Origin: an uncultured delta proteobacterium
GTDB lineage: Bacteria > Myxococcota_A > UBA9160 > SMWR01
Length of the DNA: 64,000 bases
Reading direction: 5' to 3'
Assembly (NCBI GenBank): GCA_963832165.1
Contig: CAWHTE010000007.1
Location: 992,001 to 1,056,000, forward strand
Of the stretch, positions 1 through 64,000 are shown one piece after another. The notes beneath the pieces were generated by a model. The model searched no databases. It saw only the letters and a list, made by a program, of their open reading frames with translations, and was not told the origin of the DNA. The translations under genes were made by a program, and so were the position numbers. The first letter of the stretch is position 1. Each line of letters opens with the position of its first letter.

Positions 1-580
1 GACCCAGCAGGTCCAGACCGATGAGCCACGGCTCGAGGACCTGATAGCCGAGCGCTCCACCCGCGAAGAACTGGGGATCGTCCTCGCTCGTGTCGCGGAC
101 GTTCACGCCGACGTTGCCGAACACCTGCCATTGCTCGTCGAGCTGCCAGCCGAGCGTGAGGTAGGGCGAGTGCACGGTCGCCTCACCCGACAAGCCGTCC
201 TCGCCGGTGGGCAGCCGGAGCGCGTAGGCCACCGCGGCGTCGGGAACCGCTCCACCCTGCTCGAGGAATCTCCACTTGAAGCCCAGTCCCAGGTCGCCGA
301 AATCAGCGCTCGGGGCGTCCCGTGCCTCGGATTTCAGGATTGCACCGTCGAGCGCGAGCTCGACTTTCGCCGGAAGACCCAGCGTGAGCGTTGCAGCGGG
401 CACGGAGTGGATGTTCACGTCCCGGTCGCGCACGAGCTCGTACCGGAGCAGGAACGTTCCCTTCCACTTCTCGGCCGTGCCCGGGTCATCCACCGCGAAG
501 GGCGGGCCCGCCGCGGCGGGCGCAGCGCATAGCAACAACGCGGCGGAGATGAGGGCTGTCGCTCCAGACGCTCTGGTCAA
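1..580 (-). CDS. Outer-membrane beta-barrel 'transporter' family protein (MetA-pathway-of-phenol-degradation-like), 3' end outside the window
   Basis: Manual translation from TTG 580 gives a signal peptide (ALISAALLLCAAPAAA), GPPFAVDDPG, DFGDLGLGFKWRF, and amphipathic strands. It is absent from the ORF track because it is truncated. Confidence 0.6.
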   Translation of the reverse strand, partial: MTRASGATALISAALLLCAAPAAAGPPFAVDDPGTAEKWKGTFLLRYELVRDRDVNIHSVPAATLTLGLPAKVELALDGAILKSEARDAPSADFGDLGLGFKWRFLEQGGAVPDAAVAYALRLPTGEDGLSGEATVHSPYLTLGWQLDEQWQVFGNVGVNVRDTSEDDPQFFAGGALGYQVLEPWLIGLDLLG

Positions 581-626
581 GGTCTAGCTCTGACCATCCA
601 CAACGCTAACCGCGGGCTCGCGCTGG

Positions 627-3287
627 CTAGGGCTCGTACGTCGCGCGGCCGCGCGGACGCGATCGCAGCATTTTTAGTTCTTCCTCGAGATCGTCTCTGG
701 TACGCAAGGCCCGCGGATCATCGGGGCGAAGTTCCAGGGCCTCTGCCAATAGCCGCACCCCTTGTGCCAAATCGGCAATCCGGCCTATTCCAGGGTTGCT
801 CACTTTCAGAAGCACCCTTCGATTCACAGCTCCGAGTTTTCGGTAGAACATTTCGGCTCTCGCGTAGCTCTCCTTGTCTCGATCCGTCGCACCCTCCAGG
901 AGCGGTACAAAACTACTGGCCCTCAGCGAATTCCATGTTTCGGCCCTCGGATAGAGGGAAGCGTTGTGCACATAAGCACTCACGGGCGAGGAGAACTCCA
1001 GGATCGGGCGATCATCGGTGTGCAGGGGGCCGGCTCCCGCAAAACGCCGGTAGCCTTCGTGATCCAGATACATGAAGTTCATGATCTGATACGGATCATC
1101 GACTCCCACACGCTCGAGATCGCGCCGCACCTCTGGCACGGCAAAGGCCTCCCTGAAGCGCTCGACGTCGAACCGAATGGGCCCCGGTGTGCCGATCAGG
1201 ATTGCGAAACTGGTTTTCGCGTGATCCATGAACCAGAGGCTGGCGTATGGAAAAACGCTCTGAAACGTGCGCAGCAGAATTCGAAGTTGATCCTCATAGT
1301 TCGACTTGGCCGGAATCCAGGCGCACGCGACCCCACCCTCGGCCAGACTCTTCTTCATGAGCTGAAAGTATTCTCTGCTGTAGAGACTGGCATTCTGCTT
1401 GTACTGCAGATTGGTCACATCCGTGGAGATGACGTCGTATTTTCTCGAAGTGGTATGCAAGTGGTCGCGCGCATCGTTCGAGATCAGGTGAAAACCGGCA
1501 GCCTTCATCACATCGTGATTGTGGTCGAGGAAATATCCGGCGCTGCGGAACACTTCCGGCTCGATTTCTACCGCGTAGGTCTCCACCCCATGCGTTGTCA
1601 TGGAGTAGGAAGTGCCGCCGCTGCCGAAACCCACGGTGAGCGCATTCGAGGGGTTGGGGTGCAGGAACAGCGGAATGTGCGCCAGCATCTTGCCGTCGAT
1701 GATCGACCCGGGAATGGTCGAGGCCACCGCCTGGTCATCGACATAGATCCGGCGGTAGGAGTTGGCGCTCGCGGGAGGCCGCTCCTCCTTCACGATGATC
1801 GTTCCGCTGGCCCCGGCCTTGTAGCGCAAGATGGTCGTTTCCTTGTCTCCTGCGCGCAGCGGACCTTCCCGCCATTTCCCGATCTGCTCGTCATAGTGAG
1901 CCTTGCCCCAGCGGAGGATCGGCGCCCCGTTCAGCATATACGCGCCGGAGAGCACGAGAACGAGCGCGCCGCTTGCATAGGCATAACTCTTCTGTTTCGG
2001 AGCCGTGTCGGGATGGATCCGCAGCGTGAGAAGCGCCAACACAGCACTGGTCGCACAGAAAACCGCCAGCGTTCCGCTGAGTCCGAACGCCGGGATGATC
2101 ATCAGGCCCGTAGCCAAGATGCCGAACGTCGCTCCGACGTTGCCGATGAAATAGATCCACCCCGACTGCTCGGCGATGTCTTTCTCGTCTTCGATCAACT
2201 TCTGACTGACTGCTGGATAGGCAAGACCCATGAAGATGGCCGGAACGAACATCAGCGACAGGGCGTAGACAACCTCGGCGAAGATCAGATCGCCCAGATT
2301 CAGGGCGCCGTCTCGGATCAGGCGGACCAATTGTCGCTCGAAGATCGGCGGCCAGAGATATGCGAAAGACACGCATGCCAGGGCGCTTGCGCCGACACCG
2401 AGATTCGCAATGAAGAAGATTTTCAACGCGGAAAGGCTTCGCGCGAGACTTCGGTAAAGAAGCAGACTGCCGAGCGAGAATCCCAGCAGATAGATCGCCA
2501 GCGCCAGGACGAAGGTGTAGACGCCGCTGCTGGTCAAGATGCCCAGCATGCGCAGCCAAAGTACTTCATAACCCAGGGCGAGGAAGCCCGAGCCAAAATA
2601 GATGGCCGCCAGCCAGTAGAACGTGCTGGGCAGTTTCGTCGCGATCGGCGCAGGTGTGGTGAAAGAAGAGCGTCGTGCTTTCTGAAGGGCACCGATGAAC
2701 ACCAGAGCATTCATGAAAACAGCGACGTGCATGGAATTCTCCATGCCAAGGGTTCTGATGAGCACAAAACCGGTCACGAGCCCGCCGAGAACCGCCCCGA
2801 GCGTGTTGACGCCGTACGCGAGGCCCACGTTTGCACCGACGCTCTGTTTCTTCATCTCGGCGAGGATGCGGTTCATCGCCGGGATCGTCGCGCCCATGCC
2901 CAGCGTGGCGGGCAACACCACGCCTACCGCCATCGAGAAGCGGGCGAGGAAGAAGAGCGCCGTGTCAGGGCTCTCGGCAGCCGAGGACTGCAAGAGCACG
3001 ACGTAGAGGTTCTCGATGCCGCGCAGCAGAAAAGGCAGGACGAGCGCACAGGCGCCGATCCACAATTCCGCCCCCGCGTAGAACGCAAGGGCGTTTGCGC
3101 GGCGCCTGAGAATCCGACCCCCGATCAGGCTGCCGAAGGCGATGCCGCAGAAGAAGCTCGTCAGCACCGCCGTGGTGGCTGGAGCGCTCGCGCCAAACAC
3201 CAGGAGCATCTGGCGCTGCCAAAGAGTCTCGTAGGCAAGCGCACTCGCCCCGGAGAAGAAGAACAACACCAGGATGCCCAAGTTCAT
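627..3287 (-). CDS. Fused MFS-like membrane domain / spermidine-synthase-like SAM-dependent domain protein with C-terminal TPR-like helix
   Basis: Starts FFFSGASALAYETLW with ~13 TM segments, then ALTVGFGSGGT, VEIEPEV, NDARDHL, LYSREYF, LHTDDRPILEF. ATG 3287 overlaps the upstream stop (TGATG). Confidence 0.85.
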   Translation of the reverse strand: MNLGILVLFFFSGASALAYETLWQRQMLLVFGASAPATTAVLTSFFCGIAFGSLIGGRILRRRANALAFYAGAELWIGACALVLPFLLRGIENLYVVLLQSSAAESPDTALFFLARFSMAVGVVLPATLGMGATIPAMNRILAEMKKQSVGANVGLAYGVNTLGAVLGGLVTGFVLIRTLGMENSMHVAVFMNALVFIGALQKARRSSFTTPAPIATKLPSTFYWLAAIYFGSGFLALGYEVLWLRMLGILTSSGVYTFVLALAIYLLGFSLGSLLLYRSLARSLSALKIFFIANLGVGASALACVSFAYLWPPIFERQLVRLIRDGALNLGDLIFAEVVYALSLMFVPAIFMGLAYPAVSQKLIEDEKDIAEQSGWIYFIGNVGATFGILATGLMIIPAFGLSGTLAVFCATSAVLALLTLRIHPDTAPKQKSYAYASGALVLVLSGAYMLNGAPILRWGKAHYDEQIGKWREGPLRAGDKETTILRYKAGASGTIIVKEERPPASANSYRRIYVDDQAVASTIPGSIIDGKMLAHIPLFLHPNPSNALTVGFGSGGTSYSMTTHGVETYAVEIEPEVFRSAGYFLDHNHDVMKAAGFHLISNDARDHLHTTSRKYDVISTDVTNLQYKQNASLYSREYFQLMKKSLAEGGVACAWIPAKSNYEDQLRILLRTFQSVFPYASLWFMDHAKTSFAILIGTPGPIRFDVERFREAFAVPEVRRDLERVGVDDPYQIMNFMYLDHEGYRRFAGAGPLHTDDRPILEFSSPVSAYVHNASLYPRAETWNSLRASSFVPLLEGATDRDKESYARAEMFYRKLGAVNRRVLLKVSNPGIGRIADLAQGVRLLAEALELRPDDPRALRTRDDLEEELKMLRSRPRGRATYEP

Positions 3288-4189
3288 CAGGGCCCCTGGG
3301 ACAGATATCGAATTCCAGTCATCGATTCGGATGATGCCCAAAGCCGGCTTCCGAGGTCTGCGTCTCTCGCGATCGGATTGACGCGGGCCTTTCCGGGTTC
3401 ACCTCGAATCTCGAGCAAGCCGGTCGGGCCGTAATAGTCTCCGCCCGTTGGACGGTCGGAGCAGGCGGCATGAATGATCGGGATCGCGGCCTGCGCGGCG
3501 GTCGGTATCACCAGCTGCTCGAGCATCGCGTTGAACCACTTGCCGAATCGATTCCGGGGGCTCACGAGCGTGTTATGTCTTCCGATGTCGGTCGCAGCAA
3601 ACCCGGGGTGAGCGCCCAACGCGATGATGTTGCTGCGGCGCTGCTGCAGGCGTCGATTCAATTCCATCGTGAAGGTGACCATCGCCAGCTTGCTTCGGGC
3701 GTAGGCCTTCCATTCGTTGTAGGGGGTCTTTTCCCAGTTCAGGTCCTCCAGGTCGAGCTTCGCGAAGCGATGCCCCAGGCTCCCGACATTGACGACGCGC
3801 GCGGTCGCGTCCGTGCGGAACAGCGGCAGCAGCCTGCCGGTCAGCTCGAACGCTCCCAGATAGTTGGTGGCGAGCTGCAGCTCGTGTCCAACGCTATTGC
3901 GTGTCAGGGGCAGGGCGACGATGCCGGCGTTGTTGATCAGGATGTCCAGCTGTCCGACCTGATCCGCTAGCTGTCGGGCGAATGCGCGAATCGAGGCCGG
4001 TTCGGAGACATCCAGCGGAAGGATCGTCACCTGGCTGTGCGGAGCTGCCTCGAGAAGATCGCTGCGTGCCTTTCGGGCCTTCTCGAGGTTTCTACACGCC
4101 ATCACGATGTGCGCATCCGTGCGAGCGAGCTTCAACGCGGTCTGGAATCCCAGACCTGCATTGGCTCCCGTGATCACGACGGTCTGCAC
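3287..4189 (-). CDS. SDR family oxidoreductase (retinol-dehydrogenase/WWOX-like)
   Basis: VITGANAGLG, LINNAG, YARSK (YxxxK), AHPG. Start is GTG 4189 (GAGGA upstream) or ATG 4210. Confidence 0.9.
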   Translation of the reverse strand: MQTVVITGANAGLGFQTALKLARTDAHIVMACRNLEKARKARSDLLEAAPHSQVTILPLDVSEPASIRAFARQLADQVGQLDILINNAGIVALPLTRNSVGHELQLATNYLGAFELTGRLLPLFRTDATARVVNVGSLGHRFAKLDLEDLNWEKTPYNEWKAYARSKLAMVTFTMELNRRLQQRRSNIIALGAHPGFAATDIGRHNTLVSPRNRFGKWFNAMLEQLVIPTAAQAAIPIIHAACSDRPTGGDYYGPTGLLEIRGEPGKARVNPIARDADLGSRLWASSESMTGIRYLSQGP

Positions 4190-4333
4190 TCGATCCTCGC
4201 ACGGCCCCATTTGGAAGGATCGGTGGGTCGCCTGGAACCCGATTTCCACGCGAACGGAACGCTCGTTCCTATTCACCTTGGCGTCACCTCTCAAGAGCCC
4301 TTCCAATCCAGGGTGTTGCACGGGAAGTTGCCC

Positions 4334-4349
4334 AGGAACGCAACTTGCA
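4334..4349 (+). promoter_or_regulatory. Putative sigma54 (-24/-12) promoter of the PEP-CTERM gene
   Basis: AGGAACGCAACTTGCA has GG-N10-GC spacing, about 50 nt upstream of the start. PEP-CTERM genes are known to be sigma54/PrsR-associated. Confidence 0.55.
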
Positions 4350-4399
4350 AATGGCGACAGCAGGGAAGACGGTGTTCCTCGGGGCGTCGTGGGGAGGGG

Positions 4400-5149
4400 A
4401 TGATGATGAGCTGGTTCGCCCGCGCGGCAGTGGTAGCGCTCCTGGCTTTCGGTGCGAGTCTTTCGCTCGCCACCTCCGCTTCGGCTGTGAGCGTCTCGCT
4501 CCAGCTCTTCGTCGGTGGCCAGCAGGTGGGGTATTACGACGAGGTAAGGCTCGGGTGCTCCCCGGGAGACGTCGTCTCGCAATGCACGACTACGACGCCA
4601 ATCGTCGCGGGCGACCTGAGGCTCGACAGCTGGGACCTGTTCCTCGACAACGACCCCGTGGTCTCGGGGCCCGTCGTGGTCACGAACTTGAACCCGCTCC
4701 TGTCCCAGCAGTTCACGCTGATCTTCACGCTGCCGACGGGTCCGATTCTGCCCTCGACCCTGATCGGCGGGTCGGTCCAGGGCGGCATGACCGACAACAA
4801 CGGCGACGACGCGACCGTCTCCACGGCCGCGGGGAGCGCCTTCTACTCTGCCCTGATCGACGGCGTGACGGTGCAGCCCCTCTACGGTGACCCGCAATCG
4901 TTCTCCGCCGGAGGGCCGAACCTGAGCGGCAACATTCCGAGCCTGGCCTTCGGGACGCCGATCCCCAGCCAGGCTGGGCCTGCGGTAGTCGCGAACATCG
5001 GAATCAAGATCGACTTCATTCTCACGGCGGCGGATTCCGCGTCGTTCACGAGCGTCTTCCGCGTGGAGCCGATCCCGGAGCCCTCCACCGCAGTGCTCTT
5101 GGGCTTGGGCCTGGCAGGGATTGCCCTGGTCGGCCGGGGGCGGTCCTAA
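4400..5149 (+). CDS. PEP-CTERM sorting domain protein
   Basis: Signal peptide, Thr/Ser/Gly/Pro-rich body, C-terminus IPEPSTAVLLGLGLAGIALVGRGRS. GGGGAGGGG RBS. Confidence 0.9.
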   Translation: MMMSWFARAAVVALLAFGASLSLATSASAVSVSLQLFVGGQQVGYYDEVRLGCSPGDVVSQCTTTTPIVAGDLRLDSWDLFLDNDPVVSGPVVVTNLNPLLSQQFTLIFTLPTGPILPSTLIGGSVQGGMTDNNGDDATVSTAAGSAFYSALIDGVTVQPLYGDPQSFSAGGPNLSGNIPSLAFGTPIPSQAGPAVVANIGIKIDFILTAADSASFTSVFRVEPIPEPSTAVLLGLGLAGIALVGRGRS

Positions 5150-5862
5150 GCGACTCCGCGCGCCCCTGCTGCGGCCGCTTTCGCGACGAGCTCACCGTAT
5201 CGCTTCATGCGGGCGAGAGTGATCCGGCTGGTGGGGCCGCACACGATCAGGGCGGCGAGCGGGTAGCCGTCGAGATCGAGGATGGGAGCGCCGACGACGC
5301 GCACGTCGGCGACGATCTCCCGGTCGTTCATCGCCCAGCCGCGGCGGCGGACGGCGGTCAGCGTCTGGTCATCATCGAGGGCAGGGTGGGCCCGGCGCAG
5401 CGCCGCGAGCTCTGCCGGTGGAGAGTGCGCGGCGATCACGCGAGCCGCCGAGCTCCCGACGAGCGGGAGCTCGGATCCGACAGGTGCACTGATCCGCAAC
5501 GGGTGCCGACTCTCGACCACCTCGTGCACCGTCAGACGGGCGTGGTCGATCGCGACGAGCATCACGGTCTCGCCCGTCTGATCGCGCAGCGTTTCCATCC
5601 GAGGCCGCATGCTCGCAGCGAGCGCGGCGGTCGATGCGCGCCGCGCAAGCCGCCCGAGCGCAGCGGCGATCTGCCAGCGACCGTCGCTGGTCCGGTCGAG
5701 CCAACCGGCACGGTGCAGCGTCACGGCGAGGCGGTGGGCTGCGCTCTTCTCGATCCCGGAAAGCCGGGCGAGCTCGCTCACCCCCAGCGGCTGGCGCTCC
5801 GCGACGGTCTCGACCAACGCACACGCGTTGCGCACCGATCGGATCTCCTTGACGGACGACAC
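5146..5862 (-). CDS. IclR family transcriptional regulator
   Basis: N-terminal HTH (GVSELARLSGIEKSAAHRL), TGETVML, RRRGWAMNDRE, VGAPI. Confidence 0.9.
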   Translation of the reverse strand: MSSVKEIRSVRNACALVETVAERQPLGVSELARLSGIEKSAAHRLAVTLHRAGWLDRTSDGRWQIAAALGRLARRASTAALAASMRPRMETLRDQTGETVMLVAIDHARLTVHEVVESRHPLRISAPVGSELPLVGSSAARVIAAHSPPAELAALRRAHPALDDDQTLTAVRRRGWAMNDREIVADVRVVGAPILDLDGYPLAALIVCGPTSRITLARMKRYGELVAKAAAAGARGVA

Positions 5863-5893
5863 GGCACTCCCATAAGGTATTCAGAGAAACAGG

Positions 5894-5912
5894 CGTGTTG
5901 CATAGTAACACG
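5894..5912. promoter_or_regulatory. Imperfect palindrome, likely IclR operator
   Basis: CGTGTTGCATAGTAACACG lies between the divergent iclR-like and dioxygenase genes. Confidence 0.5.
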
Positions 5913-5930
5913 TTCGCTGAAGGAGGAATC

Positions 5931-7190
5931 ATGCCGACGGACAACTCGGGTTCGAGCTTGCCGTGGGTCGAGGCGGTCGCGCGTTCCTTCGAGCCCTATT
6001 CCTTCCTGGAGTTCCATCGCGCGAGCTTGCCGGCGCTGATCGCGCGAAACGGGCATCTCGTCCGAAGCGATCTGTCCGGCACACCTTCGCTCGCGTTCCG
6101 CGTGAACGGCGACGCTTTCACGTGGGTCGCTTCCGACGAGGGCGTGCGCGTCGTCGTGGGGGACGCCGGTGCGGACACCCTGGTGGAGCTGTCCGAGGCG
6201 ACCTTCTCGGAATTCATTCACGAGCTGCTCACGGCCTCGGGCGCCGTGATGACGGGCCGCGCGAAGCTGGCGAATGGAGACCTCGCCGGGTGGAAGCGCT
6301 GGGAGCCGGCGATCCAGTCGCTCTGCTCAGGCCGCGAGATCTACGGCGCCGGGGTTTGGCGCACGTTGCTCGATCGATCGGGCAAGCCGCTCGATCTGCA
6401 GCGCACGTTCTCGCCGGACGACGACCTCGAGGAGATGCGTTCCTACTTCTTGACCGCGGGCTACCTGCACTTGAAGGCGGTGTTCACGCGAACGGAGGTC
6501 GAGCACTACGGCACCGAGGTCGAGCAGGTCCGCGCCAAGACCACGCCAGGCGATCCGTTCTCGTGGTGGTCCGTCAATGCAGCAGGTCGCGAGGTGGTGA
6601 CGCGCATCAACTATCTCGGCCGACATTCCTCGGCACTGCAGGCGCTCTCGCACGACCCGCGCCTGCTTCGCTTCGCGCGGCTCGCCGGCCCCGACCTGCG
6701 TGTGTGTGACGATCGCCTCGACGGTCCCATGGTCTTCATCAAGAACGCGAATGTGGTGAAGGGACAGGGCGACCTCGGCTGGCACGTCGATGACGGCCTC
6801 GGTGGACATCCCGTGATGTGTCCGCTGATCCAGTGCGGCATCCAGCTGGATCACGCGAACGCGGCGAACGGACAGCTCAAGGTGCTCGCCGGATCGCACC
6901 GCTATGCGAAGCACTGGATCGCGTGGGGCGAAGAGCACGACCTACCCGCGGTGGCGCTCGATACCGAGCCCGGCGATCTCACGGTCCACTACGGCGATGC
7001 GATGCACACGACGCCCCCGCCCACCTCGGAGGACGCCCGTCGTCGCGCCCTCTACTACAAGTTCGCCGAGCCGAAGACCTTCGCCTACGTGCCGGCGCAC
7101 TGTCACTACAACGATGCGCTGTTCCGGGCCGACGCTGCGGGACACAGTGCGAGCCGCGCCGCCGCGAGAGACGCGGTAAAGACCTACTGA
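5931..7190 (+). CDS. Phytanoyl-CoA dioxygenase (PhyH) family Fe(II)/2OG oxygenase with N-terminal SCP2-like region
   Basis: GYLHLKAVF, WHVDD (HxD), NGQLKVLAGSH, PGDLTVH...MH. AAGGAGG RBS. Confidence 0.75.
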   Translation: MPTDNSGSSLPWVEAVARSFEPYSFLEFHRASLPALIARNGHLVRSDLSGTPSLAFRVNGDAFTWVASDEGVRVVVGDAGADTLVELSEATFSEFIHELLTASGAVMTGRAKLANGDLAGWKRWEPAIQSLCSGREIYGAGVWRTLLDRSGKPLDLQRTFSPDDDLEEMRSYFLTAGYLHLKAVFTRTEVEHYGTEVEQVRAKTTPGDPFSWWSVNAAGREVVTRINYLGRHSSALQALSHDPRLLRFARLAGPDLRVCDDRLDGPMVFIKNANVVKGQGDLGWHVDDGLGGHPVMCPLIQCGIQLDHANAANGQLKVLAGSHRYAKHWIAWGEEHDLPAVALDTEPGDLTVHYGDAMHTTPPPTSEDARRRALYYKFAEPKTFAYVPAHCHYNDALFRADAAGHSASRAAARDAVKTY

Positions 7191-7194
7191 CGCG

Positions 7195-8364
7195 ATGGAC
7201 GAGATCGTGGCCGTGACCGAGGACGCGCCCTTGGTTCACGGCGTATGCCCCCGCGAGCTCGCTGCGGTCCGCCAGGCCTTCACCGAGAACTTCACCGAAC
7301 GCGGCGAGGTCGGTGCGGCTCTCTGCGTGCTCATCGACGGCGACGTGATGGTCGACCTGGTCGGCGGCTGGGCTGATGTCGCTCGCACGAATCCCTGGAC
7401 GGGCGACACGCTCGTGAACGTGTACTCGGCGGGCAAGGCCGTCCTCGCGACGCTCGCGCTGCAGCTCGTGGAAGCAGGCCGGCTCGACCTCGACACGCCG
7501 ATCGCGTCGCTGTGGCCGGAGTTCGCCGTGGGCGGGAAGCACCGCGCCACGGTGCGGCACGCGTTCGCACACTTGGCCGGGGTTCCGGCGATCCGCGAGC
7601 CGCTCACCAACGACGACCTGTGGAACTGGGAGCGGATGGTCGGGGCGCTCGCGGCAACCGATGCGTGGTTCGAACCGGGGAGCCGCGTCGTGTACCACAC
7701 CAACACCTACGGGCACTTGCTGGGTGAGATCGTGCATCGCGCGGGCGGGTTGATGCCTGCCGATGCGCTGCGGCGGCTCGCGACCGAGATCGGAGCCGAC
7801 GTGTGGTGCGCGTTGCCGCCCGACGCGCAGAGCCGGTGCGCTGAGGTGATCTTCGAGTCGCCACCCGCGCTGCGCGACGCGCTCGCCACGGCCGCAGCGT
7901 CGCGCGATGAGGCAAGCCGGATGATCGCGCTCGCGTACATGAACCCACCGGGTTACGGCTCGGGCGGTGTCGTCAACACACCCGAGTGGCGAGGCGCGCA
8001 ACTACTGGCCGCGAATGCTCACGCGACCGCGCGCGGGCTCGCGCAGCTCTACGCGGCGCTCTTGGTGCCGAACCGGATCGTGTCGTCGGACCTGATCACC
8101 GAGGCGACACGAGTCCAATCCTCTGGATCGTGCCCGGTGCTCGGTGAGCACATCGAGTTCGGACTCGGGTTCGTTCCGACATCATCACGCCGACGACTGG
8201 GTCGCAGCAAGCGCGCGTTCGGGCACTTCGGCACCGGAGGTGCGGTCGGCTTCGCCGATCCCGAGACCGGCGCCGCCTTCGGGTACGTTACGAATCGCGT
8301 CGCGCCAGGTTGGCAGACCAAACGCAATCGGGCCCTCCTCGACGCGCTCGACGCCGCGCTATGA
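7195..8364 (+). CDS. Serine hydrolase, beta-lactamase/EstA family
   Basis: YSAGK (SxxK), LWPEF, EPGSRVVYH, FGHFGTGG. Confidence 0.9.
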   Translation: MDEIVAVTEDAPLVHGVCPRELAAVRQAFTENFTERGEVGAALCVLIDGDVMVDLVGGWADVARTNPWTGDTLVNVYSAGKAVLATLALQLVEAGRLDLDTPIASLWPEFAVGGKHRATVRHAFAHLAGVPAIREPLTNDDLWNWERMVGALAATDAWFEPGSRVVYHTNTYGHLLGEIVHRAGGLMPADALRRLATEIGADVWCALPPDAQSRCAEVIFESPPALRDALATAAASRDEASRMIALAYMNPPGYGSGGVVNTPEWRGAQLLAANAHATARGLAQLYAALLVPNRIVSSDLITEATRVQSSGSCPVLGEHIEFGLGFVPTSSRRRLGRSKRAFGHFGTGGAVGFADPETGAAFGYVTNRVAPGWQTKRNRALLDALDAAL

Positions 8365-9396
8365 CGCGCGGGCCTCGACCGCGGCCGCTAGGGACGACGA
8401 CTCTTCGATCACCGGTCCCAGATCTCCGATCATGCACTTGACCGACCCGCCGCCCTTCTTGAGAAACTCGGAGACGTCAGTCGTGAGCGGCGTGACGCCG
8501 CGCTCGCGCACCTGCGCAAGCAGGCGGTCCGAGACGCCGCGCGGAAGGATCAAGTAGGACTCGCTCGTCTGGCCGCTCGGGGTGTAGGTGAAGCTGTTCG
8601 CGGCATACCGCTGCGCGTCTTCGACCGAGAGCTCGATCAGCGCGTCGCCGAATGCCGCCGCGAGGCGTGGCCAGTCGTCCGGCGCGATCGCGTCGCGATA
8701 TGCGAGCAGGAACTCGCGCGCGGGGCCGAACGCGGCGAGCGCGGTGTCACCGTGGTAGTGCGCTTCGAGCACGAGCTCGACCCGCAGCACTTCGAGGGGT
8801 GCGAGTCGCGGAGCGAATCGCTCGAGCACGCGCGCGTCGGTGCGGAAGCCGTACACGCGCTTCCAGGGCGGGATCGCGAGCGCGGGGACGAAGCGCTGCT
8901 GCTCGAGGCGGCCATGCGTGAACAGGTAGCGGCCGCGCGCAGGGAACAGGTCGGCCTCGCCCTCGAAGCGCAGCGGCGGGTCGAGCTGCTCGGTCGGGAT
9001 GCCGACTTCCGCGAGCACGCGAGAGTAGTGAGCCGGCTCGCCCGCGCGCGTCGGCAGCAGGTTCGAGAGCACGAAGCGCTTCTCTCTCGCGCGCTGCGGC
9101 GCGTCGACGTCGAACAGGAATCCCGCGTTGGCGGGATAGACGGTACCGGGCCATTCCGCGACGGGCGGCACGACGACGACCCGGATGCCGAGCTCTTCGA
9201 GCTGCGAGCGCAGGGCGTGCCACTGTGCGATCGCGAGCTGCTTGTCGACGTGCCGGCGCGTTCCCCAGCGCGTGCGCGTATGCGGATTCGCACCACCCCT
9301 GACGCTGAAATGCGTCGGGTCTCCCATGAGGACCCAACGCTGGCCCGCCTTATGGACTTCGCTCGCCTGCGGCTCGCTGCGCGAAACTTGCGTCAC
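8359..9396 (-). CDS. Amidinotransferase/pentein superfamily hydrolase (ArgZ-N/DDAH-like)
   Basis: WPGTVYPANAG, FEGEAD, YGFRTD, HYHGDT, EFLKKGGGSVKCM (catalytic Cys). GTGA overlap with the astD stop. Confidence 0.85.
   Translation of the reverse strand: MTQVSRSEPQASEVHKAGQRWVLMGDPTHFSVRGGANPHTRTRWGTRRHVDKQLAIAQWHALRSQLEELGIRVVVVPPVAEWPGTVYPANAGFLFDVDAPQRAREKRFVLSNLLPTRAGEPAHYSRVLAEVGIPTEQLDPPLRFEGEADLFPARGRYLFTHGRLEQQRFVPALAIPPWKRVYGFRTDARVLERFAPRLAPLEVLRVELVLEAHYHGDTALAAFGPAREFLLAYRDAIAPDDWPRLAAAFGDALIELSVEDAQRYAANSFTYTPSGQTSESYLILPRGVSDRLLAQVRERGVTPLTTDVSEFLKKGGGSVKCMIGDLGPVIEESSSLAAAVEARAS
9352..9392 (-). repeat. Dispersed ~40-bp repeat, copy A (in frame, encodes QVSRSEPQASEVH)
   Basis: The reverse complement CGCAAGTTTCGCGCAGCGAGCCGCAGGCGAGCGAAGTCCAT shares its first 20 nt exactly with 38172-38191. 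Confidence 0.8.
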
Positions 9397-10817
9397 GGCC
9401 TCGGCATTCCGGGCGGCAATGCGCCGGCGTCGAAGCCCGCCTCGCTCTCGAGGTGCGCCTGCGGCGCCGTGCAGTAGAGCGTCGCGGTGACGCCCGCAGG
9501 CCGGTCGTTGCCGCTCTTGCCGCTGCCACCGAACGGGAGCCGCCCCGAGGCGCCGACGGTGCCCTTGTTCCAGTTGAGCAGGCCCGTGCGGATGCGCCCG
9601 ATACAGTGCTCGTACTTCGCACGGTCGCGCGTGATTACGGACGCTGCGAGGCCGTAGTCCGAGTCGTTCGCGCCGGCGATCGCCTCGTCGAGATAGTCGA
9701 AGGGGTAGAGCGCGGCCTCTGGGCCAAAGATCTCCTCGCGCTGATAGGGATGGCGCTGAGCGATCGACTCGAAGCGCACGAGGCCCGCCCCCGTGTAGGG
9801 CGGCGGCCGGCCCGTATCGACGAGCAGCACGCGCTCGCCGCCCGCGTCGGCCGCGAGCTCGCGTAGTTGCGTGAGGCGCTCGTGCGCAGCCCGCGACGCG
9901 ATCGGGCCCATGAACACGCCGGGTTCGAGCGGCTCACCGACGCGCAGGCCCGCGAGCACGGCAGCGAGCTTCTCCTGGAAATGCTCGCGCACGGGCCGCT
10001 CCACGAACACACGCCGTGTCGCGGTGCAGCGCTGCCCCGTGGTTGCGGCGATCGAGAGCGCGGCCTCGGCGACCGCGAGATCGAGATCGGCGTCGGCGCA
10101 CACGATCATCGCGTTGCTGCCGCCGAGCTCGAGTGCGAGCAGCTTGTGCGGCGCGTCGAGCGTGGCGAGCGTGAGCGCGCGACCCGTCGCATACGACCCC
10201 GTGAAGAGGATCCCATCGACATCGGCCGTGGCGAGCGCGCGGCCCGTCGCAGGGCCACCCTGCACGACCTCGAGAACGCCTTCGGGCAGCCCCGCCTCGC
10301 GCCAGCGCTCCGCCATCCACGCGCCTACCCCCGGAGCGATCTCGCTCGGCTTGAACACGACGGTATTGCCGGTCGCGAGCGCAGGCACGATGTGCCCGTT
10401 CGGGAGGTGCGCCGGGAAGTTGAACGGCCCGTACACCGCGAGCACGCCGCGCGGGTGATAGGTGGCGCGCTGGCCGGGCGCGGCGTCCAGCGGCCGCACG
10501 AGCGCCATGCCCTCGGCGAGCGTCACCGCGACCTTCGACGCGATCAGGCGCGCTTCCGAGTCGGCATCCCAGCGCGCCTTGCCCACCTCGCGCGCGATCA
10601 GCTGAGTGAGCTCGTCGATCCGCTCGGAGACGATCTGCGCGAAGCGCTCGAGCACCGCAGCGCGCGCGTCGGGGAAGGCGTCGCGCCAGCGCGGGAACGC
10701 GGCGCGCGCGCGCGCCACGGCGTCGTTGACCGCGGCGGCGTCGGCCACGGCGAACCGGCCGACGACGTCCGAGGGATCCGACGGGGATACACTTTCGAGT
10801 GTTGCTGTCATCTCCAC
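9393..10817 (-). CDS. astD: Succinylglutamate-semialdehyde dehydrogenase (aldehyde dehydrogenase)
   Basis: GPFNFPAHLPNGHIVPAL, FKPSE, FTGS, LELGG, GQRCT, EEIFGP, SGNDRPAG. Adjacent to astA. Confidence 0.85.
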   Translation of the reverse strand: MEMTATLESVSPSDPSDVVGRFAVADAAAVNDAVARARAAFPRWRDAFPDARAAVLERFAQIVSERIDELTQLIAREVGKARWDADSEARLIASKVAVTLAEGMALVRPLDAAPGQRATYHPRGVLAVYGPFNFPAHLPNGHIVPALATGNTVVFKPSEIAPGVGAWMAERWREAGLPEGVLEVVQGGPATGRALATADVDGILFTGSYATGRALTLATLDAPHKLLALELGGSNAMIVCADADLDLAVAEAALSIAATTGQRCTATRRVFVERPVREHFQEKLAAVLAGLRVGEPLEPGVFMGPIASRAAHERLTQLRELAADAGGERVLLVDTGRPPPYTGAGLVRFESIAQRHPYQREEIFGPEAALYPFDYLDEAIAGANDSDYGLAASVITRDRAKYEHCIGRIRTGLLNWNKGTVGASGRLPFGGSGKSGNDRPAGVTATLYCTAPQAHLESEAGFDAGALPPGMPRP

Positions 10818-10824
10818 TCGCGAT

Positions 10825-10859
10825 GGCGGGATCCCCTCGCTTCGCTCGCTCCTCCCGCC
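10825..10859. repeat. REP-like hairpin between astA and astD
   Basis: GGCGGGA...TCCCGCC arms enclose CTCGCTTCGCTCGCT, which shares the CTTCGCTCGC core with the dispersed repeat. Confidence 0.5.
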
Positions 10860-11885
10860 CTACGGGAGCGGCGTGACCGTCACCCGATCGCCCGCGGTGA
10901 CGCCGAGCGCGTCGCGCGAGAGCTGCGAGACGTACGGTGCGCCCTCGGCGTCGAGCGGGACCATCGTTGCGCGGAACCCGTGCCGGCCCATCGCCGCGAC
11001 GAGCACGAGCGTCGCCTCGTCGGTGGCGGGCGGTTCGCGCACGAGTCCGGGCAGCACGAGCTGGCGGCGCTCGTGCACCGAAGCGATCGCGTCGCGCGAC
11101 GCGCCCACGTAGGGCCCGCCGTCGAACGGATCGACCTGGTTCAGCCGGCGGAAGCCGATCTTCTCGAGGATCCGCAGCGCCGCCACCGCAGTGTCGTTCG
11201 GCTTGCCGATCACGGCCTGCACGTGCTCGGGGAACAGCGTCGCGTAGACGGGATCGCGCGGGAACAGATCCGCGATGAACTGCTTCGAGTGCGACGAGAG
11301 GTGATCGGCCTTGCGGTAGGAGAGGCCCGTGAACTTCGCCCCGAACGCGTCCCAGAGCAGGTTCCGCCCGGGTTCCACGAACGGCGAGAGCATCTCCGCG
11401 ATCACCTCGCGCTCGAACCGGTTGGGGAACATCGACATGAACGCAAAGCGCACGATCGAGAGCGCCTTGCCGCAGCGCGCCTTGTGCCGCCGATAGGCGG
11501 GGTCGAGCACGATGCCGCCGATCTCCGTGGGGCCGTCCTCGGTCGAGCGCAGCTGGAGCTTCTTGTGCTCGAAGCGCACGCCGAGCTCGGCGCTGCGGCG
11601 CTCCTCGGTGGTGACCTCGAGCCAGAAGTAGGGCTTCCCCGGGCGCCCGTGCTTGGCCAGGATCGTGCTCGTGCCGACGCAGCGCTGGGCGTCGCTGTCT
11701 TCGAGCACGAACACGTAGATGCCCTCGCGCCAGTCGGGGAGCGATCCGCCGAACGAGCGCTGCGACGCTGCGATGCGCTCGGCGAGGAACGTCGGCTCTG
11801 CGGGCAGGTTCATCGAGTCGAGCTGCGCCGCGAGGCCGAGCAGCGCGTCCGCGTCGCGGGTCTCGATCGGACGCAGGATCAGCAC
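10860..11885 (-). CDS. astA: Arginine N-succinyltransferase
   Basis: MLILRPI, NLPAE...RI, YVFVLED, TEIGGIVLDPAYR, LSIVRF, VIAEM, DPFDGGP. Confidence 0.9.
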   Translation of the reverse strand: MLILRPIETRDADALLGLAAQLDSMNLPAEPTFLAERIAASQRSFGGSLPDWREGIYVFVLEDSDAQRCVGTSTILAKHGRPGKPYFWLEVTTEERRSAELGVRFEHKKLQLRSTEDGPTEIGGIVLDPAYRRHKARCGKALSIVRFAFMSMFPNRFEREVIAEMLSPFVEPGRNLLWDAFGAKFTGLSYRKADHLSSHSKQFIADLFPRDPVYATLFPEHVQAVIGKPNDTAVAALRILEKIGFRRLNQVDPFDGGPYVGASRDAIASVHERRQLVLPGLVREPPATDEATLVLVAAMGRHGFRATMVPLDAEGAPYVSQLSRDALGVTAGDRVTVTPLP

Positions 11886-13249
11886 GCGAGCCCCCGCGCT
11901 TCTGCGACGCGGCGCAGCGCTTTCTCGAGCATCGTGAAGCCGCTCTCGAGCTCTTCGTCGGTGGTGTTCACGGGCAGGAGCATGCGGATCTTGGCCGGCT
12001 TCGCCCCGGCGCTCCAGACGAACAGGCCCTCCTCGAACGCGGCCTCCACGATCGCCTGCACCGTGTCGCTCGCGCCGTCGAACGGCACGAACGCGTGCAT
12101 CGCGCCGATGCCCGAGTGCGCGCCGACCGCGCGCGGCATCCGGCGCCGCAGCGCATCGAATCGGCGCACCACGCGCTCGCCTAGCACGGTGATCCGGCCC
12201 TCGGCTCCGAGGTAACCCTCGGATTCGAGCCGCTCGATGATGCGCGCACCCACCGCGAGGCCCACCGTCGAGCCCGCGTAGGTGCCCGCGATGAGCCCCG
12301 GTTTCGGGTTGTATCGCGACGTGAACAGCGCGGCGCTGCCCTGGAGCGCCTTGCCACAGGTGACCACGTCGACGAGATCCTCGAGGCCGAACGTGCGAAA
12401 GCCGAACAGCTCGCCCGTGCGCGCGAAGGTCTGCACCTCGTCCACCCAGACGGCGATCTTCGCCGTGCGGCAGCGCTCCATGACGTTGCGGAAGAAGGAT
12501 GGCGGCGCGGTGTGGTAGCCGCCCTCGCCCTGCACGAGCTCGAAGATCATGCCCGCGATCCGGCCGGGATAGCGCGCGAGATGGGCATCGATCGCCTGGA
12601 CCGTGCGCTGCGGCGACTCGGGATCGTGGAACGGGACGTAGAGCACGCGCCCCGAGACCGGAAGGCCCTCGCGATAGGCGGCCTTGTCGGTGATCTCGGC
12701 GAGCGCGAGTGTGCGGCCCGCGAAGTTGCGCTCGAATGCGATCAGCATGTCCGCTGGCGCATGCTTCTGGAGCACGACCTTGAGCGCGTTCTCGTTCGCG
12801 ATCGCGCCCGAGATCGAGAGCCAGCCGTGCTTGATGTGCGGGCCCGCATGGCGCAGCAGTGCGCGCAGGAGCTCGGGGTACTCGGCGGCCGGCGCGAGAT
12901 GTCCCTGGTAGACGCTGTCGCCCGCGGCCGCGACCACGGCCGTCTCGAGCAGGTCACTGTCGGAGTGCCCGAAGAGATACGTGCCGATGCCGCACACGAA
13001 GTCGAGCACGGTGCGCCCATCGGCAAGCCGCACGCGCGCACCGCGACCGCTCGACGCGACCAGTGCGGGCACCGCGAGGGGGCGTCCGCGCAGCCGCGCG
13101 ATGCTGCGCAGGGCATCCTCGTAGGCCTTGGGCGAGAGCTCGCGCTCGCCGGCTGCCACGCGCACGGCTTCGATCAGTGCCTGCGCCGCTTCGCGCACGC
13201 CGGGCGCGTCGCTTAGCGAGCGCAGCGGATTTCGCTTCGAGCGGGCCAT
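11879..13249 (-). CDS. Class III PLP aminotransferase (succinylornithine/acetylornithine transaminase-like, AstC role inferred)
   Basis: SGAIANENALK, FAGRT, ELVQGEGG, DEVQTF, TCGKALQ. First gene of the ast operon; start uncertain. Confidence 0.85.
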   Translation of the reverse strand: MARSKRNPLRSLSDAPGVREAAQALIEAVRVAAGERELSPKAYEDALRSIARLRGRPLAVPALVASSGRGARVRLADGRTVLDFVCGIGTYLFGHSDSDLLETAVVAAAGDSVYQGHLAPAAEYPELLRALLRHAGPHIKHGWLSISGAIANENALKVVLQKHAPADMLIAFERNFAGRTLALAEITDKAAYREGLPVSGRVLYVPFHDPESPQRTVQAIDAHLARYPGRIAGMIFELVQGEGGYHTAPPSFFRNVMERCRTAKIAVWVDEVQTFARTGELFGFRTFGLEDLVDVVTCGKALQGSAALFTSRYNPKPGLIAGTYAGSTVGLAVGARIIERLESEGYLGAEGRITVLGERVVRRFDALRRRMPRAVGAHSGIGAMHAFVPFDGASDTVQAIVEAAFEEGLFVWSAGAKPAKIRMLLPVNTTDEELESGFTMLEKALRRVAEARGLAC

Positions 13250-13321
13250 TGCCAAGAGCGTATCGACCTGCCGGAAACGGGGCTTGGGGGTCCGTGCGGA
13301 ACCCGAGACCACCTTTTCGAG

Positions 13322-13346
13322 TTCGCTCGCCTCGCGGCTCGCTGCG
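13322..13346 (-). repeat. Dispersed repeat, copy C (upstream of the aminotransferase)
   Basis: The reverse complement CGCAGCGAGCCGCGAGGCGAGCGAA matches the copy A core with one extra base. Confidence 0.65.
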
Positions 13347-13518
13347 GGCGTGCCACTTGCTCAAGTTTGGTCGGCCTCGGGACGACCCGTTGGTGGTCAT
13401 CGTGCGCGACCCCTCCGACATCCCCTCGGGCGCCGAGCCCCAAGAGTCCCGTGCCCTCGCTATCCTTCGCGGCGCGCGGACGCGAGAGGATTCTCGAAGC
13501 AGGGGGTACGAGGTGGAG

Positions 13519-14367
13519 ATGGCGCTACGCGACGCCGCGCTTCCGATGCGCCGGCGCCGTCGCGCCCTCGAGGCGCGCCCGCGCACCGAATCGCCGCATC
13601 TCGCGCTGCTGCGCGCGCCGCGACGGCCCATGCCGCAGGTCCCGCTCGCGGGAGAGATCCGGGTCGCCACCTACAACGTTCACCGCTGGACGGGTTTGAA
13701 CGGGCGAAGCCGGCCCGATCCCGCGCGCGCGGGCTTCGTGATCTCCGAGCTCGGCGCCGACCTGATCTCCCTGCAGGAGGTGTTGCGGCCCGATCGCGGT
13801 GACGATCCGCTCGAGGCGCTCGCCGAGGCGCTCGGCTTTCACGTGGTATTCGCGGCGACGCGCGTGCACAAGCGCGGCGAGATCGGCAACGCGATCCTGT
13901 CGCGCTGGCCGATCGCCGGCGTCTCGATGCTCGACCTCTCCTACAACCCGATCGAGAAGCGCGTCGCGATCGCGGCGCAGCTCCAGTCGGACGGCGCCGA
14001 GCTCGATGTCGTCGCCACGCATCTCGCGCTCGCCGACCGCACTCGTCAGCGCCAGGTGAGATCGCTGCTCGATCACCCGCGCCTGGCTCACACCCCGACG
14101 CTCTTGATGGGCGACATGAACGCGTGGCGGCAGTGTCAGGCCACTCGCGAGCTGGACCTCGCGCTCCACGACCATCACAACCACGAGTGGCCGGCTTCGT
14201 TCCCGGCTGCGAGCCCCGTGCTCGCACTGGACCGCATCTACGCGCGCGGGCTGCACATGATCGCGATCGAGGCGCACGACTCGCGCGCCGCGCGTCGCGC
14301 GTCGGATCACCTGCCCGTGATCGCACGCGTGAAGCTCGAAGAGGGAAGGGCTCACCCCGCGGCGTGA
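13519..14367 (+). CDS. Endonuclease/exonuclease/phosphatase (EEP) family protein
   Basis: VATYNVH, LQEV, GNAILSRWP, THL, MGDMN, LDRIY, SDHLP. Confidence 0.9.
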   Translation: MALRDAALPMRRRRRALEARPRTESPHLALLRAPRRPMPQVPLAGEIRVATYNVHRWTGLNGRSRPDPARAGFVISELGADLISLQEVLRPDRGDDPLEALAEALGFHVVFAATRVHKRGEIGNAILSRWPIAGVSMLDLSYNPIEKRVAIAAQLQSDGAELDVVATHLALADRTRQRQVRSLLDHPRLAHTPTLLMGDMNAWRQCQATRELDLALHDHHNHEWPASFPAASPVLALDRIYARGLHMIAIEAHDSRAARRASDHLPVIARVKLEEGRAHPAA

Positions 14368-14379
14368 TACCTTGGAGCG

Positions 14380-15330
14380 GTGGCCCCCGGAACCGCTCGC
14401 GGCTTTCCCCGCAGCGCGCGCCGCGTCGCGGCCGTCGCGCTCGGTCTCGCGCTGCTCGGCGCCGACGGTGCCGCACCGAACGCGCCGAGCGCTCCGTCCG
14501 AAGGGGAACGCCCCGCGAGCGGCCGCTTCCTCGTCGCCAGCGAACAGATCCGCGGCTCGGTCTTCCACCATTCGGTGGTGTTTCTGCTCAGCTACGCCGA
14601 GTCCGGTGCGATCGGACTGATCGTCAACCACCCCACCGACCTCGCGCTGAGCGAGGTGGTGCAGGGTGCCGTCGACGGTGCGGGTTGGCTCCACCTCGGC
14701 GGGCCTGTCGAGCTCCCGATGGTGATGGTGCTGCTGCGCGCGCAGTCTCCGCCCAAGCAGGCGATGCACGTCGCGGGCGACGTGTTCGTGACGGTCGATG
14801 CCGCGCTGCTGCTCGAGCAAACCGGAAAACCTGGTAGCACCGGATCGGTGCGCGTGTACGCGGGCTATACGGGCTGGGGACCGGGCCAGCTCGACGCCGA
14901 GATCGCTCGCGGCGACTGGATCGTCGCCGATGCGCCGGTCGAGTCGATCTTCGACGACGCGCCCGAGGCGCTCTGGAAGAAGCTCCATCTGCGCCACCAC
15001 CGGCTGATCGCAGGGCTGTCCGCGGTTCCGGTCCTGCTGCTGCTCGTGATGCTCGGCTGCAGCGGGATCGAGGGGGCGCGCCACTACCGCGAGGGCACGC
15101 AGGCGCTCGAGCGTGGGGACGCGAACAGCGCGGTGCTCGCACTCGAGCGCGCCGCGGAGCGCGTGCCCGAAGCCTCCGAAGTGCAGAACCACCTTGGGCT
15201 CGCCTATCTCGCGTCGGGGCGCCGCGACGAGGCGCTGCGCGCGTTCGAGCGCGCTGTGGCGCTCGACTGCGACAACTCTGCCGCGAGCCGTAACCTCGCT
15301 CTGCTGCGCGGAGATCTGCGCGCGCCGTGA
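14380..15330 (+). CDS. YqgE/AlgH (UPF0301) domain with signal peptide, in frame with a lipoprotein-like TPR module
   Basis: GRFLVA, FHHSVVFL, GLIVNHP, LGGPV, YAGYTGWGPGQLDAEI, then LLLLVMLGC and TPRs (HLGLAYLASGRRDEALRAFERA). Confidence 0.75.
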   Translation: MAPGTARGFPRSARRVAAVALGLALLGADGAAPNAPSAPSEGERPASGRFLVASEQIRGSVFHHSVVFLLSYAESGAIGLIVNHPTDLALSEVVQGAVDGAGWLHLGGPVELPMVMVLLRAQSPPKQAMHVAGDVFVTVDAALLLEQTGKPGSTGSVRVYAGYTGWGPGQLDAEIARGDWIVADAPVESIFDDAPEALWKKLHLRHHRLIAGLSAVPVLLLLVMLGCSGIEGARHYREGTQALERGDANSAVLALERAAERVPEASEVQNHLGLAYLASGRRDEALRAFERAVALDCDNSAASRNLALLRGDLRAP

Positions 15331-15386
15331 TCGCGCTCCGCGGCCGCGATTTGCCGGCGGCGCGTGTGTTCATTACCGTCGGAGAG

Positions 15387-15833
15387 ATGTCACACGAGGT
15401 CGAGCACCGCACGCTCTCCCGCTACCTCGAAGATCACCAGCTCAAGCACACGAAGCAGCGCGAGGCGATCCTCGAGATCTTTCTCGACGTCACGGGACAC
15501 ATCACGGGGGAGGACCTGTATCAGCGGGTGCGCGAGCTGCACCCCCAGATCGGGTACACCACCGTCTACCGGACGATGAAGCTGCTATGCGAGGCCGGGC
15601 TCGCGCACGAGCACAACTTCGATGGCACCACGCGCTACGAGATCGCGCACGAGCACCACGACCACCTGGTGTGCATCCGCTGCGGCAAGATCATCGAATT
15701 CGAGTGCGAGATGATCGAGAAGGCGCAGGAGCAGATCGCCGAGCGCTACGGCTTCCGCGTGCTGCGCCACCGGCACGAGCTCTACGGCCACTGCAGCAAG
15801 TGCCAGAACGAGCCGGGGCGCCGCAGCCTCTAG
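15387..15833 (+). CDS. fur: Fur family metal-responsive transcriptional repressor
   Basis: TKQREAIL, TVYRTMKLLCEAG, HHDHLVCIRCGKIIEF, HELYGHCSKC. Confidence 0.9.
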   Translation: MSHEVEHRTLSRYLEDHQLKHTKQREAILEIFLDVTGHITGEDLYQRVRELHPQIGYTTVYRTMKLLCEAGLAHEHNFDGTTRYEIAHEHHDHLVCIRCGKIIEFECEMIEKAQEQIAERYGFRVLRHRHELYGHCSKCQNEPGRRSL

Positions 15834-15880
15834 GCCGGCCGTCCCCCTTTTTCGCGCGCGGGTCGGGCCCCGAGCCCCGC

Positions 15881-15909
15881 TTGACAGCGGTCAGCGACCG
15901 CCGTAGCGT
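15881..15909 (+). promoter_or_regulatory. sigma70 promoter
   Basis: TTGACA (15881-15886), 17-nt spacer, TAGCGT (15904-15909). Confidence 0.75.
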
Positions 15910-15917
15910 GGCCGCCG

Positions 15918-15940
15918 AAATTGAATGTGATTTTCAATTT
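15918..15940. promoter_or_regulatory. Fur-box-like operator
   Basis: AT-rich palindrome AAATTGAA-TGTGATT-TTCAATTT just after the -10 element, downstream of fur and upstream of a porin operon. Confidence 0.8.
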
Positions 15941-16004
15941 CAGACCCCATGCTCCCACGAGGAGCGGCTTCCGGCGACGCCCGGAAGAGTGCGAAGTGGG
16001 CTGC

Positions 16005-16196
16005 ATGGCCAGAGCGGAGAAGAGCCGGAGCGAGCGGCACGACCCCAACGAGTGCCGCTGCCTGTGCGGCAGCCTCGTCGCTCGCCGCGTACCCACCGGC
16101 GTCGAGCTCAAGTGCCGGCGCTGCAAGCGCACGGTCGTCCTGCCGCTGCTCGATCTCACCCAGCCCACGGTTCAGGCCCGCGAAGCCACTCCGTGA
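16005..16196 (+). CDS. Small zinc-ribbon protein resembling phage Mu Com (translational activator family)
   Basis: CRCLCGSLVARRVPTGVELKCRRCKRTVVL matches the Com pattern RC..C..L....EI[RK]C.RCK. Confidence 0.65.
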   Translation: MARAEKSRSERHDPNECRCLCGSLVARRVPTGVELKCRRCKRTVVLPLLDLTQPTVQAREATP

Positions 16197-16281
16197 GCGT
16201 CTCGATTTCTTCGACCCATCTGCGGCCAGCGGCCATGAGCCCCGAGCCCTGCCGGCTCCATCCGAGCCCGGAGCTCGTCTC

Positions 16282-17622
16282 ATGAAAGCTTCCCGTCTGA
16301 TTCTCCCCACCCTGGCCGCGGCGCTGTTCGCCGCGGCGCCTCTTGCCGCGGCTCCGGCCGACGACGAGCAGATGGCCGGGGACGACCGCGTGTCGGAGCT
16401 CGAGCGCAAGGTCGAGCTGCTCACCGACGAGCTCGCGCGCACGAAGCAGGACATCGGCGTCCCCGAAGAGAAGCCGCTCGAGAGCGTCCACGGGCTCGGG
16501 CCCGGAGCGTCGAAGATCTACAACCTCACGCGGGGTCTCTCGATCGGCGGCTACGCCGAGGGCGGCTACACCGCGGTGGTTCACGACAAGCGGAAGTCCG
16601 GCGACACGAACGGCGCCGACTTCACGCGCGCGGTGCTCTACGCCGGCTACAAGTTCACCGATCGGATCCTGTTCAACTCCGAGATCGAGTTCGAGCACGG
16701 CTCCACCGAGGAGAACGGCAGCGGTGTCGGTCGAGTTCGCCACGCTCGACTTCCTGATCCAGGACGAGGTGAACACGCGCGCGGGGCTCGTGCTGATGCC
16801 GATGGGCTTCCTGAACGAGATTCACGAGCCGCCGTTCTACTACGGAACCCACCGCCCCGACGTGGAGCGCACGATCATTCCGAGCACGTGGCGCGAGGTC
16901 GGCGCCGGACTGTTCGGGCGGATCGCGGACCAGATCGAGTACAAGGTCTATGCGGTGGCGAGCTTGGACGCGACCGGCTTCGACGTCCAGCGGCATCCGC
17001 GGTGGGCGCCAGCAGGGCAGCGAGTCGCTCGCCGAGGATCTCGCCTTCGTCGGGCGGGTCGACTGGGAGCCGATTCCCGAGCTCATGATCGGCGGGTCGG
17101 CCTTCATCGGAAATACCGGGCAGGATCAGTCCTTCGACGTCGATGGGGACGGCTTGACCGACGCAAACCTGCCCGGCGCGACGCTCACGCTCTGGGAAGC
17201 GCACAGCGAGGTCACGACGCACGGGCTGCGCGTGCGCGGGCTGTTCACGATGAGCCATCTGAAGGATGCGGGCTCGCTCACCGGGGACCTGCTCACCACG
17301 GGCGCGCTGGCTGCCGGCGATGCGATCGCCGAGAACACGCTCGGCGGATACGGCGAGGTCGGCTACGAGGTGCTGCAGTGGATCGCGCCCAACAGCGGCT
17401 GGACCGTCGAGCCGTTCGTGCGCGCCGAGTACATCGACACGCAGTACGACATGCCGAGCGGATTCGACGCGAACAAGTCGGAGCAGTTCCAGGTCTACAC
17501 GGTGGGCGTGTCGGCGAAGCCGATTCCCGAACGTGGTGCTGAAGCTCGACTATCGCAATCGCGTGGCCCGGCAGGGACAGCTGGGCGACGAGGTGAACCT
17601 CGGGATAGGAGTTGTCTTCTAG
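16282..17622 (+). CDS. Outer-membrane porin (short-chain/OprO-P-like), interrupted by three +1 frameshifts
   Basis: Signal peptide and coiled coil, SIGGYAE, YAGYKFTDRILFNSEIEFEH, VEFATLDF, HEPPFYYG, IIPSTWRE, C-terminal NLGIGVVF. Frame changes near 16720, 16985 and 17527. Confidence 0.8.
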
Positions 17623-18168
17623 CTGCCGTCCGAGCAATCGGCATCTCGATCTTCGCGGCGCTGTGCCTGACCTCGGGCACCGCGCACGCGAAGGTCTTCT
17701 TGAGCCGCAGCGAGGCGCTCGCACTGGCCTTTCCCGATGCCGACCGCATCGAGGACGAGTCGATCCTGCTCGGCGACGAGCAGGCGGGCCAGATCGAACG
17801 GCTCGCGAAGAGCCGCCTCGAGTCGCGGCTCGTGCGCATCCACCGCGGCTACCGCCAGAACGAGCTTCTGGGCTACGCGATCATCGACGTGCACAACGTG
17901 CGCACGCTGCCCGAGGCATTCCTCGTGGTGCTCTCGCCCGAAGGTGCCGTGCGCAATGCTGCGCGTGCTCGCATTCCACGAGCCGCTCGAGTACATGCCT
18001 CCCGCGCGCTGGTATCAGCAGTTCGAAGGCAAGACCCTCGCTGCCCCGCTGCGGCTCGGAGGTGACATCCATGCCATCGTGGGTGCCACGCTCTCGTCGC
18101 GCGCCACGACCGAAGGCGTGCGCCGCGCGCTTGCGCTGTATCAGGTCGTGATCGCCAACCGAAAGTAG
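17612..18168 (+). CDS. Secreted FMN-binding domain protein (flavinylation substrate), frameshifted near 17955
   Basis: Signal peptide, EALALAFPDA, VRTLPE, VLAFHEPLEY, WYQQFEGK, IHAIVGATLSS (variant of [S/T]GA[S/T]). Start uncertain. Confidence 0.7.
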
Positions 18169-18175
18169 GCCCACC

Positions 18176-18712
18176 GTGCGCTTCGTGATCACCGGAGAGT
18201 GGAACCGCAATCGCCTGCTCCAGACGATCGTGGTCCTGTACAGCGTCTACGTCGCGGGCCTCTGGCTCACGAACGCGCTGCTCTATTTCTCGAAGATGGG
18301 CCTCACCCCGGCCTCCGTGATCAGCTACTACCGCGGGAACGAGGAGCTCTTCCTCTCGCCGCGCAGCTATCAGGGCATGCTCGAGGTGGCGCACTTCCAC
18401 CTGTTCGCCATGGGCATGTTGCTGCTCGTGCTCACGCATCTGATGCTGTTCGTTCCGCTCAAGAACGGCACGAAGGCGTGGCTGATCGCGCTGCCATTCG
18501 TGGCCGCCGCGCTCGACGAGGGAGGCGGCTGGCTCGTGCGCTTCGGGCACCCTGCGTTCGCCTCGCTCAAGATCGCGGGCTTCCTGCTGCTGCAGGGGAG
18601 CCTCGCGGCACTGATCGGGCTGTCGCTGTGGTCGGTGTTCGCGGGCTCGCAGGCGGAGAACTACACGGGCGAGCTCGGCGATCTCTCGGATCTGGACGAC
18701 ATGCCGCAATGA
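18176..18712 (+). CDS. Integral membrane protein (~4 TM) with His residues in TM segments
   Basis: Hydrophobic helices, YYRG, LEVAHFHLFAMG, LTHL. Translationally coupled to apbE. Confidence 0.7.
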   Translation: MRFVITGEWNRNRLLQTIVVLYSVYVAGLWLTNALLYFSKMGLTPASVISYYRGNEELFLSPRSYQGMLEVAHFHLFAMGMLLLVLTHLMLFVPLKNGTKAWLIALPFVAAALDEGGGWLVRFGHPAFASLKIAGFLLLQGSLAALIGLSLWSVFAGSQAENYTGELGDLSDLDDMPQ

Positions 18713-19917
18713 TCCGGTTGCTCGCGCTCGGCGGGGTGATCGCCGCGCTCGGCTGCGCGAGCGGGCACGCGTCCCGGGAGGTCTCCACGGGGCGTTATGC
18801 GATGGGAACGGTGCTTGAGCTGATCCTCGTCGGGCCGGACGAAGCGACGCTCGAGCGCTCGCGCTCGGATGCGCTCGCCGAGGTGGAGCGCCTCGAGGGG
18901 TTGCTCTCGACGTGGCGCGCCGAGAGCGACGTCTCCCGCCTGAACCAGGCCGCGGGCCGCGGCGCGATCGAGGTCGACCCGGACGTCGCGGCGCTGCTCG
19001 CGCGCTCGGTCGAGCTCGCACACGCCACGCGCGGGACGTTCGATGTCACGGTCGGACCGCTCGTGGCGCTGTGGCGCGAGGCCGCCGAGCGCGATGCGCT
19101 CCCCGATCCCTCCGCGCTCGAGTCCGCGCGCGCGCGCGTGGGAGCGGATCGGCTCGCGGTGCAGCGCGGCGCTGGGAGTGCGAGCGCCGCGCTCGCGCCC
19201 GGCAGCGCGGTGGAGCTCGGCGGCGTGGCGAAGGGTTATGCGCTCGACCGCGCGCGCGCGGTGCTCGGCGCCGGTGTCGATGCGGCGCTGTTGAGCTTCG
19301 GCCAGAGCAGCACGTGGGCGATCGGGCGCCCGCCCGACGCCGCGGGCTGGCGCCTGCTCGCGCGCGGGCCCGACGGCGGATTCGCGGGCATCCTCACGCT
19401 GCGCGATCGCGCGCTCTCGGTCTCGGGAACGTTCGGGCAGGCGAGCGAGATCGGCGGACGGCGCTATGGGCACGTGCTCGATCCGCGCAGCGGCGAGCCG
19501 CTCACGCGCAGCCGCGAGGCGCTCGTGGTCGCGACCGACGCCACGCTCGCGGAGGCGCTCTCGAAGGCGCTGCTCGTGCTCGGTCCGAGCGAGGGCATCG
19601 CGCTGATCGAGGACTGGCCCGGGGCCGAGGCGCTGCTGCTCGACGCAGACGGAAGCGCCTGGCAGACGCGCGGTTGGCAGCAGGAGACGCGCTTCGAGCC
19701 GATCCCCGCCGAGCCCGTCTCAAGCGCCCCGCGCAATGTTCCGATTCAAGAGGGCATGGCTCAGCAGGAACTCACCTGTCCGGTCTGCCAGGCGGATATG
19801 CCGCTCGGCGGCGACGAGCGCCCCGGGGACGAGTTCTACTGCTCGTGCTGCGGTGCTCCGGGCATCATTGCCAAGAAGGACAAGAGCGAGGAGCTGGAAG
19901 TCGAAGAGGACTTCTAG
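18709..19917 (+). CDS. apbE: FAD:protein FMN transferase lipoprotein; the ORF reads through into a C-terminal zinc ribbon
   Basis: Lipobox ALGC, AMGT, SDVSRLN, FDVTVGPLVALW, LGGVAKGY, YGHVLDPRSG, AEALSKAL. Confidence 0.9.
   Translation: MIRLLALGGVIAALGCASGHASREVSTGRYAMGTVLELILVGPDEATLERSRSDALAEVERLEGLLSTWRAESDVSRLNQAAGRGAIEVDPDVAALLARSVELAHATRGTFDVTVGPLVALWREAAERDALPDPSALESARARVGADRLAVQRGAGSASAALAPGSAVELGGVAKGYALDRARAVLGAGVDAALLSFGQSSTWAIGRPPDAAGWRLLARGPDGGFAGILTLRDRALSVSGTFGQASEIGGRRYGHVLDPRSGEPLTRSREALVVATDATLAEALSKALLVLGPSEGIALIEDWPGAEALLLDADGSAWQTRGWQQETRFEPIPAEPVSSAPRNVPIQEGMAQQELTCPVCQADMPLGGDERPGDEFYCSCCGAPGIIAKKDKSEELEVEEDF
19756..19917 (+). CDS. Small acidic CxxC...CxxC zinc ribbon (LysW/rubredoxin-like fold), possibly translated separately
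   Basis: MAQQELTCPVCQAD...GDEFYCSCCGAP...EELEVEEDF with a GAGGG RBS, in frame with apbE. Confidence 0.6.
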   Translation: MAQQELTCPVCQADMPLGGDERPGDEFYCSCCGAPGIIAKKDKSEELEVEEDF

Positions 19918-19930
19918 CAACTCGTGCGCA

Positions 19931-20500
19931 TCACGTGCGCACGGGCCGGTAGTCGATCAGCCGATCCTGCATCTCGCGCAGGGGCAGGGCGGCGGCATCC
20001 CTCGGTGAGAGAACCGGCTTCTCGATCGGCCACGGGATCGCGAGGTCCGGGTCGTTCCAGGCCACGCAGAACTCGGTCTCGGGCCGGTAGAAGTCGGTGC
20101 ACTTGTACTCGACCTCTGCCGCGTCGCTCGTCACCACGAATCCGTGCAGGAGCCCGGGCGGCAGGTAGATCTGCCTGAAGTTGTCGGCCGAGAGCACCGC
20201 GGTGACGATCTGCCCGTACGCGGGCGAGCCGCGCCGCGCATCGACCGCGACGTCGAAGACCTCGCCTGCGATCACGCGCAAGAGCTTGCCCTGCGCGTGC
20301 GGGTTCTGCGCGTGGAGCCCGCGCAGCGTACCGCGCACCGAACGCGATTGGTTGTCCTGCACGAACACCGCTTCGATGCCGCCCTGGCGGTACTTCTCGG
20401 CATGGAACGTCTCGAGGAAGAAGCCGCGGGTGTCGCGAAAGACCTTGGGCTCGATCACGACGACGCCCGGGATCGCGGTTTCGACGAAGCGCAGGCTCAC
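19931..20500 (-). CDS. rmlC: dTDP-4-dehydrorhamnose 3,5-epimerase
   Basis: [48 protein letters not shown]. Confidence 0.95.
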
Positions 20501-21372
20501 ACGAGCTCTCCGCTCGCGATGCGCTGCAGGTAGTCCCCGTAGCTCGAGCTCTTCATCTCGGCGCCGAGCACCGCGAGCGCATCGCGCGAGATCCAGCCCT
20601 TCCGGAACGCGATCTCCTCGAGGCACGCGATCTTGAGCCCCTGCCGCTCCTGGATCGCCTCGACGAACGTCTGCGCGAGCAGCAGCGATTGGTAGGTACC
20701 CGTGTCGAGCCATGCGACGCCGCGGCGCAGCTGCTCCACGCGCAGCTCGTCCGCCTCGAGATAGGCGCGGTTCACGTCGGTGATCTCGAGCTCTCCGCGC
20801 GAGGAGGGCTTGATCCGGCGCGCGATGTCGAGCACGCGATTGTCGTAGAAGTACAAGCCGGTCACGGCGTAGGCGCTGCGCGGCACGCGCGGCTTCTCCT
20901 CGATCCCGATCGCGCGGCCCTCCGCGTCGAACTCCACCACGCCGTAGCGCTCGGGATCGTTCACTCGGTACGCGAATACCGTGGCACCTGTCGTGCGCGC
21001 GGCAGCGCGCTCGAGCACTTCGGCGAAGCCGGCCCCGAAGAAGACGTTGTCGCCGAGCGCGAGCGCCACACCATCGCGGCCGACGAAGTCGCGCCCGATC
21101 ACGAAGGCCTGCGCGAGTCCCTCCGGACGCGGCTGCTCGGCGTACGAGATCGCGAGACCGAAGCGCGCGCCATCGCCGAACAGCCGCCGGTACGCGGGCA
21201 GGTCCTCGGGGGTCGAGATCAGGAGGATCTCGCGGATGCCGGCCAGCATCAGGGTCGACACCGGGTAGTAGACCATCGGCTTGTCGTAGATCGGCAGCAG
21301 CTGCTTGCTGATCGCGCGCGTGATCGGGTACAGGCGTGTGCCCGAGCCGCCCGCCAGCACGATGCCCTTCAT
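20497..21372 (-). CDS. rmlA: Glucose-1-phosphate thymidylyltransferase
   Basis: [42 protein letters not shown]. Confidence 0.97.
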
Positions 21373-21397
21373 CTCGCCTCCAGGGGCCCCGCGGTAC

Positions 21398-22603
21398 TCA
21401 GGGTAGGAAGAGCTGCGGATTGCGGAGCTTGGCGGGAAGATACTCGTCGATCACGTAGTTGAGGCCCCACTTGGCGAGCGCCTGCTGCTCGGCGCGGACC
21501 CCCATCTTGAGCAGCTGCTCGATCGCCTTGCGCCAGGGCTTGTGCACCTGGAAGAACGGGTCGTTCTTGAGGGCATCCTTTCCGCGCTTGATGTCGACGT
21601 CGAGCAGCGGATGGGTCGGCAGGTCGTAGTCGATGATGTCCTGCGGCGTCACGCCGAGGTAGCGCGCCTGCGGCACGCAGAAGAACTGCGACAGATGGGC
21701 CGCGTTGCCCGATCCCACCTTGAGCGTGCGGTAGATGTTGCTGATGCCATACGGGTCGCAGTCGACGAACGCATACACCGGGATGCGGCACTCGTCCGAC
21801 AGCTTGCGGATGAAGCGCCGCGTGGCGCGCGTGGGCACGCCGGCCAGCGAGACGAGGATGCAGTTCGAGGTCTGCCAGAACTTGTGGCTCTGCAGCCGCT
21901 GGAAGATGCCGCCCGTCTCGATCGCGAGGATGAACTTCGCGTCGGTTTCGAACGAGAGATGCTCGACCGTGGAGGGAATCGAGTAGGCGCCGGATCCGAA
22001 GCGGGTGCAGTCGATCCGCTCGACGACGCCCGTGTCGCGGTCCGGATCGAGCACCACCAGCCGTCCGGCCACGGCACCGCCGTGCTCGTCGGGAATGAAG
22101 CGCAACTGCTCGCGCGACGTTCCGCGCGTGGAGAACAGCGCCTCGATGTCGTCCATCACCGCGTCGGACTCGGTCTGCTCGTCGAACTTCGCGGCCTCCC
22201 AGTTCTTGCTCTGGTAGTAGGCGTCTCGCTTGGTGGCGAAGTCGTTCGTCTCGACGAGCTCCTTCGAGAGCCCCATCATGCGCAGCGTCTGCGCGAAGCT
22301 CTTCACCGTGTTCACGGTGAGCGTGCGCACCTTCTTTGCGCGCCCCATCTCGAAGAAGCCCCGCTGCGCCGAGTAGGTGACGTTCTTGAGCGAGCGCACC
22401 GGGAACGCGAGGTCGGGCTTGTTCTGCTTGAGGATGTCCTGGTGGACGTCCTTGGCCGCATCGCGGATCTGCTGCACGACGACGTCGTCCTGCGCCGCGT
22501 TGCGCCGCGCCACCTCGCCCGCGTGTGCGGTCGCGGCCGCAGAGCCCTTGCCGCCCGCGCCCTTTTTGCCCGCCGTCTTCGCGCGCTTCTTGACCGCCGC
22601 CAT
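21398..22603 (-). CDS. top6A: DNA topoisomerase VI subunit A
   Basis: TKRDAYY (catalytic Tyr), [14 protein letters not shown] motifs AIETGG and VDCDPYG, AEQQAL. Confidence 0.95.
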
Positions 22604-22615
22604 GCTTCCCTCCGG

Positions 22616-24343
22616 CTACAGCTTTCGGCTGCGTTCGAGCACCTCGGTCAGGTGCGCGGTGACGTTGTCGCGCTGCGCATCGCTGAGCTCGAGAATCTGC
22701 TGCAGACCGATCGAGACCTGCGGGATGTATTTCTCGATGTAGGCGCGCTTCTTGGCCTCGTCGGCGTCGCGGCGGCGCTTGCGGATGAACATCGCCACCT
22801 TCCGGCCGCACTCCTGCAGCGCGAGCCGCATCTCCTTGATGATGTCGGGGTAGTGCGCGATCGCCTCCTTGCTCTCGGAAGTGAACGGCACCCATACGCT
22901 CGCGATGTGAACCATGAGCAGCATCGGGCCGAGCGGCATCGCTCCGCGCGGCTGCTGCATCTGGTACGACTTCCAGTCGGTGCCCGAGACCGCCTTCGTG
23001 ATCGCGCACGCGCCCTGCTGGTATTGGAGCGGCACGCGGTTCGCGTAGCGGTAGAGCGTGATCGGCTCTTCGGCGGGGAGCCCTCCGCCGTAGGCGAGCC
23101 CGACCTCGATCAGGAACGGATTGCCGCGGTAGACAGTCGCGCGCCGCGACACCGCCGCGTAGAAGTCGGCCTGCACTTCGGCACGCAGCGCGCGCTCGAT
23201 CAGCTCCTCGCCGATCGGTGCGATGCAGTCCATCGGCGGCGCCATGATCTTCGTGGCCACGATCGCCGCGTGGACCTTCTCCGCCTCCTCGCGCGTGATC
23301 TCCGAAGGGCGCCGGCTTTCGGACACGCCGGCCTTCTTGCAGATCTCGAGCGCCGTCTTCGACGACACGCGGCTGAAATCCGACGACAGGCATGAGCGCA
23401 GGTTGCGCCCCGCGGTGTCGCGGAACATCTGCATCAGCACGCCGAGCTCGACGCCGTGCGGGTGCGGCTGGATCTCGGCGGTCTCGGGCGGCAGCTCGTC
23501 GGCGACGCGCGGGAACGTGTGGCTCTCGCCGTGCTCCTCGGCCTTCGGCGGCACGTAGACGATCTCGGCGTGCGGGTTCGCGAGCGAGATCTGGCGGATG
23601 TACGCGTCCACCGAGTGCTGGCCGCCGCGATAGGCGCCCTCGAGCTCGATCTCCACGCGCGTGCCGTGGTCGACGTCCCACTTCACCACCTCGTCGCGCT
23701 TCACCTTGGGCTCGTTCGTCTTCGTGTCGATCACGAGCTCGAAGTAGTGCGCGTCGTGGCTCTTGCCCGTGCGCGTGGTGATCGCGATCGGCTTGCCCGT
23801 GGTGAGCAGGCCGTACATGCCCGCGGCGCTGATGCCGATGCCCTGCTGCCCGCGGCTCTGCTTCAAGCGGTGGAACTTCGAGCCGTAGAGCAGGCTGCCG
23901 AAGATCTTCGGCACCTGCTTGCGCAGGATGCCGGGCCCGTTGTCCTGGATCGCGATCCGGAAGCGCGTCTCGGTGATCTGGGCGATCTCGACGCGCACGT
24001 CGGGCAGGATGCGCGCCTCTTCGCACGCGTCGAGCGAGTTGTCGACGCCTTCCTTCACGGTCGTGAGCAGCGCCTTCGACGGATTGTCGAAGCCGAGCAG
24101 GTGCCGGTTCTTCGCGAAGAACTCGGAGACCGAGATGTCGCGCGCCTGCTTCCCGAGCTCGGCAGCCGATCGGCGCGAGCTCGCGCCGTCCGCGCCCTCC
24201 GACTTGGCCTCGGCGCGCGCCGCCTTCGGCCGCTTGCCGGCGGGCTTGCGGGCGCGCTTGGCCTTCTTCACCTCACCTCCGCGCGCCGGCTGCGCTGCGA
24301 AGGCAAAGGACGACTGCGGGACCGATTCGTCCCATTCCCCCAT
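22616..24343 (-). CDS. top6B: DNA topoisomerase VI subunit B
   Basis: ISVSEFFAKNRHLLGFDNP, KEGVDNSLDA, DNGPGI, GSKFH, SRGQQGIGIS, RYANRVPL, PFTSESKEAIA. Confidence 0.95.
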   Translation of the reverse strand: MGEWDESVPQSSFAFAAQPARGGEVKKAKRARKPAGKRPKAARAEAKSEGADGASSRRSAAELGKQARDISVSEFFAKNRHLLGFDNPSKALLTTVKEGVDNSLDACEEARILPDVRVEIAQITETRFRIAIQDNGPGILRKQVPKIFGSLLYGSKFHRLKQSRGQQGIGISAAGMYGLLTTGKPIAITTRTGKSHDAHYFELVIDTKTNEPKVKRDEVVKWDVDHGTRVEIELEGAYRGGQHSVDAYIRQISLANPHAEIVYVPPKAEEHGESHTFPRVADELPPETAEIQPHPHGVELGVLMQMFRDTAGRNLRSCLSSDFSRVSSKTALEICKKAGVSESRRPSEITREEAEKVHAAIVATKIMAPPMDCIAPIGEELIERALRAEVQADFYAAVSRRATVYRGNPFLIEVGLAYGGGLPAEEPITLYRYANRVPLQYQQGACAITKAVSGTDWKSYQMQQPRGAMPLGPMLLMVHIASVWVPFTSESKEAIAHYPDIIKEMRLALQECGRKVAMFIRKRRRDADEAKKRAYIEKYIPQVSIGLQQILELSDAQRDNVTAHLTEVLERSRKL

Positions 24344-24486
24344 CCGCTCACCCCCGGGCCCGGCGCCGAGAAGTGCTCGCGTCGGCCCGGTCTCATAATC
24401 CTTGCCCGCGGCGGGGTGTCAAGACGGGCGATGTTCGGGTGGTAGGCGCACGGCGCCGAAGCGCAGCGCCTTGGGGGAGACGCGTA

Positions 24487-24696
24487 CTACTCGAAGTCCT
24501 CGATCGGGTGGTTCCGGAAGTTTCCGGAGAGCCGCACTTCGCCGCTGCGAAGCATGTGGAGGATCGTGGCGACGACCTCGCGGTCATCCCGGGTCACCTC
24601 GCTGACCGCGCGCACGAGCGCGAGCAGCGTTGTGGCGCGGGCCTCTCTGGTGGCGGGTTGCTCCCGGGTCAACGAAGCGGCGGCGGCGGCGCGCAT
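24487..24696 (-). CDS. Small hypothetical protein (69 aa)
   Basis: GGAGGA RBS, protein-like sequence TTLLALVRAVSEVTRDDREVVATILHMLRSGEVRLSGNFR, and its own sigma54 site. Confidence 0.65.
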   Translation of the reverse strand: MRAAAAASLTREQPATREARATTLLALVRAVSEVTRDDREVVATILHMLRSGEVRLSGNFRNHPIEDFE

Positions 24697-24721
24697 GATC
24701 GATCCTCCCGACCCGAGGTAA

Positions 24722-24737
24722 AGCATAGACCGTGCCA
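24722..24737 (-). promoter_or_regulatory. sigma54 promoter
   Basis: TGGCACGGTCTATGCT has GG-N10-GC spacing, about 25 nt upstream of ATG 24696. Confidence 0.7.
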
Positions 24738-24881
24738 GCTCCGCCGATTCGAGCGCGTTCTCCCGCGAGATCGAGACAACCTGATCAAATTCAGTGGACT
24801 TGAAGCACGAGCGGTGTCTGCGGCGCGCGCGCGTTGCGCCTCGCATGCCGTTGCCGGTGACGGAAATGGGCCCCAAGGCTG

Positions 24882-26420
24882 TCAATTTTCGGACGAGTCG
24901 GCGGGGCGTCGCGCGCCACGGCCCGCATCGGAGCGGAAGCCGAGCGCCTCGGCGACCGCTTCCGCGCTCGTGCGTTTCTCGCCCGCGAGGTCCGCGATCG
25001 TGCGGGCCACGCGCAATACGCGCCGCGCCGCGCGAGCGGACAAGCCGAATCCGTCGACGGCGCGTCCGAGCAGCACGCGGGCTTCCGGCGTGGCGTCCAC
25101 GAGCGCGTCGAGGTGCGCGTCGGGCAGGCGCGCGTTCGCGACCACGCCGCGCTGCGCCTGTCGGCGCCGCGCCCGTTCCACGCGCTCGCGAACCGCGCGG
25201 CTGCTCGACTCGGCCGCGGGAGCGGCGTCGAGCTCGGCCCAGGCCACCGGGCGCACGCTCAAGTGCAGGTCGATGCGATCGAGCAGCGGACCCGAGATCC
25301 GCGATCGGTAGCGGGCCACCTGGCCCTCGTCGCAGCGGCAGTCGCGGCGGCCGCTGCCGAGCCACCCGCACGGACACGGATTCGCAGCCGCCACGAGCTG
25401 GAAGTCGGCCGGGAACGTGACGTGGCGGCCCGCGCGCACGAGCACCACGCGGTGGTCTTCGAGCACCTGGCGCAGTGATTCCAGCGCGCGGCGCTCGAAC
25501 TCGGGCAGCTCGTCGAGGAACAACACGCCGCGGTGCGCGAGCGAGACCTCACCGGGCTGGGGCGGGCGCCCGCCGCCGATCAGTCCGGCCACACTCGCGG
25601 TGTGATGCGGCGCGCGGAAGGGCCGCTCCGACGCGAGCGCTGCGTCGAGCGGCGCCACGCTGCCGTGGATGCGCGTCACCTCGATCGCTTCCTCACGGGT
25701 CAGGCGGGGCAGGAAGCCCGGCAGCCGGCGCGCGAGCATCGTCTTGCCCCCGCCCGGTGCTCCGATCAACAGCGCACCGTGGCCGCCCGCCGCGGCGACC
25801 TCGAGCCCGCGCTTGGCGAGCTCCTGCCCGCGCACCTCCGCGAGGTCGGGCAGCGCCGCGTCCGGTTCCGCGGACTCCGCGGGTCGCGCGATCTCCAGCG
25901 CCCCGCCGCCGCGCAGGTACGCGAGCACCGCGGCGAGATCGCCCGCCGCGCGCACTTCGAGGCCCTTGGCGAGCGCGGCCTCGCTCGCGTTCGGGCTCGG
26001 CGCGATCAGCGTCGCGCAGCCCGCGTCGCGCACGGCGAGTGCGAGCGCGAGCGCGCCGCGCAGCGCACGCAGTCGGCCATCGAGCGCGAGCTCGCCCGCG
26101 AACGCCACGCCCGCGAGCGCGCCGAGCTCCACCTGTCCCGCCGCGGCGAGCAGCGCCACGGCGATCGGCAGGTCGAGTGCCGCGCCGCTCTTGCGGAGCT
26201 CGGCGGGTGCGAGGTGCACGGTGATCCGGCGGTCGGGGAACTTCTCGCCCGCTGCGGCGAGCGCGGCGCGCACGCGCGCGGCGCTCTCGCGCACGGCGGC
26301 CTCCGGCAGGCCCACGATCTCCACGCGCGGGAGATGCGAGCTGATCCGGACCTCGACTTCGACCGGCACGCCGTCCACACCGATCAGCGCGGCGGTGCGA
26401 ACCCGCGAAACGCTCGACAT
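24882..26420 (-). CDS. comM: YifB/ComM family Mg-chelatase-like AAA+ ATPase
   Basis: IVGLPEAAVRES, LAPAELRKSG, GAPGGGKT, RPFRAPHH, LAHRGVLFLDE, NPCPCG, SGPLLDRID. Confidence 0.92.
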   Translation of the reverse strand: MSSVSRVRTAALIGVDGVPVEVEVRISSHLPRVEIVGLPEAAVRESAARVRAALAAAGEKFPDRRITVHLAPAELRKSGAALDLPIAVALLAAAGQVELGALAGVAFAGELALDGRLRALRGALALALAVRDAGCATLIAPSPNASEAALAKGLEVRAAGDLAAVLAYLRGGGALEIARPAESAEPDAALPDLAEVRGQELAKRGLEVAAAGGHGALLIGAPGGGKTMLARRLPGFLPRLTREEAIEVTRIHGSVAPLDAALASERPFRAPHHTASVAGLIGGGRPPQPGEVSLAHRGVLFLDELPEFERRALESLRQVLEDHRVVLVRAGRHVTFPADFQLVAAANPCPCGWLGSGRRDCRCDEGQVARYRSRISGPLLDRIDLHLSVRPVAWAELDAAPAAESSSRAVRERVERARRRQAQRGVVANARLPDAHLDALVDATPEARVLLGRAVDGFGLSARAARRVLRVARTIADLAGEKRTSAEAVAEALGFRSDAGRGARRPADSSEN

Positions 26421-26468
26421 ACCCGGCTCTCAGCGGGACCGAGATGACGGGGTGGAGGCGAATGGATC

Positions 26469-26501
26469 GAAGGCAGGACCCCACTGCGGGGTCCTGCCTT
26501 C
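26469..26501. other. Perfect 14-bp hairpin in the divergent intergenic region
   Basis: GAAGGCAGGACCCC-ACTGC-GGGGTCCTGCCTTC. Confidence 0.7.
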
Positions 26502-26669
26502 AACTCTTGAAAAGCCCCAAACACCGAAGAGGGGCCCACACGTGTGTGGCCGCGAGCGCGTCGACGTGTCGCGGAAATCTCCCAGAATCCTGGAACGTGG
26601 CCGTGCGCGGCGCCGCGCGCGCTGCAGACGGGTTAGATTCTGCGCGTACCCCCGAGGATTTCGCGCCGC

Positions 26670-27769
26670 TTGAAGCAACGAATCCCGTCCGGCTCCGCTG
26701 CGTGGCCGCGCTGTGCGCTCGCCGCGATCGCGGCCGGCCTGCCGCCGCGTGCAATGGCTCGCCCACCGAGCGCGAAGCGAACCGGAGCGGTGCTCCGTCC
26801 GAGTTCTCGAGCTCGCTCGCGTGGGCCGAGCTCGAGGAGCTCGCCGAAGAGCCGCGCCAGCTCGGCTCCGATGGCGCCGAAGACGCGCGCAGCCACATCG
26901 AGGCGCGGCTCTCCGCCGCGGGCATCGCCGTCGAGAAGGTCACGACGACCGTCGAGGCGAAGGGCTTCGGCCCGCTCGTTCTCACTCATCTCGTGGCGAC
27001 ACTGCCGGGCGCCTCGCCCGATCGCATCGTGCTCGTTGCGCCCTACGGCAGCGGGCGGGACGAGGGGTTCGAGTCGCGGGGCGCGAACGACGGCGCGTCG
27101 GGCGCAGCGCTGCTGATCGAAGTCGCGCGTGTGCTCGAGTTGCGAACCCTCCCCTATACGGTGGAGCTGGTCTGGCTCGAGGGCGAAGGCCGGCTCGGCC
27201 ACGGAACCGGCGAAGAGCGCGAGCTGCGTTGGCTCGGCAGCCGCGCGCTCGCCGAGCGCTGGGAGGAGAGCGGTCACCTGCGCGGCGTCCGACTGCTGAT
27301 CTCGTTCAACCGGGTCTGCGACGTCGATCTGCACATCGCGCGAGACAGCGGATCGCACCGCGAGTACCGCGAGGGATTCTGGAGAGCCGCGCGCAAGCTC
27401 GGATTCGGCGATGTGTTCTCGCCGATCAGCGGCTACGAATCGGTCGCTTCGAGCCACGTGGCGTTCCGCGAGCGCGGCGTGCGCGCGGTCGTCGCAATCG
27501 AGGACACCGCGTTCGGCGGCGAGGAGGCCCCGGGCGTGTTCGCGGGCAAGGACGACGTGCTCGAGCACTGCGCGCCCGAGAGTCTCGAGGCCGTGGGCCG
27601 CGTCGCGATCGAAGCGGTCGATTCGGTCGGAGCGCGCCTCGCGAAGATCGATCGCTTCGCGCGGACGCCGTCGGTCGAGCCGGAGCCCAAAGCGAAACCG
27701 GAAGCGGCGCCCGAGAAGCCGTCCGACCCGAACGCGACCGAGGGCGCCGATGCCGCCGGCAACCCGTAG
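26670..27769 (+). CDS. M28 peptidase-fold lipoprotein, probably frameshifted in the signal peptide
   Basis: GANDGASGAALLIEVAR, LEGE, GSR, SSHVAF. The signal peptide and AAAC lipobox are split between two frames near 26740. Confidence 0.7.
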
Positions 27770-29060
27770 TCTGCGCGGCGCGGCCGCCGCACTCGGCGCG
27801 CTGACCGCGCTCGCCGCGGGCGTGCGCGCGGAGACCCGCCCGGCGCCGGTACCCGTGAAGATCTTCGTCGAGTCGCCGCATGTGGGCGAAGTGGTGAAGA
27901 ACGAGGTGCACCAGGCACCGATCCGCGGCACTGCGATCGCGTTCGGCGAGCGCCCGATCGACTTCGACATCATGCTCGTGATCGACGTCTCGGGCTCGAC
28001 CAGCAATGCGAGCGGCAGCGACGTCGATCGCGACGGTCAGATCGGGATCAACCCGCGGCTCGATCCGGCCGCCGCCGCGGGCGCCTATCCGCCCGACATG
28101 GTTTCGACCGATCCCGACGATTCGGTCCTCGCGGCCGAGGTGCGCGCGGCCGACGCACTCGTCGCGTCGCTCGCGCCGAACGGCCGCACGCGCATCGGGG
28201 TGATCAGCTTCTCGGGCGAGATGAACCCGCAGACCGGCAAGCGCGTGCGATACGACCAGCAGGACGCGTGGCTCGAGGTGCCGCTCACGGCGGACTTCGC
28301 CGCCGTGCGCGCGCGGCTGCCCCAGATCCTGCGGCGCGGACCCAGCGGCGGCACGAACTTCGCTGCGGGGATCCGGCTCGCGATCACCGAGCTTGCGGCG
28401 CTCTCGGGCGCGCGCAGCGCCGCGCGTCCCAGCGCGAAGAAGCAGGTGCTGTTCCTCTCCGACGGCCTGCCGACGTTCCCGGTCGGACTCGGCTCGGTGT
28501 CGGATCCGGGCGACATCGAGGCCGCGCTCGCGGCTGCGAACGTCGCGCAGCGCGCGGGGATATCGATCAACACCTACGCCCTCGGGCCGAGCGCGCTCAC
28601 CAATCCGTTCGCCGCCACCGAGATTTCGCGCATCACGCTCGGCACGTTCCTGCCGGTGCAGAACCCCGGCGACATCGTTTCCTTCCTGCAGGCCACGTCG
28701 TTCGCGAACGTCGACGACGTGGTGCTCACCAATCTCACGACTCGCGAGGTGTCGACCGACGTGAGCCTGCTGCCCGACGGCACCTTCTCGGGCTTCGTTC
28801 CCGTGCGCGAGGGGCGCAATCAGGTGCGCGTCACCGCGCTCACGAGCGACGGCACCAGCGCGAGCGTCGATCTCGAGCTCGAGTTCGCGGCGTCGGGAAA
28901 GTCTCCGCGCGAGCTCTCGCTCGAGCTCGAGCGGATCCGCGACCGGAACAAAGAGCTCGAGCTGCTCGTCGAGCGCGACAAGATCAAGCGCTTCCGCGAG
29001 CAGCAGCGCAAGGAGCTCGAGATCGAGGCGATGCCGGAGGCGCCGCGCCCGAAGAACTAG
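27750..29060 (+). CDS. Secreted VWA domain protein
   Basis: Signal peptide, MIDAS DVSGS, GGTNF, LFLSDGLPT, Ig-like segment and C-terminal coiled coil. Confidence 0.85.
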   Translation: MPPATRSLRGAAAALGALTALAAGVRAETRPAPVPVKIFVESPHVGEVVKNEVHQAPIRGTAIAFGERPIDFDIMLVIDVSGSTSNASGSDVDRDGQIGINPRLDPAAAAGAYPPDMVSTDPDDSVLAAEVRAADALVASLAPNGRTRIGVISFSGEMNPQTGKRVRYDQQDAWLEVPLTADFAAVRARLPQILRRGPSGGTNFAAGIRLAITELAALSGARSAARPSAKKQVLFLSDGLPTFPVGLGSVSDPGDIEAALAAANVAQRAGISINTYALGPSALTNPFAATEISRITLGTFLPVQNPGDIVSFLQATSFANVDDVVLTNLTTREVSTDVSLLPDGTFSGFVPVREGRNQVRVTALTSDGTSASVDLELEFAASGKSPRELSLELERIRDRNKELELLVERDKIKRFREQQRKELEIEAMPEAPRPKN

Positions 29061-29067
29061 CGGGCGG

Positions 29068-30100
29068 CTACAGCGGAACCAGCGACGGGTCGTTGATCTC
29101 GCGCTTCACGAGCTTGCCGTTCTCGTAGATCGACGTGATGTCGATCTGGCCGTCGCCGTTCTTGTCCTCTTCGCGCCGCACGAGCACGGATTTGCCCTTC
29201 TGCGTGTCGTACTTCTCGAACACGTCGGGGCGGCCGTCGCCGTTCGTGTCGCGCTCGATCAGCGCCGGGATCTCCTTGTCGCCCTGCGCCTGGTATTGGG
29301 TCCACTGATCCATGCGCGAGTCGTGGTCCCGGTCTTCCTCGAGCGCGACGCGCACGCGGTTCTCGTACTTCACGACCAGGTCGATCTTCCCGTCGTCGTT
29401 GCCGTCGTGGCGCTCCTCGACGAGCGAGTCAGCCTGATAGTTGTAGAAGGCGTCGCGCTTGCCGTCTCGATTGCGGTCGACCTCGCGCGACGTCATGCGC
29501 CCGTTGCGGTACTGCTCCCACGCATCGGGCTTGCCGTTGCCGTCCTCGTCGAGCGTGCGGCGCACGAGCGCTCCGCCCTCGTACTCCTGCCATGCGTCGA
29601 GCCGGCCGTTGTAGTCGCGGTCGAGCTCGACGCGCAGCAGCGTGCTGTCGTCCTCGCCGTAGAAGCGCACCTGCTCGGGCCGCCCGTCCTCGTCGGCGTC
29701 GAGGCTGTACGCGATCACCTCGAGCTCGCGCGGGTTCTCCCACGTGCCTTGCGCGATCGTCTTCTGTTCATTGTCGAAGATGGCGAGCGGCAGCTCGCGA
29801 TCTTCGGGCGCCATCGGCGCGATGCGCGGATCGGCGCGCGTTGCGAGATCGCGTGCCGGCACGGGCGCGGCCGGCGCGCGTTTGTCCCGCTTGCGTGTGG
29901 CGTCCTTGCGCGCGGCGTCCTCCACGCGCATCTCCTCGAGCAGCTCCTGCTGGCGCTTCAGCTCGGCCTGGATCTGGCTCTCGAGCTGGTCGCCGCGTTC
30001 GACCTCGCGTTCGCGCTCGGCGCCGCTGCGCGGGCGAGCCCGCGAGCAGCCCACACACGAGACCCGCGATCGCGGGGGCGGCGAGCAGTTTCACGATCAT
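29068..30100 (-). CDS. Secreted protein with ~8 tandem DxDxDG/beta-hairpin repeats, frameshifted near 30030
   Basis: Repeats DADEDGRPE, DRDYNGRLD, DEDGNGKPD, DRNRDGKRD, DGNDDGKID, DRDHDSRMD, DTNGDGRPD, DKNGDGQID. The signal peptide is in an adjacent frame from ATG 30100. Confidence 0.75.
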
Positions 30101-30466
30101 CGATCGACCCTCACGAGGGGTGTGACGCCGAACCGCCAACCCATCTATCACACGGGTCCCCATGCGTTCAAATCACCCCGAACCCACTGACGCAATGCGA
30201 CATAGCGCGCGTTCTGGCCAGCCGGGTGGGCCAGCGCGGCAACCGACCCGCAGGATGCCCCCGAAATCGCCAGATCGAAAGGTGAAATTTTGCCACGATC
30301 CGATCGCTGACCAGTTCCGTTCGGACGGGGTGGATCGCGCGACGCACAGTTTTGCGCTAACGCAGTGCAGCGGGATCAGTGGGGTCGTCTGCCTTAGGCT
30401 CTCGGTTCCGGCGGATTTGGTCGATGCGACCGACGTAATGATGACCAGCGCGAGGAGGCTCGCCCG

Positions 30467-31822
30467 ATGGGTCTGACTCTGATCCGCAAGAGCGACGGGT
30501 CCCGCCCGATCTCCAACCCGACGGTGGCGCTCGTGCTCGCAGGCGGCGCGATCTCGGGCGGCGCGTTCAAGGTGGGCGGCCTCAAGGCGCTCAACGACTT
30601 CCTGGTCGATCGCAAGATCACCGACCTCGACCTCTACGTCGGCCTCTCGGCCGGCGCGATCCTCGGCTCGTCGCTCGCGGCGGGCGTGAGCCCCGACGAG
30701 ATGATCCGCGTGCTCGACGGCACCAGCACGCGCCTCGATCAACTGCGCCCGTTCGATCTCTACAACCCGAATCTGCGCGAGTTCGCCACGCGCCCGGCGC
30801 GCTTCGCCTACGACCTCGCGGCCTACCTGCCGAGCATCTCGCTCGACTTTGCGCGCGGCGTGCCGGGACTCCCCGCCGCGATCGGGGGCCCGCTGCGCGA
30901 ATTCATGCGCAAGCCCAACTACACGCGCTTCGAAGTTCTCGCGATGCGGCTCATCGAGCACATCTCGCCCAAGCGCGAGGTGCCGTCGCTCACCGACCAC
31001 ATCCCCGGAGGCTTCTTCGACAACAAGAGCCTCGAGCGCTGGCTGCGGCGCAGCCTCCAGCGCATCAAGATGCCCAACGACTTCCGCGCGTTCTCGCGCA
31101 AGACCGGCAAGCGGCTCTACGTGACCGCCTGTGATCTCGATACGGCCGAGCGCGTGATCTTCGGCGCCGACGAGAACAGCGAGCTCACGATCTCCCAGGC
31201 GGTGCAGGCGTCGAGCGCGCTTCCGATCTTCTACAAGCCCGCTCGCATCAACGGCGTCGATTACGTCGACGGCGGCGTGCGCCACACCGCGAACATCGAC
31301 GTCGCGATCGAGAAAGGCGCCGACCTCATCATCTGCTACAACCCGTTCCGGCCGTTCCTGAACCGGATCGATGCCGAAGACACGGACACCTCGTACTTCG
31401 CCGACGGCCGCTATCTCGCCGACCGCGGGCTCAAGGCGATCATCAACCAGGTGTTCCGTACGCTCCTGCACTCGCGCCTCAAGCTCGGCATCCAGCGCTA
31501 TCTCGCAGACGACCGCTTCCGCGGTGACATCGTGCTGCTCGAGCCGCGCGAGAACGACAGCGACTACTTTGGCACCAACCCGATCGCGTTCTGGAAGCGC
31601 GCGCGCGCGGTGCAGCACGGCTTCGAGTCGGTGCACAGCACGGTGCTCCAGAACTTCGAGCAACTCGAGAGCGTGTTCGCCCGGTACGGGATCCAGCTCG
31701 ACCGCGAGGCCGCGCGCCGGCGCGCAGCGCGCGCTCGGGTGGCCCAGGGCTGGCGCGAGGACACGTCCTCGGACGCCGAGCCCAACGAGGAGAGCCCGGG
31801 GCTGCGGCTGGTCGGGTCCTGA
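30467..31822 (+). CDS. Patatin-like phospholipase/esterase
   Basis: LVLAGGAISG, GLSAG (GxSxG), ASSALP, YVDGG. GAGGAGG RBS. Confidence 0.9.
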   Translation: MGLTLIRKSDGSRPISNPTVALVLAGGAISGGAFKVGGLKALNDFLVDRKITDLDLYVGLSAGAILGSSLAAGVSPDEMIRVLDGTSTRLDQLRPFDLYNPNLREFATRPARFAYDLAAYLPSISLDFARGVPGLPAAIGGPLREFMRKPNYTRFEVLAMRLIEHISPKREVPSLTDHIPGGFFDNKSLERWLRRSLQRIKMPNDFRAFSRKTGKRLYVTACDLDTAERVIFGADENSELTISQAVQASSALPIFYKPARINGVDYVDGGVRHTANIDVAIEKGADLIICYNPFRPFLNRIDAEDTDTSYFADGRYLADRGLKAIINQVFRTLLHSRLKLGIQRYLADDRFRGDIVLLEPRENDSDYFGTNPIAFWKRARAVQHGFESVHSTVLQNFEQLESVFARYGIQLDREAARRRAARARVAQGWREDTSSDAEPNEESPGLRLVGS

Positions 31823-31956
31823 GGGACTCGAACGGCCGCCAATCGCTGAGGCTGGCGAAAACTCCACGATCTCGGTAATTTGGGGCTCTCGCTCGGGCCG
31901 GCATCCTGTCCCGCGGCCCTCAGGGAAACCCCGGCAGTCGCCCCCCACCTCGCTGG

Positions 31957-32760
31957 ATGTGCACGCTAATCGCCTTCCATCGATGCTTCGCGGGCGTTCC
32001 GTTGGTGGTGGCCGCGAATCGGGACGAATTCCACGAGCGACCCACGGAGGGTCCGGCCCTGCGCGAAGCCCCGACCGCGAGCTCCAACCACCGGGATCGG
32101 TCCCACCGGGCCGGCCGGGGTGCGCACCCCACCCGAGTGGTGGCGCCGATCGACCTGCGCGCGGGCGGGAGCTGGCTCGGTGTGTCTGCCTCGGGCCTGT
32201 TCGCGGCGATCACCAACCGCCGTTGCGAGAGCCCGGATCCGGCCCGGCGCTCGCGCGGCTGGCTCGTGATGGAGGCTCTCGCGGAGCCCTCCGCGGAACG
32301 GGCCGCCGAGCGCTTCGCGCGCCTGCCCGCGGCCGCCTACAACCCGTTCAACCTGTTCGTGGCCGATCGCGACAGCGCCCACCTCGTCACCTACGACCAG
32401 GAGCCCCAGCGCCGCGACCTCACCCCGGGGCCGCACGTGATCGGCAATCTCCATCCCGATGAGTCGTCGCCCAAGCTCGATCGCCTGCGCGCGCAGGTGG
32501 ACGAGCTCGCGCGCGGTGCCGTGCCGTCGCGCGAAGCGCTCGCGGAGCTCTGCCGCGGCCACGTCGCGAGCTCACCGCTCGAGTCGACCTGCGTCCACGC
32601 GGGCGAATACGGCACGCGCAGCTCGACGCTGCTCTGGCTCGGAGCGGAGCCCGCACTCAGTTATGCGGAGGGCGCGCCCTGCGCGGCCCCGTATCGCGAT
32701 TTGACCCCGCTGTTGCACGACCTGGGGCTCCTCCCAGCGCGCGAGCGGGTATCAGCATGA
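31957..32760 (+). CDS. NRDE/TANGO2 family protein
   Basis: MCTL, AANRDEF, GGSWLG, SRG, FNL, YGTRSST. Confidence 0.92.
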   Translation: MCTLIAFHRCFAGVPLVVAANRDEFHERPTEGPALREAPTASSNHRDRSHRAGRGAHPTRVVAPIDLRAGGSWLGVSASGLFAAITNRRCESPDPARRSRGWLVMEALAEPSAERAAERFARLPAAAYNPFNLFVADRDSAHLVTYDQEPQRRDLTPGPHVIGNLHPDESSPKLDRLRAQVDELARGAVPSREALAELCRGHVASSPLESTCVHAGEYGTRSSTLLWLGAEPALSYAEGAPCAAPYRDLTPLLHDLGLLPARERVSA

Positions 32761-32770
32761 GGGCCCAGAG

Positions 32771-33097
32771 TTGAGACGAATCGGCAGCAACATCCGCAAG
32801 CAGAATTCGGACGCGAAGGCGAATCGGATCGTCCGGAACATCATCAAGTACACGGACGAAGAGAAGCCGCGCAACGAATACCCGAAGAGGATCGTGTCGC
32901 CGGTGACCGCCTCCTCGTGTTGTCGCGACGAGAACCGCGAGATGGTCGGTTCGGCGCGCGAGATCGACGGATTCAAGTTCTGTTACAAGATCTGCACCGA
33001 GTGCGGGCACGCGGTGAAGTTCTTCTTCCCGGCGGCAGGCTCGACGAGCGAGGCGGTCAAGGAATACCGCCAGTGGAAGCGTTACATGGTTCAATGA
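32771..33097 (+). CDS. Small basic Cys-containing hypothetical protein (possible zinc ribbon)
   Basis: SSCC...YKICTECGHAV, good codon usage, fills the gap between the NRDE gene and folC. Confidence 0.65.
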   Translation: MRRIGSNIRKQNSDAKANRIVRNIIKYTDEEKPRNEYPKRIVSPVTASSCCRDENREMVGSAREIDGFKFCYKICTECGHAVKFFFPAAGSTSEAVKEYRQWKRYMVQ

Positions 33098-33107
33098 GGT
33101 CCGGCGC

Positions 33108-34433
33108 GTGCGCGGCGATCACCCGCAACTCGCCGCCGCCGAGGCCTGGCTCGAGAGCCTGATCAACCTCGAGAAGCAGCGCGCGCCGCAGCGCGCGCGG
33201 CTCTCGCTCGCGCCGATCCGCGCGCTGCTCGATCGGCTCGGCGCGCCCGAGCGCGGGCTCTCGGTGCTGCACGTGGCGGGCTCGAAGGGCAAGGGCTCGA
33301 CCGCGCTGTTCGCGGAGTCGGTGCTGCGCGCGGCGGGCGCGCGCGTGGGGACGTTCACGTCGCCCCACCTCGAGCGCTGGACGGAGCGCTTTCGCGTGGA
33401 CGGCGCGGAGGTCGCGCCGGAGCGGCTCGCGGCGGCCGTGGAGGAGCTGCGCCCCCACGTGGACGCGTTGCGCGCCGCGGGCGGCGAGGTGGAGCCCTCG
33501 TTCTTCGACGCGACCACCGCCGCAGCACTGCTCTTGTTCCGCGACCTGCGCGTGGACCGCGCCGTGCTCGAGGTGGGCCTGGGTGGCCGTCTGGATTCCA
33601 CCAATGCCGTGGAGCCCGCGGTCTGTTGCATCACGAGCATCGAGCTCGAGCACACCGATCTGCTCGGCGACACGCTCGCCGCGGTGGCCGCGGAGAAGGC
33701 CGGGATCCTCAAGCCGGGCGTGCCCGCGGTGTGCGGCGAGCTCCCGACCGAGGCGCTCGCGGTCGTGGAGCGGCGCGCGGCGGAGATCGGCGCTCCGCTC
33801 GCGCGGCTCGGCCGCGAGATCGAGGTCGCGGTGGAGGTCGTCGCGCCCGACGCCACGCGCCTCTCCTACCGCGAGGGCGAGCTCCACTTCGACGCGGAGC
33901 TGCGCGTCCCGGGCGTCCACCAGGCCGCGAACGCGGCGCTCGCGGTCGCCGCCGTGAGCCGTGTGCTCGCGGTCGATCCCGCGCAGCTCGCGCACGCGGC
34001 GCGCGCGGGGCTCGCTGCGGCGCGCCTGCCCGCACGCGTCGAGATCCTCGCGCGAGAGCCGTGGATCGTCGTGGATGCGGCCCACACCGGCGCCTCGGCG
34101 CGCGCGCTCGCCGAGGTGTTGCGGCGCATCGCCGCGCCCGTGGACTTCGTGCTGTCGATCTCCGCGGGCAAGGACACCGAGGCGATCCTCGCGGCACTCT
34201 TGCCGCTCGCGCGCTCGCTCACGCTCACGCGCGCCGATGCGCTGCGCTCGCTCGACCCGGTCGAAGTCGCGGCGGCCGCGCGCGCAGTCTCTCCCGACGT
34301 CGCGCTGCGCGTCGTGCCGAATCCACACCTCGCGCTGCGCGCCGCGCGCGAGGCGCTCGCGCCAGACGGTGTCCTGTGCGCGACGGGATCGATCTATCTC
34401 GCGGGCATCGCGCGCCGCGTACTCGCTTCGTAG
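33108..34433 (+). CDS. folC: Folylpolyglutamate synthase/dihydrofolate synthase
   Basis: HVAGSKGKGST, FTSPHL, LEVGLGGRLDSTN, EKAGILK, VDAAHT, TGSIYL. Confidence 0.95.
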   Translation: MRGDHPQLAAAEAWLESLINLEKQRAPQRARLSLAPIRALLDRLGAPERGLSVLHVAGSKGKGSTALFAESVLRAAGARVGTFTSPHLERWTERFRVDGAEVAPERLAAAVEELRPHVDALRAAGGEVEPSFFDATTAAALLLFRDLRVDRAVLEVGLGGRLDSTNAVEPAVCCITSIELEHTDLLGDTLAAVAAEKAGILKPGVPAVCGELPTEALAVVERRAAEIGAPLARLGREIEVAVEVVAPDATRLSYREGELHFDAELRVPGVHQAANAALAVAAVSRVLAVDPAQLAHAARAGLAAARLPARVEILAREPWIVVDAAHTGASARALAEVLRRIAAPVDFVLSISAGKDTEAILAALLPLARSLTLTRADALRSLDPVEVAAAARAVSPDVALRVVPNPHLALRAAREALAPDGVLCATGSIYLAGIARRVLAS

Positions 34434-34445
34434 AGCGCTACCCCC

Positions 34446-34529
34446 AAAAATCGGCCCGGGCCGGCACCTCGCATCTCTGCGAGGGGAGGGGCTGCCGGCC
34501 CGGGCACAGCGGACATTCTGTTTGTGTCC
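34446..34529 (-). ncRNA. Candidate sigma54-dependent small RNA
   Basis: Lies between convergent genes. Consensus sigma54 promoter directly upstream, 5' hairpin GGACA/TGTCC, long 3' stem CCCGGGCCGGCA/TGCCGGCCCGGG with C-rich bulge, then a T5 tract. Confidence 0.6.
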
Positions 34530-34537
34530 TACCTCAG

Positions 34538-34553
34538 AGCAAGCGACGTGCCA
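34538..34553 (-). promoter_or_regulatory. sigma54 promoter
   Basis: TGGCACGTCGCTTGCT fully matches TGGCACG-N4-TTGCW. Confidence 0.8.
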
Positions 34554-34706
34554 GCGGAAGTTGCGTCTGGCGACTGATCCGCCTAAGCGCTCGCATTGAG
34601 TCTCGATTCGGGTCACGCCTGCGCGATGCAGTGCCATCGGAGCCGCACCGCGCAGTGACACAATTCGCGTCACTTGCGCGACGCCGCGCGAAGTGCCGAC
34701 GAGTTG

Positions 34707-35585
34707 CTAGCGCACGCGCGCGACGAGTGCGGCGAGATGCGCCGGCGTCGTTCCGCAGCAGCCGCCGAGCACGCGCGCGCCGCGCGCGGCCCAGCCCGCG
34801 GCGAGCTCGCCGAAGCGCTCCGGCGAAAGCTCTTCGCTGCGCCGGAAGCCGAGCTCGTCTTCGGGTACGCCCAGATTCGGGTAGATCCCGAACGGCAGCG
34901 GCTGCGCCGCGAGGACGTCGAGACACGCGGCTGCGTTCGATGGCGGCAGGCAGTTCACGAGCACCGCGCACGCAGCTTCGTCGGCGGCAGCGCGCAGCGC
35001 GTCGGCGAGCGGCTCGCCCGAGATCAGGCGAGCGCCGTCCCAGCACACGAAGGAGACGAGCGCGGGCGCGTCCGCCTCGCGCGCGGCGCGCAGCGCGGCG
35101 ATCGCCTCGCGCTGTGTGTTCATCGTCTCGATCAGGATTGCGTCGACGCCCGCAAGCGCGAGATGGCGTGCGTGTTCGTCGTGCTCGCGTGCGAGCGATG
35201 CCGCGTCGGGTACGCGCTCCGGGTGATAGCAATCCTCGAGTGTGGGACTCGAGCCGAATACCCACGCGCGATCGCCCGCGGCGGCGCGCGCGAGCCCGAC
35301 CGCGCGCGCGGTGAGCTCGCAGGCGCGCTCGGCGATTCCCGCGTGCGCGAGCGTGCGGCGCTGGGTGCGGAACGTGTTGGCCGTGACGACGTCCACGCCA
35401 CACGCGACGTAATCCGCGTGGATCTCTCGTACGAGATCCGGGTGGCTGTCGAGCGCCCCCGCCGACCACAGCGGCAGCCGCGTTGCGACGCCGCGCCGCT
35501 CGAGCTCGGTGCCGGTCGCGCCGTCGATGACCAGAGGGGTGTCGGAGCGCAGTCGGGATTCCAGAGCCGGTCGCGGGAGCGGCAT
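34707..35585 (-). CDS. Homocysteine S-methyltransferase family protein
   Basis: IDGATGTEL, LWSA, IHADY, TANTF, ETM, VNC, YPN, GGCCGTTP. Confidence 0.92.
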   Translation of the reverse strand: MPLPRPALESRLRSDTPLVIDGATGTELERRGVATRLPLWSAGALDSHPDLVREIHADYVACGVDVVTANTFRTQRRTLAHAGIAERACELTARAVGLARAAAGDRAWVFGSSPTLEDCYHPERVPDAASLAREHDEHARHLALAGVDAILIETMNTQREAIAALRAAREADAPALVSFVCWDGARLISGEPLADALRAAADEAACAVLVNCLPPSNAAACLDVLAAQPLPFGIYPNLGVPEDELGFRRSEELSPERFGELAAGWAARGARVLGGCCGTTPAHLAALVARVR

Positions 35586-35606
35586 CCGCCTATACTCGCG
35601 CGTCCG

Positions 35607-36281
35607 ATGCCCGATGCGCCCGTCCTCGCCGTGTTCTGCGACTTCGACGGCACCTTTGCGCGCCAGGACGTCGGGTCGACGCTTGCGGCGCGCTATGCGG
35701 CCGACCGGCGCCCCGCGCAGTGGACCCGCTTCGAGCGCGGTGAGATCACCGCCTGGGAGTACAACCTCGAAATCCTCGATGGGCTGCCCGTGGGCCAGGA
35801 CGTGCTCGAGGCGTTCCTCGCAACCGTCGAGCTCGATCCGGGTGCGCGCGATCTGGTCGCGTGGTGCGAAGATCGATCGGTCCCGTTCCGGATCCTCTCC
35901 GACGGCTTCGACTCGAACCTCGACCGGCTCCAGAGCCTGAACGGAATCCACTTCGCCTACACCGCGAATCATCTGCGCATCGAGCACGGCAAATGGCGGA
36001 TCCGCGCCGGTGCGCCCGATCCGACCTGCTTCTGCGGCACGGGCGTTTGCAAGAGCCAGGTCCTGCGCACGCTGCGCGCGGCGAGCCCGCTCACGCACCT
36101 CGTCCACATCGGCAACGGCCGCGTGTCGGATACCTGCGGCGCGCTCTCCGCGGACACCGCGTTCGCGAAGGACTCGCTCGCGGAGTCGCTCGAGAAGCGC
36201 GGAGTTCCGTTCGTGCGCTTCACGACGCTGCGCGACGTGATTCCGCACCTCGACGCGATCTTGGCCCGGCCCGAGCGCTAG
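35607..36281 (+). CDS. HAD-IB phosphatase, MtnX-like
   Basis: FCDFDGT, ILSDGF, CFCGTGVCK, IGNGRVSD, FAKD. Confidence 0.85.
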   Translation: MPDAPVLAVFCDFDGTFARQDVGSTLAARYAADRRPAQWTRFERGEITAWEYNLEILDGLPVGQDVLEAFLATVELDPGARDLVAWCEDRSVPFRILSDGFDSNLDRLQSLNGIHFAYTANHLRIEHGKWRIRAGAPDPTCFCGTGVCKSQVLRTLRAASPLTHLVHIGNGRVSDTCGALSADTAFAKDSLAESLEKRGVPFVRFTTLRDVIPHLDAILARPER

Positions 36282-36314
36282 AACGCAGCGCGGCGAGCGG
36301 TTACCGTCCCGCCC

Positions 36315-37643
36315 GTGCCGCCGCCTCCCCAACACGTGCTGGTGGTCGGAGCCGGCCTTGCCGGTCTCTCCGCCGCGTGGCGCCTATCGCGCGCCGGCTC
36401 CCGCGTGACCGTTCTCGAGAGCGGATCGTGCGTTGGCGGCCGCCTCGCGGGCGAGCGCGTCGAGGGCTACCCGCTCGAGCCCGTGCCGGCGCTGATCGAC
36501 GCGGCCGACACGCGGCTCTCGGCGTGGATCGGCGACCTCGGGCTGCGCGATGCGCTGCTGCCCCCGAAGCCGGTCGTCACCGCGTTCGCGGGTCGCGACG
36601 GGCTGCGCGAGGTCGAGCTGCGCACGCTGGCCGACGTCGGGAACATTCCGGGCGTGCGGCGCGTGGACGCGTGGCGGCTCCTGCGGCTGCCGCGCCTGCT
36701 CTCGCGCTACGGCGATGCGCTCGCGTTCGGCGCCGCGGCCGAGGCGTGCCAGATCGACGATCGCAGCCTCGCCGACTTTGCGCGGCTCTACTTCGGCGCG
36801 AGCGTGCTCGACCACTGGATGGCGCCCGCAGCGTGCGCGAGCTCGCTCGGCGATCCCGCGGAGATGAGCCGCGTGCAGTTCCTCCAGCACTTCCGCGCGC
36901 GCGGGCTCGGCCGGACCGGCGTGCTCCAGGGGGCGCTCGGCGATCTGGTCGATCGCGCCGCGGCCGCGGTGACGGTCGTCCTGCACTGCCGGATCGACCG
37001 GATCGATGCGACGGCCAACAGCGGCTTTCGCGCCACGGCGTCCGACGGGCGCGCGTTCGCAGGCGATGCAGTCGTGGTCGCGGTGCCCGCACCGATCGCG
37101 GCACAGATCGCCGACCCGCTGCTCGTCACTCCCGAGCGCGGCTTCCTCAGCGGCGTGCGTTATGCGCCCGCGCTCTCGGTGGCGGCCGCGCTGTGCCGCC
37201 CGCTCGTGCCGCGCGCGCGCTTGATCGCGCTGCCGGAGAACACGTCGCCGATCGGATCTCTGCTCGTGGAGCCCGGCTACCGCGGCGGGCGGATTCCCAC
37301 GGGCGGGGGACTCGCGTTGCTGCGCGCAACGGGCGCCTTCGCGGCCGCCCATCCCGAGGCGCCGAGCGAGACGCTCGAAAAGGAATTGCTCGGCGAGATC
37401 GATCGGCTCTGGCCCGAGCTCGCGCGCAGCGTCGAGTTCACGCGCGTGTTCCGGAACCGCTACGGCGCGCCGCGCTTCGACGTCGGCGCCTATCGCGCGC
37501 TCGCGCGCTTCGAGCGCGTGCAGGCGGATCGCCGCGCCGCGGGCCGGCGGCTCGAGTTCGCGGGCGACTACCGCGTGCATCCCTCGCTCGAGGGTGCGGT
37601 GCGTTCGGGCGAGCGCGCCGCGGCCGCGCTGATCGGCGCGTGA
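36315..37643 (+). CDS. FAD-dependent oxidoreductase (protoporphyrinogen/amine oxidase-like)
   Basis: VVGAGLAGLSAA, LES...VGGR, AGDY, EGAVRSGERAA. Confidence 0.8.
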   Translation: MPPPPQHVLVVGAGLAGLSAAWRLSRAGSRVTVLESGSCVGGRLAGERVEGYPLEPVPALIDAADTRLSAWIGDLGLRDALLPPKPVVTAFAGRDGLREVELRTLADVGNIPGVRRVDAWRLLRLPRLLSRYGDALAFGAAAEACQIDDRSLADFARLYFGASVLDHWMAPAACASSLGDPAEMSRVQFLQHFRARGLGRTGVLQGALGDLVDRAAAAVTVVLHCRIDRIDATANSGFRATASDGRAFAGDAVVVAVPAPIAAQIADPLLVTPERGFLSGVRYAPALSVAAALCRPLVPRARLIALPENTSPIGSLLVEPGYRGGRIPTGGGLALLRATGAFAAAHPEAPSETLEKELLGEIDRLWPELARSVEFTRVFRNRYGAPRFDVGAYRALARFERVQADRRAAGRRLEFAGDYRVHPSLEGAVRSGERAAAALIGA

Positions 37644-37650
37644 GGGCGGG

Positions 37651-38079
37651 CTACTCGGGCAGGTAGGTCTGGAACATCTGCCCGAGCTCGTCCTTCGTGC
37701 GCTCGGGCACCTTGTAGTACGTGCGGATCACGACCGATCCGTCCGGCTCGAAGCGATAGGTCTCGATCGAGAGCGCGGCATGGGATTTGCCGTCAGCGGT
37801 GATCGAGTTTTCGAGCGTCCACGCCACTTCGTTCCCGCAGATGAACAGCGTCCCGTCGACGATGCGGAACTTCACGCGCGCCTGGAACAGGTCCCACGAA
37901 TCGAGCGCGCAGTGCTCGAAACCGCGCTTCTCGGGCGTGCCGACCGGGTCGAGCATGCGGAAATCGCCCGGCGCGACGCTGCGCCAGTTGCGCTCCCAGC
38001 CCTCGCGGTCGCCCGCGTTCCAGAGCGCCACGTAGTTCTTCGCCCAGTCCTGGAGCTGCTGACGGGTGGGGGATGCCAT
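37651..38079 (-). CDS. NTF2/SnoaL-like protein
   Basis: YVALWNAGDREGW, DPVGTP, CGNEVA, IETYRFEPDG. GGAGGAG RBS. Confidence 0.75.
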   Translation of the reverse strand: MASPTRQQLQDWAKNYVALWNAGDREGWERNWRSVAPGDFRMLDPVGTPEKRGFEHCALDSWDLFQARVKFRIVDGTLFICGNEVAWTLENSITADGKSHAALSIETYRFEPDGSVVIRTYYKVPERTKDELGQMFQTYLPE

Positions 38080-38164
38080 CGGATCTCCTCCGCGAAAAAT
38101 GCGCGACGGTGATCCTAGAGCAGTAGACTCCGGAGCGCGCCCGACGAGAACACGGAGGTCCCGC

Positions 38165-39197
38165 ATGGCACCGCAAGTTTCGCGCAGCGAGGAAGGCGAG
38201 CGAAGGCCATCGGATCCGCATGGCGCTCCAGATCCCCAACTTCACCTACCCGAACACGCCGCCTGCGCAGCTGTTCGAGCGGATCGCGGGCGCCGCGCGC
38301 GCGGGCGAGGCGGCCGGCTTCGACGCCGTGTTCGTGATGGACCATTTCTACCAGCTGCCGATGCTCGGTCCGATCCACCACGAGATGCTCGAGGCCTACC
38401 CGCTGCTCGGCGCGCTCGCGACGCAGACCTCGCGCGTGCGGCTCGGCACGCTCGTCGCTGGGAACACCTACCGGAACCCGGCGCACTTCGCGAAGATCGT
38501 CACGACGCTCGACGTCGTCTCGCGCGGACGCGCGATCCTCGGCATCGGCGCTGGCTGGTTCGAGCCCGAGCACCAAGGCTACGGCTTCGACTTCCCGCCG
38601 ATCGGTGAGCGGCTGTCGCGGCTCGACGAAGCGCTCCAGATCATCCGCCCGATGCTGCGCAGCGAGAAGCCGACCTTCGAGGGCCGCTACTACCGTACGC
38701 ACGAGGCGCTCAACGTGCCGGCGCCGATCCAGCCCGGCGGCCCCGCCATCCTGATCGGCGGCACCGGCGAGCAGCGCACGCTCAAGCTCGTCGCGCGTTA
38801 TGCGGACGAGAGCAACTGGACCTGTCCGCCCGAGGAGTTCCCGCGCAAGCTCGAGGCGCTCGACAAGCACTGCGCGGCGGTCGGGCGCAAGCGCAGCGAC
38901 ATCAACGTGACGTGGCTCGCGAGCCTGCTCGTCGCTCCCACGATGGAGGCGGCCGAGAAGCTGCGCGACGAGTATCTGCGCGCGCGCGGCATGGACTGGA
39001 GCGTACTGCCGCCCGCGGTCCGCGAGCGGATCGCCGCGGCGATCGTGCTGGGCGATCCCGACACGGTCGGCGAGTTCGTGCGGACGCGAGTCGTCGACCA
39101 GGGGCTCGACGGCATCATCGTGAACCTGCCTGCGACCGGTCACGAGCCCGAAGCCGTGGAGCTCGCGGCTCGCACGCTGAAGGCGGCACTTCGTTAG
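38165..39197 (+). CDS. LLM class F420-dependent oxidoreductase; likely true start 38165 with a 2-nt frameshift inside the repeat, in-frame ATG at 38220
   Basis: VMDHFYQLP, LGTLVAGNTYRNP, LDVVSRGR, GAGWFEPEH, IGGTGEQRTL. GGAGG RBS precedes ATG 38165. Confidence 0.88.
38172..38210 (+). repeat. Dispersed ~40-bp repeat, copy B
   Basis: CGCAAGTTTCGCGCAGCGAG--GAAGGCGAGCGAAGGCCAT aligns to copy A with a 2-nt gap and 2 mismatches. Confidence 0.8.
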
Positions 39198-39469
39198 TCG
39201 CGCGCGAACAGCACCCACAGGCCGACGGCGATGAAGCCGGCGCCGGCGACCCAGCGCAGCACGCGCGGGTCGACGTGCTCAGAGACGAACGACCCAGCGA
39301 GCACGCCGATTGCGCTCGTGAGCACGAGCGCCGCCGCGGACGCCGCGAACACCGTGAGCTTGGGGTGGGAGGCGTCCGACGCGTAGAGCAGCGTGGCGAG
39401 CTGCGTCTTGTCGCCGAGCTCGGCGACGAAGATCGTGGTGAAGACGGTGACGAAGAGCCGCAGATCCAT
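39194..39469 (-). CDS. TMEM165/GDT1 (UPF0016) family half-transporter
   Basis: AELGDKTQLA motif and 3 TM segments. Confidence 0.92.
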   Translation of the reverse strand: MDLRLFVTVFTTIFVAELGDKTQLATLLYASDASHPKLTVFAASAAALVLTSAIGVLAGSFVSEHVDPRVLRWVAGAGFIAVGLWVLFARD

Positions 39470-39483
39470 GGTGCCTCCGGGAT

Positions 39484-41907
39484 TCAGCGCAGATGCGCGA
39501 CGCTCGCGCCGTCGCCGCCCTCGCCGGGCTCCGCGGCTTCGAGCCGCGCTACGTAGGGCGAGGAGCTGAGATATCGGCGCACGGCCACGCGCAGCGCGCC
39601 CGTGCCGAGGCCGTGGATCACGAGCAGGCGGTCGCGCCCGTCGGATGCGGCGCGGTCGAGCGCGGCGCCGAGCACATCGAGTGCCTCGTCGACGCGCTGG
39701 CCGCGCAGATCGCAGCGCTCGGTACCGCCGGACGGCGGCGTTCGATACGCAGTGCGCGCGGGAGCCGCAACCACGTCGCCGGGCTCGGCGCGCCCGACGC
39801 GTTCGGCCGGCACGACCATGCGCACCGAGCCCACCATCACCGCGACGCGGCCGCGCCGGTCCGGCAACGCCTGCAGCGTGCCGACCAGCCCGCCCGCGAC
39901 CTTCACGGCGTCACCCGCGTGCGCGTGGTTCCAATCGACCGGAATCAGCAGCTCCGCGGGATCTGCGACGAGCCCCGCGGCCTCCTCGGCGTCGCGCTGC
40001 CGCACCTCGAGCGACACGAGCCGCTCGCGCGCGTGCGCGGCGTGCTGCGCGGTGGCGGAACCGCCGCGCTGGAGATCCCGGATCACCGCGGCGATCTGCG
40101 CGTGCGCGTTCTTGAACTGCTCGTCGAGGTCTTCGCGCATCGCGCGGTAGAGCTCGTCGCGGCGCTGCGAGAGCTTCTCGAGCTTGTGGCGGTACTCCGT
40201 GCGCACCGCCTCGGACTCCTGACGCACGCGCGCAGCCTCGCGCTGCTCGCTCTCGAGCGCAGCGCGGCTCGTGGCGAGCTCGTGCAGCATGCGATCGAGC
40301 ACGCGGTCCTCGCTCTCCAGAAATCGATTCGCTCGCTCGAGCACGTCGCTGCGCAGGCCCATCCTCGCTGCCACGGCAGTGGCCGACGAGCTGCCGGGGA
40401 ATCCCATGCGCAGCCGATAGGTGGGCGCGAGGGTCTGGGGGTCGAACTCGACGCTCGCATTCGCGAAGCGCGGATCGACGTCGGCCATCTCCTTGAGCAG
40501 GCCGTAGTGGGTGGTCGCGATCACGCGCGCGTCCGCGTCCGCCAGCGTCTCGAGGATCGCCTGCGCGAGTGCGGCGCCCTCGGAGGGATCAGTGCCGACG
40601 CCCACCTCGTCGAGCACCACGAGCGTGCGCGCCGATGACTCGTTCACGATCCGCGCGAGGTTGGCCATGTGCGCGGAGAAGCTCGACAGGCTCTGGCCGA
40701 TCGACTGCTCATCGCCGATGTCGGCGAGCACGGCGTCGAACAGGTCCACGCGCGCGCCCTTCGCGGCCGGAACCTGGATCCCCGCGCGCACGAACAACAC
40801 CGAAAGCGCAGCGGCCTTCATCGCGACGGTCTTGCCGCCCGCGTTCGGACCCGAGATCACGAGCACGTGCAGCTCGCCGCCGAGGCGGATGTCATTCGGC
40901 ACCGCGTGGCGCGGGTCGAGGCAGGGATGGCGCAGCTGCGGGAGCCACAGCACGCCCTCATCGCCGAGCTCGGGTGCCGTTGCGTCGAGCTCGATCGAGA
41001 GCTCGGCGCGCGCGAACGCGAGGTCGAGCAGCGCAAGCGTGTCGAGGCCCGCGTCGATCTCGGGTGCGGCCGCGGCGGCCGCGTCCGAGAGCTCGCGCAG
41101 CACGCGCGCGATCTCGCGCTCCACTTCGAGCTCCGCGCGCTTGTGCTCGTTGTTGAGCTCGACGAGCGCCTGCGGCTCGATGAACAGCGTCGTGCCCGAG
41201 CCCGATGCGTCGTGCACGATGCCGCGGATCTGGCCGCGGCTGTCGGCGCGCACCGGCAGCACGTAGCGGTCGTTGCGCACCGTGAAGTAGTCATCCGACA
41301 GCGCGCTGCGCATGTCCGGATCGCGCAGGATCCGAGCGAGCCGATCGGAGAGCCGCGCCGCGAGCTCGTGCGCCTCGCGGCGCGCGGCGGCGAGCGCGGG
41401 CGACGCGTCGTCGCGCACGTGGCCCTCGCCATCGATGCAGCGCTCGATCTCGCGCTCGAGCTCGGCGCGCGCCGGCAAGAGCTCCGCGAGCTCGGCCAGC
41501 CCCGGCGCTACGTCCGCGCGCTGCTCGAGGAAGCGCCGCGTCTTTCGGAGCCCCGCGAGCGTGTGCGCGACGCCGATCAGCTCGTCGCCCGCGAGCGCGC
41601 CGCCCCGGCGCGCGCGCACGAGCGCCTCTGTGGGGTCGCCCGTGCCGCCGAGCGGCGGGCTGTCGCCCGATTCGAGGATCGCCCGCGCCTGCGCCGTGAG
41701 CGCGAGGCGCCCGCGCGTCTCTTCGTCGGTTGCCGCGAACAGCTCCGCGTCGCCGCCCGGCGCGAGCCGCGCGGCGCCGCGCGGTGTGCGCGCGAACCCG
41801 GCCAGCCGACCTAGAATCAGAGGCCAGTCGAGGCGTTCGAGGGTCTTCTGCGCGACCGTGAAGGGCAGCGGGGTCCTCGCGGTGGGCAAGCGAGCGGGTT
41901 TGCCCAT
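39484..41907 (-). CDS. mutS2: Endonuclease MutS2
   Basis: RNDRYVLPV, SGPNAGGKT, ADIGDEQSI, LDEVGVGTDP, TTHY, C-terminal Smr domain (IHGLGTG...GGDG). Confidence 0.95.
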   Translation of the reverse strand: MGKPARLPTARTPLPFTVAQKTLERLDWPLILGRLAGFARTPRGAARLAPGGDAELFAATDEETRGRLALTAQARAILESGDSPPLGGTGDPTEALVRARRGGALAGDELIGVAHTLAGLRKTRRFLEQRADVAPGLAELAELLPARAELEREIERCIDGEGHVRDDASPALAAARREAHELAARLSDRLARILRDPDMRSALSDDYFTVRNDRYVLPVRADSRGQIRGIVHDASGSGTTLFIEPQALVELNNEHKRAELEVEREIARVLRELSDAAAAAAPEIDAGLDTLALLDLAFARAELSIELDATAPELGDEGVLWLPQLRHPCLDPRHAVPNDIRLGGELHVLVISGPNAGGKTVAMKAAALSVLFVRAGIQVPAAKGARVDLFDAVLADIGDEQSIGQSLSSFSAHMANLARIVNESSARTLVVLDEVGVGTDPSEGAALAQAILETLADADARVIATTHYGLLKEMADVDPRFANASVEFDPQTLAPTYRLRMGFPGSSSATAVAARMGLRSDVLERANRFLESEDRVLDRMLHELATSRAALESEQREAARVRQESEAVRTEYRHKLEKLSQRRDELYRAMREDLDEQFKNAHAQIAAVIRDLQRGGSATAQHAAHARERLVSLEVRQRDAEEAAGLVADPAELLIPVDWNHAHAGDAVKVAGGLVGTLQALPDRRGRVAVMVGSVRMVVPAERVGRAEPGDVVAAPARTAYRTPPSGGTERCDLRGQRVDEALDVLGAALDRAASDGRDRLLVIHGLGTGALRVAVRRYLSSSPYVARLEAAEPGEGGDGASVAHLR

Positions 41908-41970
41908 CCTGCAGGTGAGCGGGCCGGAATCACTTGCCTGCAACTTACACTTCGCCGAAAGACATAGGCG

Positions 41971-42813
41971 ATGGCCGACGAATCCCCCACCGAAGCCGTT
42001 CTCGAATCCACGCGCGACATGGACCAGTGGAGCGCGGAGCGGATCGTCCAGGCGATCCACGGCGAGGACGCGCGCGCCTGGGAGGCGGTCGGCGCCGTGC
42101 TGCCGCGCGTGGTCGAGGCGGCCGAGGTGCTCGTGGTCGCGCTGTCGGGAGGCGGCCGCTGGTTCAACGTGGGGGCGGGCACGAGCGGTCGGATCGGCGC
42201 GCTCGACGCCGCCGAGATCCCGCCGACCTTCGGCCTGCCGCGCCACCGTGTGCAGGCGGTCGTCGCGGGCGGCGAAGCTGCGCTCGTGCGCGCGATCGAG
42301 GGAGCCGAGGACCACCCCGAGCGCGCGAAGTTCGCGCTGCGCGAGCGCGGGTTGCACGCGGGCGACGTCGTCGTCGCGATCTCAGCAAGCGGAACGACGC
42401 CATTCACGCTCGGCAGCCTCGACGTCGCACACGAGGTGGGCGCGCGCACGATCGGCATCACCTGCAACCCGGACTCGCCGCTCGCGGAAGCCGCGGAGGT
42501 CGCGATCGTGCCCGTGGTGGGCCCCGAGGTGATCGCGGGCTCGACGCGCATGAAGGGCGGTCTCGCCCAGAAGATGGTCTTGAACCTGCTCTCGACCACC
42601 GTGATGGTGCGCCTGGGCTACGTCGAGGGGAATCTCATGACGCACATGATTCCCGCGTCGGAGAAGCTACGCGACCGCGGCGTGAGGATCCTGATGTCGC
42701 TGGGCGAGCTCGACCGCGACGCCGCGGCGGCACTGCTCACCAAATGCGAGGGAAACGTCGCGGAGGCCACGCGCGTTCTCCACGCGAAGGGATCCCGCGC
42801 GCGCGTGGGTTGA
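41971..42813 (+). CDS. murQ: N-acetylmuramic acid 6-phosphate etherase
   Basis: GAGTSGRIG, DAAEIPPTFG, EGAED, GPEVIAGSTRMK, AQKMVLNLLST. Confidence 0.95.
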   Translation: MADESPTEAVLESTRDMDQWSAERIVQAIHGEDARAWEAVGAVLPRVVEAAEVLVVALSGGGRWFNVGAGTSGRIGALDAAEIPPTFGLPRHRVQAVVAGGEAALVRAIEGAEDHPERAKFALRERGLHAGDVVVAISASGTTPFTLGSLDVAHEVGARTIGITCNPDSPLAEAAEVAIVPVVGPEVIAGSTRMKGGLAQKMVLNLLSTTVMVRLGYVEGNLMTHMIPASEKLRDRGVRILMSLGELDRDAAAALLTKCEGNVAEATRVLHAKGSRARVG

Positions 42814-42817
42814 CCGC

Positions 42818-44482
42818 TCAGGAGCCGTGCGCCACCACCCCCGGACGTGCGTCGGTGTAGCCGCCGGACGCGGTCCACGTGACCTCGCCGTTCACGATCG
42901 CCGTGTCGACGCCGCGCGCGCTGCGCACGTAGCGCATGCCGGCCCCGGGCATGTCGCGGGCGGGCAGCTCATCTCCGCGGCCGATCGTCTCGGGGTCGAA
43001 GATCACCACGTCCGCCGCCATGCCCTGGCGCAGCAGGCCGCGATCCGGGATGCCCCAGATCTGCGCGGTGTCGCCGGTGATCTTGCGGACGGCGTGCTCG
43101 ATCTCGAGGTGGCGGCCCGCGCGCACGAACTCGCTGAACAGGTATCCCGTGTCGCCGTAGGTCGCGAACGACTGGATGTGCGCGCCGCCATCGCTCGCGC
43201 CGACGTGCACGAGGTCGTTGGCGAGGATCGGGCCGATCCGCTTCGGGTCCTCGTGGCCCATGTTCGCCGCGAGGAAGTGGACGCCGAGGTCCTCCTCGAG
43301 CGAGAGGTCGATCATCGCGCCGGCCGGCGTGGTGCCGCGATCTGCGGCGATCTCGCCGAGCGTGCGGCCGATCAGCGACGCGTCGCGGCTGTCGCGCACG
43401 CGCAGGCCCGCGAACTGCTGCGTGTCGCCGCCCGGCTCCGCCGCCTCGATCATTCCCTTGCGCGTGCCCTCGTTGCGCAGCATCGCGATGCGCTGCTCAC
43501 GCGGCGTGCGCAGGATCATGTACCACATCGGCAGCCGTATGAAGTACAGGCTCGCCATGTCGAGGCTGAAGCTGATGTCGATCGGCCGGGTCTGCACCTG
43601 GGGCCACACGCGCGCGCCGCGCGCGAACTGCTCGGCGACGCGGTCGAGCACGCGCGGGACGTTGTCCGGCACGACTGCCGAGTCGAAGAGCGGTGAGAAG
43701 GTGGTCGGGATGCCGTGCGCGAGCGACAGCTCGGCGAGCTGGTCCACGCGCGCGACGGTGATGTCGGTGCTGTAGAACTCCGGCACCACCTGGAGCATGC
43801 GCCCGAACTCGCCGAGCACGGCGCACAGCGCGTCGAGCTCGTCCCAATGCGCGTAGCGGCTCGGCACCGGCGCCAGGTTCTCATCCATGTCGACGTAGCT
43901 GGTCGAGAGGCCCACGGCGCCGGCCTCGAGACAGGCGCGCAGCAGGTCCTGCATCTCGCGGATCTCCTCGGGCCGGGCCGCGCGTTTCTGCGCCTGGTCT
44001 CCCATCACCCACATGCGGATCGGCGAGTGGCCGGCGAGCGGCGCCACGTTCAGCGCGACGCGGCCGCGCAACGCGGTCACGTAGTCGGCGAAGCTCTCCC
44101 AGGTCCAGTCGAAAGCGCCGTCGAACGCGGCATCGGGCATCTCCTCGATCTGCTGGAACATCTTCACGAGCTTCGCGCGGTGCGCGGTCCGCAGCGGCGC
44201 CAGCGACAGCGAGCAGTTGCCGTGCACGACCGTCGTGATGCCGTGCTCGAGCGCGGGCCGTGCCTGGCCGTCCCAGAGCAGCTGCGCGTCGAAGTGCGTG
44301 TGCGGGTCGATGAAGCCCGGCGCGACGACGCGGCCCGCCGCGTCGATCGTGCGGCGCGCTTCGCCTGTGAGCTGCCCGCCGACGCGGCGCAGGCGGCCGC
44401 TCTCGATGCCGACGTCGCCATGGAAGGCCGGCAGTCCGCTTCCGTCCACGATGCGCCCGTTGCGGATCACGATGTCGAGCAT
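42818..44482 (-). CDS. N-acyl-D-amino-acid deacylase-like amidohydrolase
   Basis: IRNGRIVDGSG, PGFIDPHTHFD, HGITTVVHGNC, SDGGAH, DRGLL. Confidence 0.9.
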   Translation of the reverse strand: MLDIVIRNGRIVDGSGLPAFHGDVGIESGRLRRVGGQLTGEARRTIDAAGRVVAPGFIDPHTHFDAQLLWDGQARPALEHGITTVVHGNCSLSLAPLRTAHRAKLVKMFQQIEEMPDAAFDGAFDWTWESFADYVTALRGRVALNVAPLAGHSPIRMWVMGDQAQKRAARPEEIREMQDLLRACLEAGAVGLSTSYVDMDENLAPVPSRYAHWDELDALCAVLGEFGRMLQVVPEFYSTDITVARVDQLAELSLAHGIPTTFSPLFDSAVVPDNVPRVLDRVAEQFARGARVWPQVQTRPIDISFSLDMASLYFIRLPMWYMILRTPREQRIAMLRNEGTRKGMIEAAEPGGDTQQFAGLRVRDSRDASLIGRTLGEIAADRGTTPAGAMIDLSLEEDLGVHFLAANMGHEDPKRIGPILANDLVHVGASDGGAHIQSFATYGDTGYLFSEFVRAGRHLEIEHAVRKITGDTAQIWGIPDRGLLRQGMAADVVIFDPETIGRGDELPARDMPGAGMRYVRSARGVDTAIVNGEVTWTASGGYTDARPGVVAHGS

Positions 44483-44497
44483 GGGGGATCCTTTCGC

Positions 44498-44713
44498 TCA
44501 GCGATCCAGCACGTGCAGGAGTCGCTGCCAGGGTTGTCCGCGGAGATCTGCGGCGCACTGCGCCGCGCAGTCGTCCATGAGCTTGCGCGCCTGGTCGGCT
44601 ACGAGCGTCACGGTGTCGACGGCGCCGTTCTCGTGCCGCACGCGCACGACGAGCACGGCCTGCCCGTCGTGACCCGGCGCGACGACTGCATCGTCGATCA
44701 CGGCTTCAGGCAC
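44498..44713 (-). CDS. Small hypothetical protein (71 aa)
   Basis: Operon-packed, overlaps the upstream stop; sequence GHDGQAVLVVRVRHENG. Confidence 0.6.
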   Translation of the reverse strand: MPEAVIDDAVVAPGHDGQAVLVVRVRHENGAVDTVTLVADQARKLMDDCAAQCAADLRGQPWQRLLHVLDR

Positions 44714-44918
44714 CGGCCACGTGCGGCGGCTCGACGAAGATCACGTCGCTGCCGAGAAATTCGCCGGGCGGAAGGCGCACGAAGAGCTGCAGGTTCCAGC
44801 TCTTCAGCTTTGCAATCGCCGCGTCGGCGTGCTCGCCGGGCAGCACCCGCTGCGCGAGCGCGGTCCAGTCCTCACCCGGCTCGGGCGACACGAACTTGCG
44901 TTGGTGCGACAGCGTCAT
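44706..44918 (-). CDS. Small hypothetical protein (70 aa), LysM-like pattern
   Basis: AAGGAG RBS; PGEDWTALAQRV...KLKSWNL...DVIFVEP. Confidence 0.6.
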   Translation of the reverse strand: MTLSHQRKFVSPEPGEDWTALAQRVLPGEHADAAIAKLKSWNLQLFVRLPPGEFLGSDVIFVEPPHVAGA

Positions 44919-44928
44919 GGCGACTCCT

Positions 44929-45918
44929 TCAGCGATCGAGGCCCGCGAGGAACTCGAGCAGTGCAGCGTTCGTCTGCTCGGGCGCCTCCTGCTGGTTCCA
45001 GTGGCCGACGCCCTCGATCAGCACCTTGCCGCGCAGGTCCTCGCAGAAGCTGCCGAGCATCTGGACGCCAGGCCCCTCACCCTTGAGCTCCGGACCCGTC
45101 ACGACCGCGTCGCGCAGGCCGCCCACGAAGAGCGCAGGCACCGTGACGCGCCGATCCGCGAAGGGCGCGAGCAGCTCCCAGTTGCGGTCGAAGTTCCGAT
45201 ACCAGTTGAGCCCGCCGCGGAAGCCGGTGCGCTCGAACGCGGAGACGTAGACCTCGAGATCTTCCTCGCGGAGCCAGTCGGGCAGCTTCTCGGGTTGGGC
45301 GATCCCGTCGAGGAAGCCCGCGGTCTTCGGCAATCCCATCATCTTGTAGAAGTGATCCGGATCGTTGTCGCCGGACGCCGTGAACAGCATGCCGCGCATC
45401 ATCTCACGCGCGCGCGGATCGAGCTCCGCTTCCGCTTTGCCCGGCTCCTGGAAGTAGAGGACGTAGAAGAAGCGGTCGCCGGCCAGCATCCTCATCATCG
45501 CCAGCGGGCGCATGGGCAGGCGCGGCAGGAACGGCACGCTCATCCCGACGACCGCGCGGAACTTGTCGGGCCGCAACAGCGCACCATTCCACGCGACCAG
45601 CGATCCCCAGTCGTGTCCGACGATCACCGCCTGCTGCTCGCCGAGCGCCGCGAGGAGCCCCGTCATGTCGCCGACCAGATGCATGATGGTGTAGGCGTCG
45701 ACCGCGTCGGGCGCGGTGGTATCGCCGTAGCCGCGCATGTCGGGCGCCACGGCGTGATAGCCGGCCGCGGCGAGCGCCGGGAGCTGGTGGCGCCACGAGT
45801 ACCAGAGCTCCGGGAAGCCGTGACAGAGCAGGACCAGCGGACCTTCGCCGGCCTCCGCGACGTGCATCGAGAGCTCGCCGACCTGGACCTGGCGATGGCG
45901 GATCGCGGAATCGGGCAA
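44929..45918 (-). CDS. Epoxide hydrolase-like alpha/beta hydrolase
   Basis: CHGFPELWYSWRHQ, PDMRGYG, GHDWG, GGLNWYRN, GHWNQQE. Confidence 0.92.
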   Translation of the reverse strand: MPDSAIRHRQVQVGELSMHVAEAGEGPLVLLCHGFPELWYSWRHQLPALAAAGYHAVAPDMRGYGDTTAPDAVDAYTIMHLVGDMTGLLAALGEQQAVIVGHDWGSLVAWNGALLRPDKFRAVVGMSVPFLPRLPMRPLAMMRMLAGDRFFYVLYFQEPGKAEAELDPRAREMMRGMLFTASGDNDPDHFYKMMGLPKTAGFLDGIAQPEKLPDWLREEDLEVYVSAFERTGFRGGLNWYRNFDRNWELLAPFADRRVTVPALFVGGLRDAVVTGPELKGEGPGVQMLGSFCEDLRGKVLIEGVGHWNQQEAPEQTNAALLEFLAGLDR

Positions 45919-45942
45919 GGCGGTGGCTCCTGGTGGGGAGCA

Positions 45943-45988
45943 GATCCTATTCCAACAATGGACACGAGTCCAGTCATGGAATAGGATC
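45943..45988. promoter_or_regulatory. 46-bp nested palindrome, likely TetR operator region
   Basis: GATCCTATTCCA...TGGAC-ACGA-GTCCA...TGGAATAGGATC between divergent genes. Confidence 0.7.
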
Positions 45989-46010
45989 GCCGCCCATGGG
46001 ACCCGCCGCG

Positions 46011-46619
46011 ATGACCGAGGCGCCGTCGCGCCGCGACCGCAAGAAGGAGCGGACGCGCCGCGAGATCTACGAGGCGGCGATGCGTCTGTTCGCGCGCCGC
46101 GGCTTCGGCGCCGTTCACATCACCGATATCTGCGAGGAGGCGGACGTCGGGCGCGGCACGTTCTTCCTGCACTTCCCGAGCAAGGCCGCGCTCCTCTACG
46201 AGTTCAACCAGCGCGTCGCGGAGGACTTCGGCGCGTCGTTGGTCGAGCCGCGCGGCCCGGCGCGAGACGAGCTGCGCGCGCTGGTCGAGCGCATCTCGGT
46301 CGAGCTCGTCGCGCAGGCCGAGATCATGACCGCGATGATCGCCGAGTTCTTCGCGAGCCCCGAAGCGCTCGCCGCGGCGTCGACCGATGACGCGTTGCCC
46401 CAGCTCGTTCTCGAGATCGTGAGGCGCGGACAACAGCTCGGCGAATTCTCCCGCCGCATCGATCCGCGGCTCGCCGCCGCCTCCCTGTTCGCGACCGCCG
46501 GCGCGATCATCAGCGGACAGGTATTCCGCAAAGACGATCTTCCGCCCGAGGAGATCAGCCGGCAGCTGCTCCAGATCGTGTTCTCGGGTCTCGATCCGGC
46601 GGGCGACCGACGTGCCTGA
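46011..46619 (+). CDS. TetR/AcrR family regulator
   Basis: RRDRKKERTRREI, ITDICEEADVGRGTFFLHFPSK. Confidence 0.92.
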   Translation: MTEAPSRRDRKKERTRREIYEAAMRLFARRGFGAVHITDICEEADVGRGTFFLHFPSKAALLYEFNQRVAEDFGASLVEPRGPARDELRALVERISVELVAQAEIMTAMIAEFFASPEALAAASTDDALPQLVLEIVRRGQQLGEFSRRIDPRLAAASLFATAGAIISGQVFRKDDLPPEEISRQLLQIVFSGLDPAGDRRA

Positions 46620-48111
46620 CTCCGACGCGAAGCACGTCCTCGTGATCGGCGGCTCGGTCGCCGGGCTCGGCGTCGCACTCGCGCTCTCGAGCCGCGGTCA
46701 CCGCGTCACGATCCTCGAGTCCGACGCCGCCCCGCTTCCGGATAGCCACACCGAGGCTTTCGAGCGCTGGGACCGCCGCGGCTCGCCCCAGACCCGACAC
46801 TCGCACGCGCTCCTGGCGCGGCTGCGAAACCTGATCCGCACCCACGCGCCCGAGCTGCTCGACAAGCTCCTCGCCTGCGGCGCGGAGGAGCTGCGCTTCA
46901 CCGATCGCGTGCGGGAGATCTTCGCGGATCCCGTGATCGAGGAAGGCGACGACGAGATCGTGTTCCTGGCCTGCCGCCGCATCACCTTCGAGTGGGTGTT
47001 GCGGCGCCACGTCGAGGACACCGGGCGCGTCCGCTTCCGCGACGGCGTCGAGGTGACGCGGCTCGAGGCCGAGCGCGATCCCGCGACGTCACTTCCGCGT
47101 GTCACCGGTGTGTGGGTGAGGACACCGAGCGCAGGCGAAACGCTCGTGCGCGGCGATCTCGTCGTGGACGCGTCGGGCCGGCGCTCGAAGCTCAGGAGCT
47201 GGCTGCCCGTGATCGGCACCCCGGAGGTGCGCGAGGCGTCGAGCCCGTGCGGGATCTTCTACACCTCGCGCTTCTACCGGCTGCTCGACGGCGTGACGCC
47301 GCCCGACCGCGAGGGCGGCATCATCGGCATCGACCTCGGCTACCTGAAGGTGGGCATCTTCGCGGGCGACTCGCGCGTGTTCTCGATCACGCTCGCGGCG
47401 TCCCCCAGCGACGATGACATGCGCGGCGTGCTTCACCGTCCGGCGTTCGAGGCCGCGGTGGCCGCCATACCGCTCGCCGCGCAGTGGGCGTCGGTCTCCG
47501 AGCCGATCACCGACGTGCACGGCATGGCGAACCTCAAGAACACGCGACGCTGGCTGGTCGAGAACGGCGAGCCGCTGGCCCTCGGCTTCGTCGCCGTCGG
47601 CGACGCGCTGATCCACACCAATCCGATCGTCGGCCGCGGCTGCTCGCTCGCGTGGACCGCTGCGTTCGCGCTCGCCGACTGCCTGGACGCACATCCCGAC
47701 GATCTGCGCGCGCTCGCGCTCGCCTACGACGCGTGCATCGTGCGCGACGTCGTGCCGTGGTACGACCTGCAGCTGGTGCAGGACGCAGACGCGATCGAGA
47801 TCGCCGAGGCGCAGCAGCGCGGCGAGGATCCGTTCGAGACCCGCAACCCCGACGGCACGCAGAACCCGAAGGCGTTCGTGCGCTCACTGCTCAAGCATGC
47901 GCTCATGCCCGCGCTGCGGGAGGACCAGCGCCTGCTCCGCGTCTTCATGCGTACCCTGAACCTGCTCGAGCGTCCCGGCAACCTGATGAAGAACCCGATC
48001 GTGATCCAGGGCCTGCTCGCGTCGTACGCGCGGCGCGATCAGCGCGAGCCCGTGGTGCTGGGTCCGTCGCGCGAGGAGATGCTGGCGCGCTTCGGCGCAG
48101 AGATCCCCTAG
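46612..48111 (+). CDS. FAD-dependent oxidoreductase/monooxygenase
   Basis: VIGGSVAGL, PQTRHSH, DLVVDASGRRS, VGDALIHTNPIVGRG. Confidence 0.85.
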   Translation: MPDSDAKHVLVIGGSVAGLGVALALSSRGHRVTILESDAAPLPDSHTEAFERWDRRGSPQTRHSHALLARLRNLIRTHAPELLDKLLACGAEELRFTDRVREIFADPVIEEGDDEIVFLACRRITFEWVLRRHVEDTGRVRFRDGVEVTRLEAERDPATSLPRVTGVWVRTPSAGETLVRGDLVVDASGRRSKLRSWLPVIGTPEVREASSPCGIFYTSRFYRLLDGVTPPDREGGIIGIDLGYLKVGIFAGDSRVFSITLAASPSDDDMRGVLHRPAFEAAVAAIPLAAQWASVSEPITDVHGMANLKNTRRWLVENGEPLALGFVAVGDALIHTNPIVGRGCSLAWTAAFALADCLDAHPDDLRALALAYDACIVRDVVPWYDLQLVQDADAIEIAEAQQRGEDPFETRNPDGTQNPKAFVRSLLKHALMPALREDQRLLRVFMRTLNLLERPGNLMKNPIVIQGLLASYARRDQREPVVLGPSREEMLARFGAEIP

Positions 48112-49490
48112 ATCCGCGCGCGCGCCGCGATCCGGATGCGCACGCCATCGCGCGGCTTCAGCGTGAGCAGCGGTTTCGGCGTCACCACGTGCTTGGGATC
48201 GACCTCGACGCGGAAGCGCTGCAGCAGCCGCGCGAGCACGCTGCGCAGCTCGAGCAGCGCGAAGTCCTCGCCGACGCAGCGGCGCCCGCCGAGCCCGAAG
48301 GGGAGATACGCGAACGGGTGCCTCGGCTCGCCGCGCTCGGGCAGGAAGCGGTCCGGGTCGAAGTGGTCCGGTTCGCTCCAGAACTCGGGGTGGCGGTGGA
48401 TGTAGTACGTCGCCACGAACACAGTCGCGCCCTTCGGGATGGCGACGCCGTCGATCTCGTCGTCGGCGAGGGCTTCGCGCGGGATCGCGTACGCCGGCGG
48501 CGTGGTGCGCAGCACCTCGCGGATCGTGCGGCCCAGCAGCTCGAGCCGCGCCAGCGATTCCAACGTCGGCGCGCTGTCACCGAGCACGGCGTCGACCTCG
48601 GCTTCGAGTCGCGCGCGCAGAACCGCGTCGCGGCCGATCTCGTAGAGCGACCACGCGAGCGTCACCGCCGTCGTCTCGTGGCCCGCGTTCACGAACGTCA
48701 TCAGCTGGTCGTACAGCTCGCCGTCGGAGAGCGCGGCTCCGGTCTCCTCGTCGCGCACGCCGAGCAGGAGCCCGAGCAGATCCTCGGGCGGCGGATCCAT
48801 CCGGCGATGGCCGTCGATCATGCCGCCGATGAATCGCTTCACCCAGCGCAGCGACTCCTGGATTGCCCGATTGCGACGCGTCGGCACCCAGAGCGGCGGC
48901 GTCCACAGGTGATCGAACAGGTACTGCGCGTAGGCGGCGGCCTGATGAGCCAAGCGGTGGAACTCGTCGGCCTGCTCGCGCACGTCGCTGCCGAACATCG
49001 CGCGGCAGACGATGTCGAGCGCTGCCTTCGAGGTGTACGGCATCACCTCGAACCAGTCGCCGCCCGCGCGCTCGCGTTGCCAGGCCGCGAGCATCTCGTC
49101 GGCGCCCGCGACCAGGTGCGGCACGAGCGCCTCGATCCGCGCGCGCTGGAAGGCGGGGACGACGAGCTTGCGCTGCCGGCGCCACTCGTCGCCATCGGCG
49201 AAGAAGACGCCGTTGCCCGCGAGCGGTCGCAGCTTTGCGATCTGGCGTCCCTTCCAGTAGTTGCGCGCATTGCGGATCAGCACGTGGCGGGCGTGCTCGG
49301 GCCGGCGCAGCGCCACGAAGCGCGCCGGTCCCGCGCGCACGCCCACGGCGTCGCCGTGCTGCGCGAAGAGCGCAGCCATGTAGCCGATGCTGTCCTCGCG
49401 GATCCCGCGCAGGAACGGCGCCGGCGTCCAATCGCGCGGGCCCGGAGGAAACACGGCGGCGCGCTGCGCGAGCGCGGCGTCTACGGACAT
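48108..49490 (-). CDS. Cytochrome P450
   Basis: AGHETT, EVLR, FDPDRF, heme motif PFGLGGRRCVG. Confidence 0.95.
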   Translation of the reverse strand: MSVDAALAQRAAVFPPGPRDWTPAPFLRGIREDSIGYMAALFAQHGDAVGVRAGPARFVALRRPEHARHVLIRNARNYWKGRQIAKLRPLAGNGVFFADGDEWRRQRKLVVPAFQRARIEALVPHLVAGADEMLAAWQRERAGGDWFEVMPYTSKAALDIVCRAMFGSDVREQADEFHRLAHQAAAYAQYLFDHLWTPPLWVPTRRNRAIQESLRWVKRFIGGMIDGHRRMDPPPEDLLGLLLGVRDEETGAALSDGELYDQLMTFVNAGHETTAVTLAWSLYEIGRDAVLRARLEAEVDAVLGDSAPTLESLARLELLGRTIREVLRTTPPAYAIPREALADDEIDGVAIPKGATVFVATYYIHRHPEFWSEPDHFDPDRFLPERGEPRHPFAYLPFGLGGRRCVGEDFALLELRSVLARLLQRFRVEVDPKHVVTPKPLLTLKPRDGVRIRIAARARI

Positions 49491-49512
49491 TCGAGCTTCC
49501 TCTTCTCGAGCG

Positions 49513-50679
<1,167 letters not shown>

Positions 50680-50728
50680 CGGCGGTCTCCCTCCGTCCTG
50701 TGAGGCTGCCCAAGCTACCGCAGGCGCG

Positions 50729-50770
50729 AAAAGAAACGGGCCCGGAAGCACGGGGGGTGCCTCCGGGCCC
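50729..50770 (-). terminator. Intrinsic terminator of the phasin-like gene
   Basis: Minus strand GGGCCCGGAGGCAC-CCCCC-GTGCTTCCGGGCCC followed by GTTTCTTTT. Confidence 0.75.
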
Positions 50771-50801
50771 AGGTTCGACCGGGGGGAGAGGAAGGGGGGG
50801 A

Positions 50802-51260
50802 CTAAGCGGTCGCGGCGCCGTTCGGGCGCTTGCGGCGACCCATCTCCTTCACCTGTTTGTTGATGGCGGAGATCTTCCGGTCGATGCGGTCCAGGTCGCT
50901 CGTCGAAGCGATCTGGAGACGGTTCAGGACGCCTGTGATGCTCTGCTCGAACTGCTTGGTCGCATCCTTGCGGAGCGTGTCGAGCCGCTTCACCGCGGGG
51001 TTCTTCTCGAGCTCGGTGCGCAGCTTCTGGGTGCGCTTCTCGATCTGCTTGCGCTGCGTCTCGAACCGCTTCTCGATCTCCTTGCGCTGCGACGTGAAGC
51101 GCTTCTCGACTTCCTTGCGGCCCGTCTCGAGCCGCTTCTCGATCTTCTTGCGGCGAACGCGCAGCTCGCGCTGGACGCGCTTGAGCTCGGTGCCGACCGT
51201 GCCGGCGGCCTCGCGGACGCGCTCGACGCCGTCCTGGAACAGAGTGGTGGATTCGGCCAT
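50802..51260 (-). CDS. Phasin-like (PhaF/PhaI-type) coiled-coil protein with 11-aa repeats
   Basis: Repeats KKIEKRLETGR, KEVEKRFTSQR, KEIEKRFETQR, KQIEKRTQKLR; C-terminal VLNRLQIASTSDLDRIDRKI is typical of PHA-granule proteins. GAGGAG RBS. Confidence 0.65.
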   Translation of the reverse strand: MAESTTLFQDGVERVREAAGTVGTELKRVQRELRVRRKKIEKRLETGRKEVEKRFTSQRKEIEKRFETQRKQIEKRTQKLRTELEKNPAVKRLDTLRKDATKQFEQSITGVLNRLQIASTSDLDRIDRKISAINKQVKEMGRRKRPNGAATA

Positions 51261-51370
51261 GGAGGACTCCTCGTTGGCGCGCACGGGGTGGGTGGCGCCG
51301 GGTTCGGGGGTGGGGAGGTTGTCGGGATCGTCGCCGCCGGTAGACCCCGGCGTGGGCGCGGGCGACTCGG

Positions 51371-51412
51371 TTGTGACGCAGCAAAATCTAACACGGTGCG
51401 TCAATGCGTCAA
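51371..51412 (-). promoter_or_regulatory. sigma70 promoter overlapped by TGACGCA motifs
   Basis: Minus strand TTGACG-16 nt-TAGATT with extended TG; three TGACGCA/TGCGTCA half-sites. Confidence 0.55.
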
Positions 51413-51460
51413 GATCGCCGGACGAACTTTCTTGATTTTTCTCGGATCAGGCGCGCGCAA

Positions 51461-52468
51461 TCACAGGCGTACGAGCGCGCTGGTCCACGAGAATCCCGAT
51501 CCGAAGCTCGTCATCGCCACGAGCTGGCCGCGCTGGATGCGGCCGGCGCGGACCCCCTCGTCGAGCAGCATCGGGATCGAGGCCGCTGAGCAGTTGCCGT
51601 AGCGGTCGATGTTCGTCGGGCACTTTTCGGGCGGAATTCCGAGCTGTTGCGCCACGTATTCATTGATGCGCAGGTTCGCCTGGTGGAACAGGAAGTGGTC
51701 GACGTCCTCGATCTTGAGGCTCGCCGCGGACAGCGCCTCGAGCAGGACCTCGGGCATGCGGCGCGTCGCGTGCTTGAACACGAGCCGTCCCTGCATGCGC
51801 GGGAAGTGGCGCTTCTGATCGATCAGCTCGTGGGTGATCCGGGTCGGCTGGAACGCCGAGCCCGGGGCCTCGATCCAGAGCTTGTCCGCGTGCGACCCCT
51901 CCGCGTGTAGCCGCACCTCGAGGATCTCGGCGGGATCGTCGGTGTCGTCATTGGCCTCGACTACGACGGCCCCCGCGCCATCGCCGAACAGCACGGCGAC
52001 CTCGCGGCCCTCGGTGGTGTGGTCGAGGCCGGTCGAGTGGATCTCGCAGCCGATCACGAGCACGCGCCTGTACTGGCCCGTGCGCACGAACGCGTTCGCG
52101 ACCGAAAGCGAGTAGACGAAGCCGCTGCACTGCGCGCGCAGGTCGAAGCACGGCGCGTCGGCGAGACCGAGCCGGTCGTGCAGGAAGAACGACGTGCCCG
52201 GGAAGTCGGCCTCGGACGACAGCGTGGCGAGAATGACCATGTCGATGTCGCCCGGCTCGAGCCCGGCGGCCTCGAGTGCGCGCTGCACCGCCACGTGGGC
52301 GAGCTCCGACGGTTTCTGTCCGGGCTCGACGTAGTAGCGCGTCACGATTCCCGAGCGCTGGCGGATCCACTCGTCGCTCGTGTCCATGAGCTTCGCGAGA
52401 TCGTCATTGGTGACCAGCCGCGTGGGCACGCACATGCCCGTCCCGGTGATCCTGGCTCGCCGCATCAT
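51461..52468 (-). CDS. fabH: 3-oxoacyl-ACP synthase III
   Basis: DTSDEWIRQRSGI, AQCSGF, LFGDGAGA, HQANLRI, YGNCSAASIP. Confidence 0.9.
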   Translation of the reverse strand: MMRRARITGTGMCVPTRLVTNDDLAKLMDTSDEWIRQRSGIVTRYYVEPGQKPSELAHVAVQRALEAAGLEPGDIDMVILATLSSEADFPGTSFFLHDRLGLADAPCFDLRAQCSGFVYSLSVANAFVRTGQYRRVLVIGCEIHSTGLDHTTEGREVAVLFGDGAGAVVVEANDDTDDPAEILEVRLHAEGSHADKLWIEAPGSAFQPTRITHELIDQKRHFPRMQGRLVFKHATRRMPEVLLEALSAASLKIEDVDHFLFHQANLRINEYVAQQLGIPPEKCPTNIDRYGNCSAASIPMLLDEGVRAGRIQRGQLVAMTSFGSGFSWTSALVRL

Positions 52469-54156
52469 CGTCCCCCCTGTGCCACCGCGCGTGCGATCGC
52501 GCGCGGCTCCCGCTCTTCGCGCTCCTGCCAGAGCACATGTTCCGCGCGCTCGATCAGATCCGACAGACCGCTCCTGGCGAGCGCCGACACCGCCACGCCG
52601 TCGTGACGCTCAGCGATTGCGGCGCCGATGCGCGGCGGCAGGCGGTCGATCTGGTTGAACACGAGCAGCTCCGGCGTGTGTCCGAGGCCGATCGCCGTGA
52701 GCACCTCGCGCACGGCCTCGATCCGGCGCTCGAAGTCGGGCGCTGCGGCGTCCACCACGTGGAGCAGCAGGTCGGCGTCCTCGAGCTCCTCGAGCGTGGC
52801 GCGGAACGCAGCGACCAGGTCCTGCGGCAGATCGCGGATGAAGCCCACCGTGTCGGTGATGATCACCTCGCGCTCGCGCGGGAAGCGCAGCCGGCGCGAG
52901 GTGGGATCGAGCGTCGCGAACATCGCGTCGGCCACGTGGACGTCGGTGTCGGTGAGCGAGCGCAGGAGCGTGCTCTTGCCGGCGTTGGTGTAGCCGACGA
53001 TCGAGAGGATCGGCACGTCGCGCCGCGCGCGCCGCTTGCGGCGCGACTCGCGCTGCGCGCGCAGGCGTACGAGCTCGCGTTCGAGGCGCGCGATGCGATC
53101 GCGCACGCGGCGGCGATCCGTTTCGAGCTTCGTTTCGCCGGGTCCGCGTCCGCCGATGCCGCCCATCAGACGCGAGAGCGCGATGTCGGCTCGCTGCGCG
53201 AGCCGCGGCAGCCGGTATTTGAGCTGAGCCAGCTCCACCTGGAGCTTGCCGTCCGCGGTGCGCGCACGCTGCGCGAAGATGTCGAGGATCAGCTGGGTGC
53301 GGTCGATCACGCGCAGCTCCAGCCGCTCGGCGAGATTGCGCGCCTGGGTCGGCGAGAGGTTCTGATCGAAGATCACGAGATCCACGTCGCTCTGGAACGC
53401 GCGGATCACGAGGTCCTGGAGCCGGCCCGGACCGATCAGGAACTTGCGATCGATCTGCGGCCGGTGCTGGGTGACGACGTCCACCACGTCGACGCCCGCG
53501 GAGCGCGCGAGCTCGGCGAGCTCTTCGAGCTGGCGCTCGAAGTCGAGGGGTCGGCGGCCGGCCGTGACGGAGACGAGGATCGCGCGCTCGCCGAGGCCGA
53601 TCTCGCGCGTGCGGTCCTGACGCGCGAGCTCCTCCTCGCGCGCGCGAATCCAGTCGCGGAAGTCGAGGTCGAGCAGTGCGGGCGGTCGCGGCTCGAGCCG
53701 CTCGATCCCGTCTTCTGCGTCGCGCGTCGGGCGCAGCGCCGCGATGTGCGCGAGGCCGGGCAGCCCCGCCTGGGTGGTGCCGATCGCGATCATCGCGTCG
53801 AGCCGCAGCACCGCGAGGTCGGTCTCGTCGTCGCGGTCGAGCGGCGCGTCGCCGACGTGCGTGTGGATGCAGCGCAGCCCGCGCAGCCGGCCGCGGCCCG
53901 CGCGCAGGCGGCCCCAGTCGGGCATCGAGATCTCTCGCGCGTCGCCCACCATCACGTGGGTCACGGCGCCGCGCCGGTCGACGAGCACCCCGACCTGCCG
54001 GCCGGTCTCGGCCGTGAACTCGGATAGCTGCCGGGCGAACTCGTGCGTGACGAACCGCTCGGGCGGGAGGCGACGCTGAGCCAGGCGTTCGAGCTGGCGG
54101 GTCTGGCTGGCCTTCAGGCCATGCGTGTTGCCGGTGACGTGGATCTCGGACCCCAT
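52465..54156 (-). CDS. hflX: GTPase HflX (long form)
   Basis: GNTHGLK, LRCIHTH, DRTQLILDIFAQRA, GPGETKLE, GYTNAGKST, DTVGFI. Confidence 0.95.
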   Translation of the reverse strand: MGSEIHVTGNTHGLKASQTRQLERLAQRRLPPERFVTHEFARQLSEFTAETGRQVGVLVDRRGAVTHVMVGDAREISMPDWGRLRAGRGRLRGLRCIHTHVGDAPLDRDDETDLAVLRLDAMIAIGTTQAGLPGLAHIAALRPTRDAEDGIERLEPRPPALLDLDFRDWIRAREEELARQDRTREIGLGERAILVSVTAGRRPLDFERQLEELAELARSAGVDVVDVVTQHRPQIDRKFLIGPGRLQDLVIRAFQSDVDLVIFDQNLSPTQARNLAERLELRVIDRTQLILDIFAQRARTADGKLQVELAQLKYRLPRLAQRADIALSRLMGGIGGRGPGETKLETDRRRVRDRIARLERELVRLRAQRESRRKRRARRDVPILSIVGYTNAGKSTLLRSLTDTDVHVADAMFATLDPTSRRLRFPREREVIITDTVGFIRDLPQDLVAAFRATLEELEDADLLLHVVDAAAPDFERRIEAVREVLTAIGLGHTPELLVFNQIDRLPPRIGAAIAERHDGVAVSALARSGLSDLIERAEHVLWQEREEREPRAIARAVAQGGR

Positions 54157-54342
54157 TCCGGGGCGCGGCGCGCCCAGTGCCTTGAAAATCTAGCAGTGAT
54201 CGCCCCGGTCCCGGTGCAGGCGGGTGGGATGCCCCGCGGGATTGCGCGCTTCCGCACGGGCATCGCCGCTGGTAGGTTCGCGTTCGAATTTGCGAACCAG
54301 ACCCGCCAGATCTTCCCCCGATTCGCCGATGACAGGAGGAGC

Positions 54343-55665
54343 ATGGCCGCTCGCGAACTCGCCGCGCTGATCCTCGCTGCTGGTAAGGGGACCCGCCTGA
54401 ACTCGCGCCGGCCGAAGGTGCTGCACGAGATCTGCGGTCGCCCGATGCTCTCCTTCGCGCTCGACGCCGCGGGATCACTCGACGCCAAGCGCTGCCTCGT
54501 CGTGATCGGGCACGGCGCCGAGGAGGTCGAGAAGCGCTTCGCGGGCCGCGCCGAGTTCGTGCTGCAGGCGGAGCAGCGCGGCACGGGTCACGCCGTGCAG
54601 CTGTGCCGCGAGCCCCTCCGAGGCTTCGCGGGCGACGTGCTCGTGCTCTACGGCGATACCCCGCTGCTGCGCGGCGAGACGCTCGCGCGCATGGTCGGGT
54701 TCAAGCGCGAGACCGGCGCCGACCTCGTGCTGCTCTCCGCGCCGGTCGACGTGCCCGGGATCGTGGTGCGCGACCGCGACGGCAACGTCGCGCGCATCGT
54801 CGAAGTCACCGACGCTACGCCCGAGGAGCTCGCGATCAGCGAGCGCAACACGGGCGTGTACCTGCTCGACGCAGGACTGCTCTGGAAGCTCCTCGACCGC
54901 GTGGACGATCACAACGCACAGCGCGAGCTGTACATCACCTCGATCGTCGAGCTCGCCGTGAGCGACGGCTGCCGCGTGGAAGCGCTCGTGGTGCCCGACG
55001 CCGACGAGGCGCTCGGCATCAACACGCGGGCGCAGCTCGCACAGGCGGGCGCGCGCATGCGCGAGCGCATCTTGAATCGCGTGATGGCGGCTGGCGTCAC
55101 GATCGTCGACCCGTCGTCGACCTACATCGACGTCGACGTGGAGATCGGCTCCGACACGCTCATCGAGCCGGGCTGCGTGATCCAGGGCGCGACGAAGATC
55201 GGCAGCGGGGTGCACCTGAAGCCGGGCTGCATGATCGAGTCGAGCCGGGTCGGAGACGACGTCGAGATCGGCCCCAACGCGCACCTGCGGCCCAACTGCG
55301 TGATCGGCGACCGATCCCGGATCGGGAACTTCGTCGAGGTGAAGAACAGCGTGTTCGGGCCGGGTGTGAAGGCCGATCACCTGTCCTACATCGGCGACGC
55401 CGACGTCGGCGCGAACGTGAGCTTCGGCTGTGGATCGGTCGTGGTGAACTACGACGGTCAGAAGAAGCACCGGACCACGGTGGGCGACCGCGCGTTCATC
55501 GGCTGCAATGTGAACCTCGTGGCGCCGATCGTGATCGAGCCCGACGCGTTCGTGGCGGCGGGCTCCACGATCACCACGGCCGTGCCGGCCGGAGCGCTCG
55601 GCGTGGCGCGCGCGCGCCAGCGCAACGTCGAGGGCTGGGTCGCGCGCCGGCGCAAGCCCGAATAG
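54343..55665 (+). CDS. glmU: Bifunctional UDP-GlcNAc pyrophosphorylase/acetyltransferase
   Basis: LAAGKGTR, GTGHAV, YGDTPL, GNFVEVK, HLSYIGDA, NYDG, hexapeptide repeats. Upstream of glmS. Confidence 0.92.
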   Translation: MAARELAALILAAGKGTRLNSRRPKVLHEICGRPMLSFALDAAGSLDAKRCLVVIGHGAEEVEKRFAGRAEFVLQAEQRGTGHAVQLCREPLRGFAGDVLVLYGDTPLLRGETLARMVGFKRETGADLVLLSAPVDVPGIVVRDRDGNVARIVEVTDATPEELAISERNTGVYLLDAGLLWKLLDRVDDHNAQRELYITSIVELAVSDGCRVEALVVPDADEALGINTRAQLAQAGARMRERILNRVMAAGVTIVDPSSTYIDVDVEIGSDTLIEPGCVIQGATKIGSGVHLKPGCMIESSRVGDDVEIGPNAHLRPNCVIGDRSRIGNFVEVKNSVFGPGVKADHLSYIGDADVGANVSFGCGSVVVNYDGQKKHRTTVGDRAFIGCNVNLVAPIVIEPDAFVAAGSTITTAVPAGALGVARARQRNVEGWVARRRKPE

Positions 55666-55700
55666 CCCCCGACCAACCGACCCCCCCAGGAGATCGGATC

Positions 55701-57536
<1,836 letters not shown>

Positions 57537-57540
57537 CGGA

Positions 57541-58476
57541 CTAGCGCCGGGCCGAGACGTCGCCGCCGAGGCATCGCGCGAGCTCCTGCTCGTCCGGATC
57601 GGCGAGCGGCGCTCCACGGGAAGCGGTGAACCGCATCGGCAGCTCGCCGCGCGTCTCGACGCGCACACCGCGCGAGCGCAGGAACGACTCGACGCGCGCG
57701 AGCGTCTCGGCCGGCTGCGCGCAGAGATCCTCGTACTCGATGCGGAGCAGGCGCTCCGGGCCGAGCGCCGCCGCGTCCGCTGCGATGTCCGCGCGCACGC
57801 CCTCCACCTGCACGCAGGCCTGTGCGACGACACTCGCGCGCTCGGCGCTGCGCCAGTTGCTCGGCATCACCGACCACCACGCCCCCGGCATGCGGCTGCC
57901 GGTGGCTTCACGCGCGCGGACGATCGAGCGGACCGTGTCGGCGGGGCTCCGGCGCCACTTCGATGAACACGGCGCCCGGGAACACCGCGTCGAGCAGCCC
58001 GACCTGGACGCTGTGCATGACGTTCTTGCTCACGAACGGTGCGCCGAGCGCGCGCGAGATGGCCGCGACGGTTCCGCGCATCGCCCCGACCGCGCGTCCG
58101 CGGACGTCGCGGCCGCGAGGTGCGACTCCTCGGGGATCCAGCGGCGCCAGATCCAGCCCGCCTCGCTCGGCGAGCCCCAGCCCTCGATGTGGCCGTACGC
58201 GCTCGCGAAGTCGCCGCGCCACTCCGCGATGATGCGGCGCCCGAAACGCGTCGCTGCGGCCGGCGTGCGGTGGAGACGGTGCGCGAGGTTCGAGAAGTAG
58301 GCGGTGCGAAAGCGCGTGACGAGGGCCTCGTAGACGATGGTCGTCCCCGAGCGCGGCGGCCCCACGACGAAGCACGGCGGGCCGTGCGCGTCATAGCGCT
58401 GGTCGCGCACGAGCAGCGCCTCGACGGGTGCGAGCGCGGCCGTCGAGAGGTGGCGGGCGAGCCTCCGGAGCTTCAT
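57541..58476 (-). CDS. Sulfotransferase, split by two frameshifts (~58090 and ~57957)
   Basis: PAPS-binding FVVGPPRSGTT, PSEAG, FVSKN, RSPADTVRS, IEYEDLC, spread across three frames. Confidence 0.75.
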
Positions 58477-58555
58477 GCGATGGACGTCGCGGTCGAGATT
58501 GCGCCAGGCATCGCGGCAATGCTACGCGGAAGCGGTCGCACTACCATGCGCGGGC

Positions 58556-59365
58556 ATGAGCGCGAAACCGGACCGCTTCGCCTTCGGGAAGAACTGGTCC
58601 GACTACGTCGACAAGAACTTCAGCGAGGAGCGGCTGGGCATCTCCCAGTCGCACCTGCTCGCGTTCCTCGAGCGCGACGATCTGCGCGGGCTCTCGTTCC
58701 TCGATATCGGCTGCGGCAGCGGCATCCACTCGCTCGCCGCGTGGCGCTCGGGTGCGGAGCGCGTGTTCAGCTTCGACTACGACGCCGATTCGGTCGCGGC
58801 GTCGAGGAAGCTGTGGCACCTGGCGGGTGAGCCGGCCAACTGGCACGTCGAGCAGGGCTCCGTGCTCGACGAGGATTATCTCCGCTCACTCGGCTCGTTC
58901 GACATCGTGTACAGCTGGGGCGTCCTGCATCACACGGGCGCGATGTGGAAGGCCGTGGAGCTCGCGGCGATCCCGATGAAGCCCGATGGGCGCTTCTACA
59001 TCGCACTCTACTCGAAGGACATCTACCGGGACTGGGAGCACTGGGTCGAAGTGAAACAGGCCTATCACGAGGCCGGACGCCTGAAGCGGCTCTGGATGGA
59101 GTGGGTCTACGCCTGGGAGACCACGATCCGCACCGATCTGCGCAAGCGCCGCAATCCGTTCAAGAGGATGCGCCGCTTCAAGCGCATGCGCGGCATGTCC
59201 TACTGGGTGACCGTGCGCGACTGGGTCGGAGGCTGGCCGATGGAGTTCGCGGGCGATCAGGAGACGGTCGAGTTCTGCGCCCAGCGCGGCCTGGCGCTCG
59301 AGCGCATGAAGACGGGCGAGGGCAATACCGAGTTCCTGTTCCGACGCGCGGATCGGCCGACGTAA
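58556..59365 (+). CDS. Class I SAM-dependent methyltransferase
   Basis: FAFGKNW, FLDIGCGSG, FDIVYSWGVLHHTG, DWVGGWPMEF. Confidence 0.9.
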   Translation: MSAKPDRFAFGKNWSDYVDKNFSEERLGISQSHLLAFLERDDLRGLSFLDIGCGSGIHSLAAWRSGAERVFSFDYDADSVAASRKLWHLAGEPANWHVEQGSVLDEDYLRSLGSFDIVYSWGVLHHTGAMWKAVELAAIPMKPDGRFYIALYSKDIYRDWEHWVEVKQAYHEAGRLKRLWMEWVYAWETTIRTDLRKRRNPFKRMRRFKRMRGMSYWVTVRDWVGGWPMEFAGDQETVEFCAQRGLALERMKTGEGNTEFLFRRADRPT

Positions 59366-60336
59366 TCGGCGTTCGGCCGGTCGATGACTCCTCGAATCAC
59401 GGTCTCGAGCACGCTCCAGACCTGTTCCGCGTAGAAGCGGTGCATGCGCGGGCCCGGGTGCGGATCGTTCGGCAGCGCCCACAGCGGCTTGCCCCCGGCC
59501 GGACCGAAGTCGCGCACGAACGCGGTCTGCAGGTTGAAGCTCTCGAAGCCGTTCACCTCGAACTCGCGCCGCAAGATCCGATAGCGCGCCATCACCGCCG
59601 CGTCGGCCGGCTGGACCGGACTCGTGAGCACGAACGCATAGCCGTCGATTCCGGCGCGCCGCAGCTCCGTGCCGAGCTCCGCCACCGTGCGCTGCCAGCG
59701 CGCGAGGTAGCGCTCGGCGGGATCGAAGGTGTCGACCACCCATTCGGCGTAGGTGTAACGCCAGCCCATGCGGTCGCCGATCCGGTTGAGCGCGTAATCG
59801 AGCCAGCGAAACAGATCGAGCTGCTTGCTGATCTTTCCGAACACCCTCCACTCCCGCTGCTGACCGCTCGGCTCGTCGATCGGCGGCTGCAGATCGTTGT
59901 CGACGACGCCGACCACGACCAGATCGGGATCGAACCGGCGTCCGTCGCGTTCGAACGCGCGCAGCTCGTCGGTGGTGCTCCAGCCGTTCTGGGCCAGCGT
60001 GATCACTTCGACGCCCGCGCCCGCGATCTGCTGGAGCTGACGCGGCCAGATCTCGTCGTCCGCGACGCCGTGGCCGAACGTGAGCGAGTCACCGAGCACG
60101 AGGATGCGCACGGTGCCGGCGGGCTTCTCGTCAGCGTGCTCCTCGTCGCGATAGCCGAGCGAGTTCAGCGTCGGTCGCAATCGCTCGGGGAAATGGTCGT
60201 AGGTTCCGATCGCGCCCAGCACGCGCGTGCGCGCCCAGTCGCTGCGCACGAAGAGCTCCGCAGCCCCGAGCGAGAGGCCGAGGCTGGTGGCCGCGAGCCC
60301 CGCCGCGGCGGCCGCGCGCCGCCAGGAGTCGCGCAC
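59257..60336 (-). CDS. SGNH/GDSL hydrolase family protein
   Basis: N-terminal TM, LNSLGYRD, LGDSLTFG, DND, DPHP. The 3' end overlaps the methyltransferase by ~110 nt. Confidence 0.85.
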   Translation of the reverse strand: MRDSWRRAAAAAGLAATSLGLSLGAAELFVRSDWARTRVLGAIGTYDHFPERLRPTLNSLGYRDEEHADEKPAGTVRILVLGDSLTFGHGVADDEIWPRQLQQIAGAGVEVITLAQNGWSTTDELRAFERDGRRFDPDLVVVGVVDNDLQPPIDEPSGQQREWRVFGKISKQLDLFRWLDYALNRIGDRMGWRYTYAEWVVDTFDPAERYLARWQRTVAELGTELRRAGIDGYAFVLTSPVQPADAAVMARYRILRREFEVNGFESFNLQTAFVRDFGPAGGKPLWALPNDPHPGPRMHRFYAEQVWSVLETVIRGVIDRPNADYVGRSARRNRNSVLPSPVFMRSSARPRWAQNSTVS

Positions 60337-60342
60337 GCGGGG

Positions 60343-61146
60343 CTACGCCGGATCCCGGAAACGCGGCGGCCGCTTCTCGAGGTTCGCGAGCACCGCCTCG
60401 CGCTGGTTCTCGCCGCGGATCACCGCGGTCTGCAGCTCCTCCTCGAGACGCAGCCCATCGGCGACGCTGCCGAGCAGCGCGGTGTTGAGCAGCTTCTTCG
60501 CCGCGCGCACCGCGTCGGGGCTGCGGCCCGCGATCTCGCGCGCGAGCGCCGTCGCGTCGCGGTGCGGATCGTCGGAGACGTGCGTCGCGACGCGCAGCGC
60601 CACCGCCTCGGTGCCCGAGAAGATCCGCGCCGTGAACGTGAGCTCCTTTGCCACGTCGAGGCCGACCACGTTGCGCAGCGTCTGCGTGAACGCGACGTCG
60701 GGGATCAGCCCCCAGTAGCCCTCGCGGATCGAGAGCTTCGCGTCGGGCGCGACGAAGCGGATGTCGGCGCCCAGCGCGAGCTGCAGGCCGGCTCCGTAGG
60801 CGGTGCCGTGCACGGCCGCGATCACGGGCACGGGAACTTCCTGCCAGATCCACGCGGCGCGCTGCGCGAGGTTCGCGGGGCTCTCGGGCGAGCGGTCGAA
60901 GAGGTTCGGGCCCGAGCGGTTGCGATCGCCGGCGCCGCTGATCGCCTGCAGATCGATCCCGCTCGAGAACGCGCGGCCTGCACCCGAGAGCACCACCGCG
61001 CGCACCGAGCCATCGCGCGCGATCGCCTTGCCCGCCTCGACCAGCGCGACGAACATCGGAACGTCCATCGCGTTCAGCTTGTCTTCGCGCACGAGGCGCA
61101 CGTCCGCGATGCCGTCCTTCTGCTCGATGCGAACTCGTTCGTCCAC
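60343..61146 (-). CDS. Enoyl-CoA hydratase/crotonase family protein
   Basis: DKLNAMD, FSSGIDL, PVIAAVHG, GAGLQLALGADIR, WGLIPD. Confidence 0.92.
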   Translation of the reverse strand: MDERVRIEQKDGIADVRLVREDKLNAMDVPMFVALVEAGKAIARDGSVRAVVLSGAGRAFSSGIDLQAISGAGDRNRSGPNLFDRSPESPANLAQRAAWIWQEVPVPVIAAVHGTAYGAGLQLALGADIRFVAPDAKLSIREGYWGLIPDVAFTQTLRNVVGLDVAKELTFTARIFSGTEAVALRVATHVSDDPHRDATALAREIAGRSPDAVRAAKKLLNTALLGSVADGLRLEEELQTAVIRGENQREAVLANLEKRPPRFRDPA

Positions 61147-61212
61147 GGGTTCTCCCTCCCTGCAAACCGTGCGAGAATGGCGCGCGAATTGCCACCACGC
61201 CCGGAGGCAGCC

Positions 61213-62385
61213 ATGAGCGACGACCTGGTGCTCTGCTCGGGCACGCTGCGCGCGGCCTCGCTGGCCGAGAAGTGCGCGGCCGCCGTGGCGGGCGGCTTCT
61301 CGGCGCTCACGCTCTGGCCCAGCGACGTGGCGCGCGCCCAGCGCGAGGGCCTGGCGCTCGCGGAGACCCGCCGCCTGATCGCGGACCACGGCCTCGAGGT
61401 CGCCGACCTCGATGCACTGCTCGTCTGGCTGCCCGGCGAACAGGTCCCGCCCGGCGTTCCGGGCGAAGCGGAGTTCTACGCGATCGCCGACGCCGTGGGT
61501 GGACGATCGCTCAACGTCGTGCAGGGCTTCGGCGCGAGCGTCGATCTCGATCGCGCCGCGGAGGCGCTTGCGGGCGTGTGCGATCGCGCGCGCGAGCACG
61601 GCCTGTTCGTGACGCTCGAGTATCTGCCGTGGTCGGGCATTCCCGACGCCGCGACCGCGCTCGCGATCGTCGAGCGCTGCGGGCGCGCCAATGCGACGCT
61701 GATGTTCGACACCTGGCACACGTTCCGCGGGCCCACCGACGAGGCACAGCTCGAGAAGATCCCGGCCGCGCGGATCGGCAGCGTGCAGATCAACGATGCG
61801 CCGGCCGAACCCGGGGAGAATCTCGTGAGCGAGACGCTGTCGGCGCGCCTGTTGCCGGGCGAGGGCGCGATCCCGCTCGTGCGCTGGCTGCGCTGGCTCG
61901 ACGCGATCGGGAGCACGGCGCCGATCGGTGTCGAGGTGTTCTCGAGCGCGCTCGATGCGCTGCCGCCCGTCGAGGTGGGACGGCGCTGCGGCGCCGCCGC
62001 GCGCGCGGTGCTCGCCGCCGCGCGTCGCTCAGCCGAAGTGACACACGTAGTGCAACGGCTCGAGCGCCTCGATCTCGAAGCTGCTCTCTCCGGGCACGTC
62101 GAAGCTCTGGCCCGCGCCGTACTCGTTCACGGTGCTGCTGCCCGCGAGCTTCACGCGACAGCGCCCCGCGATCAGCTCCATCTTCTCGGGGGCCGCGGTG
62201 TCGAAGGTCAGCTTCGCGGGCAGGATCACGCCCACGCTCTTCCGCGAACCGTCGGCGAGCCGGATCGTGTGACTGACGCACCGGCCTTCGAAATAGACGT
62301 TGGCCTTGGTATCGATGGAGACGCCGTCGAGGCGCTCGCGGACGGGCATGGGATGCTACTCCTGGGATGGGGCCGGGGATTCTGA
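61213..62385 (+). CDS. Sugar phosphate isomerase/epimerase (TIM barrel); the homologous part ends ~62030 but the ORF continues antisense through ppnP
   Basis: [37 protein letters not shown]. Confidence 0.8.
62029..62349 (-). CDS. ppnP: Pyrimidine/purine nucleoside phosphorylase
   Basis: [45 protein letters not shown]. Confidence 0.92.
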
Positions 62386-62400
62386 CATCGGAGGTGGTTC

Positions 62401-62856
62401 ATGGCGATCCGGGCAATCTCCCACGTGGCGATCGGCGTGCGCGACATGGAGCGCGCGCTGCGCTTCTACCGCGACGCGCTCGGCCTGCGCGTGAAGCTCG
62501 ACACGATCGAGGAGATTCCGGGCTTCGCGGGGTCGGAGGCGCGCAAGCGGCGCGCGGCCTATCTCGGCTGGAGCGAGGGGCCGCACGAGTCGTTCGTCGT
62601 GCTCGACCAACAGCTCACGACCCCGCCGTTCGGCGAGCCCGCGCGCCTGTTCCAGACCGCCATCCACCACTTCTCGTTCTGGGCGGAGGATCTCGAGGCG
62701 ATCGTCGCGCGCGTGCGCTCGGCGGGCTTCGACGTGCTGTCCGAGCCCGGCTACGGCGACACGCTCGCCTACGGCGAGGCTCCGGGCGGGAAGGTTCTGA
62801 GCACCTTCCTGCGCGACCCCGACGGCAACTACGTGCAGCTCGACCAGCGCGCCTAG
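62401..62856 (+). CDS. VOC/glyoxalase family protein
   Basis: ISHVAIGVRDMERALRFYRDALG, HHFSF, FLRDPDGNYVQL. Confidence 0.9.
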   Translation: MAIRAISHVAIGVRDMERALRFYRDALGLRVKLDTIEEIPGFAGSEARKRRAAYLGWSEGPHESFVVLDQQLTTPPFGEPARLFQTAIHHFSFWAEDLEAIVARVRSAGFDVLSEPGYGDTLAYGEAPGGKVLSTFLRDPDGNYVQLDQRA

Positions 62857-63344
62857 CTGCGCGACGTCACCTCGAACAGCCACACGCCCGCCTCGGTCGG
62901 CGGCAGATCACCGTACTTGCGCTCGAGCTCCGCGCGCACCGTGTCGCCGAGCTGCTGGGTGATGGCGTCGTCGAGCTTCGTGAGCGTCACCGGATAGAGC
63001 TTTCCGTCGATGCGCAGCTTGGCGCGTCCGTCCATCGCGGCCAGCTGGTGCCAGTTCTTTCCGGGCGGGAAACCGAGGCTGCACGGCACATAGGCCTTCC
63101 CCTCGTGGAAGAAGATCCAGGTGATGCGCGAGCGGTCCTGCTGCTCGAGCTGGAGCTCGACCTCTCCCACGTCCTTCACGAACGACCAGTCGGTGACGGG
63201 CTGGGCCACCGCCTCGCCCGCGACGAGCGGTCCGCCCGGGATCGGGCCAAGCGGTCCGTCGTGCAGCCGGGCGCCGTAGAACACGAGTGCGGCCAACACG
63301 GCCAGCGCGGCGAGGATGCGAGCGATCCAGCGAATCACGCCCAT
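62853..63344 (-). CDS. Hypothetical membrane-anchored protein
   Basis: N-terminal TM, DGPLGPIPGGPL. GGAGG RBS. Confidence 0.7.
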   Translation of the reverse strand: MGVIRWIARILAALAVLAALVFYGARLHDGPLGPIPGGPLVAGEAVAQPVTDWSFVKDVGEVELQLEQQDRSRITWIFFHEGKAYVPCSLGFPPGKNWHQLAAMDGRAKLRIDGKLYPVTLTKLDDAITQQLGDTVRAELERKYGDLPPTEAGVWLFEVTSRS

Positions 63345-63377
63345 GGAGACCTCCGGAATGCGCGCGACTCTAGCCGA

Positions 63378-63797
63378 TCACGCGTACATCGGGAGCCGAT
63401 CGCGCAGCCGCAGCCAGCCGCGCGCGATCCGGTAGATGATCCACGCGGTGATCGTGACGAGGATCGGAATTGCGATCGGGATGCCGATGATCGTCACCAT
63501 GAGAATCGCGGCGAGGACCAGCCAAAGGAGCGCAAACCAGAACGTGCGGATCTGCCAGCGATAGTGCGAGTCGAGCCAGGTGTCGCGCGCCTCGCTGCGC
63601 TTCACGTAGTTCAGGATCACGGCGAGGATCGACGGTACGCTCCCGACGAAGCTGCCGACCACCGTCGCAGTGCCGAGCACCCCCACGACGATCGCGAGCG
63701 TGTGCAGCGCGTAGACGGCGTTTGCCACCGTCCACGCGGACTCGGACGGAGTGCTCTCGACGGGAAGACTCGTTTGCACGTTGGCTTCCTCCTGCAT
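63378..63797 (-). CDS. DUF4870-like small membrane protein
   Basis: [28 protein letters not shown]. Confidence 0.8.
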
Positions 63798-63850
63798 CGA
63801 GTATCGCGTACTCTGCGGCTCCCGCCCCGGCCAGCGCCACGGAGACCGAC

Positions 63851-64000
63851 TTGCTCGCCGACTCGATTCTCGAAGGGCTGAACCCCGCGCAGCGCGAAGC
63901 CGTGATCACCACGGAGGGGCCGTTGCTCGTGCTCGCGGGCGCGGGCAGCGGCAAGACGCGCGTTCTGACGCAGCGGATCGCCTACCTCGTGGGCGCGTGC
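63851..64000 (+). CDS. uvrD: UvrD/PcrA/Rep helicase, 5' fragment
   Basis: LNPAQREAV...[27 protein letters not shown] start with GGAG upstream. Confidence 0.9.

Follow-up and report, generated by a model that had tools for sequence, protein, structure and literature searches.

The window, by which we mean the whole 64,000-nucleotide stretch of DNA that was analysed, contains a locus in which a Fur-family regulator gene is followed on the same strand by a small ORF for a cysteine-rich zinc-ribbon protein, by a porin-like gene and by a run of further genes, with several short elements lying between the coding regions (Table 1). The Fur-family gene also matches the NCBIfam models for Fur, PerR and Zur, every one of them below cut-off, and a Fur gene neighbours the porin in 20 of 30 porin loci from related genomes. 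Downstream of it the sequence can be read as containing promoter-like hexamers, and the same TTGACA..TAG... layout is found upstream of the inverted repeat in loci that have no zinc-ribbon gene; a consensus scan for promoters and terminators across 15800-16400 returned nothing at its threshold and no terminator-like site. Near-identical copies of the Fur-box-like inverted repeat stand upstream of either the porin or the zinc-ribbon gene in relatives, and the repeat stands directly before the porin in the 11 porin loci that lack the zinc-ribbon gene; Fur presumably binds it. The zinc-ribbon ORF ends with a TGA at 16194-16196 and the porin begins with an ATG at 16282-16284, which leaves a spacer of 85 nt. 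The porin-like gene has a weak match to the Autotransporter beta-domain of Pfam. In the assembly its reading frame is interrupted at three places (near 16709-16722, 16983 and 17524) and is colinear with the intact 446-aa ortholog of locus L002 across frames 1>2>3>1; the gene for the FMN-binding-domain protein carries one frame shift. A look-up of sequencing runs listed no RNA run that contains the stretch and no DNA run with more than 0.12 of its words.

Table 1. Features of the locus, in positions of the window
Feature	Positions	Strand	Basis
Fur-family regulator gene	15327..15833	+	Pfam FUR, E 1.1e-35
Promoter-like hexamers TTGACA (15881-15886) and TAGCGT (15904-15909), 17-nt spacer (putative)	15881..15909	+	reading of the sequence
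Fur-box-like inverted repeat GAAATTGAATGTGATTTTCAATTTC	15917..15941	.	sequence
Com-like Cys-rich zinc-ribbon ORF, 63 aa	16005..16196	+	translation
Conserved bipartite motif (putative RNA element)	16219..16249	+	R1, 33.8 bits, E 2.3e-7
Half-site 1, GGCCAGCGG	16224-16232	+	alignment A1
Half-site 2, CCCCGAGCCC, preceded by CCAUGAGCC	16240-16249	+	alignment A1
P1 5' arm (CGAGC-C-CUG), overlapping half-site 2	16243..16251	+	MFE fold
Apical hairpin P2 (GGCUC, loop CAUCC, GAGCC)	16254..16268	+	144/147 suboptimal folds
P1 3' arm (CGG-A-GCUCG), including SD GGAG 16270-16273	16269..16277	+	MFE fold
Porin-like gene	16282..17622	+	homologs in 50/61 related genomes
3' of the porin: FMN-binding-domain gene, membrane protein, ApbE, small LysW-like zinc ribbon		+	

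The bipartite motif and its linkage to the zinc-ribbon gene

The motif in the spacer reads GGCCAG(C/A)GG-N7-CCCCGAGCCC. From the related genomes with a porin homolog (50 of 61) we fetched 30 loci, and tblastn placed a zinc-ribbon gene upstream of the porin in 19 of them. A block of the form GGCCAG(C/A)G(G/A)-N7-8-(C/U)CC(C/A)G(A/C)G(C/U)CC lies between the zinc-ribbon ORF and the porin in exactly these loci (19/19), on the + strand only, and their alignment (A1) has 15 invariant columns. The motif is absent from all 11 porin loci without the zinc-ribbon gene, where the best score with filters off was 6.1 bits (one of the 11, L021, comprises only 75 nt of upstream sequence). R1, a sequence-only model of the motif, finds a single strong copy in the genome to which the window belongs, at 33.8 bits against 15.5 bits for the next best.

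The same linkage was seen when either the motif or the protein served as the starting point. When 151 genomes of the class were scanned with the motif, 39 matched at E<=0.01; among the 30 best there were 18 new loci, 17 of which have a zinc-ribbon gene upstream and a porin downstream, and L062 has neither. In the protein-first scan, alignment A2 of 36 zinc-ribbon cores was run over one genome per prokaryote species and found a relative encoded at 250 loci, the best 80 of which were kept; these carry the labels Myxococcota, Deltaproteobacteria, Binatia, Rokubacteria, Acidobacteriota, Nitrospirota, Sorangium, Haliangium and Vulgatibacter. In 52 of these best 80 loci R1 has a match at E<0.01 within about 20-300 nt on the 3' side of the gene, and the R1 hits reported in protein-selected loci are without exception on the strand of the gene (68/68). 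Several other protein-selected loci have a divergent form of the motif, GCGGCCCG...CCAGCGCCC, and about 16 of the 80, including a Binatia subgroup and Sorangium L078, have no recognisable motif. The last GAG is replaced by GCG in 5 of the 36 Myxococcota-type leaders (6 of 68 unique leaders).

Two other readings of the block were considered and rejected. A translated extension or a small ORF is contradicted by the frame of the block relative to both neighbouring genes, which differs between loci, and a 4-bp GGCC/GGUC mini-hairpin in half-site 1 is broken by GACC variants, which disrupt the pairing. Rfam 15 has nothing inside 16197-16284 at E<=10 and no match at E<=1 in 10 low-GC loci. Overall, the results support the conclusion that the spacer holds a conserved cis element that is linked to the Com-like gene.

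Likeness of the zinc-ribbon protein to Mu Com

Pfam and NCBIfam assign the 63-aa protein to no family. Its zinc-ribbon core has the form ..CRCxCGSLLARxVxxGVELKCRRCKR.., and R12, C13, C15, G16, L18, V27, C31, R32, C34, K35 and R36 are invariant in the 36 relatives. BLASTP against Mu Com aligned 14 residues of the second knuckle (VELKCRRCKRTVVL against IEIRCPRCKRHIIM) at E 3e-4, and hhalign of the 36 cores against Mu Com gave a probability of 88.9% and an E of 2.4e-6 over 26 columns. The Cys ligands match in that alignment, in which the third Cys and the CRRC knuckle fall on Mu Com C9, C26 and C29. The Pfam Com model matches none of the 36 members at E<=1, PHROG gpCom matches at E 0.11, and 6 of the 80 relatives bear the JGI name 'phage FluMu protein Com'. 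A profile search of PDB sequences with the zinc-ribbon protein returned no match at E<=10. The AlphaFold2 model of the 48-aa core (pLDDT 76) has three strands; against BFVD it found none at E<=0.001 and generic zinc ribbons only, which is therefore neutral on kinship with Com.

In size and ligands the two proteins are alike, Mu Com having about 62 aa and four Cys ligands, and in both the Mu com/mom and the zinc-ribbon/porin loci the regulator gene lies directly 5' of its target, often overlapping it. Mu com overlaps mom by 50 nt, whereas the zinc-ribbon stop in the window lies 85 nt before the porin ATG; the zinc-ribbon ORF extends beyond the porin start in 10 of the 36 relatives, and in L019 it stops 1 nt before it. 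Passages of Nowacka et al. 2019 (PMC6483171) describe Mu Com as binding RNA (the mom mRNA) and activating, report a SELEX core that is mostly bipartite, GAG(N)2CC, propose CC(N)2-3GAG as the motif that Com recognises, and place that recognition in a hairpin context, with the Mu site adjoining and overlapping the translation-inhibition stem. The motif studied here contains a CC-N2-GAG-N2-CC core, and CCCCGAGCCCC fits both the GAG(N)2CC and the CC(N)2-3GAG forms. A bipartite CC-N2-3-GAG / GAG-N2-CC core is thus common to the leader and to the Mu site as those passages give it (PMC6483171), and the two half-sites, with the overlap onto the 5' arm of a stem, match the same picture. The preference of Com for short GAG..CC motifs, which the earlier note had put forward, agrees with the SELEX core reported there (PMC6483171).

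There are also differences from Mu Com. The genes described here are chromosomal and not those of a phage; they stand with Fur and iron-uptake genes (porin, ExbBD, TonB-dependent receptors) and not with a DNA-modification gene; each cluster has several cis copies, and low-GC taxa have a terminator platform; and the first knuckle is CxC, not CxxC, the protein falling below the Pfam Com threshold. We file the zinc-ribbon/leader pair as a variant of the Com/mom kind and not as a proven member of the family. By analogy with Mu Com, the leader element would act as RNA and the zinc-ribbon protein would bind it.

Predicted folds of the leader in the window and in relatives

The predicted MFE structure of the window leader (-38.5 kcal/mol) is a single long imperfect hairpin in which CGAGC (16243-16247) pairs with GCUCG (16273-16277), CUG with CGG, and CAUGAG (16234-16239) with CUCAUG (16279-16284), the porin AUG included. 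The predicted paired probability is 0.8 for the SD and 1.0 for the AUG; by this prediction the leader shares with the Mu Com system a site that adjoins or overlaps a stem occluding the SD and start codon. Taken on their own, the letters of the window say less. The 111-nt fold has a modest z of -1.72; GAGCC occurs 315 times in the 64 kb, against 315.3 expected; and, although no other place in the 64 kb has four GAGCC/GGCTC sites within 36 nt, the cluster by itself is not significant because uniform random placement reproduces one in 243 of 2000 trials. The caution of the earlier note over chance pairing was, on these two values (243/2000 and z -1.72), justified from the window alone.

That note had gone on to propose that GGCUCC (16254-16259) toggles, as an anti-SD/anti-anti-SD switch, between the SD region GGAGC (16270-16274) and the upstream GAGCC (16244-16248). 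The complementarities that such a switch requires are present in the sequence, and all bases are where the proposal placed them (GAGCCC at 16237, 16244 and 16264, GGCTCC at 16254-16259, GGAGC at 16270-16274, GAGCGT at 16195 and GAGCTC at 16271). In addition, the genus-group leaders L001, L002, L004 and L006 retain GGCUC in the apical 5' arm, and three of the four retain the upstream GAGCC, which is GCGCC in L004. Neither pairing, however, appears in any of the 147 suboptimal folds within 3 kcal/mol: forcing GCUCC:GGAGC costs 11.4 kcal/mol (-27.1 against the MFE of -38.5 kcal/mol) and forcing GAGCC(16244):GGCUC costs 6.8 kcal/mol (-31.7 against -38.5 kcal/mol), and 144 of the 147 folds keep GGCUC (16254-16258) paired with GAGCC (16264-16268). 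Since the sequences of the apical stem are unrelated outside the genus, the three-way complementarity is not conserved, and we regard the switch as highly improbable. The repeats on which it was built also differ in conservation: those at 16237 and 16244 belong to the motif shared with other genomes, the one at 16264 forms the 3' arm of the genus-specific apical stem, and those at 16195 and 16271 do not recur as repeats in relatives. A lack of conservation at homologous loci, which that note had named as a refutation, was thus not seen for the 16237/16244 block. The conserved feature is a bipartite motif that looks single-stranded, with its 3' half (CGAGCCC) at the base of one long predicted hairpin. 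The broader proposal that the spacer, lying over the RBS, is the likely target of the Com-like protein has fared better, and is favoured by the co-occurrence of the gene, the GAG..CC core and the predicted fold that buries the SD and AUG.

In 36 GC-rich leaders the segment from the motif end to AUG-3 folds better than its dinucleotide shuffles (mean z -2.25; below -1.64 in 26 of the 36), while the stem sequences of the hairpin differ between leaders. This post-motif hairpin typically lies between the CCC(C) of the motif and a G-rich SD. In GC-rich Myxococcota-type leaders the 3' half of the motif, CGAGCCC, is predicted to be the 5' strand of a hairpin that covers the SD and AUG, and a complement, GG(G/A)CUCG, stands directly before the AUG in GC-rich leaders or directly after it as AUGGCUCG. 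Predicted pairing at positions -14..+3 averages 0.64 in the 36 leaders with the zinc-ribbon gene versus 0.54 in seven without it, a difference whose p of 0.012 overstates the case because the loci are kin. The 17 low-GC leaders have a different arrangement at the same place: (A/C/G)GAGCCCGG is the 5' arm of a stem that is closed by CCGGGCUCU and followed by a U-run, the SD and the ATG, and RNAalifold over the 17 gives AGAGCCCGG:CCGGGCUCU and then the U-run. This CGAGCCC/AGAGCCC stem with its U-tract is an intrinsic terminator in the low-GC relatives. The mark of an attenuator, a GC-rich stem and U-run 5' of the regulated ORF, is thus seen in the 17 low-GC leaders, whereas in the window the stem ends at the SD/AUG instead.

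How clearly the P1 helix itself stands out from chance depends on the GC content of the leaders. The complement is perfect (7/7) in 18 of 68 unique leaders, and for the perfect-complement leaders with a low-GC U-tract at most 7% of permuted arms equal the real ones (L077, with 12%, is the exception). Compensated variants occur in L045 (CGCGCCC:GGGCGCG) and in L064 (AGAGCC:GGCUCU); where CGCGCC replaces CGAGCC, compensation is seen in L045, and L004, L005, L007 and L051 retain a mismatch. For the GC-rich leaders the P1 duplex test was indistinguishable from chance (mean z -0.61, 5 of 36 below -1.64) and permuted arms equal the real ones in most rows, both the duplex-energy test (C-rich block versus start region) and the permuted-arm complement test being powerless at 70% GC. 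R2, a structured model built from the 17 low-GC leaders and run over 76 loci (the 36 and 40 of the 80), gave 71 hits, among them the window leader at 16221-16284 (20.3 bits, E 0.0016). In the resulting alignment (A4), which is fitted to the model and in which 14 rows are mirror-image minus-strand hits of palindromic stems, 92% of cells pair, versus 82.2% when shuffled (0 of 500 shuffles reach 92%) and 30-54% when slid; P1 is closed by A-U in 31 rows and by C-G in 18, and the window row (L001:1440-1503) forms 8 of the 9 P1 model pairs.

These features of the stem also bear on the possibility that the motif is a DNA operator and the zinc-ribbon protein a DNA-binding transcription factor. Two direct half-sites at a fixed spacing would suit an operator, as would the position of the motif a few bases 3' of a promoter-like TTGACA..TATAC in some low-GC loci, and the NCBI name of the Com family is 'DNA-binding transcriptional regulator'. 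An operator would not, however, be expected to keep to the coding strand as all 68 R1 hits do, nor to have a half-site 2 that invariably supplies the 5' arm of an RNA stem, 3' of which lies a U-tract or start codon, and a closing pair that switches from A-U to C-G. In 11 of 36 loci, moreover, the zinc-ribbon ORF reads through the block, and the motif thus lies inside the ORF, where no promoter is needed. With Com itself an RNA binder in the passages cited above (PMC6483171), we consider the operator very unlikely.

Candidate regulation of iron-uptake genes

The genes that follow the leader at non-porin loci include ExbB/ExbD (9), TonB-dependent receptors (5), DUF6662 barrels (3) and Cupredoxin_1 (2), as well as Porin_O_P or BBP2 porins, a di-haem peroxidase and a PLP decarboxylase, and the low-GC terminator stands before ExbBD, TonB-receptor, porin or cupredoxin genes. 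Five low-GC genomes have 2-3 copies of the leader each, all on the same strand of one contig and spread over about 0.4-14 kb. In the two clusters that were mapped, the copies lie ahead of separate ExbB-ExbD-TonB-receptor and DUF4198-like-receptor-PepSY units, and a small ORF of unknown family comes first after each copy. That several cis copies go with a single regulator gene implies a factor acting in trans.

Several copies per iron-uptake cluster would also be expected if the leader were a protein-independent attenuator or riboswitch that responds to a metabolite, a metal or another factor, with the zinc-ribbon gene co-inherited as part of a cassette. Terminators in low-GC and RBS sequestration in high-GC leaders are the two platforms typical of such elements, and the lack of an Rfam match leaves room for an undescribed RNA class. 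The conserved part is, however, about 30 nt long and has no conserved internal helix, unlike ligand-binding aptamers; its presence and absence follow the protein gene strictly; and its core matches the RNA motif selected by Com, as the SELEX passages report it (PMC6483171). We consider a protein-independent leader quite unlikely.

The low-GC leaders also have a parallel among systems in which a protein is the effector. In those of the BglG/SacY-RAT type, antitermination depends on a protein whose binding site overlaps the 5' arm of a terminator, and the low-GC leaders likewise have a short conserved RNA site that extends over the 5' strand of an intrinsic terminator, which would make protein binding and terminator formation mutually exclusive. 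The protein in question here is unrelated to that of BglG/SacY-RAT, being a small zinc ribbon without CAT or PRD domains, and the site has no conserved stem of its own. Another parallel is with HmuP/HemP, small proteins that act through conserved 5'-UTR motifs on haem-receptor genes in rhizobia and Burkholderia: both cases join a small protein to a conserved leader motif at a TonB-dependent iron-uptake gene, downstream of a main regulator. The HmuP/HemP leader motifs differ from the motif described here, and we know of no Cys4 zinc ribbon in HmuP.

We give a little better than an even chance to the reading that the Com-like protein binds the leader motif and thereby blocks the hairpin over the porin SD and AUG, permitting translation. 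The Fur-box-like repeat would gate transcription of the operon; translation of the porin would then depend on the Com-like protein, the first product of the shared transcript, whose binding would keep the hairpin that covers the SD and AUG from forming. The Com-like protein would in this way add a second tier, a threshold or a delay, to an iron-uptake operon. That binding opens the helix rather than stabilises it, and with it the direction of regulation, is suggested purely by analogy with Mu Com.

The direction could also be the reverse, the protein binding the same motif but stabilising the hairpin or terminator and so acting as a repressor or autoregulator. Linkage and structure fit this equally well; half-site 2 lies inside the P1 stem, and Com recognises its motif within a hairpin context in the passages of Nowacka et al. 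(PMC6483171). Moreover, when the motif is forced to be single-stranded in silico, the SD of the window stays paired (its pairing rises from 0.8 to 0.99) and the AUG alone opens (from 1.0 to 0.42). Against a repressor stand two points: Mu Com, the only characterised relative, is described there as an activator (PMC6483171), and in the Myxococcota operons the gene presumably shares a transcript with its target, which it precedes, under the control of a Fur-box-like operator, an arrangement in which a repressor encoded on that transcript would largely undo the induction. We therefore regard repression as unlikely, and the opening of the hairpin by the Com-like protein remains the reading that we favour.

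A search of the full-text literature, with subscription journals outside its scope, found work on Mu Com only and no chromosomal Com-like regulator of iron uptake. With rather less than even confidence, we tentatively propose that the Com-like protein, together with its bipartite leader RNA, constitutes a widespread and hitherto undescribed post-transcriptional regulon that gates the iron-uptake machinery downstream of Fur. On this proposal the gated genes would be porins, ExbB-ExbD-TonB, TonB-dependent receptors and cupredoxin proteins, and the range would take in genomes labelled Myxococcota, Binatia, Methylomirabilota, Acidobacteriota and Desulfobacterota; the expression platform would be a terminator in lineages of low GC and sequestration of the RBS in those of high GC, and the Cys4 site may itself report metal status. 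Com has so far been a one-gene phage curiosity, and such a pair appears here as a candidate cellular regulator, with a multi-copy cis element of its own and two interchangeable expression platforms, placed atop Fur control and set among outer-membrane and TonB-dependent uptake genes of several poorly studied phyla. If the proposal is true, the pair would represent a class of protein-dependent leader RNA that is new and has no Rfam entry, and a second regulatory tier for iron acquisition. It would also be a compact protein/RNA pair (about 60 aa and 30 nt) that is testable and reusable, and its cis element would offer a handle for predicting the regulon in metagenome-assembled genomes.

The operon beyond the porin-like gene

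The operon continues 3′ of the porin-like gene with four further genes, whose products, taken together, resemble a flavinylated extracytoplasmic redox module, for which a role as ferric reductase is plausible. A homolog of the LysW-like zinc ribbon lies directly 3′ of the Com-like gene in the homologous locus L134. The porin gene contains three frame changes, in spite of which it remains colinear with the intact 446-aa ortholog, and the FMN-binding-domain gene contains a single one. These changes could be assembly indels or mark real pseudogenes; the source genome is in 11 contigs.

Porin-like gene and operon continuation (window positions)
Feature	Position	Remarks
Porin gene	16282-17622	frame changes near 16709-16722, 16983 and 17524
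Operon continuation	17676-19917	the four genes below
FMN_bind-domain protein	17676-18168	frame change near ~17960
178-aa membrane protein	within 17676-19917	no assigned family
ApbE (FAD:protein FMN transferase)	within 17676-19917	E 7e-59
53-aa LysW-like zinc ribbon	within 17676-19917	

Range of the leader motif among homologous loci

In six loci (L084, L112, L125, L126, L127 and L139), where the genes behind the motif encode a TonB-dependent receptor or a DUF6662 barrel, the motif takes a divergent form, GCGGCCCG(A/C)GG...CCAG(A/C)GCCC. Since R1, our sequence-only model of the motif, scores this form weakly, the motif family is wider than the model. A Binatia subgroup (L119, L124, L135, L138 and L141-L144) carries Zn-ribbon relatives of 55-60% identity, 3′ of which the leader motif is absent and a convergent terminator-like hairpin stands in its place. 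Weak R1 matches (12-15 bits) occur ~1.2 kb downstream in 6/8 of these loci, with none in L119 or L135.

In the low-GC TonB/ExbBD/receptor clusters L159 (2362-11008) and L160 (2435-9553), the first gene behind every leader copy is a small ORF, followed by ExbB or receptor genes. These ORFs are of three unannotated kinds (example starts MKKNRRWEIALCERGTVHLHY.., MVFHPWIEKAWQMHRQTECFPNV.. and MPAVGKHRVLGQLESENVEERIEV..), for which no Pfam family was found.

Promoter-like hexamers before the motif

In L131, L121, L136 and L082, the stretch that separates the Zn-ribbon gene from the motif carries AT-rich, promoter-like TTGACA..TATAC hexamers, which have an AT-rich repeat between them and lie within a few nucleotides of the motif on its 5′ side. 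This placement suggests that the leader would begin its own iron-regulated transcript at these four loci, instead of being co-transcribed with the Zn-ribbon gene.
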